Below are positions 1 to 64,000 of a stretch of 64,000 nucleotides of DNA, piece by piece. Below the pieces are notes generated by a model, which was not told the DNA's origin, searched no databases, and saw only the letters and a list, made by a program, of their open reading frames with translations. The stretch covers positions 1,376,001-1,440,000 of the forward strand of contig JBFWVL010000001.1 of the NCBI GenBank assembly GCA_050246755.1, read 5' to 3'. The position numbers and the translations under genes were made by a program. Numbering within the stretch: position 1 is the stretch's first letter; each line of letters begins with the position of its first letter. Source of the stretch: Bacteriovoracia bacterium (GTDB lineage Bacteria; Bdellovibrionota; UBA1018; CAIPTA01).

Positions 1-675
1 GGGCGGAAGAGCCACGGAGGCAGCCACGGCGTCGGAAATCGCCACCTTTGTCTCGTAAACGCAACGAGGATCGTCCGGCGGAGATTCGAGGGGGTGCTTG
101 GAAAAAATCACCCGCTTTGAATGATTGAGCTGGGTTGCCACCACGCAGAGATCGGCCGAGTAATCCTGAAAGCGATTCGAGGGTAAAACATCTTCGCGGA
201 AGTAGGATTCAATACCCGCAGTAGTAAAGAGGCCGGAAAGCGACAGGAGTTTCTGGCGCCGATACAGTAAATCGATGGCGCTATTAGTATAAGAACGCAG
301 CTTTTTCGTGAGACTCGCTTTCGAGATCTCCTCGTGCTGCGAGGCCTTAACGCTCATTAGCGTTCCATAGGTAAGCGGCTTAAGCGGACTTTCTTTCGAC
401 TTGCCTAAATAGGCATCAAAGATCTGATCCACCGTGTAGCCGGCGGCAAGGTAGGTTGCGATCACACTGCCGGCACTAGAGCCGACATAAGCGTCAATGT
501 CTTTGGCGCCGCGCGTCGGCGGTTGTCCGCGCCCCTTTAGGCCGCCTTGAAATCGAAACCCTTTTTCTTGTAGAGCGAGGCCCACTCCCATGTGAAATGC
601 CGCAGCTTTCGTGGCCCCTCCAGAGCATACGAAGGCGATTTTTTTGCGCCGTGAGACCGGAGTCTTGGTATCCAT
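1..675 (-). CDS. Patatin-like phospholipase, N-terminal part (runs off the window start)
   Basis: Manual translation from ATG at 675: MDTKTPVSRRKKIAFVCSGGATKAAAFHMGV...AYVGSSAGSVIA; Gly-rich SGG loop and GxSxG nucleophile elbow. Not in the ORF track because it is truncated. Confidence 0.85.
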   Translation of the reverse strand, partial: MDTKTPVSRRKKIAFVCSGGATKAAAFHMGVGLALQEKGFRFQGGLKGRGQPPTRGAKDIDAYVGSSAGSVIATYLAAGYTVDQIFDAYLGKSKESPLKPLTYGTLMSVKASQHEEISKASLTKKLRSYTNSAIDLLYRRQKLLSLSGLFTTAGIESYFREDVLPSNRFQDYSADLCVVATQLNHSKRVIFSKHPLESPPDDPRCVYETKVAISDAVAASVALPP

Positions 676-809
676 CGAATGAGTATCATTGAGTGACAAT
701 ATTCCTGTCAATCCAATTGGGTTTTTTCAAGAAGCAAAAGCTTGAATTTCCAGGGAAAGTCATGAATACTCAGAGGTGAACAAAGAATTCAAGGACGAAA
801 GGAGAAGCA

Positions 810-1236
810 ATGGAAACGCAAAACCATCAATGGCTTCCACTTACTGAGTATGCACTTCGCAGCGGCATGAGTATTTCAACTCTTCGCCGGAAGATCAAAT
901 CTAACTCCATTCATTACAAAATGGAGGATGGACGCTACCTTATCCAGTCCGACAAGTTTTCTGACCATCCAAGTGGAGGGGCTAGTAGCGCACGATCCTT
1001 TTCTTCTTCGGACGAAAGACCCATGGCTACTCCGATTGAGTTGGTGCGTGAACGCACGGCGTCCTTGGTTCGCGAGAGCAGTGAAGAAGCCAGCAAGCTA
1101 GCCGAGGAGCTGCGTCAATATAAGAGCGAAGATTCCCTGCGTTGGCGCGCGCTCGAGGCGAGAGTTTCCGGTCTCGCCAAGAAATTAGAACTATTCACTG
1201 AGCAGATGTCCGAAGTGAAAATGCTCGTAAAGATTT

Positions 1237-1265
<29 letters not shown>
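810..1265 (+). CDS. Putative DNA-binding protein (N-terminal HTH-like, C-terminal coiled coil)
   Basis: WLPLTEYALRSGMSISTLRRKIK resembles an excisionase/MerR-type HTH; heptad-like C-terminus; AAGGAG RBS upstream. Confidence 0.6.
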
Positions 1266-4889
<3,624 letters not shown>

Positions 4890-5000
4890 CTAATAAATAA
4901 TTGTTTGGCACAGCGTAATACTTAAGTTTATCCTTAACTCTGACGAAAATTTTTCATGCTCAGGAATTTGAGCACTCGATCCCCCGCCGGGAGGCAATGA

Positions 5001-6119
5001 ATGTCAGGGAAAAATATTTCGCGAATTCACCGTCTGCAAGCGCTTGCGCTTGCTTGCTTGCTTGGGACTTTATCTTCCTGCTCCAGCAACGAAGTGAATA
5101 GCGATGCACCTTCACTTCCAGTTTCGGAAGCTTCGCTGCTGAGTGATTCGGAAAAAGCCGATTCGCAATCGCAAACTGATTCCACCATTTTTGCTGATCT
5201 CGAACCAGGAAAAGATAAGCAAAACTCTAGCGACGAAAATTCCGCGGCGGCCGATCCTTCGGCGGGCCCATTTTACAATGCTATCGGAGGCGAGAGCCTG
5301 GGCCGTGTGGCCTATACGCTCTACGGTGATCGCTCTTTTCGTAAACAGCTTCTCGAAAAAAATTCCGGTCTCCCCAAGAAACTATTTTCGGGCCAGCTCG
5401 TCTATTTTGATTTCGCTGACGTGAAGCCTCAGCCCACTTTTCTCACCAAAGATTTGCTGGACCGTTATCCGAATGAATTGTCGGAGAAGCTGAAGACGGT
5501 TAGCGCAAACGGAACATTGACCCAAGGATCCGTAACTTTGCAGCCCGGGGAAACGCTCCAGAAACTTTCCGAGCGCTTGTACGGCACTACCCGCTACTGG
5601 ACGGAGCTCTATCTTCTGAATCACGATAAGATCAAGCACTACGATAAAGTGCCTGCTGGCCTAACCCTCGCCACGTATGACCATGGTAGTTCTCCGGTGG
5701 TTAATGCGGCTCCGGCCCCTGCTCCAGAAGCGCAAGGAGCAGAAAGTGTCCCTGCAAAAGAAGCGATGAGTAGCCAAATGGCCCCCGTGGCTCAACCCAC
5801 GATGGACCCCATTCCCGAGACGCCTGAGGCGGAGGTAGCGGCTCCGGCCCCTGCTCCGATCACGCAAAGCGCGGCGGTGAATAGCTTAACGGCACCAGCA
5901 TCTACTTCGATTTTAGACGTTATTGGAGATGGTAGTAATGCGAATGTCCGTCGCATCATCTACGTACTGCTAATCGTAGGAATTGGGGGCCTGGCCTTCT
6001 ATTTTACGCGTCCGAGCCGTAAGCAAAAGATCGATATGCTGGATGTGACGGCTGGAAGCACGGCCCCATCTCCTCGTTCGAAGCTGGGTAAAGAGAACAA
6101 TCGCAAAAGCATTGGGTAG
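5001..6119 (+). CDS. LysM-domain lipoprotein with Pro/Ala linker and C-terminal transmembrane helix
   Basis: Lipobox LSSC; two LysM-like repeats (GESLGRVAYTLYGD, GETLQKLSERLYGT); APAPAP linker; IIYVLLIVGIGGLAFYF followed by basic residues. Confidence 0.7.
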   Translation: MSGKNISRIHRLQALALACLLGTLSSCSSNEVNSDAPSLPVSEASLLSDSEKADSQSQTDSTIFADLEPGKDKQNSSDENSAAADPSAGPFYNAIGGESLGRVAYTLYGDRSFRKQLLEKNSGLPKKLFSGQLVYFDFADVKPQPTFLTKDLLDRYPNELSEKLKTVSANGTLTQGSVTLQPGETLQKLSERLYGTTRYWTELYLLNHDKIKHYDKVPAGLTLATYDHGSSPVVNAAPAPAPEAQGAESVPAKEAMSSQMAPVAQPTMDPIPETPEAEVAAPAPAPITQSAAVNSLTAPASTSILDVIGDGSNANVRRIIYVLLIVGIGGLAFYFTRPSRKQKIDMLDVTAGSTAPSPRSKLGKENNRKSIG

Positions 6120-6155
6120 TCATCTCCACGCGCCTGACTAGTCAGGGCCTCGTAT

Positions 6156-6464
6156 TTACTTTCGCTTTTTTGGCAAAACCACCGTGCCGGCCTCGATGGC
6201 CCGCAAAGTCTTATCCCACTTGCCCGAAAGTAGCTGAAATTTGGCCGTTAGCGCATTGGCCTGAAATCGATCCCCTGAATTGCTCGCCGATGGGACCTGG
6301 GCCTTAATTTTTGCCATTAATTGCTCGAGAGAGCGGCGCTCATTTATTGGGGGTTCCTCTTCCCCGCCTCCAAAGTAAACATTATAAAGTCTTTGAAGAT
6401 GATCGAGATCCCGCGAGGCTTTTTCTATATCTTTCTTGAACGGACTTTCTAAACCCATCCCCAT
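6156..6464 (-). CDS. Small helical protein resembling the MXAN_5187 C-terminal domain
   Basis: LYNVYFGG...PP...DRFQAN...KWDKTLRAIEAGT pattern recalled from that family; not verified by search. Confidence 0.55.
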   Translation of the reverse strand: MGMGLESPFKKDIEKASRDLDHLQRLYNVYFGGGEEEPPINERRSLEQLMAKIKAQVPSASNSGDRFQANALTAKFQLLSGKWDKTLRAIEAGTVVLPKKRK

Positions 6465-6491
6465 ATCTTAGGGAATGTAGGAGAAACGGCA

Positions 6492-7907
6492 ATGGCGAAA
6501 GCACATTATGTTTGCCAAGAGTGTGGACATCACTCAGCTCAGTGGCTGGGGAAATGCCCCGCTTGCGGAAACTGGAATACCTTGGTGGAAGAGGCCGACG
6601 ATTCATCCGGCGGCGAAGAAAAGCGCCGCGGCGGAGTATCGGAAGACAGGCTGAAAAAAATCTCGGAGAGTAAGCGCACTCGTCCCGGATTAAAATCCAC
6701 GAAGCCCCAGAAGATAAAAGACTTGGATTCGCAGGTAGAAACCAGATGGAATACCGGCATCGGCGAGCTCGATCGCGTGCTCGGAGGCGGAATGGTGGAA
6801 GGTTCCTTCCTGCTCCTCGGCGGTGACCCCGGGATCGGAAAATCTACCTTGCTACTGCAAGCACTCGAGAAAATGGCGCAGACAAAAAAAGTTCTTTACG
6901 TGACCGGGGAAGAATCGGTGGAGCAAGTAAAGCTTCGCGCCGAACGGCTGCTCGTAAAAGGAGAAGACCTCTACCTCGCCTCCGAAACCAACTTCGAGAA
7001 AATTCTCGGCATGGTAGAGGAGACCGGCCCGGACATTCTGGCGATCGATTCCATCCAAACCATGTTCACCTCAGAGATCACTTCCGCTCCGGGCAGCGTG
7101 GCGCAGGTAAGAGAGGTGGGTGCTCGCCTCATGCACGTAGCGAAAAAAGCCGGCGTGGTGGTGATCATGATCGGGCACGTGACCAAAGACGGAACCATTG
7201 CGGGGCCGCGAGTGCTCGAGCATATGGTGGACACGGTTCTCCAGTTCGAAAGTGTGGGCGGGCAATCGTTTCGGATTTTGCGCGCGATCAAAAACCGTTT
7301 CGGCTCCACGAACGAAATCGGCGTGTTCGATATGGGCGAAGAGGGCATGAAGGAAGTGGGCAATCCCTCGGAGCTTTTTCTCGCCGAAAGGCCAAAGGGC
7401 GCACCGGGTTCCGTGGTGGTGAGCAGCATGGAGGGGTCGCGACCCTTGTTGGTGGAGCTTCAGGCGCTAGTGAGCCGATCGGTGCTGGGAAATCCGAGAC
7501 GGACGGTACTCGGCGTGGACCTCGCGCGCGCCTCCATTTTGCTAGCAGTTCTCGAAAAGAGAATTGGTCTGGAGCTCTACGATAAAGACGTCTACCTAAA
7601 CGTGGTGGGAGGATTCGAGCTTTCGGAGCCTAGTGCAGACTTGGGCATGGTGGCGGCCATTGCGAGCAGTTTTCACAATATTGCGATTCCCGCCGACACG
7701 ATGTTCATCGGCGAGATCGGCCTCACCGGCGAAGTGCGGTCGGTCACGCGTGTGGAAGACCGCCTGCGTGAGGCGGCGGTGATGGGATTCAAGCGCTGTT
7801 ATTTACCGGAACGCAACGCAAAGATGCTTAAAGATAAAGCACGCGGGATCGAATTGATCCCGGTGAAGCAAGTGAGAGATCTTACGGATCAGCTATTTAA
7901 GGCTTAG
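6492..7907 (+). CDS. radA: DNA repair protein RadA/Sms
   Basis: CQEC..CPAC zinc finger, Walker A GDPGIGKST, KNRFG motif, Lon-like C-terminus. Confidence 0.98.
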   Translation: MAKAHYVCQECGHHSAQWLGKCPACGNWNTLVEEADDSSGGEEKRRGGVSEDRLKKISESKRTRPGLKSTKPQKIKDLDSQVETRWNTGIGELDRVLGGGMVEGSFLLLGGDPGIGKSTLLLQALEKMAQTKKVLYVTGEESVEQVKLRAERLLVKGEDLYLASETNFEKILGMVEETGPDILAIDSIQTMFTSEITSAPGSVAQVREVGARLMHVAKKAGVVVIMIGHVTKDGTIAGPRVLEHMVDTVLQFESVGGQSFRILRAIKNRFGSTNEIGVFDMGEEGMKEVGNPSELFLAERPKGAPGSVVVSSMEGSRPLLVELQALVSRSVLGNPRRTVLGVDLARASILLAVLEKRIGLELYDKDVYLNVVGGFELSEPSADLGMVAAIASSFHNIAIPADTMFIGEIGLTGEVRSVTRVEDRLREAAVMGFKRCYLPERNAKMLKDKARGIELIPVKQVRDLTDQLFKA

Positions 7908-8294
7908 TTAATCGCAAAACAGAGGATGGTAGTAGTCGCCGGCCTGGCGGCAATCTCCGCCGGCAAAGTAGAAATTAGCGCCGGTCGGGGCCGCGTATTC
8001 CCCGCTGATAAAGTCCAGGCGCATCGTACAAGTAAGCGAAATATTCTTATTGTGCAGAGAAATTTCGTCCGCCTCTTCATCGGCCCAGTAATAGACTTTC
8101 TGGGTATCGAATAGTTCACGGTCCTTCACGACTTGCACTACGTTGGGATCGTTCGTGTCGGGCGTTTTCGGGTAATAGAAAAATTTAAATTGCGAGACGT
8201 CTACCACCATCGTGGGGTTTGCATTGTTATAGGTGGGGCAAAATTCGGCTTGGGCGGAGCCGCCAAGCAGCAGCAGCAGAAAAAAATATTTCAT
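7908..8294 (-). CDS. Secreted 4-Cys hypothetical protein, tandem paralog 1
   Basis: Start re-called at ATG 8294 (MKYFFLLLLLGGSAQA signal peptide); CPTYN...VVDV..FKFFYYP shared with both neighbours. Confidence 0.75.
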   Translation of the reverse strand: MKYFFLLLLLGGSAQAEFCPTYNNANPTMVVDVSQFKFFYYPKTPDTNDPNVVQVVKDRELFDTQKVYYWADEEADEISLHNKNISLTCTMRLDFISGEYAAPTGANFYFAGGDCRQAGDYYHPLFCD

Positions 8295-8307
8295 GGGTAG
8301 TGCGCCT

Positions 8308-8718
8308 CTATTTAAGTGGGACGGAATCACATTCCAGCCGCGGGCCGTATGGATCATCGCCGCGGCATGCGCCATGGCTGAAAGTAAACTTCGTACCGTC
8401 GCTAAGGGTATAGGAAACACCGTCGAAACGACCCAAGTGGTACGAGCAGTCGAGCGATAAATTTTTATTATATAGGATAAAGGCATCGGCAATAGGGTCG
8501 CGGTAAGGGTCAACGTATTGCAAGTCGAACAGCGCGCCCTTTTTCTCCACGAGCACCACATCCGAAAGAGGTTTTTTCTCGTGTTGGGGGAAAAAGAAAA
8601 ATTTAAAATCGGTAACATCCACGACCGCGGCCGGAAGAACATCGTTATAGGTAGGGCAAGGCTCGGCCTTTGCGGAAACCGAAAAAATAACCAAAAAAAA
8701 TAAAAGAAGAATATCCAA
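8308..8718 (-). CDS. Secreted 4-Cys hypothetical protein, tandem paralog 2
   Basis: Signal peptide ending SAKA; CPTYN...VVDV..FKFFFFP motif. Confidence 0.75.
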   Translation of the reverse strand: MDILLLFFLVIFSVSAKAEPCPTYNDVLPAAVVDVTDFKFFFFPQHEKKPLSDVVLVEKKGALFDLQYVDPYRDPIADAFILYNKNLSLDCSYHLGRFDGVSYTLSDGTKFTFSHGACRGDDPYGPRLECDSVPLK

Positions 8719-8734
8719 GCCTTAACCGCCGATC

Positions 8735-9136
8735 TTATTGGTTACAAACCAAGGGAAATTTTTTATGGCCTACTTCCCGGCATTGGCCAGAATCGTAGTG
8801 AGTGTTTTTTCCATCAGAACCAGTGAAAGAAGCGCCTTCGAACTCCATCCCTTGCGAGTCGCAAGAAAAGCTCATGTGCTTTCCTCGGAGCTGAATGCTC
8901 GAGAACCAATCGCTCGTTCCCTTCACGCGATCAAAGCCCACGATCTCGTTGTTTTTCTCGATTAGTACGTAACCTTCCTGCTCTTCGCTGCTGAGAGACG
9001 CTTCCGGATAATAGAAAAATTTATACTCGGAAACGTCCACCACCATCGCCGGATTCAGGTCATTGAAGGTGGGGCAGGTTTCGGCGTGGGCGGAAGAAGA
9101 AAGTAAGGCGAAAAGAATGGCGGTGAAAGAAAACAT
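8735..9136 (-). CDS. Secreted 4-Cys hypothetical protein, tandem paralog 3
   Basis: Start re-called at ATG 9136 with GGAGGT RBS; signal ending SAHA; CPTFN...VVDV..YKFFYYP motif. Confidence 0.78.
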   Translation of the reverse strand: MFSFTAILFALLSSSAHAETCPTFNDLNPAMVVDVSEYKFFYYPEASLSSEEQEGYVLIEKNNEIVGFDRVKGTSDWFSSIQLRGKHMSFSCDSQGMEFEGASFTGSDGKNTHYDSGQCREVGHKKFPLVCNQ

Positions 9137-9200
9137 AAGAACCTCCGGAAATTTCTCAAAGGCTAGCATCAAGATCGAATCGGCTCGCCGTATAAAAAAA

Positions 9201-10694
9201 TTATTTCGCGAGCACTTTGCGGATTGCGCCGTCCCATTTTTTCGTGAGCTTTTCGCGGTCTTTCTTGGCCATATCCGGCTGGAAGGTGCGGTCGATTTTC
9301 CAGGAGCGCTTGAGTTCTTCTGCATTCTTCCACATCCCGATGGCCAATCCAGCGGCCAGGCCGGAACCGAGGGCCGTGGTATCAAGTACTTGCGGGCGAT
9401 CAATAGGAATATTGGCGAGATCGGATTGGAGCTGGATCAAGAGATTGTTCGCTGATGCGCCGCCGTCTACTTTGATGCGTGCCAATTTTTTCGGTTTGAT
9501 ATCTTGGGCGATCGCAGAAAAGAGAGAGTTATTTTGTAGGGCGATGCCCTCCAGCGTAGCGCGCGCGATCTGAGCTTTGTTGGTGCCGCGCGTGAGGCCG
9601 GTGAGCATGCCGGTAGCCTCGGCATTCCAGTAGGGTGCTCCGAGACCGGTGAGGGCGGGCACAAATACTAAATTTCCCATGTCTTCCGATTTGGCCTGGG
9701 CCGCAAGCGCTTCCACTTCGCCGGAGGATCTAATGATCCCGAGATTATCGCGCAGGAACTGCACGGCCGCGCCAGCCACGAAAGCGGAGCCTTCGAGCGC
9801 ATAGGTGATTTTTCCGCCTACTTGCCAAGCTACGGTCGTGAGCAATCCGTTTTTGGAATAAACGATTTTATTTCCGGTATTACACATCAAGAAAGCGCCG
9901 GTGCCGTAGGTGCACTTGGAATCACCCACTCCTAGGCAAAGCTGGCCGAAAAGGGCGGCTTGCTGGTCACCCAGGATTCCTGCGATCGGAATTCCGTCTG
10001 GAAGAAAGCCGAGGTTCTTGGTGGTACCGAATATGCCCGCCGAGGGCATAATTTTTGGCAGAGATTTTTCCGGCACGCCAAAAACGCCGAGCATTTTCTC
10101 ATCCCAGGCCAGTTTTTGCAGGCTCATCAGCATAGTGCGGCTGGCGTTCGAAACGTCGGTGGCATGAACCGTGTTTCCCGTAAGCCGGTGAAGCAAAAAT
10201 GTGTCTACGGTGCCAAAAATGGCTTTCCCGCGCTTCGCGTCGGCGGCCAGACCCCTCACATTTTTCAGCAGCCACTCGATTTTCGTTCCGCTGAAATAGG
10301 GATCGATCACGAGACCGGTCCGCTGCTTTACGTACTTGATCAGGCCCTTTTTTTTTCGCAGCTCCTCACAGCGCTTAGCGGTGCGCCGGCATTGCCACAC
10401 GATAGCGTGATGATACGGCTTGCCATTTTCCCTCTGCCAGGCACCCACGGTTTCTCTCTGATTCGTGATGCTAATGGCCGCGATGTCGGAGGGAGAGCGA
10501 TTCTTTAAAAGATCGGTAATTGTGTTCTGAGTACCCATCCAGATCTTTTCCAGATCGTGTTCTACCCATCCGTATTGAGGATAGTTGGGAAGAATTTCGG
10601 TGGAGGCTCGGCCCACCACGTTGAGGGAAGCATCGATCAGGAGCGCGGTGGTAGCGGTGGTTCCTTGATCGATTGCTAAAATAAGTTTTGCCAT
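9201..10694 (-). CDS. glpK: Glycerol kinase
   Basis: IDQGTT, ITNQRET, VWQCRRT, DPYFSGTK, GDQQAAL, YGTG; start MAKL at 10694 with GGAG RBS. Confidence 0.97.
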   Translation of the reverse strand: MAKLILAIDQGTTATTALLIDASLNVVGRASTEILPNYPQYGWVEHDLEKIWMGTQNTITDLLKNRSPSDIAAISITNQRETVGAWQRENGKPYHHAIVWQCRRTAKRCEELRKKKGLIKYVKQRTGLVIDPYFSGTKIEWLLKNVRGLAADAKRGKAIFGTVDTFLLHRLTGNTVHATDVSNASRTMLMSLQKLAWDEKMLGVFGVPEKSLPKIMPSAGIFGTTKNLGFLPDGIPIAGILGDQQAALFGQLCLGVGDSKCTYGTGAFLMCNTGNKIVYSKNGLLTTVAWQVGGKITYALEGSAFVAGAAVQFLRDNLGIIRSSGEVEALAAQAKSEDMGNLVFVPALTGLGAPYWNAEATGMLTGLTRGTNKAQIARATLEGIALQNNSLFSAIAQDIKPKKLARIKVDGGASANNLLIQLQSDLANIPIDRPQVLDTTALGSGLAAGLAIGMWKNAEELKRSWKIDRTFQPDMAKKDREKLTKKWDGAIRKVLAK

Positions 10695-10728
10695 ATCATG
10701 CACTCCCGGGAGGACTTATACTTGAGGT

Positions 10729-11478
10729 ATGAAAACATTTTTCGGAGGAAAAGGCAGCGGGAAAGACGTACCTGCGTTCCTTTTGGAAATTATCCGAAAA
10801 TACTTCCGCCTGGAGGTGGAGGGAATCGAGAACGTGCCGAAAAAAGGCAAGTGCCTGATCGTGCCGAACCATTCCGGAGTGACGGCGATCGATGCGGTAA
10901 TGGTGGGGAATGAGATTCAGCGCCATCTCAAACGGATCCCGAGAATTTTGGCGCATCCGCTCTGGTTCGTGGGGCCTAATATCAGAGTGCTCGCCCGCCG
11001 GATGGGCCTGGAGGAGGCCGATAAAGACGCGGGAGAGAGGTTGTTGCGCTTGAACCGCTGCGTGATGATTTTTCCCGAAGGAGCGGCAGGAAACTTCAAG
11101 CCCACCGCGCAACGCTACCAATTGCAAGAGTTTCGCCGCGGGTTCGTGCGCATGGCGATGGCCACGAAGGCTCCTATTGTGCCCGTGGTGGTGATTGGCG
11201 CAGAAGAAACCCATATCAATCTCTCGAATATCAGCCTCACGAAAGTATTGAAGGGAACCATCATTCCGATTCCGTTGAACGTGCTGCCGCTTCCCGCGAA
11301 ATGGAAAATTATCTTTTTGCCACCGATCAGTATGAAAAAATATTCGAAGAAGGACGCCGCAAACAGCGAGCTCGTTCACGCGATTGCCGAATCGGTGCGA
11401 AAACTAATTCAGGACAGGATTAATGAGGAGCTCGCCAAGAGGGAGTGGATCTATTTTCCCAGCGGGAAGAAGAAATGA
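10729..11478 (+). CDS. Lysophospholipid acyltransferase (PlsC-like family)
   Basis: NHSGVTAID and IFPEG motifs, PIVPV. Confidence 0.85.
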   Translation: MKTFFGGKGSGKDVPAFLLEIIRKYFRLEVEGIENVPKKGKCLIVPNHSGVTAIDAVMVGNEIQRHLKRIPRILAHPLWFVGPNIRVLARRMGLEEADKDAGERLLRLNRCVMIFPEGAAGNFKPTAQRYQLQEFRRGFVRMAMATKAPIVPVVVIGAEETHINLSNISLTKVLKGTIIPIPLNVLPLPAKWKIIFLPPISMKKYSKKDAANSELVHAIAESVRKLIQDRINEELAKREWIYFPSGKKK

Positions 11479-11486
11479 AAAAAAAT

Positions 11487-11702
11487 TTATTGGAGATCAA
11501 ACTCGGCGCCGGCATCACAGGCGGGGCAGGGGGCCGCGATTTTTCTTGCGAACATAGCCCAGAGTTTTACGGTAAGGGATTTCAGGCCTTGCTTCATCGC
11601 GCCGACAATGGAAACGATCACGATCAGCAAAAGCATGAACTCTATGATCGCTTGTCCGGACTCATCTATGAGAAAGGCGCGGAAGTTTTTCACCTTTTTC
11701 AT
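11487..11702 (-). CDS. Small Flp/TadE-like prepilin
   Basis: DESG|QAIIEF prepilin cleavage site with Glu at +5, hydrophobic helix, C-terminal CPAC. Confidence 0.7.
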   Translation of the reverse strand: MKKVKNFRAFLIDESGQAIIEFMLLLIVIVSIVGAMKQGLKSLTVKLWAMFARKIAAPCPACDAGAEFDLQ

Positions 11703-11759
11703 TTTAACGCCCTCGGAACCCGCTTGACAACCCGCCCCCGTGTCGAAATCATTGAATAG

Positions 11760-12308
11760 GTGCCCGTGAATTTAAAACAGAACAAATTTCGTTGGATCCT
11801 TGCCGCCGTGGCCCTACTAGTAGTGGTCGCCGCGCTCGCGTTCCGGCCGTCGAAGCCGGAAAGCCCGGTATCCTATATTCAGGAAGGCGATACCCTTCCT
11901 GAAACGCTGAAGTTACGCACCTTAGATGGCCAAGACGTCACGCTCGCCGACTTTAAGGGAAAGGTGATCCTGATTAACTTCTGGGCTGGCTGGTGCGGGC
12001 CGTGCTTGCACGAGATGCCCTCGATCGCTGCGCTCTATAAAAAACTGGAAAAGCGCGGCTTAGTGGTGCTGGCGCCCTCCATGGACGAACAGCCGGAGCA
12101 AGGCGTGGCGGTGCTAAAACGCGTTCTGCCGGAAATTCCTTTTCCCGTATTCGCCGGCCTTCGTTCCGAGATTTCGGATCGATTCGAGCTTGATGCGCTT
12201 CCTCACACCATCATCGTGAATCGCGCGCTGAAAGTGGAATTTAGCCGGGCGGGCGAAGTGGACTGGGGCGGGCCGCGGGCCGTGGAACTAATTGAGGGCC
12301 TGCTGTGA
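11760..12308 (+). CDS. TlpA/ResA-family thiol-disulfide oxidoreductase
   Basis: N-terminal membrane anchor, INFWAGWCGPCLHEMP, cis-Pro ALPHT. Confidence 0.92.
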   Translation: MPVNLKQNKFRWILAAVALLVVVAALAFRPSKPESPVSYIQEGDTLPETLKLRTLDGQDVTLADFKGKVILINFWAGWCGPCLHEMPSIAALYKKLEKRGLVVLAPSMDEQPEQGVAVLKRVLPEIPFPVFAGLRSEISDRFELDALPHTIIVNRALKVEFSRAGEVDWGGPRAVELIEGLL

Positions 12309-12958
12309 TTTTGCCGCAACTGGTTTACGACCGTAAGACAAAATGGATGTATTTTTTTATCGGTGGGGCCGCCACGCTCATCCTTTACCAGTGGACGAAC
12401 CGCTTCTACTGGACGGAACCGCGCCTGCTGAAGTTTGATGCCGTGGATTCCGTGATGCCATTCTGGACGTGGTCGGTGTGGGTTTATTTTACGGAATATA
12501 TTTTCTTTATCGTGGCCTATTTCGGGCTTCGTAGCGGGGAAAACATCACGCGATACTTTTACGCCTACATGGCGATCCTACTCGTTAGTATTGCCGTATT
12601 TGTGGTTTTTCCGGTTACTTTTCCTCGCGGGGACTATCCGGTGATTGGAAATTCCATCTCCGACCAAGCGTTGATTTTTTTGCGTACCTATATGGACAGC
12701 CCCGCCAATTGCTTACCGAGCTTGCACGTGAGCAGCTGCTATATTTCCGCGCTGTGTTTTTGGCGGGAAAGCCGCAAGAAGACCTGGCTATTTCTTTTGT
12801 GGTCTACCCTGGTAGCAATTTCTACTATGACTACCAAGCAGCACTATTTCATTGATGTTTGGACCGCGATGCTGCTCACGGGGCTTTTCTTCTGGATCTT
12901 TTTTTTCCGCACTCAGTTTCGCAAGGGATCCGGTAGCGCGGCGGGCGCTAAGCCGTAG
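12305..12958 (+). CDS. PAP2-superfamily membrane protein (AUR1/IPC-synthase-like)
   Basis: Multiple transmembrane helices, NCLPSLH and KQHYFID motifs. Confidence 0.8.
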   Translation: MILPQLVYDRKTKWMYFFIGGAATLILYQWTNRFYWTEPRLLKFDAVDSVMPFWTWSVWVYFTEYIFFIVAYFGLRSGENITRYFYAYMAILLVSIAVFVVFPVTFPRGDYPVIGNSISDQALIFLRTYMDSPANCLPSLHVSSCYISALCFWRESRKKTWLFLLWSTLVAISTMTTKQHYFIDVWTAMLLTGLFFWIFFFRTQFRKGSGSAAGAKP

Positions 12959-14151
12959 AACAGAGCCGAGGGATGATCACCGGCCGCAAATGCCGGCAAA
13001 CCCCGATACCCCGGCAATAAAGCCCCGTAGGTTTTTTCGCGGCGTAAGCTGCGGGCGGCGTTCCAGGTGACCGCGGCGATAATTTCCGCGGTAGTTAGGC
13101 CAAGCGAAATGGCGGCCACGCTGCCGATAAAAGGCAAATTCTGGGTAGGGCATGTGCCGGGATTGAAGTCGCTGGCGATGGCTACCACCACTCCAGAATC
13201 GACGAGCTTGCGTGCGGGCGCGGGCGTTTCCCGCAGATAAAAGCTCGTTCCCGGAAGTAAAACGGCGACGGTGCCCGCTTTGGCTAACGCTTTGATTCCG
13301 GCGTCGTCTACCTTCAGCAGATGATCTACGGAGTGGACTCCGAGCGCGGCGGCGGCGGCGGCGATACCCGTATGCGCCAGCTCTTCGCCGTGGAGCCGGG
13401 CAGAGAGACCCAGAGCATGTGCGGCCTTTACGAGCCGGATCGCTTCTTCGAGGGTAAAGTACCCTTGATCGCAGAATACATCTACGTACTCGGCTAGCTT
13501 ATTTTTCGCCACCTTTGGCAGAATTTTTTCTTCGATTTCGCGCAGGTATAGCTCGCGATCGCCTTTTCTTTCCGGAGGCACGGCGTGTGCCGCCAGGCAG
13601 GTAGCCACTACCTCGATGCCCTTGATTTTTTTCCTGACGGATTTAATCACTTCAAGCGAGCGGATCTCCGTGACCACATCTAGGCCGTATCCGCTTTTGG
13701 CTTCCAGCAGACGCACCCCAAATTGTTTTGCTCGCTCTAATCTTTGCGCGAGCAGCTTTCCCAACTCTCTAGGAGAAGCCGTACGCGTAGATCGTACCGT
13801 GGTGGCGATGCCCCCGCCGGCCGCGGCGATTTCCTGGTAGGTTGCGCCGCGCATGCGGAGCTCGAACTCACGGCTGCGGTCTCCCGCGAATACGGGATGG
13901 GTATGGGCATCTACTAAGCCGGGATAGGCGGTAAGGCCTTTACAATTCACCGTACGCCAAGATTTTCCGCGAAATTCTTTTGGAATATTTTTATCGGAGC
14001 CCGACCATAGAACGCCCCTAGTGGGAGAGAATACCAACGCTGCGTCGGAAATAAGCCCTAGATCAGGTTCGTTGGGCCTTACGCCGCCTTTCGCCGCCAC
14101 GCCCGCGTTGGTGACCAGACAAGCGATTTTACGGAAAACCAATCCGGGCAT
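12913..14151 (-). CDS. hutI: Imidazolonepropionase
   Basis: PGLVDAHTH, EAKSGYGL, DVFCD, SDFNPG; adjacent to hutU. Confidence 0.95.
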   Translation of the reverse strand: MPGLVFRKIACLVTNAGVAAKGGVRPNEPDLGLISDAALVFSPTRGVLWSGSDKNIPKEFRGKSWRTVNCKGLTAYPGLVDAHTHPVFAGDRSREFELRMRGATYQEIAAAGGGIATTVRSTRTASPRELGKLLAQRLERAKQFGVRLLEAKSGYGLDVVTEIRSLEVIKSVRKKIKGIEVVATCLAAHAVPPERKGDRELYLREIEEKILPKVAKNKLAEYVDVFCDQGYFTLEEAIRLVKAAHALGLSARLHGEELAHTGIAAAAAALGVHSVDHLLKVDDAGIKALAKAGTVAVLLPGTSFYLRETPAPARKLVDSGVVVAIASDFNPGTCPTQNLPFIGSVAAISLGLTTAEIIAAVTWNAARSLRREKTYGALLPGYRGLPAFAAGDHPSALFYGLAPAALPDPLRN

Positions 14152-15816
14152 TTAACAATTTCCCAAAAATGGGATTTTAATATGGTTGCGCTCGGCACAG
14201 GCTACGGCATTTTCGTAGCCGGCATCTGCGTGGCGGATCACGCCCATTGCGGGATCGTTATTGAGCACTCTCGCCAGCCGTAGCGCGGCTTCGTCGGTGC
14301 CGTCGGCCACGATCACCATTCCCGCGTGCTGCGAAAATCCCATGCCTACGCCCCCGCCGTGGTGTAGGGAAACCCAAGAGGCTCCGCCCGCGGTGCTCAT
14401 GAGGGCGTTGAGCAGGGGCCAGTCGGAAACCGCGTCGGACCCGTCCTTCATCGCTTCGGTTTCACGGTTAGGCGAGGCCACGCTGCCGCAATCCAAGTGG
14501 TCGCGGCCGATCACCAGCGGTGCCGAAACTTTTTTTGTGCGCACGAGATCGTTGAAGATCGCGCCGGCCTTTTCCCGCTCGCCGTAACGAAGCCAGCAAA
14601 TACGGGCCGGTAGTCCCTGGAAACGCACGTGCTTTTTTGCGGACTCCAGCCAAAGCTGCAGGCCTTTATTTTCCGGGAAAGCGGCGAGCAAGGCGGCGTC
14701 GGTAATTTCAATATCTTTGGGATCTCCGGAGAGCGCCACCCAGCGGAATGGGCCACTGCCTTCACAAAAGAGAGGGCGGATATAGGCCGGCACGAATCCC
14801 GGAAAATCAAAAGCGTTCTCCACCCCCGCTTCCTTGGCGTAGGCGCGGATATTATTTCCGTAGTCGAACACGTGGCAGCCTTTTTTCTGAAATTCCAGCA
14901 TGAGCCGAACGTGTTTTCCCATGGACTCAATGCTAACCGCCTTATATTTTTTCGGATCGATCCGCCGTAATTCCGCCGCCTCTTCGATACTCATCTTGTG
15001 GGGGATATAGCCGTTTACGGGATCGTGGGCGCTGGTTTGATCGGTGAGTAAATCGGGAATCACCTTCTTATCGCGTAAAAATTCCAAAAGGGTGATGGCT
15101 TCGCATTCCACTCCGATCGAAAGCGGAGTTTTACTGGCCATGGCTTCTTGCGCCCACTTGAGCGCTTGCTCAAGATTATCGGTGGCCTTATCGAGGTATT
15201 TGCTATCGAGGCGCTTCTGCACTCGTTCCCCGTCGATTTCTGCTCCGAGGAAAACCCCGCCTGCCATTTTGGCGGCGAGGGGCTGGGCTCCGCCCATTCC
15301 TCCGAGCCCGGCGGAGACTACGAGTCGCCCGCGTAGATCGGAGTTGAAATGTTTCTTGCCGGCAGCGAGAAAAGTTTCAAAGGTGCCCTGCAGGATTCCC
15401 TGGGTCCCGATATAAATCCAGGAGCCGGCCGTCATTTGGCCGTACATCATGAGGCCTTTTTTATCGAGCTCGTCGAAATGTTCCCAAGTGGCCCAGCGTG
15501 GGACGAGGTTGGAATTAGCGAGCAGGACGCGCGGAGCATTCTCATGGGTGGGCAAAATTCCGACGGGCTTTCCACTCTGTATGAGCAAGGTCTCGTCGTT
15601 TTCCAGTTTTTCCAGGCATTCCACGATTTTGTCGAAAGATTCCCAATTGCGGGCGGCCTTGCCGATGCCGCCGTAGACCACGAGATCTCCGGGGCGCTCG
15701 GCCACTTCGGGATCCAGGTTGTTCATAAGCATGCGGAGCGCGGCCTCCTGCACCCAGCCTTTGCAGCGAAGTTGGAGGCCTCTCGGCGCGCGAATAGTTC
15801 TTCCGGTTTCGGCCAT
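14152..15816 (-). CDS. hutU: Urocanate hydratase
   Basis: [39 protein letters not shown]. Confidence 0.99.
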
Positions 15817-15826
15817 GGTGGCCTCC

Positions 15827-17398
15827 TTAGTCGAGTTTTCCCAGCACGGATTCGGCAGCCGCGAGCACTTGCCCCGACCCCACCATCTCCGTGATGGCCA
15901 TAATATCGTGGTGAAAAATTCTGTCTTTCTTGATTGGCGGCACGCGCGTGCGGATCAGCGTCTGGACCGCTTCGAGGGGCTTCGAAGATTTCAGTGGCCG
16001 CTGAAGCTCGATCCCTTGCGAGCCTGCCAAAAGTTCCATCGCGAGCACATGGCGAAGGTTAATGAGAATTTGCCGGGCCTTCCGCGCCGCGGTTACGCCC
16101 ATGCTCACGTGATCTTCTTTGTCGGCGGATGTAGGAATGGAATCCACCGAAGCGGGATGGGACAAAACTTTATTTTCCGAAACGAGAGAGGCCGAGGCCA
16201 CTTGCACGATCATCAGGCCGGAATTGAGTCCCGGATCCGGTGTGAGGAAGGCCGGCAAGCCGGAGATGGCCGGATTAATCAGTTTCTGCACGCGAAGATC
16301 GGAAATATTTGCAAACTCGGAAAGAGCGATGCAAGCCGTGTCCATCGCAATCGCCACGTATTCCCCGTGAAAGTTTCCGCCGCTCATGATTTCGCCGCCG
16401 AGAGGGCCGCTGCCTTTTTTATTCATTTCACTGGGAAGAAACACGAGAGGATTGTCGGTGGCCGAATTCATTTCGGTTTCCAGAACGGAGACCACGTTGT
16501 CTAGAAATCTTCGGGCGGCGCCGTGTACTTGCGGCATGCAGCGGAAGCTATAGGGATCTTGAACCTTGCCGCAGTCTTTATGGCTTTCCGCGATTTGGCT
16601 CGTGCCGAGCAGGCGGCGGAGGTTTTTTGCGCACGCGGCTTGCTCGGGATGGGGGCGGATGCGCTGAATTTCTTTGGAGAAGGCCACCGCCGTGCCACGG
16701 AACGCCTCAAGGCTGAGGGCGCCGGAGATATCGGCAGTTTTGGCGAGCGTGAGCGCCTCGTGCACCACGAGCGCGCCGATGGCGGTCATGATCTGGGTGC
16801 CGTTGATGAGGGAGAGGCCTTCTTTCACACCTAGCGTATGTGGCTTGATCTTTGCCTTTTTCAAAGCCTTAGCGGAATCCATCCACGCGCCATCGTACCA
16901 GCAAGTGCCTTCGCCGATGAGCACGAGCGCCATGTGGGCGAGGGGGGCTAGATCTCCGCAGGCACCCACGCTGCCCTGCTCGGGAATCCAGGCGATGATT
17001 CCGGCATTCTGGATCTCGATCAGCTTTTCCAAAAGCTCCAGCGAAATGCCGGAATAGCCTTTGGCGAGGGTATTAGTGCGCAAAAGCATCGCGGCCTTTG
17101 CTTCGGGAAGAGAAAGAGGATTGCCTACCCCCACACTGTGGGAGCGAATGAGGTTCACCTGGAGCTCGGCGAGTTTACTTTTCTCGATTTTCACGTCGGC
17201 GAGGAGGCCGAAGCCCGTATTCACCCCGTAAACGGCGTCTTTGCCGGCCGCGAGCTTCATCACGTATTTGCGGGCTTCCCGCACTTTCGCTTTGGCTTTA
17301 TCGGCGAGCTTAATCTGGGCGGCTCCCGCTTCAGCGTGAGACCAATCCCATACTTTTTTTAGGGTAAGCGAAGCGCCATCGAGCACTAAGTCTTTCAT
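15827..17398 (-). CDS. hutH: Histidine ammonia-lyase (MIO triad Ala-Cys-Gly)
   Basis: [40 protein letters not shown]. Confidence 0.97.
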
Positions 17399-18069
17399 TT
17401 CTTTTTCTCTCCGCGCAGGGAGGCGATGGCCTTGGCGTAGTCTTTCGCCTTAAATACAAAGCTTCCCGCCACGAGCACGTCGGCACCAGCTTCGATTAGG
17501 GCCGGGGCATTTTTATCGTTCACTCCTCCGTCGATCTCGATCAGGAAAGAATGCTGGCCGCTTGCGCGCATTTGGGTGAGATCTTTGCATTTATCCAAAA
17601 CCTCCGGGATGAAATCTTGGCCGCCGAAACCAGGATTTACGCTCATGAGTAAAACGAGATCCACCATGCCGAGCACGTGCCGGATGGTTTCCACCGGCGT
17701 GGCGGGGTTGATCACTACGCCGGCCTTGCAGCCGGCCGCACGGATCTGCTGAAGCGTGCGGTGAAGATGGGGAGAGGCCTCGGCGTGTACGGTGAGGTAG
17801 TCTGCCCCGGCTTTTGCGAAATCTTCCACGTAGCGCTCGGGCTCGGTGATCATCAGGTGCACGTCGAGCACCTCGGGGCGGGGGCTGAGCTTATTCAGGG
17901 AGGCCAGCACTACGGGACCAATCGTGATATTAGGCACGAAGTGCCCATCCATCACATCCACGTGAATCCAATCGGCGCCGGCCTTGGCGACCGCTTTTAC
18001 TTCTTCCCCGAGGCGCGCGAAATCAGCGGAAAGGATACTGGGAGCAATGAGCGTACGCTGCTTTTTCAT
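17395..18069 (-). CDS. rpe: Ribulose-phosphate 3-epimerase
   Basis: [35 protein letters not shown]. Confidence 0.98.
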
Positions 18070-19013
18070 GTGGAATCCCCCGAATCGAAGACTTGGGCCA
18101 GGCCCTGCGTTTTCATACCATTCTCGAATTCCCTCGGCAATATCGCCGGCTTGCCTTCCGGCTGAAGGCGCAGGATTTCGAGGGCGCCTTCACGGCAGTG
18201 CACGAAGAGTCGTTCTTCTTCGAACCAGAATACTCCGCCCCGTCCGCCAGCTTTTCCCGGGGCCATTCGGGCTTGGAGGATTTTTATACGTTTTTTATTT
18301 AAATAGGTATAAGCGCCCGGCCAAGGAAAAAGGCCGCGCACCTGATTGTGGATCGTCTGCGCTGTTTCCTGCGCGAAATGAATCAGCCCTTGCTCTTTTG
18401 ATAGCAAGGGGGCGAGGGTGGCCTTGCTGCCGTCTTGCTTCCTCGGAGTAATGGACCCTTTTTCCAGGCCATCGAGGGTGGCCACGATCAAGTTTCCCCC
18501 CACTACTTTCAAGCGATCTTGCAGCTCCTTGGCGCTTTCATTTTCGCCGATCGTGGCGGGAACCTGCAGTAAAACATCTCCCGCGTCCATTTCTTTCACC
18601 ATGAATTGGGTGGTTACGCCGGTATTCGCGTATCCCTTGAGCACTGCCCACTGCATGGGGGCGGCGCCGCGGAGATCTGGCAAAAGAGAAGGATGCACAT
18701 TTACGGGAGGAAACTTACAAAATTTCAGGAGCTTTTCGCCGAGAAAGCCGCCGTAGGCCACAACCACCAGGATATCGGGCGCGAGCCTTTCCAAAAAAGA
18801 ATAGGTTTCTTCGCGATTTACTTTTTCCGGCTGCAGGATAGGAATATTTTTTTCGAGGGCCCGCACTTTTACGGCGGGTGGCTCTAATTTCAGCCCGCGC
18901 CCAGCAGGCCGGTCCGGCTGAGTCACAATGCCGGCCACCTCATGATTCGAGGCGAGAAGGGCGTCGAGGGAAGCCACCGCAAATTCCGGGCTTCCAAAGA
19001 AAACGCACTTCAC
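18066..19013 (-). CDS. fmt: Methionyl-tRNA formyltransferase
   Basis: [30 protein letters not shown]; follows def. Confidence 0.97.
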
Positions 19014-19543
19014 TCGTCTTGTTCCTTTTCCTTTTTGATCCGGCGCTTTACCGAACGGCTTTTCACGAAACTAAGGCGATCAATAAAAAGCCGACCTTCA
19101 AGGTGATCGAGTTCGTGCTGAATGGCTACGGCCAGGAGTCCATCCGCTTCCAGGGTATGGGGCTTGCCGTCGACGTCTTGGTATTCAACCGTCACTTTTT
19201 CGGAGCGCAAAACTTCTTCGTATTCACCGGGAATGCTCAGGCAGCCTTCTTTAAAAAGAATTTCACCTTCTTTTTTGGTGATCTTGGCATTGATAAAAAT
19301 CCGCGGGTTCTGGTTGGAAAGAATGGGCGGCTCGTCTTCGGTGGAGTCGTAGTCGATATCAATCACTACCAGCTGTTGGTGCACGTCCACTTGGGGGGCG
19401 GCAAGGCCGATGCCGGGAGCGTCGTACATCGTTTCTAACATGTCGTCGCAGAGCTTTTTGAGCGCGGCATCGAATTTGGTCACCGGCTTGCTCTTTTGGG
19501 CCAAACGCGGATCGGGATAAGTTAAAATGGTGAGTTTTGCCAT
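19010..19543 (-). CDS. def: Peptide deformylase
   Basis: GIGLAAPQ, EGCLS, QHELDHL motifs. Confidence 0.98.
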   Translation of the reverse strand: MAKLTILTYPDPRLAQKSKPVTKFDAALKKLCDDMLETMYDAPGIGLAAPQVDVHQQLVVIDIDYDSTEDEPPILSNQNPRIFINAKITKKEGEILFKEGCLSIPGEYEEVLRSEKVTVEYQDVDGKPHTLEADGLLAVAIQHELDHLEGRLFIDRLSFVKSRSVKRRIKKEKEQDE

Positions 19544-19547
19544 CGTG

Positions 19548-20627
19548 TTATGCTCGTTTATTCCTTAGTACCATGAATAAGCCCAAGCCAAAAAACAGGA
19601 AGTTGGGCCCCCAGGCCGCCCAGAGCGGAGGAATTCTCCCGGATTTGCCAATCGAGAGCGACGCGGAAAAAAGCAGCCAGTAAACAAGTACGATAAGAAA
19701 GCAGAGGCTGATATCGCGGGCCAGGCTCGCATGCCTGTGATGCTGGGTGGCAAAAGGAATGCCGAGGAGAGCCATCACGAGGGGAACCAAAGCGAGGCTG
19801 ATTTTTGACCAGAAAACTACTTCGTAAGAATGTGTATCAATGCCGGCATCTTTATTGCGCTGGATATAGCGCCAAAGATTTTTCAGGCGCAGTGTTTCTA
19901 CTTCTTTTTCGATTTCCGAAAACTCGGCGGGGCTTTCATTGAGGGTGAGCGACTGCGTGGCAAAACGCCGGGTCATGGGGTAGCCGTTTGCTTCGTCGAA
20001 GAGCGTGATGAGGCCGTTAGAGAGAAGCCAGCGCCCGTCTGCGTAATCCGCCGTATCGGCTTCGATCTGTTGAATAAGGTCGAACCTGTCATTGAAGGTA
20101 TAGATGGAAATTCCAGAAATGCGATTAATGCGCGGTTCGAACGAGCGCAGGTTATAAATGAGGTTACGGCTTCGGTACCAAATTTTATTCTGTTTGATGT
20201 CGGTTTGCAGGTCGGGTTTTTTCTGAATTTCCGTTCGGTAGATATGCGCACGCAATTTTGCCAAGGGTGGCACGATTCGATCCGTAACCACGAAAGAGAC
20301 GCAGCAGAGCATGAAAACCAGGCTGAGCACCACGAAGGCAATGCGCGCCAAGCTGATTCCGCTAGCAAACATCGCTGTAAGCTCATTTCTTCGTGCCAGT
20401 CCCGATAGGCAAATCAGCGTTCCCATCAGGCATGCGGCCGGAAGCAAGAGCACGAGTACTTCGGGCATTTGTAGAAAAGTGAATTGAAGCGCGAAAGCGG
20501 GGGGGATATCGTCGCGTAAGCCCTGCCGCACGGTGTCGCCGCCGAGGTACAAAACGAGAAAGGTGGCCATGGCCGCAAGTAGGCCCTTCCAAAATTCTCT
20601 GGCAATATAGCGGTCGAGGATGCTCAC
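19548..20627 (-). CDS. lptG: LPS export ABC transporter permease (LptF/LptG family, LptG-like)
   Basis: ILDRYI start, NELTAMFASGISL coupling helix, periplasmic beta-jellyroll region, AAWGPN. Confidence 0.85.
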   Translation of the reverse strand: MSILDRYIAREFWKGLLAAMATFLVLYLGGDTVRQGLRDDIPPAFALQFTFLQMPEVLVLLLPAACLMGTLICLSGLARRNELTAMFASGISLARIAFVVLSLVFMLCCVSFVVTDRIVPPLAKLRAHIYRTEIQKKPDLQTDIKQNKIWYRSRNLIYNLRSFEPRINRISGISIYTFNDRFDLIQQIEADTADYADGRWLLSNGLITLFDEANGYPMTRRFATQSLTLNESPAEFSEIEKEVETLRLKNLWRYIQRNKDAGIDTHSYEVVFWSKISLALVPLVMALLGIPFATQHHRHASLARDISLCFLIVLVYWLLFSASLSIGKSGRIPPLWAAWGPNFLFFGLGLFMVLRNKRA

Positions 20628-20684
20628 AGATTAAACTTATCATAATCAAACCCCGCTGTTACACTCGGCAACGAAGGAAAAAGT

Positions 20685-21431
20685 ATGAAAGATCGTCCCC
20701 TTAGCGTGTGGACCAGACTTAAGAACTGGCTCGCGGATACCGGTAAACAGCTCGCGATTGCGATCTTTATCGTCATGTTCCTTCGCTCGTCGATTATCGA
20801 GCCCTATAAGATTCCTTCGGGATCTATGATTCCCACCCTTTTCATCGGCGACCACATTTTCGTGAACAAATTCGCTTATGGTTTCAAGGTTCCCTTTACC
20901 GAGTTTTTTCTCGAAAGACCGCTTTTCATGACTAAGGCGACCGTACCGGCCCGCGGGGACGTGATCGTATTCCGGTACCCGAAAGACGAGTCGATCAACT
21001 ATATCAAGCGGGTAGTGGGCCTGCCTGGTGACCTCATTGCCATTCGCGACAAAGTGCTCTACCTCAACAATAAACCGATCTCGATCGATCCCCTAAAAGA
21101 CGAGAAGCTCGAGGCGGGAATTGAAAACGAAGAAGAGCGCCAGGTGCTTACGCTCTATAAAGAGAAGCTCGAAAATATCGAGCACCCGGTTCTCTACAAC
21201 ATGAACAGCCTCCTGAATTCCGATTACGGCCCGGTGGAAATTCCCGAGGGCAAGCTACTTTGCCTCGGCGACAACCGCGATCGCAGCTCGGATAGCCGCG
21301 TGTGGGGTTTTGTGCCGCTGGAGAACGTAAAAGGAAAAGCCATGTTCGTTTGGCTTAATTTCGTATTCCAGATGGAAAACGAGTTCCGCTTCCAGTTTCG
21401 TCCTGAGCGGATCGGCACCATCATTCACTAA
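20685..21431 (+). CDS. lepB: Signal peptidase I
   Basis: IPSGSMIPTL, RGDVIVF, YIKRVVGLPGD, GDNRDRSSDSR. Confidence 0.98.
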   Translation: MKDRPLSVWTRLKNWLADTGKQLAIAIFIVMFLRSSIIEPYKIPSGSMIPTLFIGDHIFVNKFAYGFKVPFTEFFLERPLFMTKATVPARGDVIVFRYPKDESINYIKRVVGLPGDLIAIRDKVLYLNNKPISIDPLKDEKLEAGIENEEERQVLTLYKEKLENIEHPVLYNMNSLLNSDYGPVEIPEGKLLCLGDNRDRSSDSRVWGFVPLENVKGKAMFVWLNFVFQMENEFRFQFRPERIGTIIH

Positions 21432-21440
21432 CCGAAAAAT

Positions 21441-22193
21441 TTAGTCTTTAGCGAACAGGACGATTGCGCGTACCAGGGCGCGCGCTCCGCCGCGGGCGCC
21501 GGGGATCACGCTAAGAACATTTTTTAGTAAGATGCCGTGGCGATAGTATCCGCTTACGAAGGCGCGCCCGAGCGCGCTGCCCGTTAGAACCCCATCGCGC
21601 ACTGCGCGCAGGCCCCGAACTTCCCGGCAGTCCTCATCGCCGAAAGCCCAGGTGGCCACCACGCAATACTTCTTCATCTGAATCGCGTGGTAGGTATTCC
21701 AAAATTCTTTTTTGTTCACGATTCCGCCGCCGTAAACTAGATTTTTGCGGATATTTTCCCCAGCAAAATGCTGAAACGGCTGCCCAAGCGTGAAGCGAAT
21801 AAAAAGACGATGGTATAGCTGGCGCTCCTGAGTGGCGGAGGGCGTGTTCAAGCGGTCGAGCATTTTCAGTAGATCGAAAAAAATCGAAGAAATGATCAGT
21901 GATTCGGCCGTGCGCCGCTTGGGCTCATAGAGCTGAGGGCTGAGATCGGCAACTTCCACGTTGAGGCTCTTAGCCGTGATCGCCAAAAAACGCCGGTAAG
22001 ATACCATGGCCTTCGCGTAGTCGCGGCGCTCGATAAACATCCGGCCTTCCCGCGCAATGGAAATGCGTTTGCCAAGTTCTTCGAGAAATTGCCGTTCCTG
22101 CTTCTTTTTTTCTTGATCGAGAATTTGGGCCTCGATCTTATTCGAGCGCTCCTGGAATTTACTAGCGGCGGCTGATTTTGGCTTTTCGTCCAT
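21441..22193 (-). CDS. Helical hypothetical protein with C-terminal CFI-box-CTERM-like domain
   Basis: C-terminal YCVVATWAFG...EVRGLRAVRD..L....GRAFVSGYY pattern. Confidence 0.65.
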   Translation of the reverse strand: MDEKPKSAAASKFQERSNKIEAQILDQEKKKQERQFLEELGKRISIAREGRMFIERRDYAKAMVSYRRFLAITAKSLNVEVADLSPQLYEPKRRTAESLIISSIFFDLLKMLDRLNTPSATQERQLYHRLFIRFTLGQPFQHFAGENIRKNLVYGGGIVNKKEFWNTYHAIQMKKYCVVATWAFGDEDCREVRGLRAVRDGVLTGSALGRAFVSGYYRHGILLKNVLSVIPGARGGARALVRAIVLFAKD

Positions 22194-22202
22194 GAGCGCT
22201 TA

Positions 22203-24365
22203 TTACATCAGGGAAACTGGATCAACGTCAACCTGCACACCGGCCCGCCGGTCGAGCTTGATGATAGCGGGCACCAGCACGGATTTTAGCAATGCGTGTA
22301 GCATTCCGGCTTGGGGAGCCTTCACGAGGAGGCTCCAGCGGTGCCGATTCTGTACCTTTGCCAGCACCGCGGGTGCAGGCCCCAGGATCTCTAAACCGGA
22401 GCGCGCAGCTCCACGGTGGAGGAGGGCACCGAGCATTTCGGCGGTGGATTCCGCCAAGGAAGCGCTGGTGGAGGAAACGATAATGCGCGCCAGGCGCGTA
22501 AATGGAGGGTATTGAAAAGCGTGGCGTTGACGCAGCTCTTCTTCCGCGAAGCTGCGAAAATCATGCGTGGTGGCGTGTACGATACTGGGATGATTGGGAT
22601 TGTAGGTTTGCAGAAATACGCGGCCCGGCCGGGAACCGCGTCCCGCTCTGCCGGCCATTTGGGTAAAAAGCTGAAAGCTTTTTTCTGCCGCGCGGAAGTC
22701 GGGAAGGTGGAAACTGGAATCCGCGTTCACCACTCCCACCAAAGCAATGTCGGGAAAATCATGGCCCTTGGCGATGATCTGGGTGCCGATCACGATCTGT
22801 ACTTCTTTTTTAGCGATCGATTCCAGCGCGCGCTCGAGCATGCCTTTTCTTTCCATGCTTTCACGATCGATGCGCAGGATCGCGGCGTCGGGAAATATCC
22901 GGCGCACATCCTCTTCGAGAGATTCCGTTCCCAGCGTTCCGGGCATTAGCTCGGCATGATTGCACTTGGCGCAAGCCGCGGGAATCTCCTCGGCATGCCC
23001 GCAATAATGGCATTTTAGCAGCGAAGAATTTTTGTAGTTCGTGAGCGAGACGCTGCAGTTCGGGCATTCGGGCACGAAGCCACAAGACTTGCAAAGCAAG
23101 AACGAAGAAAAGCCGCGTCGATTTAGCAGCAACATCACTTGTCCGCCGTTGTCGATCGTTTCCCGGATCGCGAAACGTAACGGCGGGGTGATCGTTTCTT
23201 CGGAGCTGTACTTGGATTGATCGACCACCTCCACCGAGGGCATTTGCTGGCCGCGGGTTCGTTTCGGGAGGCGCAGGTGCCGATAGCGGCCTACGTTCGC
23301 GTTGTGAAACGTTTCGAGAGATGGCGTGGCGCTGCCTAAGATTACGGGACAGCCGGAAAATTTCGCGCGCATTACGGCCAAATCGCGGCCGCTGTAGCGC
23401 AAGTGGTCTTCTTGTTTCAGGGCCGAATCGTGTTCTTCGTCCACGATCACGAGGCCCAAATTTTTGATTGGCGCGAGCGAAGCCGAACGGGCTCCGATGC
23501 AAACGCGATAGGCACCCTTATTCAACAAGTGCCAGGCACGGCTGCGTTCTCCGTCGGAAATTCCCGAGTGAAGCAGCGCGATTCTCTCGCCGAGCCGGGC
23601 GCGGAAGCGCGCGACGAGCTGGGGAGTCAGGGAGATTTCCGGCACCACCACGAGCACCGATTGGTTTTTCTGCAGTGCCAGCTCGGCGGCGTGAAGGTAG
23701 ACTTCCGTTTTTCCGCTTCCCGTTACTCCCTCGAGCAGAAAACATTCGAATTTTTTCGCTTCGATTGCGCGCCCGATCGCGTCCATGGCCTCCGCCTGGT
23801 GGTCGGTGAGTGTGGGGGCCTGCGAGGTGATGGCAGCGGCATCGGGAATAGTATCATCGGCCACCGAATACTTTTCCAGCCAGCCCGATTCCACCAATCG
23901 TTTGGCGGCGTCTCGCCGCTCAGGATCCAAAGCCACGGCCTCCCGCAAGCCGATGAATTCGAGTACTTCTTTTTGTTTCTTTCCTTTCACCGTTTCCCCG
24001 GAATCGCGGCGGAATTTTCCCTCGGCGGTGAGGCGGAAAACGAAACGCTTCTTCGGGGAAGGATCGGGCGGCAAGAAAGTGCGCAGGACTTCCCCTAACG
24101 GATAATGGTAGTAATCCGCTGCCCATTCGAGGTATTGAAGCGTGCCCGAATCGAGTACGGGGAAGTCTTCCGACGCTCCTTCCACGCTGCGAATTTCGTA
24201 GGCCGCGGGCTGGGGCAGCGTGGCCGCTAGCTTGGTGACCACTCCATCCATGAGTTTTTTCCGCACCCGCACTTTCACCGGATCGCCTACCGCCAGCTTC
24301 AACCCTGCGGGAACTTTATAGGTGAGCGCGGGCAATGGCAGCGGCAGTGCGACGAAGGCAAACAT
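22203..24365 (-). CDS. priA: Primosomal protein N'
   Basis: GVTGSGKTEVY, VDEEHD, LNRRG, four CxxC motifs, QMAGRAGR. Confidence 0.98.
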   Translation of the reverse strand: MFAFVALPLPLPALTYKVPAGLKLAVGDPVKVRVRKKLMDGVVTKLAATLPQPAAYEIRSVEGASEDFPVLDSGTLQYLEWAADYYHYPLGEVLRTFLPPDPSPKKRFVFRLTAEGKFRRDSGETVKGKKQKEVLEFIGLREAVALDPERRDAAKRLVESGWLEKYSVADDTIPDAAAITSQAPTLTDHQAEAMDAIGRAIEAKKFECFLLEGVTGSGKTEVYLHAAELALQKNQSVLVVVPEISLTPQLVARFRARLGERIALLHSGISDGERSRAWHLLNKGAYRVCIGARSASLAPIKNLGLVIVDEEHDSALKQEDHLRYSGRDLAVMRAKFSGCPVILGSATPSLETFHNANVGRYRHLRLPKRTRGQQMPSVEVVDQSKYSSEETITPPLRFAIRETIDNGGQVMLLLNRRGFSSFLLCKSCGFVPECPNCSVSLTNYKNSSLLKCHYCGHAEEIPAACAKCNHAELMPGTLGTESLEEDVRRIFPDAAILRIDRESMERKGMLERALESIAKKEVQIVIGTQIIAKGHDFPDIALVGVVNADSSFHLPDFRAAEKSFQLFTQMAGRAGRGSRPGRVFLQTYNPNHPSIVHATTHDFRSFAEEELRQRHAFQYPPFTRLARIIVSSTSASLAESTAEMLGALLHRGAARSGLEILGPAPAVLAKVQNRHRWSLLVKAPQAGMLHALLKSVLVPAIIKLDRRAGVQVDVDPVSLM

Positions 24366-25111
24366 TAGTGAAATAGAACGGCCGCGAGTGCCTTGATCTC
24401 TTCTGGATATTTAGCGTCGGAGCTCACTACGGGAGCGCCGGTGGTGGCGGCCGAAAGGCGGTCGAAAGAGAAATACATTACCGGTACTCCATCTTTCAGG
24501 AGCGTGATGCGGGCGCCGGTCGTATTCCCGCGGCGTACTGGGTAGACATTACGAAATTCCACGGCGCATCGGTTCTCTCCCGACTTCGTCCACGAGAGCT
24601 CTACCTTGGGGCAGGGGCCTTCGATGTGCAGGGGGAGGAAAGTATCTTTTTCAATCCAGATCGAGCGAGATCCTTCTTTGTCGGAGTGAACCCACGCGTA
24701 GGTTTTGTGGAAGCGCTTCATCGATACGGTGGGATCGGCTTTATAGAAAGGACGAGGAGCTTCCTTCATCGCCGCCGCTTGATCGCGGGAAGCGCGCAGT
24801 AAATCTACTTCGCGGGGAATCGTGAGGCCGAAGCCGCGAACCGCATCGGTGAGAGGTGCTTCTTCGCTTTGAAAAAGCAGCGAAAGGGTGGGCCAAGACC
24901 CGGCACCCGCAACCAAACCGGGAAGAGTGAGATTTCCTATCACCTCTTCGCCGCCGGTGGGCAAAGGGCGGGACACCGTGAAGGTCGCCCCGGGAACTAC
25001 GCCTTTGCCGCGATGGGCGGCGGTTTCGGCATAGATGAAAAAAGCTGGCGGCAAATAAGCCGAAGCCGAAACAGGAAGCAATAAAAGAAAGCCGAGAACC
25101 AAGTGTTTCAT
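24365..25111 (-). CDS. Secreted hypothetical protein (possibly LolA-like fold)
   Basis: Signal peptide ending ASA; SIWIEKDTFLP motif; overlaps both galU and priA. Confidence 0.6.
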   Translation of the reverse strand: MKHLVLGFLLLLPVSASAYLPPAFFIYAETAAHRGKGVVPGATFTVSRPLPTGGEEVIGNLTLPGLVAGAGSWPTLSLLFQSEEAPLTDAVRGFGLTIPREVDLLRASRDQAAAMKEAPRPFYKADPTVSMKRFHKTYAWVHSDKEGSRSIWIEKDTFLPLHIEGPCPKVELSWTKSGENRCAVEFRNVYPVRRGNTTGARITLLKDGVPVMYFSFDRLSAATTGAPVVSSDAKYPEEIKALAAVLFH

Positions 25112-25935
25112 TGGGCGTGTTCCTTCGCTAAGCGCTGGATCAGCTTAATCGCGCGCTCCCGGATTTCCGGCCGCTTCATGGCGTAGTGCAAATTAGCCTC
25201 CAGATAGCCGAACTTATCTCCGGCATCGAAGCGCTGGCCCTCGAATTGGTAGGCGTACATTTTTCTTTTTTGGGCGAGCGCTTGGAGCGAATCGGTAAGC
25301 TGGATTTCTCCGCCCACGGTTACGTTGCCTTGTTCAAGAAAATCAAAAATGTCCGGCGTGAGAATATAACGGCCGGGGATGGCCAAGCGGGAGGGAGGGT
25401 TGGACTTTGGTTTTTCTACGAGAGTGTCGAGCAGCATCGTGCGGTCGGCGATCTCGTTGCCGCTCACGATGCCGTATTTTGAGGTATCTTCCTGCGAAAC
25501 TTCCATCACGCCCACTACGGGCGATCCGTTATATTTTTTGAAAACACCCACGAGCTGCTTGGTCACCGAAACTTCGGAGTCGATCACGTCGTCGCCGAGC
25601 AAAACAGCGAAGGGCTCGTTGCCCACGATCGGTTTTGCGCAAAGAATGGCGTGCCCCAGGCCACGTGGCGCGCCTTGGCGCACGGAAATAATATCGATCT
25701 TGCGAAGGAGCTCATCCTCCTGGTGATCGGTATCGAAATAATCTTCCAGGCTCGTTTTACCTTTGCTCGTGATCAAAACGATGCGCTGAATTCCCGCGCG
25801 GGCCGCCTCCAAAACAATATGGTGAAGGATCGGCGTGTCTACCAAAGGAAGAAGTTCTTTGGCCACAACTTTGGTAACGGGATGGAATCGTGTGCCGCGC
25901 CCGGCGACTGGAATCACTGCGGTTTTAATTTCCAT
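25108..25935 (-). CDS. galU: UTP-glucose-1-phosphate uridylyltransferase
   Basis: AVIPVAGRGTRF, KELLP, RQGAPRGLGHA, LVEKP, GEIQLTD. Confidence 0.96.
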   Translation of the reverse strand: MEIKTAVIPVAGRGTRFHPVTKVVAKELLPLVDTPILHHIVLEAARAGIQRIVLITSKGKTSLEDYFDTDHQEDELLRKIDIISVRQGAPRGLGHAILCAKPIVGNEPFAVLLGDDVIDSEVSVTKQLVGVFKKYNGSPVVGVMEVSQEDTSKYGIVSGNEIADRTMLLDTLVEKPKSNPPSRLAIPGRYILTPDIFDFLEQGNVTVGGEIQLTDSLQALAQKRKMYAYQFEGQRFDAGDKFGYLEANLHYAMKRPEIRERAIKLIQRLAKEHAQ

Positions 25936-25976
25936 AATCTTCCTTTTGCTTACTATAGCATGGTATTACGAAGGTA

Positions 25977-26828
25977 ATGACGCGCAACGTTTTTATCCTG
26001 TTGGCTCTCGCCGCCCTCCATGCCGATCTTTGCTTTGCTACTGCAGATTCCGCCCTCCTGCAAGGACTGGGTGGCGCGGGACGCGCGGGTATTCCCAAGG
26101 AATCTCTCTTTTCCAATCCGGCCGGGGCGGCTTTCTTGACTGACTCTTCCGGTTTTGTGAATTACGTGAAGCCCAAAATTCCAGATTTCAATGCGGGTGG
26201 CCGCGGCTATTCGGTAGGTATCTATGATGGCCAGCAGGGAGACTGGAAGGGCGCCTTTGGTTACACGCGCTCTTCACGCGCCGTATTGCAAAACAGCCAG
26301 CAAGCTTACGAAGACCGTTCCGATATGCGTTTTATTTTGGCTCGGCAGCTCGGCGGTTCGCTCGTGGGCGGGGGGCAAGTGCGCTACGTAAAAACCAGAG
26401 CCGGCGCCAATGAAGAGAAATTCGTTCAGGGAGACCTCGGAACTATTTTCCAGCTCTCAGGTGACATGCGCGTGGGCATTACCTACGAAAATATTTTAAA
26501 GCAGCGTCCCGGAGAGATACCTCCCACCCTCGGTGGCGGCGTGCAGTATGCGCTAGGCTTTGGCATCGAAGCGTTCGCGGATGGTACCCGTCAGATGTCT
26601 GGCCCCCAAAAGGGCGACAAGGGTTGGGCCGCGGGCGCACAGGCTCCGCTCGCCGCGGGCTTCGTGGCAAGAGCCGGAAAATTTCAAGAGGGCGTGCGCC
26701 GGCTGAAGGGATGGTCGCTCGGTTTAGGGTGGGTCGGTCCTCGAACTACTTTCGATTATAGCCTTCGTACCGCCGGAACCAAAAATCGCGAGCGGGATCA
26801 TCTTTTTGGGATGAACGTTTCGTTCTAG
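25977..26828 (+). CDS. Outer-membrane beta-barrel protein (FadL/PorV-like)
   Basis: Signal peptide; GLGGAG...LFSNPAG hatch motif; amphipathic strands; terminal Phe. Confidence 0.65.
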   Translation: MTRNVFILLALAALHADLCFATADSALLQGLGGAGRAGIPKESLFSNPAGAAFLTDSSGFVNYVKPKIPDFNAGGRGYSVGIYDGQQGDWKGAFGYTRSSRAVLQNSQQAYEDRSDMRFILARQLGGSLVGGGQVRYVKTRAGANEEKFVQGDLGTIFQLSGDMRVGITYENILKQRPGEIPPTLGGGVQYALGFGIEAFADGTRQMSGPQKGDKGWAAGAQAPLAAGFVARAGKFQEGVRRLKGWSLGLGWVGPRTTFDYSLRTAGTKNRERDHLFGMNVSF

Positions 26829-27403
26829 AAGCGGCGCTCTTGGCCTTCGAGCAAGGCCTTCAAATTCGTTTCGTGACGTCGCACCACGATCCATGAGCAA
26901 AGCAGTGCCACGGAAAGCAGAGCGGAATCGCCGTTCGTGCCGAGCAGCGTAGCGAGCAATAGAGCGAGCGCGGCCATCGCCGCCAATGAAGTGATGCGAA
27001 AACAGTAAAAGCAAATTCCCCAGGCCACGAACGCCGCCAGCATCGGAACCGGCGCGATGGGAAAAAGCGCGCCGGCCGCCGTGGCCACGCCTTTGCCACC
27101 TTCAAAAAAAAGAAAGATCGAATAGCAGTGCCCCAGCACCGCGAAGAGCGCGCAGAGATAAGCCGCGGAAGGATTTCCGGGAAACAGAAAGCACGCGGCC
27201 ACAACCGGCAAGAAGCCCTTTAAAAAATCCAGGAAGAAGGTAATCACGCCCACGCGCTTGCCCCCAAGCCGGGCCAGATTCGAGGCGCCGATATTTCCGC
27301 TACCGCTATGGCGTGGATCGCCGAGGCCCAACGATTTCGCCACGAGAATGCCGCTAGGAATGGAACCGAGAAGATAAGCGAGAAGAGTAAGCGCCCAGGG
27401 CAT
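26825..27403 (-). CDS. plsY: Glycerol-3-phosphate acyltransferase
   Basis: AYLLGSIP, GSGNIGASN, DFLKG, GH..SIF..F.GGKGVAT, RHETN. Confidence 0.97.
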   Translation of the reverse strand: MPWALTLLAYLLGSIPSGILVAKSLGLGDPRHSGSGNIGASNLARLGGKRVGVITFFLDFLKGFLPVVAACFLFPGNPSAAYLCALFAVLGHCYSIFLFFEGGKGVATAAGALFPIAPVPMLAAFVAWGICFYCFRITSLAAMAALALLLATLLGTNGDSALLSVALLCSWIVVRRHETNLKALLEGQERRF

Positions 27404-27997
27404 CTAGAAGGGTTTACCGCGGTTGATGGAAAGCGGGACTTGCGTGAACACCACGCTTCCGCCGAAAGCCGTGGCCCCTACGGAGGCGCCCACCGTTTGT
27501 ACGATGGAAGATTCGGTGAAGCTAAGGATCAATCCGCTCGCGACCACGAATCCGGGGTTGGCGGGATTGGTGTCGGTTACCGTGATGGATCCACGGCAAA
27601 ACAATTGTTGTTGGCCGGCGGTGAGGGCTGGAAAGGTCGGGTAGTCGAAGTCATACTTTTTGCTTTGCGTGCTGAGAATATTTTGGCTTGAAAGAATGAT
27701 AGGGCTAGTGCCGCTGAAACCAGTGGTGGGGACGGCTACGGCATCACCGGCCATGGCCGCAACGCTGCTTTCGGCGCTGGCGTATATGGACATTGTGATA
27801 TCTTGCGACTGGCCGGATGGATTATTGATCACCACTGTACAGCGGGAAGTGGTCGCGCTTGAAAAGCCGTGCACGCTCGTATTTACGGCGGTCTGGTCGA
27901 AATACACGGTGCGAGTGGCGGAGAAACCGCTAAGCGGGAATAAAGCACCATAGAGAAGCGCGATCAAAAAGCGGTTACTACTGGAAAACTTTTTCAT
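27404..27997 (-). CDS. Secreted beta-rich hypothetical protein, paralog A (ends GKPF)
   Basis: Signal peptide; two Cys, C.GSITV and PGF shared with the neighbour. Confidence 0.75.
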   Translation of the reverse strand: MKKFSSSNRFLIALLYGALFPLSGFSATRTVYFDQTAVNTSVHGFSSATTSRCTVVINNPSGQSQDITMSIYASAESSVAAMAGDAVAVPTTGFSGTSPIILSSQNILSTQSKKYDFDYPTFPALTAGQQQLFCRGSITVTDTNPANPGFVVASGLILSFTESSIVQTVGASVGATAFGGSVVFTQVPLSINRGKPF

Positions 27998-28046
27998 GCG
28001 CCCCCCTTTTCTTACGTAATTCTAACAAAGCCCTGGGGAAAAGGCG

Positions 28047-28697
28047 TTAAAAAGGCCGGCCTTCGCCAATATAGAATGGCGTAGTGGTAAGTGTAGTGCC
28101 CGCTTTCATTTCCATTGTGGAGCCAACCAGCCGAACGGCGCGCGAAGACTGCATCCAGGTGATGATCACTCCGTTTGCGGTTAAAAATCCGGGACCGCCC
28201 GTACCGTCATCCACGGTGATTGAGCCTTGGCAGCGGACTTCCTGCCGGGAAAGTGTGCGGGGTTCAAGCGCGGGAAATTTCCAGGCCCATACTACCTTGT
28301 CTCCCCCCGCGAGTGTGCCGGAGAGACTAGGGCCCGTTATCGCGCCATTTTTCGTACCTGCGGCGGCGAAGGCAACCACGGCAGGAGTGGCCGCCACCGG
28401 ATCAACGGGCGGGTTAGGGTCTGGAACAGCGGAGGCTTCAGCGGTGCCAGTAAAAGTAACGGTATAGGTTTGCTCGGTGGTTCCGCTATTGCTTAGAGTC
28501 ACAATGCACTGGGAAACAAAGGCCCCGGAAAAACCGTACTCGTCGTAGTTAAAGGTTTCATTTTTTCCGAACACATCGAAGAAAACCACCCGGGAAGCGA
28601 AGGCGGAATTGGGCGCTAGCCAAATAATGGCAGCCAATACAACGGCGGCCCATTGAAGTCCCTTGGGCTTGGTGAAGAAAAAAGATAGCGAAGTCAT
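28047..28697 (-). CDS. Secreted beta-rich hypothetical protein, paralog B (ends GRPF)
   Basis: Signal peptide ending AFA; same motifs as paralog A. Confidence 0.75.
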   Translation of the reverse strand: MTSLSFFFTKPKGLQWAAVVLAAIIWLAPNSAFASRVVFFDVFGKNETFNYDEYGFSGAFVSQCIVTLSNSGTTEQTYTVTFTGTAEASAVPDPNPPVDPVAATPAVVAFAAAGTKNGAITGPSLSGTLAGGDKVVWAWKFPALEPRTLSRQEVRCQGSITVDDGTGGPGFLTANGVIITWMQSSRAVRLVGSTMEMKAGTTLTTTPFYIGEGRPF

Positions 28698-28705
28698 AAT
28701 ATTAC

Positions 28706-28733
28706 CTATCGGCCAGAAATCGCCAAAACCTTA
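28706..28733 (-). promoter_or_regulatory. Sigma28 (FliA)-like promoter
   Basis: Minus strand TAAGGTTT-N12-GCCGATAG versus consensus TAAAGTTT-N11-GCCGATAA, ending 8 nt before the ATG at 28697. Confidence 0.5.
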
Positions 28734-28784
28734 GTCAATTAGTCAATTATAGCACGAATTTTCATGGAAAATAACCAAGTAAAA

Positions 28785-30335
28785 TTAATTACTTATACCT
28801 TCCACCTGAACGGGCAACTCCCTGACGGGACGAGTCATCGTATCATCACCGGAATTGAATAGGCTTACGCAGCTCGACCATTCCGGCCTCAAAGGGGAAA
28901 CCCCCGGTGGGCAGGTATTGTCGAAATAGAACAGACTCGGCATGACCGAGCCCGAAAGAGGGGGGAAGGTGGGCGCCAAAAAAATTCCTCGAATACGGGG
29001 GCGCGTACTGGGTACCTCAAAGCTAGAGTCACCGGCTACTGCGGGGTCAGTCGACGTATCTAATAGACGAACGTCTCCGGCGGCGTTGGCCCCGGTATTA
29101 AAAAATCCATAAACCTTATCGTTATTCATGGTGAGATCGCCAAAATCCACAGTGATATTTTCGATATTGCTATCAACGCGCCAGGTGCGCACGTTGGCGG
29201 GGGATATACTACAATCCGGAATTTTTTCTAGATCAACCGTTCCAGTGGCCGGCGGAAGGCGATTCATGGTCACGGCGCCGTCAGAACAGCTACGGTACTG
29301 CTTTAGTTCCCCGGGTCGCAGTATATAGGCGCTATTATTCTCCGGGCTGATGGCGAAAGAACGAATATTCGCCAGAACGCGATCGCTGATTGTGCCGCCG
29401 CTAGGGACCAACGACCAAAGACTGCGAAAATGCGCTTCCATGGCCTCCAGTGAGGACTGTGGCGCACCGTTGGCAAACGCTAGGGTGGCTTGGTAGTTAC
29501 GGATTTTCCCGTCGAGCCCTAGGTAATAACGAAAGGGTAAGCGTGGTGGATAAATAATTTGTGTTGCCGAGCAGATCAGGCGCGGGTTTGGCACGTATCT
29601 GCTGCCCACTAATTTATCGTCAAACTGTCCCCATTTGTTCGGTATGTTTGGATCGTGAGGGGGCGGGGGCATTCGGCCGCCCTGGCTGACGAGGGGGCGC
29701 ACGCGGATCATGCCGGTAACCGTTACCTCAAGCGCATCGCCCAAACGAAAAAATTGGTAGTCGTGAGGAGTCGTTTTCGTGCCCTCGTTCGGACATTGCC
29801 GAAACGGCTGCTCCCCTACTTTTACCCGCGGATTATAGTGCCGAATATTGGTATAGAGCTGAAATCCTTGCAGCCGCGCGGGTACGTCGGGGGTAAGGGG
29901 ATTGTCGTCGGCGCCTGCAATAGCGGGCACAACTTTATTCGTATTGATGCGCTCACGGAAGCCAGGATGCTCGGGTTTCACGTCGACCTGGCAGAAGTTA
30001 AAGCTAACTCCATCCATCGTTTCGGTCCCGTCGGAATAATCGTAAAATCTTCTCTTGGTATATTCGAAGCCAGAGGGGACGTAGCCACTCGCGGTAGGAT
30101 CGATATTGATGGCGCCAGTGGCGCCCACGCCGTTCACGTATTCCTGAAGTTTCGCGCGCACGATGGCGGTGCACTGAGTGCGGAAGCTTTGCAGTTTTAG
30201 CGCATCGGTCAGAGAAATAAACGCGGGAAGAAGCGCGAGCGCAATGAAGCCCAGCAGGACGCTCGCCACTAAAATCTCGATGATCGAAAAACCGCGTTCG
30301 TCTAAGCGTTTGCGGTTTGGTCCCACTTCTCCCAT
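28785..30335 (-). CDS. Large type IV pilin/pseudopilin-like protein
   Basis: Class III signal ERG|FSIIEILVASVLLG; 516 aa; beta-rich, Cys-containing C-terminus. Confidence 0.8.
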   Translation of the reverse strand: MGEVGPNRKRLDERGFSIIEILVASVLLGFIALALLPAFISLTDALKLQSFRTQCTAIVRAKLQEYVNGVGATGAINIDPTASGYVPSGFEYTKRRFYDYSDGTETMDGVSFNFCQVDVKPEHPGFRERINTNKVVPAIAGADDNPLTPDVPARLQGFQLYTNIRHYNPRVKVGEQPFRQCPNEGTKTTPHDYQFFRLGDALEVTVTGMIRVRPLVSQGGRMPPPPHDPNIPNKWGQFDDKLVGSRYVPNPRLICSATQIIYPPRLPFRYYLGLDGKIRNYQATLAFANGAPQSSLEAMEAHFRSLWSLVPSGGTISDRVLANIRSFAISPENNSAYILRPGELKQYRSCSDGAVTMNRLPPATGTVDLEKIPDCSISPANVRTWRVDSNIENITVDFGDLTMNNDKVYGFFNTGANAAGDVRLLDTSTDPAVAGDSSFEVPSTRPRIRGIFLAPTFPPLSGSVMPSLFYFDNTCPPGVSPLRPEWSSCVSLFNSGDDTMTRPVRELPVQVEGISN

Positions 30336-30381
30336 TTATATATTTTACCCAACCCGGCTAAAGCGTGCTAGCTTAGAAACG

Positions 30382-31107
30382 ATGTCTATCGACATGAACA
30401 CAAAGGGTTTTATTTCCACCCTGCCGTGGACTCTCCCGCTGCTAATCCTCTTGCCGTTTGCCCTGATCGTTTCCGATCTGAGGGGGCTGCGCTGGGTATG
30501 GGAAACCGGGTACGCGCCCTTCTGGGTGATGCTGGGATTATTGTTTATCCTGGCCGGATTTTCCTCTTTTCTGCTCTGGAAGCTCCAGGAACTCGGCGCC
30601 ACCCTTTATCGTGTGGGAATTTTTCTCGCCACCTGCCAGACTACTTACCTGGCAATGGCCGAGAGACGGCATTCGCTTTTGATTCTAGTATTCGCCCTGT
30701 TTACGGTAGCGGTTTTAATTTCTGAAAAAATGAAGAAAGTTTTGCGGCTTCCTTATTACGATTCTAAGCGGCGCTGGTGGGAGTCTTACCCGAAAGGAAT
30801 ACCCGGGCTTTCGGTGGAGCTTTCCGTGGAAAACGGAGATACTACCAAAGGCAGGCTAGCTAATTTCGGAGCGGAAGGCTGTTTTGTTTTTTCGGTTACG
30901 GGAGAAATTCCCTTTGCCCCGAGAATGGTGAAAATCTTTTCGGGTGAGGAAGCGTTGCTGGAAGCCGAAGTAGAGCCGGTGCTGCGCACGCGGGACGGGT
31001 TCGGCTGGGGGTTGCGTTTCGATCCGAGCGCGATCGAAGGCGACTGGAGCAAGGATTTGCAGGATTATTTGGGTTTTTTGAGGAGGTGTGGATATGACGT
31101 GGCGTAA
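30382..31107 (+). CDS. Membrane protein with C-terminal degenerate PilZ-like domain
   Basis: About four transmembrane helices, then RRWWE...GRLANFGAEGCF...GWGLRF; start re-called at ATG 30382. Confidence 0.6.
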   Translation: MSIDMNTKGFISTLPWTLPLLILLPFALIVSDLRGLRWVWETGYAPFWVMLGLLFILAGFSSFLLWKLQELGATLYRVGIFLATCQTTYLAMAERRHSLLILVFALFTVAVLISEKMKKVLRLPYYDSKRRWWESYPKGIPGLSVELSVENGDTTKGRLANFGAEGCFVFSVTGEIPFAPRMVKIFSGEEALLEAEVEPVLRTRDGFGWGLRFDPSAIEGDWSKDLQDYLGFLRRCGYDVA

Positions 31108-31603
31108 TTTGTTCGTAGTGGCAGTGGCAATCATGGCGTTAAGCGGCTGCACGCGGAAAGCGGCTTTGCCAAATACTCCGGAAGGCACTCTCGAAAAATA
31201 CGTTTCGGCGGCATTCGAAGTGCGAGGGATCGAAGACCGGAAGCACCTAATGGATTTGAGCTCGGGAGACGCCTACGCGCACCTTGAAAAAATGACCGAC
31301 GAAGAGTTCAAAAAGCAGTTTATCGAAACGAAATTGAAATTCATCGGCTTGAAAGCTAAAGACCTGCGCGAAGAAACGGGCGGAGACGTTAGCTTGGTAT
31401 ACGAGCTTACGTATCAGGACGGAAACGGAACCGTGCCGCCCACCCGCCACACGAATAAAAAAATCGCCTATTTGGGCCGCGCCGAGAATGGTGACTGGAA
31501 AATCAAGGCGACTAAGAACATCAAAACTTTCTTGGAAAGAAAAGAAGACTTAGTGATTACGCCGGAAACGACGCATAAAGATGAAGCCGCCGAGCAGAAA
31601 TAG
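31094..31603 (+). CDS. Lipoprotein of unknown function
   Basis: AGGAGG RBS, lipobox LSGC, TPEGTLEKYV...GDWKI pattern reminiscent of NTF2-like folds. Confidence 0.7.
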   Translation: MTWRNLFVVAVAIMALSGCTRKAALPNTPEGTLEKYVSAAFEVRGIEDRKHLMDLSSGDAYAHLEKMTDEEFKKQFIETKLKFIGLKAKDLREETGGDVSLVYELTYQDGNGTVPPTRHTNKKIAYLGRAENGDWKIKATKNIKTFLERKEDLVITPETTHKDEAAEQK

Positions 31604-32320
31604 GGCCGCGGCTATTCCCTGAGAAGTAGAGAACCAATTCCCAATCAAAAATCCGCGGATTCCATCGCCGCGAAATATTTCGATCACCGCACGGATCACG
31701 CTGTACGCCATCACGTAGAGCAGCGCCGTGCCACCGGGGCGTAACGCCCGCCGTTTGATTAAATAGACTAAAACCGCGGTTAATAGGAAGAGCGATACCG
31801 ATTCGTATAGTTGCGTGGGGTGAAGCGGAAGGCCGCGGAGCGCCGGATCCACGAGATCGGAATGCAGGTGCACGGCCCAGGGAAGTTCACAGTAGGAGCC
31901 GTAGCAGCAGCCCGCGGCGAGGCAGCCAATGCGGCCAAAGGCGTGGCCTAAGCTCAGCGCGGGTGCGAGGAGATCCAGACTTTCCGCGAAGGGGAGCTGC
32001 TTGCGACGGATGTAAATCGCGCAGGAAGCGAGGGCCAAAAGAAAGCCGCCGTAAAATACCAAACCGCCTTGCCAAAAATCGAAAATTTCTCCGGGGTAGC
32101 GGGAGAAATAGGGAATATTGGTGAGCACGAATAAAATGCGCCCGCCAATCACGCCCGTTACCAGCGCGAGAAACGCTAGGTCTAGAAATTTCGCCGGATC
32201 TAAGTTACGGAGCTTCGCTAGGCGGGAAAGGAGGAGAAGGGCGGCCACGTAACCGACGGCGATGAAAAAACCATAGGAATGAATCGGGGTTTCGCGAATA
32301 TGGAAGAGAACCGGAAACAT
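31550..32320 (-). CDS. lgt: Prolipoprotein diacylglyceryl transferase
   Basis: GGLVFYGG, GRIGC..AGCCYG, HPTQLYE, EIFRGD. Confidence 0.97.
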   Translation of the reverse strand: MFPVLFHIRETPIHSYGFFIAVGYVAALLLLSRLAKLRNLDPAKFLDLAFLALVTGVIGGRILFVLTNIPYFSRYPGEIFDFWQGGLVFYGGFLLALASCAIYIRRKQLPFAESLDLLAPALSLGHAFGRIGCLAAGCCYGSYCELPWAVHLHSDLVDPALRGLPLHPTQLYESVSLFLLTAVLVYLIKRRALRPGGTALLYVMAYSVIRAVIEIFRGDGIRGFLIGNWFSTSQGIAAALFLLGGFIFMRRFRRNH

Positions 32321-32322
32321 TC

Positions 32323-32835
32323 CTATTCTCCCTCAGCCCGCTCCTGGCGGTTTTTTTCGGACTCGAAAACCAGGCTGACCATCAATAAAAATACGCCGCA
32401 GCAGATCGCGCTATCGGCAAGATTGAAGGCCGGAAAATGCATGCGCTCATGCCAGTGAAAATCGAGAAAATCCACTACGTAGCCGAGCCGTAGGCGATCG
32501 GCCAAATTCCCGAATGCGCCACCCACGATGAGAGAAAGCGAAAAAATGCTGAGATGCTGATTCTCTTTCAGACGATAAAATACCACGAAGATCACGGATA
32601 GCATGGCGATGGGAACCACGAAGAAAAATGGCTCCCGCCAGGTGGGGCCAAGAGTGGCCAGCAGGCCGAACGCCGCGCCCGCGTTGTGCACGCGGGTAAG
32701 ATTAAAGAAATTTTCCAGTACCACGATGCTTTCGCCCAAATGAAAGCGGCTCATCACCAGAAATTTAAATAGCTGATCGAAGGCCGTAAGCATGCCGGTG
32801 AGCGCGAGTAAAATGAGGTATTTGCGAGGAACCAT
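32323..32835 (-). CDS. lspA: Lipoprotein signal peptidase
   Basis: DQLFK, NAGAAFG, GGAFGNLADR, VVDF, FNLAD. Confidence 0.97.
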   Translation of the reverse strand: MVPRKYLILLALTGMLTAFDQLFKFLVMSRFHLGESIVVLENFFNLTRVHNAGAAFGLLATLGPTWREPFFFVVPIAMLSVIFVVFYRLKENQHLSIFSLSLIVGGAFGNLADRLRLGYVVDFLDFHWHERMHFPAFNLADSAICCGVFLLMVSLVFESEKNRQERAEGE

Positions 32836-32881
32836 TCCTCCTCCAAAATACCTCGTTTTGCGAAGCGCGCCAATAGGCGGC

Positions 32882-34318
32882 TTAGTCTTCGCTATCTTGG
32901 TAGTCTTTTGCGGTTAGACCGTACTTCTCCAGCTTACGTAAAAGGGTTTTCTTGGGAATATTGGCGTGTAAGGCGGTCTGATTGATCCGGCCGTTAAACA
33001 CCTTGAGGGCGCTCATGATGAAGTGCTTCTCGAATTCCTCTTTTTGGCTCTGGAAATCGAGATTGCTAAGGTCGATGGAATAGCTCAGGCCTTCTTCTTT
33101 CCCGCTGCTCTTCACGTTGTCGGACGCGATGGAGGATTTACCCACGCGCGAGAGTCCGCGAATGGAATCGGGCAAGGAAGCGGCGGTGATCTCTTGGGTG
33201 GATTCGATCACGAACGCGTGCTCCATCACGTTCTCGAGTTCGCGGATATTTCCGGGCCAGTTGTATTTCATTAGTAGTCCGCTAGCTTCTTCATTCACGC
33301 CGGTGATCTTCTTGCCGTAGGTGCCGTTGAACTTGTCGAGGAAATGCTGCACCAGCGCGAGGATATCGTCTTTGCGCTCGCGGAGAGGGGGCAGGAAGAT
33401 GGGCAATACGTTCAGGCGATAGAATAAATCCTCGCGGAATTCGCCCTTCTTGATCATTTCTTCCAGATTGCGGTTCGTGGCGGCGATGATGCGCACGCTT
33501 ACCTCGATTTCGCGGTTCGATCCCACGGGAGTGAACTTCTGCTCCTGGAGCGCGCGCAACAGTTTTACCTGCAGGGCGGGAGAGATATCACCGATCTCGT
33601 CGAGGAAGAGGGTGCCTCCGTCGGCGTACTGGAATTTTCCGATCTTGCGGCCGTCGGCCCCGGTGAAGGCGCCCTTTTCGTGGCCGAAAAATTCGCTTTC
33701 GATGAGGGCTTCGGGAATCGCGCTGCAGTTGATCGCCACGAAGCGCTCATCTTTGCGGGGGCCGTTCATGTGAATGGCCTTGGCCACGAGTTCTTTACCG
33801 GTACCGCTTTCGCCACGCACGAGCACCGAGGTGTCTACGCGCGCGAGTTTATCGATCATGGTGAAGAGGCGCTTCATCTCGGTGGAGCTGCCCACGAGGC
33901 CCTTGTTCTCGCCGGCGCTCACCACGGGAGCGGAGAAGCTCACGGCGCGCACGATCGAATGCGCTTTGAGGGCGCGGTCCACGAGGGACACGAGGTCTTC
34001 GCTCTTAATGGGTTTTTCGAGGTAGTTGTAGGCTCCCTGGCGAACGGCGTCCACCGCATCTTTCACGTTGGAATAGGCGGTGAGCATCAGCACGATGATG
34101 CTGTTATCGTAGGCCTTTATTTGCTTCAAGGCTTCGAGTCCCGACAGCTTGGGCATGTTCACGTCGAGCAGCACGAGATCGTACTTGCCCGTCATCACCT
34201 TGTTCACGGCTTCCTCGCCGTCGCAGGCTTGGTCCACTACGAAGTGTTGTTCCGCGAAGGCGGAACTTACGGTTAAACGGAGGGCGTTGTCATCATCTAC
34301 TACTAGTACGCGAAACAT
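32882..34318 (-). CDS. Sigma54-dependent response regulator (NtrC family)
   Basis: REC domain (VVDDD, LLDVNMP), GESGTGKE, GAFTGA, FLDEIGD, WPGNIREL, C-terminal HTH. Confidence 0.96.
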   Translation of the reverse strand: MFRVLVVDDDNALRLTVSSAFAEQHFVVDQACDGEEAVNKVMTGKYDLVLLDVNMPKLSGLEALKQIKAYDNSIIVLMLTAYSNVKDAVDAVRQGAYNYLEKPIKSEDLVSLVDRALKAHSIVRAVSFSAPVVSAGENKGLVGSSTEMKRLFTMIDKLARVDTSVLVRGESGTGKELVAKAIHMNGPRKDERFVAINCSAIPEALIESEFFGHEKGAFTGADGRKIGKFQYADGGTLFLDEIGDISPALQVKLLRALQEQKFTPVGSNREIEVSVRIIAATNRNLEEMIKKGEFREDLFYRLNVLPIFLPPLRERKDDILALVQHFLDKFNGTYGKKITGVNEEASGLLMKYNWPGNIRELENVMEHAFVIESTQEITAASLPDSIRGLSRVGKSSIASDNVKSSGKEEGLSYSIDLSNLDFQSQKEEFEKHFIMSALKVFNGRINQTALHANIPKKTLLRKLEKYGLTAKDYQDSED

Positions 34319-34328
34319 AAGTACCTCT

Positions 34329-36227
34329 TTACTGCTCCGCCCGGATGGGCAAATGAATGGAAAACTTACTGCCTTGGCCTTGCTCGGAAATCGCTTCTAC
34401 CGTGCCGCGGTGAAGCTCGATAAAATATTTAGAAAGGTAGAGCCCGAGCCCGCTCCCCTTGGTTTGGTCTCCCGGAATAGATTTTCCACGGTAGAACTTG
34501 GTGAATAATTGTTCTTGTTCCTCGGTGTCGAGCCCGGGACCATTGTCTTCCACGGTGATTTCCACGAATTCTCCCACCTCGCGGGACCGGATTTTCACCC
34601 GCGATCCGGAGGGGCTATACTTGATCGCGTTGTCGATGATGTTCGTGAATACCTGGATCAACAGCGCCGAATCGAGGGGGATGGGGAAAAGGGTATCGAG
34701 CTGCATGTCGATCTCCACGCCCTTGGCTTGCGCTTGAAACGAGAGCTTTTCCACGCATTTTTCGATGAGCTTATTCACGTCGCGGGTGCGCTTATTCAGC
34801 TTCAGGTTATTTGATTCTACCTTCGTGAGGTTGAGGATCTTAGAAATAAATTTATCGAGATTCTCGGTGGAATCGATAATCTGTTTCACCTCTCCGCGCT
34901 GCTGCTCGGGAAGGCCGGGGGCGCGCAGGATCATCTCCGCGATACCCTGAATGCGGGCCACGGGAGTTTTCAAATCGTGGCTCATGAGCGAGAGGAAATT
35001 ACCTTTCATCTCTTCCACCTGCACGAGGAGGTCGTGCTTTTCCTGAACTTCCCAGCGCTTTTTGTATTCAAGAATGGCGCGGTAGGGAACGATCAAATAG
35101 TAGGTGAAGAACATGGCGAGAAAGGGATGCACGAGAGGTAGCCAGTAGCCTGCGCGAAAAAGCCAGAGCGACACGAGAAAGAGCGTTCCGGAAAGTACCA
35201 CTAGCGCGAACACTCCGCGCGAAGGGCTCATGCCGATGGCCACGAAAGCCAGAGCGAGGGCGAGCCCGAACGTGATAAGGCCGTCCACCTGGTCGGGCAC
35301 GCTGATCATGCCGCGGTTTTTAAGGAGGGTGTCTAGCAGGGAAGCGTGCACGAAAATTCGGGGGTTCGAGTAAATTACGCGAGAAAAAGGCGTATAGGCG
35401 AAGTCGCTCATCGTGTCTCGGCGCATGGTGTCTACCAAGATAATTTTTCCGGCCAAGTCTCCCAGGCCGCGGTTGTCGAGTACGTTGCGGAAAGAAAGCT
35501 GGGTAAAGGCCCCTTCCGAAATCTCGGTGGGCTGAGGATAACGAATCAGCAGATGCCAGGATTCGGCGGGCTCGTAGAAATAGGCGCCGCGGAGTTGCTG
35601 GGATTTTTTGATGAGCTCCTCGCGGGATAGCTCGGGAAAGGCCACGCGCATGTGCACGGAGGGATCGCCCATTACCGTTAAGAGGCCCCGGCGCATCACT
35701 TTATCTTCGGCGAACATGGTTCCGTCTTTATGAAGCACGGAGGGAGAATGGGGAAGCAAACTCAGGGGATAAGGAGGTAATACTTCCCCGCCCAGATCCA
35801 CGTCGCTGCCGAAATATACTTGAGTCCCGGCGGCGCGCGCTTGGCGGGCGATCTCCACGAAACGCTCCGAGGCGGAAGGCTTCGTTTCCACGTCGGTAGC
35901 GTCAAATTTATTTAGGTATACCACCGCGCGAGGCTTGGCCCGCAAAAGGTGCTCGAGCGCGAGCGCGTGCGCCTCGATGGAATCAAGATCGGTACCCCGC
36001 CATTCGCCCTTTTCTGATAGGGGCAAAAGTACGATATCGGGGTGCACGGTTTCCGTGCCTTTCCAGCGCATACGGAGGTCGTAGAAATAGGCCTCTACAC
36101 GGAAAAGGTTCGTATTTAGGGAAACGAGCGCCAATAGCAAAGCGATGCTGAAGCTAAGGAATAGCTGGGAAGCCGCGAAGGGCTTAAGGGTTTGAATTAG
36201 CGCAAAAAACTTACGTTTCATCATCAT
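34329..36227 (-). CDS. CHASE2-domain sensor histidine kinase
   Basis: YDLRMR...HPDIVL CHASE2-like start, three transmembrane helices, SHDLKTP H-box, DNAIKYS, DNGPG, GSGLGL; start re-called at the MMM codons. Confidence 0.9.
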   Translation of the reverse strand: MMMKRKFFALIQTLKPFAASQLFLSFSIALLLALVSLNTNLFRVEAYFYDLRMRWKGTETVHPDIVLLPLSEKGEWRGTDLDSIEAHALALEHLLRAKPRAVVYLNKFDATDVETKPSASERFVEIARQARAAGTQVYFGSDVDLGGEVLPPYPLSLLPHSPSVLHKDGTMFAEDKVMRRGLLTVMGDPSVHMRVAFPELSREELIKKSQQLRGAYFYEPAESWHLLIRYPQPTEISEGAFTQLSFRNVLDNRGLGDLAGKIILVDTMRRDTMSDFAYTPFSRVIYSNPRIFVHASLLDTLLKNRGMISVPDQVDGLITFGLALALAFVAIGMSPSRGVFALVVLSGTLFLVSLWLFRAGYWLPLVHPFLAMFFTYYLIVPYRAILEYKKRWEVQEKHDLLVQVEEMKGNFLSLMSHDLKTPVARIQGIAEMILRAPGLPEQQRGEVKQIIDSTENLDKFISKILNLTKVESNNLKLNKRTRDVNKLIEKCVEKLSFQAQAKGVEIDMQLDTLFPIPLDSALLIQVFTNIIDNAIKYSPSGSRVKIRSREVGEFVEITVEDNGPGLDTEEQEQLFTKFYRGKSIPGDQTKGSGLGLYLSKYFIELHRGTVEAISEQGQGSKFSIHLPIRAEQ

Positions 36228-36380
36228 AGGTGGCCGTTGGGGCACCCCCCCTGCGCAACATTTGAGCCAAAAATATCCCGGCGGCGGAATATTTTTCCTG
36301 AGGAGTTTCGCGCTCTTCTTTAGTTCTTGCTTCAAAGCGACGATAGGAAATTGCCTATCTTTTAGACGGACGCGCAGAGC

Positions 36381-37346
36381 ATGAACAAGATACCCAAAGA
36401 CCAGCCTTTAATCGTTCTCAGTATTGGGACCAAGATCCTCATGAAGGATGTGATGGACCAGTACCTGCGCAGCTTGGGCGAAGTGAAAACCTATTACGCT
36501 GCCAAAATGAGCATGGCGGTGGAAAGCTTCCGCGAAAAAAAGCCAAATATCATTTTTTGCGAGCAGGCATTTGGCGAAGGCAGCGCTCTCGAGCTGATCC
36601 GGCAAATCGGTGGCCTTCCCCAGTCGGGGGACCAGTACTTCGTGCTGGCTACTGAGCAGAGCTCAGACGAGCTCATGGCCCTTTCGGCTGAAGAAGGAAT
36701 CGACGAAATTCTGGTGAAGCCTTTTTCCACCGAAACAATTCACCAGATAGTGGAGCGCTATTTCGATAAAAAGTCGGCCGCTGATCTGGATTGGATCAAA
36801 GATTTAAGGATGGCCAGGAAATCGTTCGAAGAAAAGCGCTTTCAGGAATCCGACGAGCTCTTCGGGGCCGCGGCCCGCAAATACGCGCAAAATATCAACG
36901 TGCAGCTCGAGTGTTCCGCGCATTTTCTCGAGCGCGGAAATGCGGAGCGAGCGGAAAAGCTCGTACAGTGGGTAATAGAAACTTCAATGGAAAACCCACG
37001 CGCCCTGCAACTTGCGGGGATGGCGCTGAAAAAGCTCGGCCGTTTCCGCGAAGCGGTGGACCGGTTTCGCCGCGCCGACAAGCTGAGCCCGCTCAATAGC
37101 ATCCGTCACGCCGAGCTGGCTGAAACGTATATGCTAATGGCGGAAGAACTTGTTCAGGCGGCGCTAAAGAGCGAGAACGAGAGCTCCACCCTTATCCTTA
37201 AGAAGGCCAAGCTGCACCTAATGCGCAATGACTATGCGGGAGTGGTAACTTACCTCGATGCAAAACGCGCTTTTCTGAGTGAAGCCGGAAAAAAAGAAGC
37301 GGACGCATACACTGCATTAGCGAAAAAACTCGGTGGCTTTAAGTAG
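36381..37346 (+). CDS. Atypical receiver-domain plus TPR protein
   Basis: REC-like fold (PNIIFCE, ILVKPF) lacking the canonical Asp residues; TPR-like helical C-terminus. Confidence 0.75.
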   Translation: MNKIPKDQPLIVLSIGTKILMKDVMDQYLRSLGEVKTYYAAKMSMAVESFREKKPNIIFCEQAFGEGSALELIRQIGGLPQSGDQYFVLATEQSSDELMALSAEEGIDEILVKPFSTETIHQIVERYFDKKSAADLDWIKDLRMARKSFEEKRFQESDELFGAAARKYAQNINVQLECSAHFLERGNAERAEKLVQWVIETSMENPRALQLAGMALKKLGRFREAVDRFRRADKLSPLNSIRHAELAETYMLMAEELVQAALKSENESSTLILKKAKLHLMRNDYAGVVTYLDAKRAFLSEAGKKEADAYTALAKKLGGFK

Positions 37347-38157
37347 GGCTTAGTTTCAAAATCTGGCGGGCCTCGGCCGGGCTCGCCACTTCTCGCTGCA
37401 GCAAGCGGGAAAGATCGGCGATCCGCTTCACGAGCTGCGCATTGCTCTCGGCCAGCACTCCCTTGGAGAAATACAAATTATCTTCGAATCCTACGCGCAC
37501 GTGCCCGCCGCTGACGATCGCGAGCGGCGCCACCTGCAGCTGAAATCGCCCTACGCCCGCCACCGCGAAGGTGGATCCTGTGGGAAGCTTAGATTTCATG
37601 TGAAACAAATTTTCTGGCGCGCCGGAAATACCGTGCTTGGTTCCCAACACGAATTGAAAATGGGCGGGCTCGGCGATCACGCCACTCTTAACGAGGCTCA
37701 CCCCGTATTCCAGCATGCCTAGATCGTAGACTTCGATTTCCGGCTTAATATTTAATTTCTTCATCGCGGAGGCGAGGGCTTCTACGTCTTTGGGAAGATT
37801 TTCGAATACTTCGTCGCCGAAATTAATCGAGCCCACGTTTAGCGAAGCCATCTCGGGCTTAAGATTCAAGGGAGCGAGGCGTTCCGAAACGGGAGTGCCC
37901 ACGGCGCCGCCGGTGGAGTATTGCAAAATTAAATCGCAGCGATCGCGGATCAGCTTACTCACCTTGGCGAAAAGTTCCGATGATTGGCTCGGTTTTTCTT
38001 TATCATCGCGCACGTGCAGGTGCACAATCGCGGCGCCGGCCTGCCAGCAGGCGTAGGCGGCCTCGGCCTGTTCCTCGGGAGAGCAGGGCAATTTCGGGTT
38101 CATGGCTTTCGTGGTTTCCGCACCCGTGATGGCGGCGGTAATAATCAGTTTCGACAT
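37339..38157 (-). CDS. kce: 3-keto-5-aminohexanoate cleavage enzyme
   Basis: KLIITAAITGAE, HLHVRD, STGGAVG, RVGFEDN; lysine-pathway context. Confidence 0.93.
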   Translation of the reverse strand: MSKLIITAAITGAETTKAMNPKLPCSPEEQAEAAYACWQAGAAIVHLHVRDDKEKPSQSSELFAKVSKLIRDRCDLILQYSTGGAVGTPVSERLAPLNLKPEMASLNVGSINFGDEVFENLPKDVEALASAMKKLNIKPEIEVYDLGMLEYGVSLVKSGVIAEPAHFQFVLGTKHGISGAPENLFHMKSKLPTGSTFAVAGVGRFQLQVAPLAIVSGGHVRVGFEDNLYFSKGVLAESNAQLVKRIADLSRLLQREVASPAEARQILKLSPT

Positions 38158-38202
38158 CACTCTATCTCACGCGCCCAAGCGGAATTTGTCAACGGCGCGT
38201 TG

Positions 38203-39099
38203 CTACCGGATAATTTCGTGCACCAGGGAGTAGAGTGCCTTTGGTAAATGCTCGAGCTGGGCCACGCGCACGTATTGCCCGCGGCCCTGGCGGGCAAGGT
38301 TGCGGCAAAACCGGGTGCTTGCCCAGGGATTGCCCGTTTGCACCATATGTAGGCGCGGCAATCGCGGAACGATATGTTCTGGATTTTTCCCGGCCGTAAA
38401 CCTGCCGTCGGTCATGAGAATCACGGCTTTCTTGGGTAGTTTTCCTGAGGCGGCTTCTTTTTCGGCTTCGATCAGCCCCGCTTCGATATTGGTGAGGCCG
38501 CGTGCCGGAACCTCCATGAATTTCTCGAGAATTTGGTAGATATCCATTTTCACGCCGAGAGGCTTGATCACGGTGGCGTCGGATTCGAAAACCACGACGG
38601 CGAGATCTTCGGGATCGAGCTGCAGGGCAATCACGGCCAGCGCCACCGCATTAATTGCTAATTTTCGCCCCGTCATGGAAAGGCTGGTGTCGAGGCAGAC
38701 AATTACCTCCGCGCGACGGGGTTCTTTTCTCTCCACGATGAGATCTTGCAGCGTGGGATCTTCTTCGAGCGAAGCTTCGAGGTCGAACTCTTCCTGGGGA
38801 TGCAGGTTCCATGCGTCGTTTACCAGAGAATATGGCCTCTGCACGGCCCCCATCACGGCCAGAGCTTTGCGAACAATGGCGCGGATGGCTGCCGCGCGGA
38901 TCTTCGCGCGTTTCACCTCGTCGAGACGTTTCTTGATTTCGTGGTAGTGGAGAGCTTTATCCCAATCGGATTGTGAAAGATTTTCTACGGCCCCATCACC
39001 TTCGTCGGAAAGAATTTCGGGGGGGAAGAATTTTATTTCCGGCTCGGTGGCATCGGAGGGAAGATCGCCGTATTCGAGCTCAATTAACTTGTCCGGCTT
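38203..39099 (-). CDS. vWA (MIDAS) domain ORF; probably the C-terminal half of a frameshifted AAA+-vWA fusion
   Basis: DTSLS MIDAS motif, GLTNI, MTDG. The frame stays open 61 codons upstream of the GTG at 38916, into the A10 run at 39098-39107. Confidence 0.85.
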   Translation of the reverse strand, partial: KPDKLIELEYGDLPSDATEPEIKFFPPEILSDEGDGAVENLSQSDWDKALHYHEIKKRLDEVKRAKIRAAAIRAIVRKALAVMGAVQRPYSLVNDAWNLHPQEEFDLEASLEEDPTLQDLIVERKEPRRAEVIVCLDTSLSMTGRKLAINAVALAVIALQLDPEDLAVVVFESDATVIKPLGVKMDIYQILEKFMEVPARGLTNIEAGLIEAEKEAASGKLPKKAVILMTDGRFTAGKNPEHIVPRLPRLHMVQTGNPWASTRFCRNLARQGRGQYVRVAQLEHLPKALYSLVHEIIR

Positions 39100-39959
39100 T
39101 TTTTTTTGGCTTGTTCGGCGATTTGCTCGATGGCCTTCTGGAATCCCAGCTCAGTTCCTTCTTCGGTAAGCTCCACGCGCGTAGGCAGGGCAAGCAACGC
39201 AGCGCGAATAAAAGACTCCCATTCCCCGCCAAGACTCTGGGCGATATCGTAGATACTGATCGCCGCGCGGATACTGGCGCCGCGCTTGAAGAGCACCGAG
39301 CTTCTAGTGCCACGCACGAGTTGCACGCTCCACTCGAGAAGCTGGTTATCCGCTTTTCCTTTTTCGCGGAAGCTCGAGGCGCGCTGAAGAATACCACGTT
39401 CTTCATTTTCGCTCTGGTAGTGAAGAGAAATGAGCTCAAAGCGATCTAGCAAGGCTTCGCTGAGATGGCTTGTGGCCACGAACTCGCGGGGGTTCTGCGT
39501 GGCGATCACGGTGAAGCCTTCTTTAGCCTTCAAGGTGCCGATACGTGGAATTTCAATTTTGCGTTCATCTAGGGCGGGAAGCAGAACGTTCTGCACGCCC
39601 TCAGGCATCCGGTTAAGCTCGTTGATGAAAAGGATAGAGCCCTTGCGAAGCGCCTGCGCCAACGGGCCGTCGAAATAGGAATCCGCGCCGTAACCTTTTT
39701 TCAGCACGGTAGGAGGATCAAACCAACCGGTGAGTTTTTGTTCGGTATAACGGGAATCCCCGTCTACGCGAATCACTTCCTTGCCCAGTAGCTCCGCCAC
39801 CGCGGCCACCAAGAAGGTTTTTCCTACGCCCACGGGCCCTTCGAGCAAAACATGCTTGCCGGCGCCCACGCAGTGCACGAGGTTTTCCACTTCGCGTTCA
39901 CGGCCTACCAGACCATATTTCTCGTGAAGGGTTTTTAGGATTTGGGCGGCGGACTTCAC
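39084..39959 (-). CDS. MoxR-type AAA+ ATPase
   Basis: GTG start overlapping the kamE stop; Walker A GPVGVGKT, variant Walker B ILFINE, ATQNP, LSEALLDRF. Confidence 0.92.
   Translation of the reverse strand: MKSAAQILKTLHEKYGLVGREREVENLVHCVGAGKHVLLEGPVGVGKTFLVAAVAELLGKEVIRVDGDSRYTEQKLTGWFDPPTVLKKGYGADSYFDGPLAQALRKGSILFINELNRMPEGVQNVLLPALDERKIEIPRIGTLKAKEGFTVIATQNPREFVATSHLSEALLDRFELISLHYQSENEERGILQRASSFREKGKADNQLLEWSVQLVRGTRSSVLFKRGASIRAAISIYDIAQSLGGEWESFIRAALLALPTRVELTEEGTELGFQKAIEQIAEQAKKKSRTS
39098..39107 (-). other. A10 homopolymer: candidate transcriptional-slippage or -1 frameshift site
   Basis: Minus strand GCC AAA AAA AAA AGC CGG ACA AGT TAA; the -1 frame AAG CCG GAC... runs without a stop into the vWA domain. 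Confidence 0.65.
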
Positions 39960-40765
39960 TTCTTGGCCTTCTTTCGGCGAATCATTTCGTCTACCACGTA
40001 GCTTGCCACATGGGAGGGGAGAGTTCCAGGCCCGAAGCCGGCATCGAGGCCGCACTCGATCGCGGTGGGGTGATTGAGGCGCGGGCCTCCCGCTACGAAA
40101 ATAAATCTCTCGCGCAGCCCCTGCTTCTCGGCGAGCGCCATGAGATTTTTTAGATTATCGATGTGGCAGTCTTTTTCGTCCACGATCTGGGAAACTAGGA
40201 TCGCATCGGCATCGGTTTCTACCGCGATCTTCAGAAGATCTTCGTTCAGAACCTGCGCGCCTAGATTGCGCGCATCGAATCCTGAATAGCGCTCGAGGCC
40301 ATAGTCGCCCTTATAGCCCTTCATGTTGAAAATCGCGTCGATGCCCACGGTATGGGCGTCGAACCCAGTGGTGGCGCCGAGGATCACGATCTTGCGTTTG
40401 ATTTCCTTTTTAATGAGATCGTTAATCTCGTAGAAGCTCTTGAACTCGGTTTCCACTTTCAGCACGTGAATTTTGGTGAAATCCACGGAGTGCGTAGTGG
40501 CACCGTAGGCCACGTAAAAGCTGAATCCCTCGGAAGGCTTTTCCATCGCCACCACTTTGATGTCTTGGAATCCCATCTTACGCATAAACTCCCGCGCGGC
40601 CTCCTCGGCCTCGGGGGAGGGGTTGAGCGGCAGGGTGAAAGAAACCTGCATGCGCCCATCGTTCATGGCGTCGCCGTAAGGTTTAATATTTTTCAGGTCC
40701 ACCATCTTTACGGAGGGATGGTCGGGAGCGCCATATGGAAGAAATTGGGTTTCTTTCTTATCCAT
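39956..40765 (-). CDS. kamE: Lysine 5,6-aminomutase beta subunit
   Basis: KPYGDAMNDGRMQVSFTLP, B12-binding DAHTVG, MKGYKGDYGLERY PLP-Lys region; GGAGG RBS before ATG 40765. Confidence 0.95.
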   Translation of the reverse strand: MDKKETQFLPYGAPDHPSVKMVDLKNIKPYGDAMNDGRMQVSFTLPLNPSPEAEEAAREFMRKMGFQDIKVVAMEKPSEGFSFYVAYGATTHSVDFTKIHVLKVETEFKSFYEINDLIKKEIKRKIVILGATTGFDAHTVGIDAIFNMKGYKGDYGLERYSGFDARNLGAQVLNEDLLKIAVETDADAILVSQIVDEKDCHIDNLKNLMALAEKQGLRERFIFVAGGPRLNHPTAIECGLDAGFGPGTLPSHVASYVVDEMIRRKKAKK

Positions 40766-42350
40766 AATCTTTAGCCTCCAAGCGATCGAGCATGGGGTTG
40801 ATATACCCATCTTCACGGTTGAAAACCCCTTTATAGCCCTTGCCGCCATCGATCTTACGGCTTACTTCGGCGAAGCACTTTTGCTCGATCGCCTTGAAGA
40901 TCCCGATTTTATCGATGTGGCGCAAGAGTTTCACGGAATCGTCGAGAACTTTCTGGGCCCACTTCTCGATCTTCCCGCCCTTTTTGTAAATGATCTCTTC
41001 GCCGAGGTGCTCGGCGCCGCCGAAAATATAGTTGCAGCTCTTGAGCGCCATGAAACGATCTCCGAGCAAGGGCGTATGGATAGCTTCGGTGGGCATGCCA
41101 AGCAGGTGGATTCCCTGATTCGTCATCACGCTCACGAGATTGAACATCGCGTCGTACACGTGGCTGAAATGAATATCGCCCTCCATGTGGCGGGTGGGGG
41201 GCATATACTTCAGGGGGGCCTTGGGGAAAATATCGCGGGTCATTTGCGCGCGCGCCACCTCGAGGAGAATCACGTCGGGATGAAATGGATTCATCTCCAT
41301 CGCGTGGCCGAGGCCCATATACTCGGGCTTCATATTGGCCGATAGCGCAAAGCGCTCGTTGATGAACTGGGAGGCAAGAACCTGGTGGCCGTTTTCCACG
41401 GCGTCGGCGGTGGTGAGGTAGTTGTCTTCGCCGGTATTGATGAAAATTTCCGATAGCGCGCATACCAGCCGCGAAAAATGCTGGTCGATCAGAGTGCGCT
41501 TCATGTTGATGTCGCGAAAAAGAATCCCATAGAGTGAATCGCACAATAAAAAATCTAGGCGTTCCTGCGCGGCGATCGAAGCGATTTCCGGCATGCAGAG
41601 GCCCGAAGAATAGTTCGTGAGGCGGATATAACGGCCGAGCTTCAGGCCCTCTTCATCGAGCGCCTTGCGCATGATGCGAAAGTTTTCCTGCGTGGCGTAG
41701 GTGCCGCCAAAGCCTTCCGTGGTTGCGCCATGAGGAACGTAGTCGAGCAAAGATTGCGCGGTGGAGCGGATCACGGCAATTACATCGGCCCCGGCCTGCG
41801 CGGCGGAGCGCGCTTGCACCACATCTTCGAAAATATTGCCCGAAGCTACGATCACGTACTTGAGCGGCGGCTTCCTGAAAGAAACATCATGCGGATCGAT
41901 CAGCTTGCTTTTGAGGCGGTTCCGCTCTTTACGCTTGTCGACCAGCGCCTTGAGCGCCACTTTGGCGAGCGCGTCGGCTTTTTTGAAGATGTCTTTTTCT
42001 TTCGCTACCGGGATTTTGGATAACCGGAATGCACCGTTGGCGCGAATGAGGGTGTCTACCACCTGGGCGGGCGTGGCATTTTGCTGAACGCAGGCATTGG
42101 CCATCCAGAAGGATGCCCCCCGCCCAATGGCGCCGTCTTCTTGCAGCTGATCCACGATCACGTTCGCGATCGGATAATGTTGTTTGATCTGGGGATTGAA
42201 GTAGGCACCGCTTACGCCGAGCAGCCGCAATACGGAACGCTCTGTGGCCACGGTAGAATGCGCGTCGATCACTTCCCGAACGTCTTTGGAAATTTTTACC
42301 GCGATTCGGCGGCAGTCAGCAATTTTTTTTCGGTCAAGGGCGAGCTTCAT
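40758..42350 (-). CDS. kamD: Lysine 5,6-aminomutase alpha subunit
   Basis: VIRSTAQSLLDYVP, GFGGTYATQENFR, NYSSGLCMPEI, KYMPPT. Confidence 0.96.
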   Translation of the reverse strand: MKLALDRKKIADCRRIAVKISKDVREVIDAHSTVATERSVLRLLGVSGAYFNPQIKQHYPIANVIVDQLQEDGAIGRGASFWMANACVQQNATPAQVVDTLIRANGAFRLSKIPVAKEKDIFKKADALAKVALKALVDKRKERNRLKSKLIDPHDVSFRKPPLKYVIVASGNIFEDVVQARSAAQAGADVIAVIRSTAQSLLDYVPHGATTEGFGGTYATQENFRIMRKALDEEGLKLGRYIRLTNYSSGLCMPEIASIAAQERLDFLLCDSLYGILFRDINMKRTLIDQHFSRLVCALSEIFINTGEDNYLTTADAVENGHQVLASQFINERFALSANMKPEYMGLGHAMEMNPFHPDVILLEVARAQMTRDIFPKAPLKYMPPTRHMEGDIHFSHVYDAMFNLVSVMTNQGIHLLGMPTEAIHTPLLGDRFMALKSCNYIFGGAEHLGEEIIYKKGGKIEKWAQKVLDDSVKLLRHIDKIGIFKAIEQKCFAEVSRKIDGGKGYKGVFNREDGYINPMLDRLEAKDYG

Positions 42351-43395
42351 AGAGGGATTGTAAGATTGTACGCAGCTCGCCGCTCTCCCGCAAGATGTCG
42401 AGCGTCAGGGCGGCATGTCCCTCGGTATACCCATTTCCGATCACTAACGTTACGTCGGCCCCCACGCCTTCGGCGCCAAGGGCCGCGGCGGAGAAGCTCG
42501 TGGCCATACTGAACAGGTACACGGTGCCTTTATGGCGGGTGGAAAGAATGCTGGCCATTTCGGTGCCGGCCACGTTGGCCACGTTGATCACCAGATCGGC
42601 GCCTTGGCCGCCAAAAGCCGCGCGAATTTTCACTGAAGCCTCTACGGCGTCCCGCGCGTTGCCCTCGATCACTTCGTCCACGAAGGAAAGCTGGCGCAGA
42701 CGCTCTGCGGCCACGGGAGAGTACTCGAAGGCCACTACTTTGCCGGATTTACCGGCCTGCTTTTTTGCTTCGTATAGGCAGAATAAGCCGCTTTTTCCGC
42801 CGCCGCCGATCACGGCCACGTTCATGCCGGGTTTCACGAGCTGCGCGGTTTGGGCGGGGGCGCCTGCCACGTCGAGCGCCGCGAGGGCTAGTCCTTCGTT
42901 GATATCGGCCGGAATCTTGGCGGCGATTCCGCTATTGAACAAAATGGCGTGTCCCTCCACTTCCACTCGTTCGATCTCGGGCAGAACTTTTTTAATGCGC
43001 GTGATTTTGAGGGGGGTGAGGGTAAGGGAAACGAGCGTGGCGATTCGGTCTCCCGCTTTAAAATTTTTGAAGTCGGGATTGGTGATATTGGCGCCCACTT
43101 GCTTTACGGTGCCGATCAGCATCCCTCCCGATCCCGTTACAGGATTTTGCAGCTTGCCGCGATTGCGGATCACTTCGAGAATAGCGGCGCCGGTGCGTTC
43201 GGCGTCTTTGTCGTTGGCGCCGTAGAATTGGTGAAAACTGGCGGAATCCACATTGAGGGAAGAAACCTCGATCAAGATCTCTTCCGCGCTGGCCGGGAGC
43301 TCGGCATCGAGGCGCTGGGCCTGTTGCGGAAGAACGCCCTTGGGTTCGAGCACGCGATGGATTCCTAAGTGAAGCTTAGGATCAAGCGCGGGCAC
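42334..43395 (-). CDS. kdd: L-erythro-3,5-diaminohexanoate dehydrogenase
   Basis: GIHRVLEP, NVDSASF, RGKLQNPVTGSGG, ATLVSLTLTPL, LDVAGAP, IGNGY; start re-called at GTG 43395. Confidence 0.93.
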   Translation of the reverse strand: MPALDPKLHLGIHRVLEPKGVLPQQAQRLDAELPASAEEILIEVSSLNVDSASFHQFYGANDKDAERTGAAILEVIRNRGKLQNPVTGSGGMLIGTVKQVGANITNPDFKNFKAGDRIATLVSLTLTPLKITRIKKVLPEIERVEVEGHAILFNSGIAAKIPADINEGLALAALDVAGAPAQTAQLVKPGMNVAVIGGGGKSGLFCLYEAKKQAGKSGKVVAFEYSPVAAERLRQLSFVDEVIEGNARDAVEASVKIRAAFGGQGADLVINVANVAGTEMASILSTRHKGTVYLFSMATSFSAAALGAEGVGADVTLVIGNGYTEGHAALTLDILRESGELRTILQSLYEARP

Positions 43396-44434
43396 GCTCC
43401 GCCTCCTGCACCCGCTCTTCGGCCATGCGGTTTGCCACGGTATTGGTAGGCAGTTTTTCTTGCTGCGAGCGCGCGATAATGTTTTTGATCGTGTCGTAGA
43501 TTTTGGCCACGTGAGCGTAGGCACGGTCGCGGTTATAGCCTTCGCGCTCGTGGTAAATATTGATCAGGCCGCCCGCATTAATGGCGTAGTCGGGGGCGTA
43601 GATAATTCCCTTTTTCAAAAGCTCTTCCCCGTCTTTTTCGGTGGCCAACTGATTGTTCGCGGCCCCCGCCACCACTTTGCATTTCAGGCGCGGCATGGTT
43701 TGGTTATTGATGATCGCTCCGAGGGCGCCGGGGCTGAAAATATCGCAAGCCACGTCGTAGACGGCCTCCGGGTTCACCACTTCGATATTGAATTCCTTGC
43801 GCGCGCGTTCCACGCTCTCGGGATTGATATCGCAGCCGGTAACTTTGGCGCCTTCCTGGTGGAGGTATTTTAAGAGGTAGTAATTTACGGCCCCTAGGCC
43901 CTGCAGGGTAATGTGCAGGCCCTTGAGGGATTTTTCCCCGAAGGCTTTTTCTGCGCAGGCGAGCATGCCGTTATATACACCCCACGCCGTTACGGGGGAT
44001 GGGTCTCCGCTGGAATTAGTTTCGCCGGCGATGCCGAGAATATGGGAAGTCTTGCTCTTGATCGTTTTCAGGTCACTAGAATCGATCCCGACGTCTTTGG
44101 CGGTGATGTAGTTACCTTTGAGGGTTTCCACGAAATCGCCAAAACGCCGCAGGAGCTCGGGAGTTTTTTGCGAAACGTCACCGATGATGATGCTTTTCCC
44201 GCCCCCCAGGGGAAGGTTTGAAATCGAGGCTTTGTACGTCATGCCCTTGGAGAGGCGCAAAACATCGGTGATGGCTTCGTCTTCATTGCGGTAATTCCAC
44301 ATACGGCAGCCACCAGTGGCCGGGCCTAAAGCAGTATTGTGGAGGGCGATAATGGCCTTTAGGCCCACTTTAGAGTCGTTGCAGAACACGATTTGTTCGT
44401 AATTATCTGCCTTAATTTTCTCAAAAACGCTCAT
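43382..44434 (-). CDS. Leucine dehydrogenase (Glu/Leu/Phe/Val dehydrogenase family)
   Basis: ALGPATGGCRM, LSKGMTYK, GGGK, SGDPSPVTA, GAANNQL, YAPDYAINAGG. Confidence 0.93.
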   Translation of the reverse strand: MSVFEKIKADNYEQIVFCNDSKVGLKAIIALHNTALGPATGGCRMWNYRNEDEAITDVLRLSKGMTYKASISNLPLGGGKSIIIGDVSQKTPELLRRFGDFVETLKGNYITAKDVGIDSSDLKTIKSKTSHILGIAGETNSSGDPSPVTAWGVYNGMLACAEKAFGEKSLKGLHITLQGLGAVNYYLLKYLHQEGAKVTGCDINPESVERARKEFNIEVVNPEAVYDVACDIFSPGALGAIINNQTMPRLKCKVVAGAANNQLATEKDGEELLKKGIIYAPDYAINAGGLINIYHEREGYNRDRAYAHVAKIYDTIKNIIARSQQEKLPTNTVANRMAEERVQEAERARA

Positions 44435-44592
44435 CGGGTTGTCTCCACTCTTTCTTCGAATTAGGGCAATTTCCGCTGTCTTACTACGAGGTTAGGAAAG
44501 GTGTACCCCGTTTTTCCTCCCTGTACAAATTTTCGTCAGGCGAGCTAAGTGACTATACTTATTGAGTAATGTGGGATTTTGCCAGTTTAGGG

Positions 44593-44630
44593 TGCCTGAA
44601 TTTTGCACACCGCTGTACAGAATGGTGACA
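44593..44630 (+). promoter_or_regulatory. Candidate enhancer-binding-protein upstream activating sites
   Basis: Two 17-bp imperfect palindromes, TGCCTGAATTTTGCACA and TGTACAGAATGGTGACA, 21 bp apart and about 90-125 bp upstream of a sigma54 promoter; a related site lies at 44522-44538. Confidence 0.55.
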
Positions 44631-44718
44631 GGGGGAAAGGTAAAAGGGCAGAGGGGCAGAAGGGCAAAAATGGCGTAAATAACTAGAATCTTAGGCCAAA
44701 ATACAATATCCGATCATT

Positions 44719-44734
44719 TGGCACTGGCATTGCA
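44719..44734 (+). promoter_or_regulatory. Sigma54 (-24/-12) promoter
   Basis: TGGCAC-TGGCA-TTGCA, an exact match to TGGCAC-N5-TTGCW. Confidence 0.8.
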
Positions 44735-44827
44735 CGCACTACCACAAGGCGATGTGTCTGGAGACCCAAGTGCCCCTTGCGGATAGTTTTTCGCAACGAC
44801 CAACGAACGAGAAGAGTGGAGATAGCT

Positions 44828-46474
44828 ATGATGTATAGCAAACAAGAGAAGCAAGCGTTTCAGCTGATCGCAGCCGCAGTCCTCTTAGGAATTTTTTCTT
44901 TAAATCCGATGGCGCGAGCCGCCGACGATGCTGCCGATGCAGTACGGGTAGAGAAAGCACAAGAGCCTCGCGAAGTGGCGTACGAGCCAGAAGAGCGTGA
45001 CGGAATCAGCCTCAAAGAATTCAACAGAATGCTTCGCGAGCCCCTCCAGGTGAGGCCGAACGAAACGAATACGGACGTAGACTTCCTCGGTGATATTCCT
45101 GCCCGCTGCGTGTACGACAAGCAAGGCGAGATGACCGCCAGCATCGACTACGATACCGATGCCAGCACCAAAGACCGTCACGTGTTTCGCGTGCACGTTC
45201 CTCTTTGCGAAAATATCCCTAACTTTAAGCGTAAGCCCGGCGAAAAAATGGTGAAAGTATCCACTATTCCCGGCGCACGTAAGCTTAAAGACGTGAAGGG
45301 CAAAGTAGTGCTCGCCAGCGGATTTAAAGATTCCGACTCCAAGCCTACGATTGAAGAATTGAAGCACGAAGGCAAAGCGATCGAAATCGCTTCCGACGAT
45401 TTCCAGCGCATGGCCGAGCAAGCTGCAATGAGCGAAGCTGCCCAGAAGCAATTGGCTGCCCGCGAAGAATCCGACCGTAAGGCCGCCATCGCGCAAGAGA
45501 AGGCAGATAATATTCGCCTGCAAAAACAAGCCGAGCTCCAGTGCAAAGAAGGCGACTTCGTTGCTCTCGATAAGACTTTCGATGCTATTCCTGAATTGAA
45601 AGAACACGTTGGCAGCTGGGGACAAAAGAAGCTTCTCGCGGCCATCGACAATGCCGAAACCGCCGACGAAGCCCGCGATGCTTTCGAAGCCTATAATAAC
45701 GCCGCTGACTCTCTTGGCTGGGAACGTGCCGATATGCGCAAAGCCTCCGAGAAATACTCCGAGAAGCGTATGTCGCTCATCAACGCCGCGATTTCCGACC
45801 TGCAAGGCGGAGGCGAAGGCAGCTTGAAGGACGCCGAGAAAATGGTGGACGAATGGGCCGCTGAATTCAAAGGCTTCGATAGCAAAGCTAAGAAAAAAGG
45901 CAAAGATGACCTAGCGGTTGCTTACGGAAACCTCGGCGCCATCGCGCAGAATGGTTCCAAGAAGAACGCGAAAGCTATCGCCCAAACGGTTGCTTCTACC
46001 GAGAAGCTCTACAAAAAGGCGAAGAAGTACGCCAACGCTTCCGATAAGAACAATATCGAAGGCGCCCTCGCTAAGCTGAACGGCCAAGCCTTCACGGCCT
46101 GCGTGAAAGCCGATCCCGCTCACATGGCAGCGTGCGAAAGCAAATACCGCGAGAAAACCAAGACCCATAGCGAGAACTACGCTACTGGCCTAGCTCAAAA
46201 AGCGAAGAACGGCGACGAAGAAGCCGCGGCCGAAGTTCAAGCCTTCGCCCAAGATTTCCTCAAGGCCGAAGGTTACGGACAATCGATGAACTACGCTGGT
46301 TTCGGAACCTTGCACCAAATGCCTGGTTTCTTCGAGCAGACCAAGATGCAGTCGCTGCAGGAAATGCAGATGCGCGCCTACCAACAGCAAATGAGCCAAA
46401 TGTACGGCGGCATGGGAATGGGAATGGGTATGGGCGCCGGAATGCAGCAGCGCACCTCGTTCTTCGGCTTCTAA
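44828..46474 (+). CDS. Secreted, mostly alpha-helical hypothetical protein with Met/Gly/Gln-rich tail
   Basis: GGAG RBS, signal peptide ending ARA, Ala/Lys/Glu-rich helices, tail YGGMGMGMGMGAGMQQRTSFFGF. Confidence 0.85.
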   Translation: MMYSKQEKQAFQLIAAAVLLGIFSLNPMARAADDAADAVRVEKAQEPREVAYEPEERDGISLKEFNRMLREPLQVRPNETNTDVDFLGDIPARCVYDKQGEMTASIDYDTDASTKDRHVFRVHVPLCENIPNFKRKPGEKMVKVSTIPGARKLKDVKGKVVLASGFKDSDSKPTIEELKHEGKAIEIASDDFQRMAEQAAMSEAAQKQLAAREESDRKAAIAQEKADNIRLQKQAELQCKEGDFVALDKTFDAIPELKEHVGSWGQKKLLAAIDNAETADEARDAFEAYNNAADSLGWERADMRKASEKYSEKRMSLINAAISDLQGGGEGSLKDAEKMVDEWAAEFKGFDSKAKKKGKDDLAVAYGNLGAIAQNGSKKNAKAIAQTVASTEKLYKKAKKYANASDKNNIEGALAKLNGQAFTACVKADPAHMAACESKYREKTKTHSENYATGLAQKAKNGDEEAAAEVQAFAQDFLKAEGYGQSMNYAGFGTLHQMPGFFEQTKMQSLQEMQMRAYQQQMSQMYGGMGMGMGMGAGMQQRTSFFGF

Positions 46475-46485
46475 GAAGAACGCCT

Positions 46486-46530
46486 AGAAATAAAAAAACC
46501 GGCGCCGAAAGGGCCGGTTTTTTTATTTCT
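46486..46530. terminator. Bidirectional intrinsic terminator
   Basis: 18-bp perfect inverted repeat AGAAATAAAAAAACCGGC / GCCGGTTTTTTTATTTCT between convergent genes. Confidence 0.92.
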
Positions 46531-46542
46531 GAAATCCGGAAA

Positions 46543-48120
46543 CTAGAAAACGGTGGTAGCCGTAAACGAGAGGGCGGTCACGGTATTCGCGGGATTTTGC
46601 TTCGAAGCGCTATTCACGTACTTGAAGTAATCGCCGGGGAAAAGCATACCGAGGTCGGCGCCAAAAGAGATATTGTCGTCCCAGTTATAGCGAGTGCCGA
46701 TATCGGCCTCGATACCCAGATTATCACTCTGGTCCGCCACGGAGGTGAAATAGGTGCGGGTGCGGTGGTTATATACGTCTTTGCCGGCCTTGGCGGTTTG
46801 ATTGGCTTTTGCCCAAACTAAGCCGAAGTTCAATCCCCACTGTTCCCAGCGTTTTTCGGAAGAAAGCATCACGTATTTCGCATTGGTGATGGCGGCGTCG
46901 TAGGGTGAAACCGTGGCGGGATTCACCGCGCCCACGCCCGGAGCTGCCGCGGTGCCAGCGGTATTTACGGGAATCGGATCCGGATTCACGGCGCCGAAAT
47001 TGCCGAGATTATAATTGAATAAAATCTGCCCAAGCTTGTAGGCCCGGTGGAACTGCATGGCTCCGAAGGCGCGTCCGCGGTTGGCGGCGCCCGAGGTAGT
47101 GGGGGACTGGCCGGGAGCGGAGCCGAATTTTAAGCTGTGCTTCCAGGTATCGTATTTGAGCGCGGTTTCCACGGCGATGGAAGTGGCTTTATAGGTATTG
47201 CGCTCACCTACTCCGTTCACGTCGCCGATCTCGCCGCTGTAGATTGGCAGTTCGGCTCCGAGCTCCACCCGGCGCCAAGATTTTTTAGCGTAGAGGTTGA
47301 GGAGCTTCAGGTTCATTCCGTTAGAGCCGCCAAGGTAGGTGGCTTGACCCCCTGGATAATAGTAGCTGTTCTGCGCGTCGTTTGCGTTGCGTTTATAGTA
47401 GAGCGCGCCGCCCTCGAGGTCTTCCTCGGGGTTTTCGTACTTCAATCCCAAGCCGTAATCGGTCACGTCGTCGGACCCCTGAAGGATCGCGTCGCTGAAG
47501 GGATTGCGGGCCCCAGCCAGGTTGCGGCCCATGGAATTTTTTGCGTAGATCGGCATCAGGCTCAGATAGCCGAATTTCGAAACGAGACGAATCGTGTCCG
47601 AAGTGCTCTGGTAGCGATCGAAAGGGCGATCGCCCGAATTGAAGATCACGCCCAAGCCCCAGTGAAAGGGAGCGCGTCCTACTTGGATGGTACCGAAATC
47701 GGTTTGAACGTCGAGCCATAGGCGGGCCACATTGAGGGTCATGCCGTCTTTCTGCGTGCTGAAAGGATTATTGCGGTCTTCCTGGGGAACTCCACGGCCG
47801 AAAAAACCGTATACGGGATCGCCCACGTTCCATTCGGAGAGAACGATCACGTTGTCGTTCACGAGCGCGCGCGGCTTGAGCTTCATGAACACGCCCGAGT
47901 AGGTGGTGCTCTTTTTCCCTTGGCCGGGAATATATTCGCCGCCGAGGCCGGCGTTGGAATAACCAGGAGAGGTTTTATCCATTTGGTAGTTATGAATGAA
48001 GGTATGATCGGCGCGGAAGTAGCCGGCCCAGTCCAGCGTGAGCGCGGAAGCATTATGCGGGCTGAGTAAAAATGCAAAAGTGATGCCTAGAATGAATTTG
48101 TTTACGAAGCGCTTATTCAT
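46543..48120 (-). CDS. Outer-membrane beta-barrel/porin-like protein
   Basis: AGGAG RBS, signal ending ASA, LDWAGYFR, GTIQVGRAPFHWGLG, NLGIEAD, terminal Phe; resembles alginate-export/TIGR04551-like barrels (unverified). Confidence 0.8.
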   Translation of the reverse strand: MNKRFVNKFILGITFAFLLSPHNASALTLDWAGYFRADHTFIHNYQMDKTSPGYSNAGLGGEYIPGQGKKSTTYSGVFMKLKPRALVNDNVIVLSEWNVGDPVYGFFGRGVPQEDRNNPFSTQKDGMTLNVARLWLDVQTDFGTIQVGRAPFHWGLGVIFNSGDRPFDRYQSTSDTIRLVSKFGYLSLMPIYAKNSMGRNLAGARNPFSDAILQGSDDVTDYGLGLKYENPEEDLEGGALYYKRNANDAQNSYYYPGGQATYLGGSNGMNLKLLNLYAKKSWRRVELGAELPIYSGEIGDVNGVGERNTYKATSIAVETALKYDTWKHSLKFGSAPGQSPTTSGAANRGRAFGAMQFHRAYKLGQILFNYNLGNFGAVNPDPIPVNTAGTAAAPGVGAVNPATVSPYDAAITNAKYVMLSSEKRWEQWGLNFGLVWAKANQTAKAGKDVYNHRTRTYFTSVADQSDNLGIEADIGTRYNWDDNISFGADLGMLFPGDYFKYVNSASKQNPANTVTALSFTATTVF

Positions 48121-48323
48121 GATTCTCCTCTGGGCGGGCATTTTGTGTGCACCGCAAAAACCGCTGCTTTTATTGCATCCATATAAGTCTGTGATTTGGG
48201 TTCAAGTCAAGGTAAAACCCTAGAGTTACGCGCTCCGCGTTGGAGGAATGGCCGCAGCGCGACGAACTTTATTTCGTCGAAAAGGTTTTCGATCTTCCTG
48301 GCGCGTAACGAAGGAGTGCTCAC

Positions 48324-50741
48324 TTGCGTTTGTGGATTCGCCGCTTGGCTTGGGCTTCGGCCGTGATTGTTCCCATTTTATTGGTGCTCGCTTTTTTCGG
48401 GTTGCGCTCGGTTTCCGCCGAACTGGAAGAGAAATTCCACGCCTCGGTGGATTCGGTGCCTACCAAAGTATATTCCGGTCTTTACTGGCTGAGGCCCGGA
48501 GTGGGGGCTAGCGCGGAAGAGCTTCGCTACCGCCTGCACGAACGGGAGTATAAAGATGTGGGCGTGGCCGAGAACGTGCGCGCACCGGGAACGTTCGCGA
48601 TTCAGCTCGATGAGCAGAAACAGCTTACCCTGCTTACGATCTCCACCGTAGATTTTCAGTATCCGGCGGTGGCAAAGGAAGTTCTGTTCGGCAATCCCCA
48701 GGCGGCCACCGGGCCGGCTAAGTACTCCGTATTTTGGCGCGATGGCCAGGTAGAAAAGGTATTGGACGTCGAGAGCGCCGAGATTTCCGGCGGCTTCGCG
48801 CTCGAACCGATCCTCGTGGCCCAGCTGAATGAAGGAAATGCCCAGGCTAGAAAAACCGTTACGATCGCCCAGATCCCCCACACCCTGATGAAAGCAATCG
48901 TGCTCACGGAAGACCAGCGTTTTCTCGAGCACGGCGGAATCGACCCCCGAGGAATCATCCGCTCGATCTACGTGAACCTGCGCTCGGGATCCTACGTGCA
49001 GGGCGCAAGCACCATTACGCAGCAGCTGGCCCGGAATATTTATTTGAGCCGCGAGCGCACCATTACCCGCAAGCTGAAGGAGATGGCGGTTTCGCTTCTT
49101 CTCGAGCTGAAATTTTCCAAAGACGAAATTCTCGAGAAGTATCTGAACGAAGTGTACTTCGGGCAATCGGGCAGCGTGGCCGTGCATGGCGTAAGCGAGG
49201 CCGCGAAATTTTACTTCGACAAGAATCTCGACGATCTCACCGTGGCCGAGCAAGCCCTCCTCGCCGGGATCGTGAAGGGGCCCTTTTTCTATTCGCCCAT
49301 TCGCCACTTTGATCGCGCTAAGGCGAGGCAGGAGGTAGTGCTCACCAAAATGTCGCAGGCGGGCGTGATCACTGAGGCGCAGTATAAGAGCGCATTGGCC
49401 GAGAAATTGCGCTTCGCGCGCGTAAATCCCGTGCAGAACCGCGCGCCCTATTTCACCGATATGGTGCAGGCGCAGCTGGTTAAGGATCTACCAGAGCAAG
49501 AAGTGCTCGGCGCCGGCTATACGATCTTCAGCACCCTCGATACCTACTACCAGCACTTGGCGGAAACGAGCGTGGCGGCGGGCGTGGCCACCGTGGAAGG
49601 CCGCCTCAAGCAATTCGTGGAAAAGGAAAAAAAAGCCAAGGCGAAAAAATCGGCCAAGCAGAAGGAAGAAAATCCGGGGCAGCGACCAGACGAAGAGATG
49701 CGCTTGGTGCAGGGGGTATTCATCGCCGTGGATCCCGCGAACGGCCACTTGCTTGGGCTGGTGGGGGGGCGCGCTTACGAAGAATCAACCTACAACCGCG
49801 CGCTCTTGATGCGCCGGCAGATTGGCTCGCTGATCAAGCCGTTCGTTTATCTCACCGCGCTTATTTACGGCCGCGCGGCGGATGGAACTCCACTCAGTGC
49901 CATTTCTAAATTCGAAGATAAACCGTTTACCTACGAGTTCGACGGCAAATCCTGGACGCCGAAAAACTACGAAGACGAATTTGCGGGAATGGTTACGCTG
50001 CGTTTCGCGCTGGCCAATTCCATCAATACCGTGGCCGCCCAAGTGGCGATCGCCACTGGGCTCGATAAGGTGGTGGAAGTGGCGAAGCTTGCGGGCTTCG
50101 AGTCCGATATTCAGCCGCTTCCCAGCCTTTCGCTCGGCGCGATCGGAGTTCCGCCAATGGAAGTGGCCACGGCCTATACCACCTTGGCAAACTTCGGCTT
50201 ACGTCGGGAGCTCACCGCCACCATTTTGGTGGTAGGCGAAGACGGAAGGGCCGTGGCGCGCTACCAGCCTCGCGAAGAGAGAGCGCTGCCTCCGGAAGAG
50301 ACGGCCAATCTCGTGAATTTGATGACTTCGGTATTTGAAATTGGAACGGCCAAAGGCAGCCGGGCGGCAGGTTTCGTTTGGCCTGCGGCTGGAAAAACGG
50401 GAACCACGAATGAATTCCGCGATGCCTGGTTTGCCGGATTCTCCCGCAAGCTACTTGGGATTTCTTGGATCGGCTTTGATCGTGACGATGAGATCGTGCG
50501 TAAGCATCGGAAAGCATTGAAACTCACGGGAGCGGTTGCCGCACTGCCGGTATGGAGCAGCTTTATGGCTAACGCGCATAAAGATCAGGCGAGCCAGGCC
50601 CTCGCTTACCCGGAGAACGCATTGCGAACAATCAAAATAGATTTAATTTCTGGTGGGCGTGCGACTCTCCGCTGCATGGGTGATAGTGTGGTAGAAGAAG
50701 TGTTTACTTATCGAAATGCACCGCTCTACGAATGTAACTAG
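48324..50741 (+). CDS. mrcB: Class A penicillin-binding protein (PBP1B-like)
   Basis: Transmembrane anchor, UB2H-like region, EDQRFLEH.G, GASTITQQL, RKLKE; transpeptidase SLIK, SIN, KTG. Confidence 0.9.
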   Translation: MRLWIRRLAWASAVIVPILLVLAFFGLRSVSAELEEKFHASVDSVPTKVYSGLYWLRPGVGASAEELRYRLHEREYKDVGVAENVRAPGTFAIQLDEQKQLTLLTISTVDFQYPAVAKEVLFGNPQAATGPAKYSVFWRDGQVEKVLDVESAEISGGFALEPILVAQLNEGNAQARKTVTIAQIPHTLMKAIVLTEDQRFLEHGGIDPRGIIRSIYVNLRSGSYVQGASTITQQLARNIYLSRERTITRKLKEMAVSLLLELKFSKDEILEKYLNEVYFGQSGSVAVHGVSEAAKFYFDKNLDDLTVAEQALLAGIVKGPFFYSPIRHFDRAKARQEVVLTKMSQAGVITEAQYKSALAEKLRFARVNPVQNRAPYFTDMVQAQLVKDLPEQEVLGAGYTIFSTLDTYYQHLAETSVAAGVATVEGRLKQFVEKEKKAKAKKSAKQKEENPGQRPDEEMRLVQGVFIAVDPANGHLLGLVGGRAYEESTYNRALLMRRQIGSLIKPFVYLTALIYGRAADGTPLSAISKFEDKPFTYEFDGKSWTPKNYEDEFAGMVTLRFALANSINTVAAQVAIATGLDKVVEVAKLAGFESDIQPLPSLSLGAIGVPPMEVATAYTTLANFGLRRELTATILVVGEDGRAVARYQPREERALPPEETANLVNLMTSVFEIGTAKGSRAAGFVWPAAGKTGTTNEFRDAWFAGFSRKLLGISWIGFDRDDEIVRKHRKALKLTGAVAALPVWSSFMANAHKDQASQALAYPENALRTIKIDLISGGRATLRCMGDSVVEEVFTYRNAPLYECN

Positions 50742-50758
50742 AGCGAAAGGATGGGCGC

Positions 50759-51175
50759 TTGCCTCCGTTGCTTCGAAAAAAAGGCAGCCAGAAGAGAATT
50801 CAGGAACGATTGAAGCTGGTGACCGCACGGCATAAGATCTATCTTTGGCCGGAGGGTGGAACAGGAGATCCCATCTCGGGATTTGGTTTCGTTTCGGATT
50901 TTTCCGATATGGGAGTGGGAATTTACCTTAGCGAGAAGCTCAAGGTGCAAACACCGGTTACCGTGGCGTTCGAAGACCCTAAATCCGTTACTTATCGGGG
51001 CCACGTAATGTGGAGCTCGCGGCTTTCGTCCAAGCAGAATTTTTTCGGCCACGATACGCCGAAGTACCGGATTGGCATTAAGTTTATTTTTGGCACCGAG
51101 GCCGAGCGGCTGCGCTACGAAGCTTACTATAACGACGCGCTAAAGCGCGTGCTGCAAATCAGTCTTGGCATTTAG
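50759..51175 (+). CDS. PilZ-domain protein
   Basis: RIQER (RxxxR) and DFSDMG (DxSxxG) c-di-GMP motifs; YRIGIKF. Confidence 0.85.
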   Translation: MPPLLRKKGSQKRIQERLKLVTARHKIYLWPEGGTGDPISGFGFVSDFSDMGVGIYLSEKLKVQTPVTVAFEDPKSVTYRGHVMWSSRLSSKQNFFGHDTPKYRIGIKFIFGTEAERLRYEAYYNDALKRVLQISLGI

Positions 51176-51225
51176 TTTCCAATTTTAGCAAAATTGCATG
51201 ATTCTAAACCCACGAGGTACCGCCC

Positions 51226-52191
51226 ATGGCCCGCAAAATCGCGACTCTACTCTCTCTTTTCATCGTATTTTACTTAGGAGCTCACTTCTGGATTCGCTGG
51301 AAAAACCGAATTCAAGTGGACACCATCAAAACGAGCAGCCTGATCGAATGCGAGCCGCACCAAGTGCGCGGGCTTAAAGTATTGCAGCGGGAGGCGGCGG
51401 CGGAACAGATGATTGTGTTCGAGCGCACCGACAATCCGGAACCCGGCCTGCCTCCAGCCGCCCAGCTCGCGCAAGCCGAGTGGAGTGAAAGCACCCCCGC
51501 CATGGGAGAGGCTGATTCTGCTTCGTTGAACCGGCTCGCCTCGCTGGTATGCGAGCTCTACGATCCAATTCCGCAGAGGCCCGAGGAAATGGTGGAATCT
51601 TCGGCTCCCGAAAGACGGGCGCAGCGCCTGGAGGTATCGTTGGTGAGGGGTGAAAAGCTGGAGAGGCACGAAATCGATTTCGGCCAAGTGGGGCGCGACC
51701 GGCTAAACGTGATCCGTTATCGCTCCGGCAAGGGGGAACGCACGGTAAAAATTCCGCCCCAGCTGCTGCAGCTCCTTTCACGGCCCGCCAAGGATTTCCT
51801 CAATCTGCGTGTGCTGAGAAGTACTGCGGATAATATTCAAAACGCCGTGGTGTCGTTCGACGGCAAAGAACGGTTTACGCTAGAGCGCGCTGGTGCCGAC
51901 TGGAATATTTCTTCCGGCGGAAAAATAATAAAACCTAGCGAAGAGGTAGAGCGTTACCTTAATCGTTTGTCCACCCTCAAGGCCCTCGAGGCCAAGCCGG
52001 GAGTGGCCGCGGACTGTCAGAAGAAGCCGCATAGGGTTTCCCTAGAGCTAAGCCTGGTTGGCGGAAAAAAAGAGTTCGTGGGATTTGACTTCGGAAAATC
52101 GGGCGACGTGAGCGCGTGCAATGGCTCGCGGGCGGCATCGTTTCGCGTGCACCAGGATCTCGTGAAGCACCTGGATTTGGTGCGCAAGTAG
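51226..52191 (+). CDS. Membrane-anchored protein, DUF4340-like
   Basis: N-terminal transmembrane helix; two internal repeats (FTLER...W.I...V..YL..L..LKA). Confidence 0.6.
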   Translation: MARKIATLLSLFIVFYLGAHFWIRWKNRIQVDTIKTSSLIECEPHQVRGLKVLQREAAAEQMIVFERTDNPEPGLPPAAQLAQAEWSESTPAMGEADSASLNRLASLVCELYDPIPQRPEEMVESSAPERRAQRLEVSLVRGEKLERHEIDFGQVGRDRLNVIRYRSGKGERTVKIPPQLLQLLSRPAKDFLNLRVLRSTADNIQNAVVSFDGKERFTLERAGADWNISSGGKIIKPSEEVERYLNRLSTLKALEAKPGVAADCQKKPHRVSLELSLVGGKKEFVGFDFGKSGDVSACNGSRAASFRVHQDLVKHLDLVRK

Positions 52192-52195
52192 AGGG

Positions 52196-53011
52196 CTAAT
52201 CGTGCTCGGCTAAGAATTTTTCGAGTGCGGCCGAAAACCGTTCCGGCTGCTCGGCGTGCACATAGTGGCCGGCGTCGGGGATAGTGACGAGCGTCACCTC
52301 TTTTCGCGCGGCTTTCATTCGCTGGGCTTCGTCGGCAGGAAATTCATGGCTGCGCTCTCCGCGAATCAGCAAGGTGGGCAACTTTAGCGAGGCGAATTCG
52401 TCCATCGCGTTTTCAACCCGCCCCGTGCGAACGGTTTCGATCATTCCCGGGGCGAAAAAACGCCAATCCATCGTTCCGTCGGCGGCGGCCTCCAGATTGG
52501 CGTGGAGAAAGGTGCCGGTGAGTGGATCGTCGCGGAAATTCTCCGTGAAAAACTGCTTCGCCGCTTCCCGAGAGTGAAAAGGAGTGGGAATTCCGCCGAG
52601 TAATTTTTCGATCCACTGCAGGCGCGTGGCATTATCCTCGGCGCCGGAATCCTCCATCGTGAGGGAGCGGCAATTTTCCGGAAAAAGAGCGGCGAAACGC
52701 AATGCCACGCGCCCTCCCATAGAGTGGCCCACGATATGGCAGGAACCCCAGCCCAAGTGATCGAGCAGCGATTTTAGGTCATTCGCATAGTCTGAGGGAG
52801 AGTAGCCGGCCTGGGGCTTCGCACTGCGGCCATGCCCCCGCTGATCCAGCACCAATACTTGGCGTTGCTCGCGGAAATGCGGAGTAATTTTTCCCCAGTT
52901 GGCGGCGAAACCCATTAAGCCGTGCAAAAACACCAGTGGCGGCAAAGTATTGGCCGCCGATTCGGGCCCTTGGACTCGGAAGTATAAGGATTCTGGGGGG
53001 ACTATTGACAT
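52196..53011 (-). CDS. Alpha/beta hydrolase (YbfF-like esterase)
   Basis: FLHGLMG, DQRGHGRS, GHSMGG, AGHYVHAEQP. Confidence 0.93.
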   Translation of the reverse strand: MSIVPPESLYFRVQGPESAANTLPPLVFLHGLMGFAANWGKITPHFREQRQVLVLDQRGHGRSAKPQAGYSPSDYANDLKSLLDHLGWGSCHIVGHSMGGRVALRFAALFPENCRSLTMEDSGAEDNATRLQWIEKLLGGIPTPFHSREAAKQFFTENFRDDPLTGTFLHANLEAAADGTMDWRFFAPGMIETVRTGRVENAMDEFASLKLPTLLIRGERSHEFPADEAQRMKAARKEVTLVTIPDAGHYVHAEQPERFSAALEKFLAEHD

Positions 53012-53033
53012 CGGTTTCTCATGCTTATATTCT
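53005..53033 (+). promoter_or_regulatory. Sigma70-type promoter for rho
   Basis: TTGACA-N17-TATTCT, about 125 nt upstream of the rho ATG. Confidence 0.6.
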
Positions 53034-53157
53034 CGCCTCAACAGAACTTATCCTTAATCACCTTCTAGTTCTGAAATTTCAAGGTCAATCCCAGCAAGTT
53101 TCTCAATTCAACATTAAATAATGTTCAATTTCACAAAGTCAGTACGGAGTTTATTCC

Positions 53158-54735
53158 ATGAGCGATAACGATTCGCAAAATAACGATAGTCCAAACGAAG
53201 GTCGCGGCGGCAGTGGCGGAGGCGAACGTCCTCAGCGGCGCCAATTCCAGAATCGTGATCGTGGAGATCGTGGCGGTGGCGGAAAGCCCCGCGGAGATCG
53301 CGAAAATCGCGGTGGCGGGGAACGAGGAAATTATCGCCGTGGCGGAGGAGAGGGTGATCGCCCTCGCCAGAACAACCAGCACGCCGCGGAAGATGCCCGT
53401 GAAGAAGCGGCCGAAGCGGCGGCGGTAGCGGCTTCGGGAGTGCCCGATTCTTTGGATCCCGCGAATCCTCCCCGCGACGTAAAGATTCTGCAAATGAAAG
53501 ATCTCAAGGCGAAGAAGCCCCACGAATTGGCGGAGCTCGCCACGCAGATGGGAGTGGAAAACGCCGCGGGTTTGCGTAAACAGGAAGTGATCTTCCATAT
53601 TTTGCAGTCCACGGCTTCTGGAGACTACGCCGTGTTCTCCGACGGGGTATTAGAATGTTTGCCGGACGGATACGGCTTCCTTCGTTCTCCGGACTATAAC
53701 TACCTTCCCGGACCAGATGATATTTACGTTTCTCCCTCGCAGATCCGCCGTTTCGGCCTTCGCACCGGCGATGGCATTACCGGCCAGATCCGCCCGCCCA
53801 AAGACAACGAGCGCTACTTCGCCCTCCTGAAAGTAGACTCCATTAATTTCCAGACGCCTGAGCAATCGCGCGAACGCGTGCTCTTCGACAACCTGACCCC
53901 CCTCTACCCCACCGAGCGTTTCAAGCTCGGCGACGACGGAAAAAATTATTCCACGCGTATCATCGATATGATCGCGCCCATCGGCAAAGGCCAGCGCTGC
54001 TTGATCGTGGCCCCGCCGAAGGCCGGTAAAACGGTTCTCCTCCAGAGTCTCGCGAACGCTATCACCACCTACAATCCGGAATCCTTCCTGATCGTATTGT
54101 TGATCGACGAACGCCCCGAGGAAGTGACCGACATGGCTCGCTCGGTAAAGGCCGAAGTGGTGAGCTCTACTTTCGATGAGCAAGCTTCTCGTCACGTGCA
54201 AGTGGCCGAGATGGTGCTCGAGAAGGCAAAACGCTTGGTGGAAACCGGCAAAGACGTGGTGATCTTGCTCGATTCGATCACCCGCTTGGCTCGCGCCTAC
54301 AACACCGTGGTTCCTCCTTCCGGAAAAATTCTTTCCGGGGGCGTGGATTCCAACGCCCTTCACCGCCCAAAACGTTTCTTCGGCGCTGCTCGTAAAGTGG
54401 AAGAAGGGGGCTCGCTTACCATCGTGGCCACTTCTCTCGTGGATACCGGATCCCGCATGGACGAAGTGATCTTCGAGGAGTTCAAGGGAACGGGTAACTC
54501 CGAGATCGTGCTCGATCGTAAATTGCTCGAGAAGCGGATCTTTCCGGCGCTCGACATCAATAAGAGCGGTACCCGTAAAGAAGAACTTCTCATTCCCGAA
54601 AAAGACCTTCAGCGTATTTGGATTCTCCGCCGCGTTCTGCAGCCGATGAATACCATCGATGCGGTGGAATTCTTGCTCGACAAGGTTTCCCATACCAAAT
54701 CGAACCGGGAATTCATCGATTCGATGAGTAGCTAG
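53158..54735 (+). CDS. rho: Transcription termination factor Rho
   Basis: [52 protein letters not shown]; Arg/Gly-rich N-terminal extension. Confidence 0.99.
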
Positions 54736-54756
54736 GGCCTATAAACAGCTCTTATC

Positions 54757-54791
54757 AAAGGGATCGCTGACAAAAGTTAGCGATCCTTTTT
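54757..54791 (+). terminator. Intrinsic terminator after rho
   Basis: GGATCGCTGAC-AAAA-GTTAGCGATCC followed by a T-tract. Confidence 0.85.
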
Positions 54792-54879
54792 GTTTTTTAG
54801 GGCCCCGAGCCGAATAGTTTTTGTTCGCCCGCAACCCATGGTACCTATGGCCAAACTTTGAATCTTGGGGGATATCACG

Positions 54880-57426
54880 GTGACCAAAACTTTGGCCTTG
54901 GGCCTTCTGTTAGTGAGCAATCTTTCCGCCTTTGCAGCTGCGGATTTCGCGTCGGCACCAGCGGTAGTGGCACCCCGAAGAATTTCCGATTCCTTCGCCC
55001 CGGCCCCCGCCTCCGGTACCCAGCGCTTGCAGAGTCTTTTTCCTGAAAACGGGATGTATCTCCGGATCCTAAAATCTTCCCTCGAGAAGGAATTTTTGCT
55101 GCAAGCCGGATTGATCCCGCAGCCAACTATTCCCTTGGGCCAGTCTCTTCGTTCCCGCATCGTGAGCTTTAGCCAAAAGGGCAATCGCGTGTATATGCTC
55201 GAAGCTACCCAGGGCCACGCGATCACCGATGAGCTGCCGCAAACTTTAATCATCACTTCTTTTCCGATTGTCTCGGAGCAGACGGATGGCCTCACGATCG
55301 ATTTCAATTTGGGGATGAGCGAAATTTTCGCGTCTTCCGACTGGAAAGCTTCTGATTTAGAAGCGGGCTTTCCGGACTTCGAATACAAAACGGTAAAAAC
55401 CAAAAATAGTTTTCTGAAGCGCTTAGAGCTGGTGGGCAACAAGCTCGTGGTGCACCAAGTGGCCAGCCTCGACGTGACCATGGGAGGAAACTTCGAAAGC
55501 GATACCGTGGAAGTACGCTACTACCTTTCCCCTTACGAGCCCAACGCCGGATTCGAATCCACGCTGGGCACCGATTTCACCCGCATGGGATTTTTCGAAG
55601 TAGCCCCAATTTTTAAAGCCGACGGAAAAGTCGTGACCCGTGCTACCAAATTCGACCTACGTAAGCCCATCGTGTTCGCCATTTCCGCGAATACGCCGGC
55701 TAATTTCCGTCAGGCCGTGAAGGATGGGATCCTTTATTTTAACAAGATCTTGGGTGAAGGAAAAATCCAAGTGGTGGACGCGCCCGCGGGAGTGACTGCG
55801 CCCGACCTCGAAAGAAATATTTTCCAGTGGGTGAAGTGGGATACCGGTATGGGAGCTTACGCCGATGCGCAAATGGACCCCCGCACCGGTGAGGTAACCC
55901 ACGCCCAAGTGTATATGGGCAGCGTTTTTGCGTTTCAGGGAAAGAAAGAGGCGCGCCGTCTCCTGGCCCGGCTCAAAGCCGCCGGTGAGAAGCCCGAAAA
56001 AACACAGTTTACCTTGCGCGGATTTCGCCCTTTCGCGAGCTGCGAAATGGCCGACACGAAGGCGTTGCAGGCCTCCCTCGAAAAGATCGCCGATTCTACC
56101 GACGACGATGCCGCCGCGCTCAAAGCCGCGCAGGATTACGTGCGTGAAGTTACGGCCCACGAAGTAGGCCATACGCTGGGCCTCCGCCACAACTTCGCCG
56201 GCTCCCTCGCTGCGAATGTGAGCAGCGATGAAAAGCAGAAGATTTTTACCGACTACGTACAGGGTAAAAGCGTTCCGGAATCCACCATCGTGACCAGCTC
56301 CGTGATGGACTATACCTCGCTCGTGGATTCCGTGATCACCGGCTACCACATCGTCAATTCCAAGGAAGCGATGGCCTACGACACCAAGGCTCTCCAAGCG
56401 CTCTACTTCGGCAAAAAGTTTTCCAGCGAAGAGCTCCCGCTTTTTTGTACCGATAGCCACGCCGGCGGGAATTACTTCGACTGCATCCGTTTCGACCAAG
56501 GTAAAAATCCACTCTTGAATTACGCCGCAGAATCGCGCCGTGAATCCGCATTTTTGGCCGATAAAATTTTCGAAGAGTTCCTCGAGCAAAAAGAGGCTAA
56601 GAATGAAGGGTACATAACCAGTTTTTATTTCTATCCCAGTGGTTTCGCCAACGCTGGTAACTGGAGCCGTACTTTTCGCCTCGGTTCTCTCCTGAGCAAA
56701 ATGAAGTTTCTCAGCATATCCCGGTCTTTCCCGAACGAAAGCGGCGTTTACGAGCGTGGGATCGAAGCGGGCAACGTGCGCCTGATCGAGGAGCAATTCG
56801 CTCAGGCCGGCGGAGTGGCCTCGGCTTTCGCCACGTTTCCCTTGGAAACGCTGGCGGGCCAAGAGCAGCGTTTTGGGGAAATCCTAGAGCAACGCGGCAC
56901 CAAAGAAGGCTTAACCACCGAAGAGATTGCGGAGATTCGTTCGCTTTCGTTAAGGCTGTTCGCGCAGCTGCCGGAAGCCTTCGTGAAGGCGGATCTAACT
57001 TCCTTCGCCGGCGCCACGGAAGCGGGTAAAAAATTATTCCGTGATCATGAGCTATCCGACCAGCTCGCTGCTTATATGGCGCAGTTTGCGGCAAAAGTAA
57101 TTTTCGCCACTTCGGAATCCACCATTGAATCGGAGATTAAAATTCCGCAAGAGGCCGGCGAGCCTCGCACGGTAAGAATTTCTCTTCCTAAGTTCCGTTT
57201 TGATCTCGCCATGCGAATTGCGGCCGCTAAATTGCTGGATCCGGCCCGCGCAGTGAGTCCAGTTTGGGCAATGCAGGACCGCTCCGTGCTCCGTGAACGC
57301 CTGAAAAAACTGATGGAAGACGCTTTCACCTCTCCCATAGATAAGCTGCAGGCGCCGAAACTACCTCCGGCCGTGGCGCGCTGGCTGATCGAAAACAAAA
57401 AGGTATTGGCAGCGCTTCCCGAATAG
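54880..57426 (+). CDS. Secreted zinc metalloprotease (metzincin; DUF5117/DUF4953-like)
   Basis: Signal peptide, DPRTGEV, HEVGHTLGLRHNF, SSVMDY Met-turn, FCTD. Confidence 0.92.
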   Translation: MTKTLALGLLLVSNLSAFAAADFASAPAVVAPRRISDSFAPAPASGTQRLQSLFPENGMYLRILKSSLEKEFLLQAGLIPQPTIPLGQSLRSRIVSFSQKGNRVYMLEATQGHAITDELPQTLIITSFPIVSEQTDGLTIDFNLGMSEIFASSDWKASDLEAGFPDFEYKTVKTKNSFLKRLELVGNKLVVHQVASLDVTMGGNFESDTVEVRYYLSPYEPNAGFESTLGTDFTRMGFFEVAPIFKADGKVVTRATKFDLRKPIVFAISANTPANFRQAVKDGILYFNKILGEGKIQVVDAPAGVTAPDLERNIFQWVKWDTGMGAYADAQMDPRTGEVTHAQVYMGSVFAFQGKKEARRLLARLKAAGEKPEKTQFTLRGFRPFASCEMADTKALQASLEKIADSTDDDAAALKAAQDYVREVTAHEVGHTLGLRHNFAGSLAANVSSDEKQKIFTDYVQGKSVPESTIVTSSVMDYTSLVDSVITGYHIVNSKEAMAYDTKALQALYFGKKFSSEELPLFCTDSHAGGNYFDCIRFDQGKNPLLNYAAESRRESAFLADKIFEEFLEQKEAKNEGYITSFYFYPSGFANAGNWSRTFRLGSLLSKMKFLSISRSFPNESGVYERGIEAGNVRLIEEQFAQAGGVASAFATFPLETLAGQEQRFGEILEQRGTKEGLTTEEIAEIRSLSLRLFAQLPEAFVKADLTSFAGATEAGKKLFRDHELSDQLAAYMAQFAAKVIFATSESTIESEIKIPQEAGEPRTVRISLPKFRFDLAMRIAAAKLLDPARAVSPVWAMQDRSVLRERLKKLMEDAFTSPIDKLQAPKLPPAVARWLIENKKVLAALPE

Positions 57427-57634
57427 CGGCCACCAGGGGATAAGGCGCGCCCAATAAAGCCCAATCTTTTCAGTCGGTTGCATGGTGGATTGGGTGGCCT
57501 CAGGCCGGGTTGTGAACTGCCCTCAAACTGTGCTAAACCCTTGATCTCCGTTCACTGTTTTTCAAAGTTTTCACCCAAGAGCATTAACGGGAAATCTTCG
57601 GATACTCCCCGCTCTTGCACTAAACGAGGTTCTT

Positions 57635-57859
57635 ATGAAAAAAGGCATCCACCCCCGCTACGTAGACACTACCGTTACTTGCAACTGCGGTAACAAAATG
57701 GAAATCGGCGGCTACGTTCCCGATCTTAAAGTAGAGATTTGCTCGAACTGTCACCCCTTCTATACCGGCACCCACAAGGTGATGGATACCGAGGGTCGTC
57801 TTGAGCGCTTCAAAAACAAATACGCTAAATCGACTATTCCCACTTCTGGGAAGAAGTAG
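57635..57859 (+). CDS. rpmE: 50S ribosomal protein L31 (zinc-binding type)
   Basis: [21 protein letters not shown]. Confidence 0.98.
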
Positions 57860-57909
57860 TTCGTCTCGGCGCGGATTTCTGAAAAGCGATTTTCGCTGAG
57901 GGCATACGT

Positions 57910-58977
57910 GTGTTCAAAAAACTCGAAGCAGTAGAGAGACGATTTGAAGACCTGGAGCGTAAGCTTCAGGATCCTTCTATCAACTCCAATGATATCCGCA
58001 AGCTCTCTAAGGAGCATGCGGATCTGCGTGAGTTGGTGGACACGTACCGTATTTTTAAGCAGACTGAAAAGGATCTGGCTTCCGGCAGAGAACTGATGAA
58101 CGACAGTGATCCCGAGATGCGTGCCGCTGCGAAGGAAGAAATCGTGGCGGCCGAGCAGAAGATCGAGGAGCTCACTAAGCAACTCAATTTCCTCCTGATT
58201 CCCAAAGACCCTAACGACGAGAAAAACGTGGTGCTTGAAGTGCGTGCCGGTGCCGGGGGCGACGAGGCCGGCCTTTTTGCCGCCGAAGTTTTCCGCATGT
58301 ACCAGCGCTATGCCGAGAAACGCGGCTGGCGCGTGGAGGTGCTGAACGTGAGTGGTACCGGAATTGGCGGGCTTAAAGAGGCCACCGCCTTGATTACCGG
58401 AGATAAAGTTTATTCGCGCCTGAAGAACGAAGGTGGCGTGCACCGCGTGCAGCGTGTTCCCGATACGGAAACGCAGGGACGCGTGCACACTTCCACGGCT
58501 ACGGTGGCGGTGCTCACCGAGGTGGAAGAAGTGGACATCCAGATCAATCCGAACGATTTGCGTATCGATGTGATGCGCGCCTCCGGTTCCGGCGGACAAA
58601 GCGTGAACACCACCGATTCCGCCGTGCGCATCGTGCATATTCCCACTGGCACCGAAGTGAAGTGCCAAGATGAGAAAAGCCAAATTAAGAACCGCGATAA
58701 GGCGATGAAAATTCTGCGCGCGCGATTGCACGCGGCTGAACAAGAAAAAATCGACGCCGCGCATTCCGCCGCGCGCCGCTCCATGGTGGGCACCGGCGAC
58801 CGCTCGGAACGGATCCGTACCTATAATTTTCCCCAGAGCCGGCTTACTGATCACCGCATTGGCTTAACCGTGCATAACTTGCCCGATATTATGCAGGGCC
58901 AGATCGATCCGGTGATCGACGCTCTCATTGCCCACTCGCAGGCGGAGCTGCTGAAAAACAGCGCTAGCGTACTTTGA
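57910..58977 (+). CDS. prfA: Peptide chain release factor 1
   Basis: HRVQRVPDTE (PxT), GGQ, RIRTYNFPQ. Confidence 0.98.
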   Translation: MFKKLEAVERRFEDLERKLQDPSINSNDIRKLSKEHADLRELVDTYRIFKQTEKDLASGRELMNDSDPEMRAAAKEEIVAAEQKIEELTKQLNFLLIPKDPNDEKNVVLEVRAGAGGDEAGLFAAEVFRMYQRYAEKRGWRVEVLNVSGTGIGGLKEATALITGDKVYSRLKNEGGVHRVQRVPDTETQGRVHTSTATVAVLTEVEEVDIQINPNDLRIDVMRASGSGGQSVNTTDSAVRIVHIPTGTEVKCQDEKSQIKNRDKAMKILRARLHAAEQEKIDAAHSAARRSMVGTGDRSERIRTYNFPQSRLTDHRIGLTVHNLPDIMQGQIDPVIDALIAHSQAELLKNSASVL

Positions 58978-59822
58978 CGATAGCCGACATTTTAAAATCT
59001 ACCCCGAAGCGCAAGCGGAACGAAGCTTTGTGGCTGCTTGAATTTATCCTGAAAAAAAATAGATCCGAGCTTTTGCTGGATGCCGAGCGATCCCTTACGC
59101 CAGGTGAGCGGATAAAGTGGTCGGTGGCTTCGCTGGCCCGCAAGACGGGAAAGCCCCTGCAGTATATCGTGGGCAGCGCTCCGTTCTGGGGCAGGGAGTT
59201 TCGCGTGGGGAAGGGGGTTCTCATTCCCCGGCCCGAAACCGAAATGCTCGTGGAGCTAGCGTTAAATTTATTTTCGAAAGAGGAGGCCGTTAGCGCGCTG
59301 GATATCGGAACTGGTTCGGGTGCGGTCGCGATCACGCTGAAACTCGAGCGACCGGGGTGGAAAATAACCGGAACCGATATTTCGGCTAAGGCCCTAAAAT
59401 TTGCGAAAGAGAATGCCAAGGTATTGGCAGCGAACGTGGAGCTGGCGCGTGCCGATCTTTTTTCGCCCAAGCTGCGAAAAAAAAATTGGTCGCTGGTGAT
59501 CTCCAATCCTCCTTACCTCGATACGCGTAAGGATAAAATTGCTGCCGAAGTAAGGGATTGGGAGCCGCGCTCTGCGCTCGAGCCCGCCCTCAAAGAGAAA
59601 TCAAAAGAAGTGAAAGAGCGGGCCGCCTGGTGCGCGGAAAAAATCCTGCGCGGCTGCGCGGCCGCTAAGCCAAGGTATACGGCGCTCGAGCTCAGTGCGC
59701 GCGTGGCGAAATTGCTCGAAACCCGCTGGCGCACACATGAATCGGTGGCGCGCATTTGGCGTGAGGCCGACCTCGCTGGTAAGAAGCGGTTTTTATTGGT
59801 AGCTTGGAAGCAAGATGCATAA
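58974..59822 (+). CDS. prmC: Release factor glutamine methyltransferase
   Basis: PLQYIVG, LIPRPETE, DIGTGSG, SNPPY. Confidence 0.95.
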   Translation: MTIADILKSTPKRKRNEALWLLEFILKKNRSELLLDAERSLTPGERIKWSVASLARKTGKPLQYIVGSAPFWGREFRVGKGVLIPRPETEMLVELALNLFSKEEAVSALDIGTGSGAVAITLKLERPGWKITGTDISAKALKFAKENAKVLAANVELARADLFSPKLRKKNWSLVISNPPYLDTRKDKIAAEVRDWEPRSALEPALKEKSKEVKERAAWCAEKILRGCAAAKPRYTALELSARVAKLLETRWRTHESVARIWREADLAGKKRFLLVAWKQDA

Positions 59823-61074
59823 ATTTGAAATTGAAGGCGGTCGCGTTCTCTCCGGAGCGCTCGACGCTAGCGGTAGTAAAAACAGCGCGCTTCCGCTGCT
59901 CTTTGCCACCATCCTTTCCGATCAGGCGGTTACCCTTACCCGCGTTCCCCATCTCCGCGATATCACCACCACCGTGCAGCTCCTCAAGGGAATCGGCGCG
60001 GATATTTCGCATGAAAATGGTGTGGCGAAAATCGAGATCAAGAACCTATCTTCCACTGAAGCCCCCTACGAATTGGTGCGCACCATGCGCGCCTCGATTC
60101 TCATGCTTGGGCCTTTGCTGGCGCGGGCGCGCAAAGCAAAAGTGAGCTTGCCGGGCGGCTGCAGTATCGGCACTCGTCCCGTGGACATCCACCTTCAGGC
60201 ACTCGAAAAAATGGGCGCCACCCTCAAGCTCGAGAGCGGTTATATCGTGGGCGAATGCCCGAACGGGCTCAAGGGCGCTGAAATCGAATTTCGCTTTCCG
60301 AGCGTGGGCGCCACTGAACACGTGATGATGGCGGCGAGCCTGGCCGAGGGGAAAACCGTGATCCGCAATGCGGCCCGCGAACCCGAGATCGTGGATCTCG
60401 CGCAGATGCTGCGCAAGATGGGCGTGGAGATCAGTGGTGAAGGAAGCTCCGAAATTATCATTCAAGGGGCAAGTTCGCTGAAACCGATCGCGCACGAAGT
60501 GATGCATGATCGCATTGAAGCGGGAACCCTGCTCTTGGCCGGCCCCATCACCGGCGGCAAAGTGCGCGTGAATCGCGTGAATCCCGAGGCCCTCACGGCG
60601 TTCACGGACCTGCTAAAAAAAGCCGGCGTGAAAGTTGGTATCGGTCCCGATTGGATCGAGGCCGAACGCGGCTCTAGCGAGCACGGATTGAAGTTCGCCA
60701 CCGAGCCCTTTCCTGGCTTTCCCACCGATTTGCAAGCGCAGTTCATGGCCTATCTCGCGCAAATCGGCGCGCAGAGCGAGATCGTGGAAACCATTTTCGA
60801 AAATCGTTTTATGCACGTGCCGGAATTAAACCGCCTGGGCGCTGATATTCGCGTGGAGGGTGGCAGTGCGCACGTGCACGGCAAGAAAGCCTGCTTCCAG
60901 GGCGCCGTAGTGATGGCCACTGACCTCAGGGCTAGCGCTTCCCTGGTGCTGGCGGGGCTGGCGGGTAGGGGAGAAACCACGGTACGCCGCATCTACCACC
61001 TAGACCGGGGCTACGAAGAGCTCGAAAAGAAGCTCCTCCAAATCAATGCCCGTATCCGCCGGGCACCAGACTAG
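59815..61074 (+). CDS. murA: UDP-N-acetylglucosamine 1-carboxyvinyltransferase
   Basis: GSKNSALP, MRASI, LPGGCSIGTRP, FPTDLQ, FENRFMH, HLDRGYE. Confidence 0.98.
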   Translation: MHKFEIEGGRVLSGALDASGSKNSALPLLFATILSDQAVTLTRVPHLRDITTTVQLLKGIGADISHENGVAKIEIKNLSSTEAPYELVRTMRASILMLGPLLARARKAKVSLPGGCSIGTRPVDIHLQALEKMGATLKLESGYIVGECPNGLKGAEIEFRFPSVGATEHVMMAASLAEGKTVIRNAAREPEIVDLAQMLRKMGVEISGEGSSEIIIQGASSLKPIAHEVMHDRIEAGTLLLAGPITGGKVRVNRVNPEALTAFTDLLKKAGVKVGIGPDWIEAERGSSEHGLKFATEPFPGFPTDLQAQFMAYLAQIGAQSEIVETIFENRFMHVPELNRLGADIRVEGGSAHVHGKKACFQGAVVMATDLRASASLVLAGLAGRGETTVRRIYHLDRGYEELEKKLLQINARIRRAPD

Positions 61075-61357
61075 CTCAAAAAATTCGAAATAATTTCAAT
61101 TAGTTGAATTGCTGCGTAGGTTTATGCTCAATTCCGACCAATATGCTTGACTATAAGCAGATTGTTAATTAATCTTAATAGATGGGTGCCTCTACCGTGT
61201 GAGTAGTTTGGCGGGGCAGAAAATTCAATTTGGGAGTTGTTAACAAGAGTCGGCGCAGGAATTGGAACCAGGGTTGTACGTACGCTATTTGCTTCAACAG
61301 TTGATGCCTGGATCTGAAACCGAGTCCGATGAATAAACGAGGAAAAGGAAAAGGGTA

Positions 61358-62023
61358 ATGAAGTACGTACAACTGAAAAAAATCGCGGTTACTAGCCTCG
61401 CGGCAGTAATGGCAGTTGGTCTCACCGCTTGCGGTGGTGCCAGCAAAGGTGTGAACCCGGTAATTGAAGGTATTACTGGTCCCGACGTAGAGTTCGTGAA
61501 CGGCCGTGTAGTACTAAGCATGGTGTTCCAGAACATCGCGATCGATGGCGGAGCTACGATCCCCATCCCTAAATACCCGAACTCTAGCGTGCAAGTAGGC
61601 CCTGACTTCCAAAGTGCCGGTACCTTGCTCGTGGTAACGATTGCTGCTTCTGACTTCTTGAAAGACAAGGGCGCAGCATTCCCATCCAACGCATTGCCCG
61701 GTGGACGTCCGTTGCCTTCCGTGGCTTCGGGTGTGATGCCTGCCATTGCGATCCAAGTACCTAAACTGAACAACGCCGTATTCTACGTAGGTCCTGAAAT
61801 TCTTGGTGTGTTCGTGCCGTTCAACAAGCTTGACCTGGCCGGATCTATCTTGAGCTTCCGTTTCTACAATAAGGCCGGTTCTGCCATCGGTATCCTTGCC
61901 CTCGTAGGCTCGGACGCTGCGGGCGCGAACGCTGGTATCTTGGCCATGATGCGCGTGGATCTTCTCGGCATCATCAAGGCACCTAGCGCTTCTACCTTAG
62001 CCAAGCTCGACGCTATGTACTAA
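61358..62023 (+). CDS. Beta-rich lipoprotein of unknown function
   Basis: Lipobox LTAC; codon usage looks like that of highly expressed genes; has its own terminator. Confidence 0.8.
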   Translation: MKYVQLKKIAVTSLAAVMAVGLTACGGASKGVNPVIEGITGPDVEFVNGRVVLSMVFQNIAIDGGATIPIPKYPNSSVQVGPDFQSAGTLLVVTIAASDFLKDKGAAFPSNALPGGRPLPSVASGVMPAIAIQVPKLNNAVFYVGPEILGVFVPFNKLDLAGSILSFRFYNKAGSAIGILALVGSDAAGANAGILAMMRVDLLGIIKAPSASTLAKLDAMY

Positions 62024-62064
62024 GGTTGGATTAAGCGCAGCCATAAAAGCCTGAGCTTAACCAG

Positions 62065-62096
62065 ATCCCGCTTCCTTTCAGGAGGCGGGATTTTTT
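62065..62096 (+). terminator. Intrinsic terminator
   Basis: ATCCCGCTTCCT-TTC-AGGAGGCGGGAT followed by a T-tract. Confidence 0.85.
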
Positions 62097-63375
62097 ATTT
62101 TATGCGGCGGATGATCACGTTTCCCATGCCCGACTTTTCAAGACCCACGTCACGGGCGGCCCCTCTGGATAGATCGATTCCCACGCCCCGGCTAGGTCCA
62201 AAGTCTTTAATATTTGTTGAGTAGGCATTGCCGCCGTCGCTAGTCCGAAAGAATCCGGTGTCATTTACCGTCACTTCGGTTTTCTGCCCAGTTTTAGTAT
62301 TCGTTACCTCTAGTACTGAGCCTTGCGGGTAATAATTGCTGGCGGCCGTGCGGGCTTCGGGTGGGTACTTCTTAGAATCTCGTTTTGAGGGATCGTACCA
62401 GGAGGCCGTAGTGTCTTGCTCGTCGCCCACTTTTCCCGGTGGTTTTTTCCCCGATTTTTCAGGGGGGATATCCCACGCCTCTTTTGTTCTATTTCCGCCG
62501 GTGGGTTGTGAATCCTTTTCGCTCGAATTGGCGGACGATTGGAGCTGTTCGGCATTTTTCCCCGTAGCGTTAGACTGTGAGGCGAGCTCTTTGAATTTTT
62601 TGTCGGTTTCATCCTTCAGTCCGTCTACGCTCTGGGCAAGCTTTTTCATTTTCTCTTTGAGATCATCCTGAAGTTTGTCGAGCTGCGCCTTTGCGGTCAG
62701 GAGCTGCTGGCAGGCCCGGCGGGTAGAGCTTTGTATTTGGCGGGCTTTCTGGAATTCGCTCTTTTTCCGGCTGTCGCAAGTTTTGTCCTTACAGGCGGAC
62801 CACTGCTTTTCCACGTCAGATACTTTTTTATTGTGCGCCTTGTCTTCGCTGATGGCGCTGTCTTTAATCCTCGCGAGGTTCTTTTTAGCATCACTGATAT
62901 TTTCGTCTTCGCCCTTAATCTTCTCGGAGGCTTGCCCGCTTGCCTGGCCTACGCCGTCGAGGATAGGCATGATTTCACGTGAGCCATTGCTTAGTTGCCG
63001 CTGGGCCACCGACTGATCGTTGCCGGAAACTTTGGTCATTTTCTGTTGAAATTCTTCGGCCTTCTGATCGGCCCTTTTATTCTCGCGGCAAGCGCCGGCC
63101 GTTGCTTCCAGGGCGGCCTGAGAGGATTCACAGAGTTTTTCCTGGCGTTGTATATATTTATCCGCGTCCAAAAGCACGGCATTGGTTCCGTCGGGACCGT
63201 TGCAGGACTGGGCTAGCTGTTTGAGGCGGTCGCGGCTGTCGCCGTTACATAGCTGGTTAAGTGTTTGCTTAGCGCTCTTGGTTTGAGGAGCTACTCCTCC
63301 GTTGGAGCGTTGGCCGCATTCGTCGCCAGCCCAGGCGAAGAGGGTGGTAAGCCAGACCAAGGCGAAAATTTTCAT
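62095..63375 (-). CDS. Secreted coiled-coil protein with C-terminal RlpA-like DPBB domain
   Basis: Signal peptide; Cys-containing helical stalk; TASWY...TAAS...P.GSVLEVTN..TG....VTVNDTG...IDLSRGAA..VG. Confidence 0.8.
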   Translation of the reverse strand: MKIFALVWLTTLFAWAGDECGQRSNGGVAPQTKSAKQTLNQLCNGDSRDRLKQLAQSCNGPDGTNAVLLDADKYIQRQEKLCESSQAALEATAGACRENKRADQKAEEFQQKMTKVSGNDQSVAQRQLSNGSREIMPILDGVGQASGQASEKIKGEDENISDAKKNLARIKDSAISEDKAHNKKVSDVEKQWSACKDKTCDSRKKSEFQKARQIQSSTRRACQQLLTAKAQLDKLQDDLKEKMKKLAQSVDGLKDETDKKFKELASQSNATGKNAEQLQSSANSSEKDSQPTGGNRTKEAWDIPPEKSGKKPPGKVGDEQDTTASWYDPSKRDSKKYPPEARTAASNYYPQGSVLEVTNTKTGQKTEVTVNDTGFFRTSDGGNAYSTNIKDFGPSRGVGIDLSRGAARDVGLEKSGMGNVIIRRIK

Positions 63376-63729
63376 AATTAAGTTCCCAGTTTCTGTCGTC
63401 CCTTTTTTTGGAACTGCTTCCAGAGAAGCAGTTAAATTATGCCCTATTTTACGAGGGTGTTTACGTTCGATTTTCTAAATCCTTCGCTGATTTATTGCGG
63501 TTCAATCTTTCCTGATTTGCCGCTCCAATGATTTGATTTGTGACGTTGCAAGATGGGTTCGATAAAAATCGCGTCGAATTTTCATTCTCTAATATCCGAC
63601 CATACCTTTTTTTATTCTCTTCTATTCTCGTCAGCTCAAAAATAGCCCAGCGCCAAGCCCATTATCCGACAAAAACAATCCGTATTTATACACGCTCTTC
63701 GAAAAAAAAACATTTTCCTACAAAACTAC

Positions 63730-63756
63730 TTAAGCCCCCGCACCGCTCGCCGATTA
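63730..63756 (+). promoter_or_regulatory. Sigma28 (FliA)-like promoter for flagellin
   Basis: TTAAGCCC-N11-GCCGATTA upstream of a flagellin gene. Confidence 0.65.
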
Positions 63757-63920
63757 GTTCATTGCAGCCACCACAGCGGTTGCACAACTACAGGCCGAGT
63801 TTTCGAAGGGCGTGGGGCCCGGAAAAAATAGAGCGGTAGTTGGACGATGGTTCGCAAGGTAGCGAGTCTTCGAGAGTTGCCACAGGACGGTATAGGCAAT
63901 TATTTGAGGAGCTACTATTT

Positions 63921-64000
63921 ATGGGTCTACGTATTGCAACCAACACCACTTCGATGAACGCTCAAAGAAATTTGGGCATCTCCAACGACAGACAAGCTAA
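63921..64000 (+). CDS. fliC: Flagellin, N-terminal fragment (runs off the window end)
   Basis: GAGGAG RBS; MGLRIATNTTSMNAQRNLGISNDRQA is a typical flagellin N-terminus. Confidence 0.9.
   Translation, partial: MGLRIATNTTSMNAQRNLGISNDRQA

Follow-up and report, generated by a model that had tools for sequence, protein, structure and literature searches.

A conserved poly-A run between a MoxR-type AAA+ ATPase and a vWA domain: a probable programmed recoding site found mainly in Bdellovibrionota

[quoted passage not shown] The operon neighbours of this pair are an ELFV dehydrogenase, kdd, kamD, kamE, and kce, and the upstream operon genes together span positions 39956 to 44434. The features of the locus are listed in Table 1.

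The AAA+ ORF starts with a GTG codon that overlaps the stop codon of kamE, and this overlap suggests that translation of kamE and of the AAA+ ORF may be coupled. The 3' end of the AAA+ ORF reads ...GCC AAA AAA AAA AGC CGG ACA AGT TAA, the 0-frame stop (TAA at 39084-39086) being located 11 nt past the A10 run. Beyond the run, the -1 frame (KPDKLIELEY...KRLDE) is stop-free up to the stop codon of the vWA ORF at 38203. Past the run, the earliest ATG, GTG, or TTG of this frame is the GTG at 38916 (residue 62). A product which enters the -1 frame at the run is predicted to have 287 + 298 = 585 aa. An earlier note on this DNA had given the same run, 0-frame stop, upstream TGA, GTG codon, and product lengths (291 and 585 aa), all of which were reproduced.

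Table 1. Features of the AAA+/vWA locus and its operon
Feature	Position	Strand	Basis or remark
ELFV-type amino-acid dehydrogenase	43382-44434	-	upstream operon gene
kdd-like gene	42334-43524	-	upstream operon gene
kamD	40758-42350	-	upstream operon gene
kamE	39956-40849	-	upstream operon gene
GTGA, kamE stop overlapping AAA+ start	39956-39959	-	sequence
AAA+ ORF (AAA_5, MoxR-class), 291 aa, the predicted short product	39084-39959	-	translation, Pfam
Walker A P-loop GPVGVGKT, residues 41-48	39816-39839	-	translation, residues counted by hand
-1 frame open 5' of the run, after TGA 39151-39153	39100-39150	-	
A10 run, proposed recoding (slip) site; 0 frame AAA AAA AAA A	39098-39107	-	
Linker, codons 1-41 of the -1 frame; acidic, Pro-containing, predicted disordered, without start codon	38977-39099	-	
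Helical hairpin, conserved, residues 42-83 of the -1 product	38851-38976	-	alignment and AlphaFold2 model
vWA domain; stop codon 38203-38205	38203-38850	-	Pfam VWA_2, VWA_CoxE, VWA; model; Foldseek
MIDAS motif D-T-S-L-S (DxSxS), residues 137-141 of the -1 product	38677-38691	-	alignment
BKACE-domain gene	37339-38160	-	Pfam BKACE, 348 bits

The AAA+ half matches the Pfam family AAA_5 (PF07728) with 89.2 bits (cut-off 22) and contains an intact P-loop. Its sequence matches in PDB include the AAA modules of Midasin as well as NorQ and CbbQ. Among the NCBIfam equivalogs none is reached (GvpN: 73 against a cut-off of 266.8). The vWA half scores 40.6 bits with VWA_2 (cut-off 27). The three DxSxS residues (D137, S139, and S141) are invariant in all 20 aligned vWA sequences, as are T203 and D231, which by our reading of the alignment probably belong to the MIDAS site.

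The -1 product was modelled with AlphaFold2 (mean pLDDT 80.8). The vWA fold is mostly above 90, and linker residues 1-5, 7-14, and 20-41 are below 50. Between them, residues 42-58 and 61-83 form the two helices of a hairpin (pLDDT 75-94), in which W46 and A49 are invariant and Y52, H53, and K56 nearly invariant in the alignment. A Foldseek search with the vWA model returned NorD VWA domains in NorQD complexes as best matches; the MIDAS domain of MDN1 was also found (rank 17).

Membership in the ChlD/BchD/CobT families was considered and rejected, the scores being 32.5 for TIGR02031 (cut-off 499.55) and 34.4 for TIGR02442 (cut-off 779.45). The match to Mg_chelatase (PF01078, 27.5 bits) covers the P-loop only, with no stretch that passes alone. 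No gene for CobN or ChlH was found in the locus flanks examined.

A survey of 118 related loci resulted in 90 distinct junctions between the AAA+ and vWA reading frames. Most of these approximately 90 loci carry the label Bdellovibrionota, and a few records are assigned to other phyla. Runs of A9 (44 junctions) and A10 (41) predominate; A11 (1), A8 (1), A7 (2), and A6 (1) are rare. Conservation of the run and of the frame break in relatives, which was the test named by the earlier note, is thus evident: the run is A9 to A11 in 86 of 90 junctions and the vWA frame is at -1 in 88 of 90, although independent events are fewer than these counts suggest, as the relatives are not independent of one another. 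Loci from the same class invariably (20/20) have A9 or A10 inside the frame overlap with the vWA frame at -1; among 80 further loci, an adjacent AAA+ gene was found in 76 and the -1 arrangement was scored in 75. Even distant copies with 27-31% vWA sequence identity retain the run and the frame break. The run is kept while flanking protein identity drops to about 30% and gene GC content ranges from 34% to 75%. Exceptions are L107 (A8, vWA at +1) and L063, which has a second frame break downstream. The single A11 (L090) still has the vWA frame at -1.

By composition, the run is not unusual. Five matches to runs of A9 or longer were found in the window as compared to 4.07 expected, and 45 of 100 shuffled sequences reach five. 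The significance of the run therefore rests on its conservation across relatives and not on the run alone. Two further A9 runs of the window are in frame within ordinary genes, so that coding sequence here evidently tolerates A9. As a control from the same genome, the in-frame A9 of a glycerol-kinase-like gene was followed, and it is kept at a length of at least nine in none of 29 relatives. Outside of the run, Lys codons of these genes are a mixture of AAA (1046, 48%) and AAG (1131). Because Lys codons elsewhere are mixed, and because the GC content spans such a wide range, the comparison indicates that selection acts on the nucleotides of the A-run.

Homopolymers are error-prone and fused in-frame homologs exist, so that one might suspect a sequencing or assembly error, or else a pseudogene in which a fused gene has recently been inactivated by a frameshift. 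Four metagenome contigs (from four DNA runs and two studies) span the A10 without any gap. One of these, from another study, has 151 differences over 1757 nt (91% sequence identity). Assembly error was rejected, as these independent contigs agree on A10; at the level of contigs, the run is thus A10 and not the A11 which the earlier note had considered. In addition, 88 of the 90 distinct junctions, taken from a large number of assemblies and studies, share this frame break and run, and both halves are still under purifying selection. An artefact or a pseudogene is extremely improbable.

Another reading is a phase-variable contingency locus, in which replication slippage would toggle the DNA between A10 and A11 from cell to cell. 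Homopolymers are classic sites for this process, and length variants are represented by the A11 of L090 and the A8 of L107. Yet the assembled in-frame state was encountered in none of the 90 junctions, and L090 remains at -1 despite its A11. The four contigs cross the run of the window without indel, with the proviso that contigs drop rare variants. Proteins encoded in frame are at most 57% identical, as compared to 74-80% for same-genus relatives that are out of frame. Finally, the protein is cytoplasmic and metabolic rather than exposed at the surface. Phase variation is thus considered very improbable.

The apparent intergenic gap between the two ORFs had been described in the earlier note as looking like an acidic Pro-rich linker. 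Differences among five close relatives are distributed over codon positions 1, 2, and 3 as 172, 97, and 343, which indicates that the linker evolves under coding constraint, starting at the run.

This result has to be weighed against the reading which gene callers would adopt, namely two ordinary genes. The vWA gene would then start independently (at a downstream GTG or TTG, or at a non-canonical codon), possibly coupled to termination of the AAA+ ORF, and the A-run would be no more than a Lys patch or a spacer. A GTG is available at 38916, 57 of 71 junctions offer some ATG, GTG, or TTG past the run but before the conserved W motif, and the separate genes of NorQ/NorD and CbbQ/CbbO provide a precedent. 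However, the other 14 of the 71 junctions have no start codon ahead of the W motif, and ATG is missing there in 33 of 71. In the window, the GTG at 38916 falls within the second helix of the confidently modelled hairpin, and the 60 codons 5' of it show both the third-position excess of substitutions and conserved motifs. A Lys patch would be expected to mix AAG and AAA as seen elsewhere in these genes, and the fixed -1 frame, which lacks an ATGA-type overlap, would be unaccounted for. Homologs fused in frame, described below, align through the linker. We consider it improbable that the vWA gene has a start of its own.

In-frame AAA+-linker-vWA proteins are represented by 373 matches with a length of 511-2000 aa (E-value up to 1e-20). 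Twelve of these, with a length of 584-624 aa, were retrieved; they align through the linker and have the linker motif in common with the out-of-frame pairs. They are confined to distant relatives. Archaeal in-frame fusions exist, and a separate short form is therefore not needed everywhere. A quick IQ-TREE tree was computed from the AAA+ domains of 77 recoded loci (leaving out rows shorter than 200 aa) and of the 12 in-frame proteins (trimmed to their first 300 residues). Eleven of the in-frame proteins form one starred clade beside L080, L091, and the family represented in the window. The distribution of the recoded and in-frame states needs one or two changes; because the tree is unrooted, no direction is claimed for them.

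We consider it likely that the locus is subject to programmed poly-A recoding and codes for two products, a short ATPase and a long ATPase-linker-vWA fusion. This is the reading put forward in the earlier note, and it gains support from the conservation across relatives, the constraint on the linker, and the distant in-frame fusions. Standard decoding would result in the AAA_5/MoxR ATPase of 291 aa. In a fraction of expression events, the -1 frame would be entered at the A10 run, resulting in the 585-aa fusion with its MIDAS-containing vWA domain. This could occur by either of two routes. RNA polymerase might add one A to the transcript, or the ribosome might slip by -1 on an in-phase A_AAA_AAA heptamer. 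The two may operate side by side, and the main product (...AKKKKPDK...) would not differ between them. The two forms of the subunit would then assemble together, giving an AAA+ ring in which vWA adaptors are outnumbered by ATPase subunits. Such a geometry is seen in solved NorQ-NorD structures, in which one vWA finger is located in the pore of the ring (PMC13036017). We infer the shift itself, its efficiency, its mechanism, and the co-assembly of short and long subunits.

Concerning the mechanism, slippage of RNA polymerase is somewhat favoured over a ribosomal shift because the length of the run is conserved and stimulators were not found. A homopolymer of about nine or more A or T on the sense strand characterizes slippage sites; the A10 of the window and the 86 junctions with A9 to A11 agree with this, although seven would suffice for a slippery heptamer. 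Across the junctions, the A-run begins at all three codon positions. SD-like 4-mers upstream of the run are not enriched (30/78; control 24 +/- 4.3), and folding of pseudoknot-free RNA structures showed no excess over same-gene controls (mean z of the MFE +0.32 and +0.61 downstream, -0.05 upstream). This agrees with the earlier note, in which no strong downstream hairpin and no upstream internal SD had been seen.

A purely ribosomal event, either -1 programmed frameshifting or sliding on poly(A), would operate on a homogeneous A10 mRNA. Koutmou et al. reportedly showed in 2015 that ribosomes slide along extended AAA tracts and that this depends on tract length. An in-phase X_XXY_YYZ heptamer is found in 78 of 78 runs (the last one being A_AAA_AAG in 53, A_AAA_AAA in 20, and A_AAA_AAC in 5). 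For 74 of the 78, this carries no information, since runs of at least nine contain such a heptamer automatically, but the three runs that are short (A6G in L065, A7 in both L091 and L099) have exactly the required phase. The 0-frame stop follows the run by 4 nt in 43 of 78 cases, and the other genes of the window tolerate in-frame A9 runs. These observations are compatible with a ribosomal shift. Run lengths well beyond the heptamer and the lack of SD-like elements and of downstream structure speak against it, and dnaX runs of comparable length (nine or ten A's) are ascribed to transcriptional realignment in the accessible text of PMC3711429. A purely ribosomal shift is therefore a possible but rather unlikely explanation. 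The preference for polymerase slippage expressed in the earlier note is plausible given the conserved length and the lack of stimulators, but no more than that, as all 78 runs examined offer an in-phase heptamer.

The order kdd-kamD-kamE-AAA+-vWA was found in 49 of 80 loci (as judged by a kamE match). Co-occurrence with kamD is one-sided: 22 of 22 kamD-positive genomes have the pair, and 14 of 36 genomes with the pair are devoid of a kamD match. Some loci have unrelated neighbours. As the pair usually follows kamDE, which code for lysine 5,6-aminomutase, a role as chaperone or reactivase for an enzyme of this pathway is weakly suggested by the operon. This assignment is speculative, and the genomes without a kamD match and the loci with unrelated neighbours speak against it. 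The literature searched yielded neither a report on ATP-dependent reactivation of lysine 5,6-aminomutase nor a gene coding for a reactivating factor.

A more specific scenario can be sketched in which recoding is a stoichiometry device. The recoding ratio would set up a homomeric AAA_5 ring with approximately one tethered MIDAS/vWA domain (a "split midasin", convergent with chlD), and in Bdellovibrionota this assembly would act as an ATP-dependent chaperone which reactivates lysine 5,6-aminomutase, a suicide-prone enzyme that depends on B12 and PLP. We regard this scenario as unlikely in its entirety. The link to the kamDE operon provides a candidate chaperone for a B12 enzyme, which is testable.

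The recoded family appears to be new; judged by its domains, it is not a member of chlD but seems to follow the logic of the chlD chelatase genes. Recoding of a MoxR/vWA pair was not found in the literature searched, which included few subscription papers and did not extend to the 146 GeneTack candidate clusters of Antonov 2013. The claim of novelty depends on whether these clusters include a MoxR/vWA cluster. A literature match on Hardycor1 deals with the frameshifting of a tail chaperone. Separation of an AAA+ domain from its vWA adaptor by poly-A recoding was previously represented by one family (chlD), to which a second, MoxR/NorQ-like one would be added. This might point to a general principle by which rings that accommodate no more than one vWA finger use recoding to produce a sub-stoichiometric adaptor-bearing subunit. 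In such genomes, automatic annotation will systematically produce a vWA gene that is truncated and wrongly started, or a "hypothetical" protein. The natural A6G, A7, A9, and A10 variants of one gene are a clean system to distinguish polymerase slippage from ribosomal shifting.

Among known systems, frameshifted chlD is similar in several respects, as described by Antonov et al. in 2013 (PMC3711429) and by Kuznetsov et al. in 2022 (PMC9227772); the chlD precedent cited in the earlier note is thereby confirmed. In both cases, linker and vWA domain are encoded in a -1 ORF which overlaps the end of the AAA+ ORF, the overlap contains a conserved poly-A run (7-11 A's in chlD; A_AAA_AAR), in-frame fusions occur in other taxa, and short and long chlD subunits originate from one gene. 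For the frameshifted Mg-chelatase genes, with poly-A runs of 7-11, frameshifting measured with reporters in E. coli amounted to 10-63% and increased with the length of the run (PMC3711429). While the chlD cases have been tested with reporters, the present pair is known from its sequence. The AAA+ domain is of the ChlI/BchI type in chlD and AAA_5/MoxR-NorQ-like here. Instead of a CobN/ChlH chelatase context, the pair has that of a lysine 5,6-aminomutase operon and its hosts are mainly Bdellovibrionota. Downstream structures have been described for chlD, whereas none were found at the junctions analysed here.

Among bacterial proteins of solved structure, NorQ/NorD and CbbQ/CbbO are most closely related to the two halves (sequence E-values of 3e-12 for NorQ and 4e-7 for CbbQ); their clients are nitric oxide reductase and Rubisco, respectively. 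A finger of the NorD vWA domain enters the pore of the NorQ hexamer (PMC13036017, accessible text). Unlike the present pair, ATPase and vWA protein are encoded in these systems by separate genes with their own starts, and no description of recoding was found for them in the literature searched.

In PDB, the AAA+ half matches the AAA modules of eukaryotic Midasin/Rea1 best by sequence (E-value 3.5e-48 over three stretches). Midasin has AAA_5 modules, a long linker, and one C-terminal MIDAS domain which docks on the ring (PMC13036017, accessible text). All modules and the MIDAS domain of Midasin reside in one chain of about 4,700-4,900 residues, as compared to one module per chain in the present pair. 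Here, it would be recoding that determines the ratio of ATPase to MIDAS domains.

The frameshift in dnaX leads to the shorter of the two products, whereas here it would lead to the longer one, which would gain a whole domain. The systems resemble each other in that a poly-A site allows two products to be made at a fixed ratio from one gene (PMC3711429, accessible text). For dnaX, according to the same text, both mechanisms considered above are documented, transcriptional slippage on the A9 run of Thermus and -1 frameshifting on A_AAA_AAG in E. coli.

Within the window, a run of ten A's (A10) lies inside the 3′ end of an ORF whose 291-aa product is assigned by its Pfam scores (AAA_5 89.2 bits, AAA_3 62.6 bits) to the MoxR-class AAA+ ATPases. 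From the run onward, the −1 frame encodes 298 aa, including a vWA domain (VWA_2 40.6 bits, also VWA_CoxE and VWA). The earliest ATG/GTG/TTG after the run in this frame is a GTG at 38916, 170 nt beyond the AAA+ stop. A −1 shift, or one added A, would give a fusion of 287 + 298 = 585 aa. The coordinates and sequences which an earlier note had reported for both frames, the run, this GTG, and the fusion proved to be correct throughout.

Features of the AAA+/vWA locus, its operon, and other A9 runs (positions within the window)
Feature	Position	Strand	Remark
ELFV-type amino-acid dehydrogenase	43382-44434	-	operon gene 1
kdd-like gene	42334-43524	-	operon gene 2
kamD	40758-42350	-	operon gene 3
kamE	39956-40849	-	operon gene 4, then AAA+ and vWA
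GTGA overlap	39956-39959	-	kamE stop / AAA+ GTG start
AAA+ ORF, 291 aa	39959 (GTG) to 39084 (TAA)	-	translation
A10 run	39098-39107	-	inside AAA+ 3′ end ...GCC AAA AAA AAA AGC CGG ACA AGT TAA
-1 frame	past TGA 39151-39153, through run, no stop until 38203	-	translation
kce	37339-38160	-	follows vWA in operon
A9	10348-10356	-	in frame in glycerol-kinase-like gene (...CEELRKKKGLIKY...)
A9	59477-59485	+	in frame in gene with NPPY methyltransferase motif (...KLRKKNWSLVISNPPY...)
A9	63702-63710	+	in AT-rich stretch near window end

The earlier note had considered that the DNA might carry A11 and thus a simple fused gene. Logan contigs of four DNA runs were compared with region 38203-39959. The assembly may derive from two of these runs; in the third, a strain differs at 15 of the 376 nt spanning the A10, and the fourth, from a separate study, shows 151 differences in 1757 nt. 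Contigs of all four bridge the A10 with 0 gaps and without insertions or deletions, a result at the level of contigs rather than reads, where rare length variants are invisible. An assembly artefact is thereby ruled out.

A search of the linker-vWA translation against 41 genomes of the same class gave a match in 36. At each of the 20 loci which were fetched, the AAA+ gene immediately precedes the vWA sequence, which is in the −1 frame, and the overlap of the open frames holds an A-run (A10 in 16, A9 in 4); this arrangement persists though vWA identity drops to 32-38%. The vWA alignment, run against the representative genomes of GTDB, added 80 loci, most of them labelled Bdellovibrionota, Oligoflexia, Bdellovibrionia or Bacteriovoracaceae and a few Myxococcota, Abyssobacteria, Dehalococcoidales or Pseudomonadota, although the labels given by MAG submitters may be unreliable. 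The adjoining AAA+ gene is present in 76 of them, the remaining four being cut by contig ends. Our script scored −1 for 75 of these 76; the other one (L063) has the −1 at the run plus a second frame break further down. The same arrangement was found in 18 more loci from weaker matches of the 41-genome search, including copies whose vWA identity is only 27-31%, from a family that lacks kamD. At locus L108, an A9 is placed 36 nt ahead of the stop, and L107 (A8, vWA at +1) is the only real exception.

Removal of identical junctions reduced the 118 loci to 90 distinct junctions (A9 in 44, A10 in 41, A11 in 1, A8 in 1, A7 in 2, A6 in 1). The run is A9-A11 in 86 and the vWA frame −1 in 88 of these, tallies which count loci, not events, as the relatives are not independent. 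Conservation of run and frame break, which the earlier note had proposed to examine, is thus borne out, and the relatives are not solely in-frame fusions or independently started vWA genes devoid of poly-A. Two genomes (G015 with L017 and L117; G017 with L115 and L118) carry two recoded pairs, each copy with its own A9 or A10.

A lone run of nine or more A's in 64 kb is not unusual compositionally (5 in the window, 4.07 expected), and two further A9 runs sit in frame within ordinary genes, so that the case rests on comparison with relatives. As a control from the same genome, the A9 of the glycerol-kinase-like gene was followed at its aligned place: at least nine A's are kept in none of 29 relatives, the longest run being 8. 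A mere Lys patch does not match the data either, since Lys codons outside the run in the same AAA+/vWA genes are mixed (AAA 1046, AAG 1131) and the GC content of these genes is 34-75%, which is unlike an uninterrupted A-run. We consider the observation confirmed, and the comparative evidence which supports recoding as its interpretation is strong.

The alignment and a structure model both indicate that the apparent intergenic gap is coding sequence, as the earlier note had claimed in calling it a linker. In 20 aligned linker-vWA translations (numbered from the run onward), W46 and A49 are invariant and Y52, H53, and K56 nearly so, and all of them precede residue 62, where the window has its earliest possible start; the DxSxS MIDAS motif of the vWA domain is also invariant. 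Differences over the first 60 linker codons of five close relatives with ungapped linkers number 172, 97, and 343 at codon positions 1, 2, and 3. The W motif could be located in 71 junctions; in 14 of these, the stretch from run to motif is devoid of ATG, GTG, and TTG, and in 33 it lacks ATG. An AlphaFold2 model from the alignment (mean pLDDT 80.8) predicts residues 1-41 as disordered, then two helices (42-58, 61-83), and after them a vWA fold of high confidence; GTG 38916 falls within the second helix. An F-x-P-P-E motif lies nearer the run than the W46 region in the 20-sequence alignment. In the window, the conserved F-F-P-P-E is encoded by TTC TTC CCC CCC GAA, and this C7 run (about 39018-39030, minus strand) is a second homopolymer in the −1 frame.

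Longer relatives of the AAA+ protein were sought by scoring the 8000 candidates sharing most words with it, among which at least 373 proteins of 511-2000 aa scored E ≤ 1e-20. The best fused relatives among those scored have 50-58% identity and a length of about 600 aa, with AAA_5 and vWA; where named, they are from Thermoplasmata, Nitrososphaerales, other archaea, and Acidoferrales. In all 12 fetched fusions, one frame covers the ATPase, a linker that shares the motif W-x-(I/V)-A-x-x-Y, and the vWA domain. Out-of-frame relatives of the same genus share 74-80% identity, but among the 8000 candidates scored no in-frame form exceeded 58%, which speaks against the recoded clade switching between ON and OFF. 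In a quick unrooted tree of AAA+ domains, the in-frame proteins group together beside two recoded loci and the window's family. At the Walker B position, where the usual consensus is D-E, the window ATPase and proteins P0002-P0119 have N-E (...LFINELNR...), and the fetched in-frame homologues likewise have I/M-N-E-L/M-N-R.

RNA polymerase slippage and a ribosomal −1 shift would both give the same main product. At most loci the +1 frame, too, closes after only a few codons, so that a transcript lacking one A would likewise yield a short ATPase. We place slippage somewhat ahead, at slightly better than even, and both may contribute. In its favour we count the length of 9-11 in 86 of the 90 distinct junctions, where a frameshift heptamer needs only 7, and the varied start of the run (codon position 3 in 45, position 2 in 22, position 1 in 11 of 78 junctions); SD-like motifs are not enriched upstream of the run, and no excess RNA structure was found on either side of it. 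A ribosomal shift, which we hold to be plausible if the less probable route, is consistent with an in-phase X_XXY_YYZ heptamer in all 78 runs examined, which is automatic for runs of 9 or more. The last heptamer is A_AAA_AAG in 53, A_AAA_AAA in 20, and A_AAA_AAC in 5, and three short runs are exactly in phase (CGA AAA AAG in L065; GCA AAA AAA in L091 and L099). A 0-frame stop is found 4 nt behind the run in 43 of the 78, and other genes of this genome tolerate A9 runs in frame. Also on the side of slippage, PMC3711429 gives efficiencies for the chelatase precedent that increase with the length of the run (10% at 7 A's, 40% at 9, and 63% at 11), and it ascribes runs of nine or ten A's in dnaX genes to transcriptional realignment. 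The earlier note's preference for slippage thus holds as regards the lack of an SD-like or structural stimulator, but its lead is a slight one.

The GTGA overlap suggests that the ATPase is translationally coupled to the aminomutase beta subunit. The order kdd-kamD-kamE-AAA+-vWA was found in 49 of the 80 GTDB loci by kamE hit, upstream sequence being missing in many others. Within the class, kamD matched in 22 of 41 genomes, all 22 having the pair; an in-frame stop (TGA, TAG or TAA) inside eight of these matches (G017, G019, G022, G024, G026, G031, G036, G038) may reflect an alignment overrunning the gene end. In a further 14 genomes the pair occurs although kamD gave no match; the ELFV dehydrogenase is directly upstream of the pair in two kamD-less loci, and others have unrelated neighbours. 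The recoded pair of L026 (from G004, a genome of the same genus) and that of L046 follow right behind an ELFV-type dehydrogenase without kdd-kamD-kamE, and kamD had no match in the G004 genome (96% complete), so the pair can persist without the aminomutase. Lysine 5,6-aminomutase is prone to suicide inactivation and historically had an ATP-dependent activating factor; our full-text literature search found no paper on its ATP-dependent activation. The AAA+/vWA pair might be its chaperone or reactivase, which we put forward as a hypothesis only, given the 14 genomes and the unrelated neighbours.

The AAA+/vWA pair appears to represent a new gene family with a known kind of recoding. No report of MoxR/vWA recoding by frameshifting or slippage came up in our full-text literature searches, though the cluster tables of Antonov 2013 might contain an unremarked AAA_5/vWA cluster. 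Among AAA+/vWA genes, the pertinent passages of a 2016 recoding review mention the chelatase case alone, and MoxR/vWA recoding terms are absent from a 2025 frameshifting preprint. Frameshifted chlD/"Mg-chelatase" genes, in the accounts that describe them, follow the same logic: an AAA+ ORF overlaps at −1, with poly-A in the overlap, a linker-vWA ORF, and other taxa have the fused form. Identity with ChlD, BchD or CobT is ruled out, the window protein scoring far under cut-off (TIGR02031 32.5 vs. 499.55 bits; TIGR02442 34.4 vs. 779.45) and Pfam Mg_chelatase matching the ATPase at the P-loop only. Its closest sequence match in the PDB is to the AAA modules of Midasin (E 3.5e-48 over three stretches), followed by NorQ (3e-12), an uncharacterised MoxR (2r44), and CbbQ; a small bacterial ATPase thus matches eukaryotic Midasin far better than NorQ or CbbQ. 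The best structural matches of the vWA model are the vWA domains of NorD in NorQD complexes. By analogy with such systems, a ring can engage one vWA finger, which would provide a rationale for a sub-stoichiometric vWA-bearing subunit, and making that subunit in such amounts may be the purpose of recoding.
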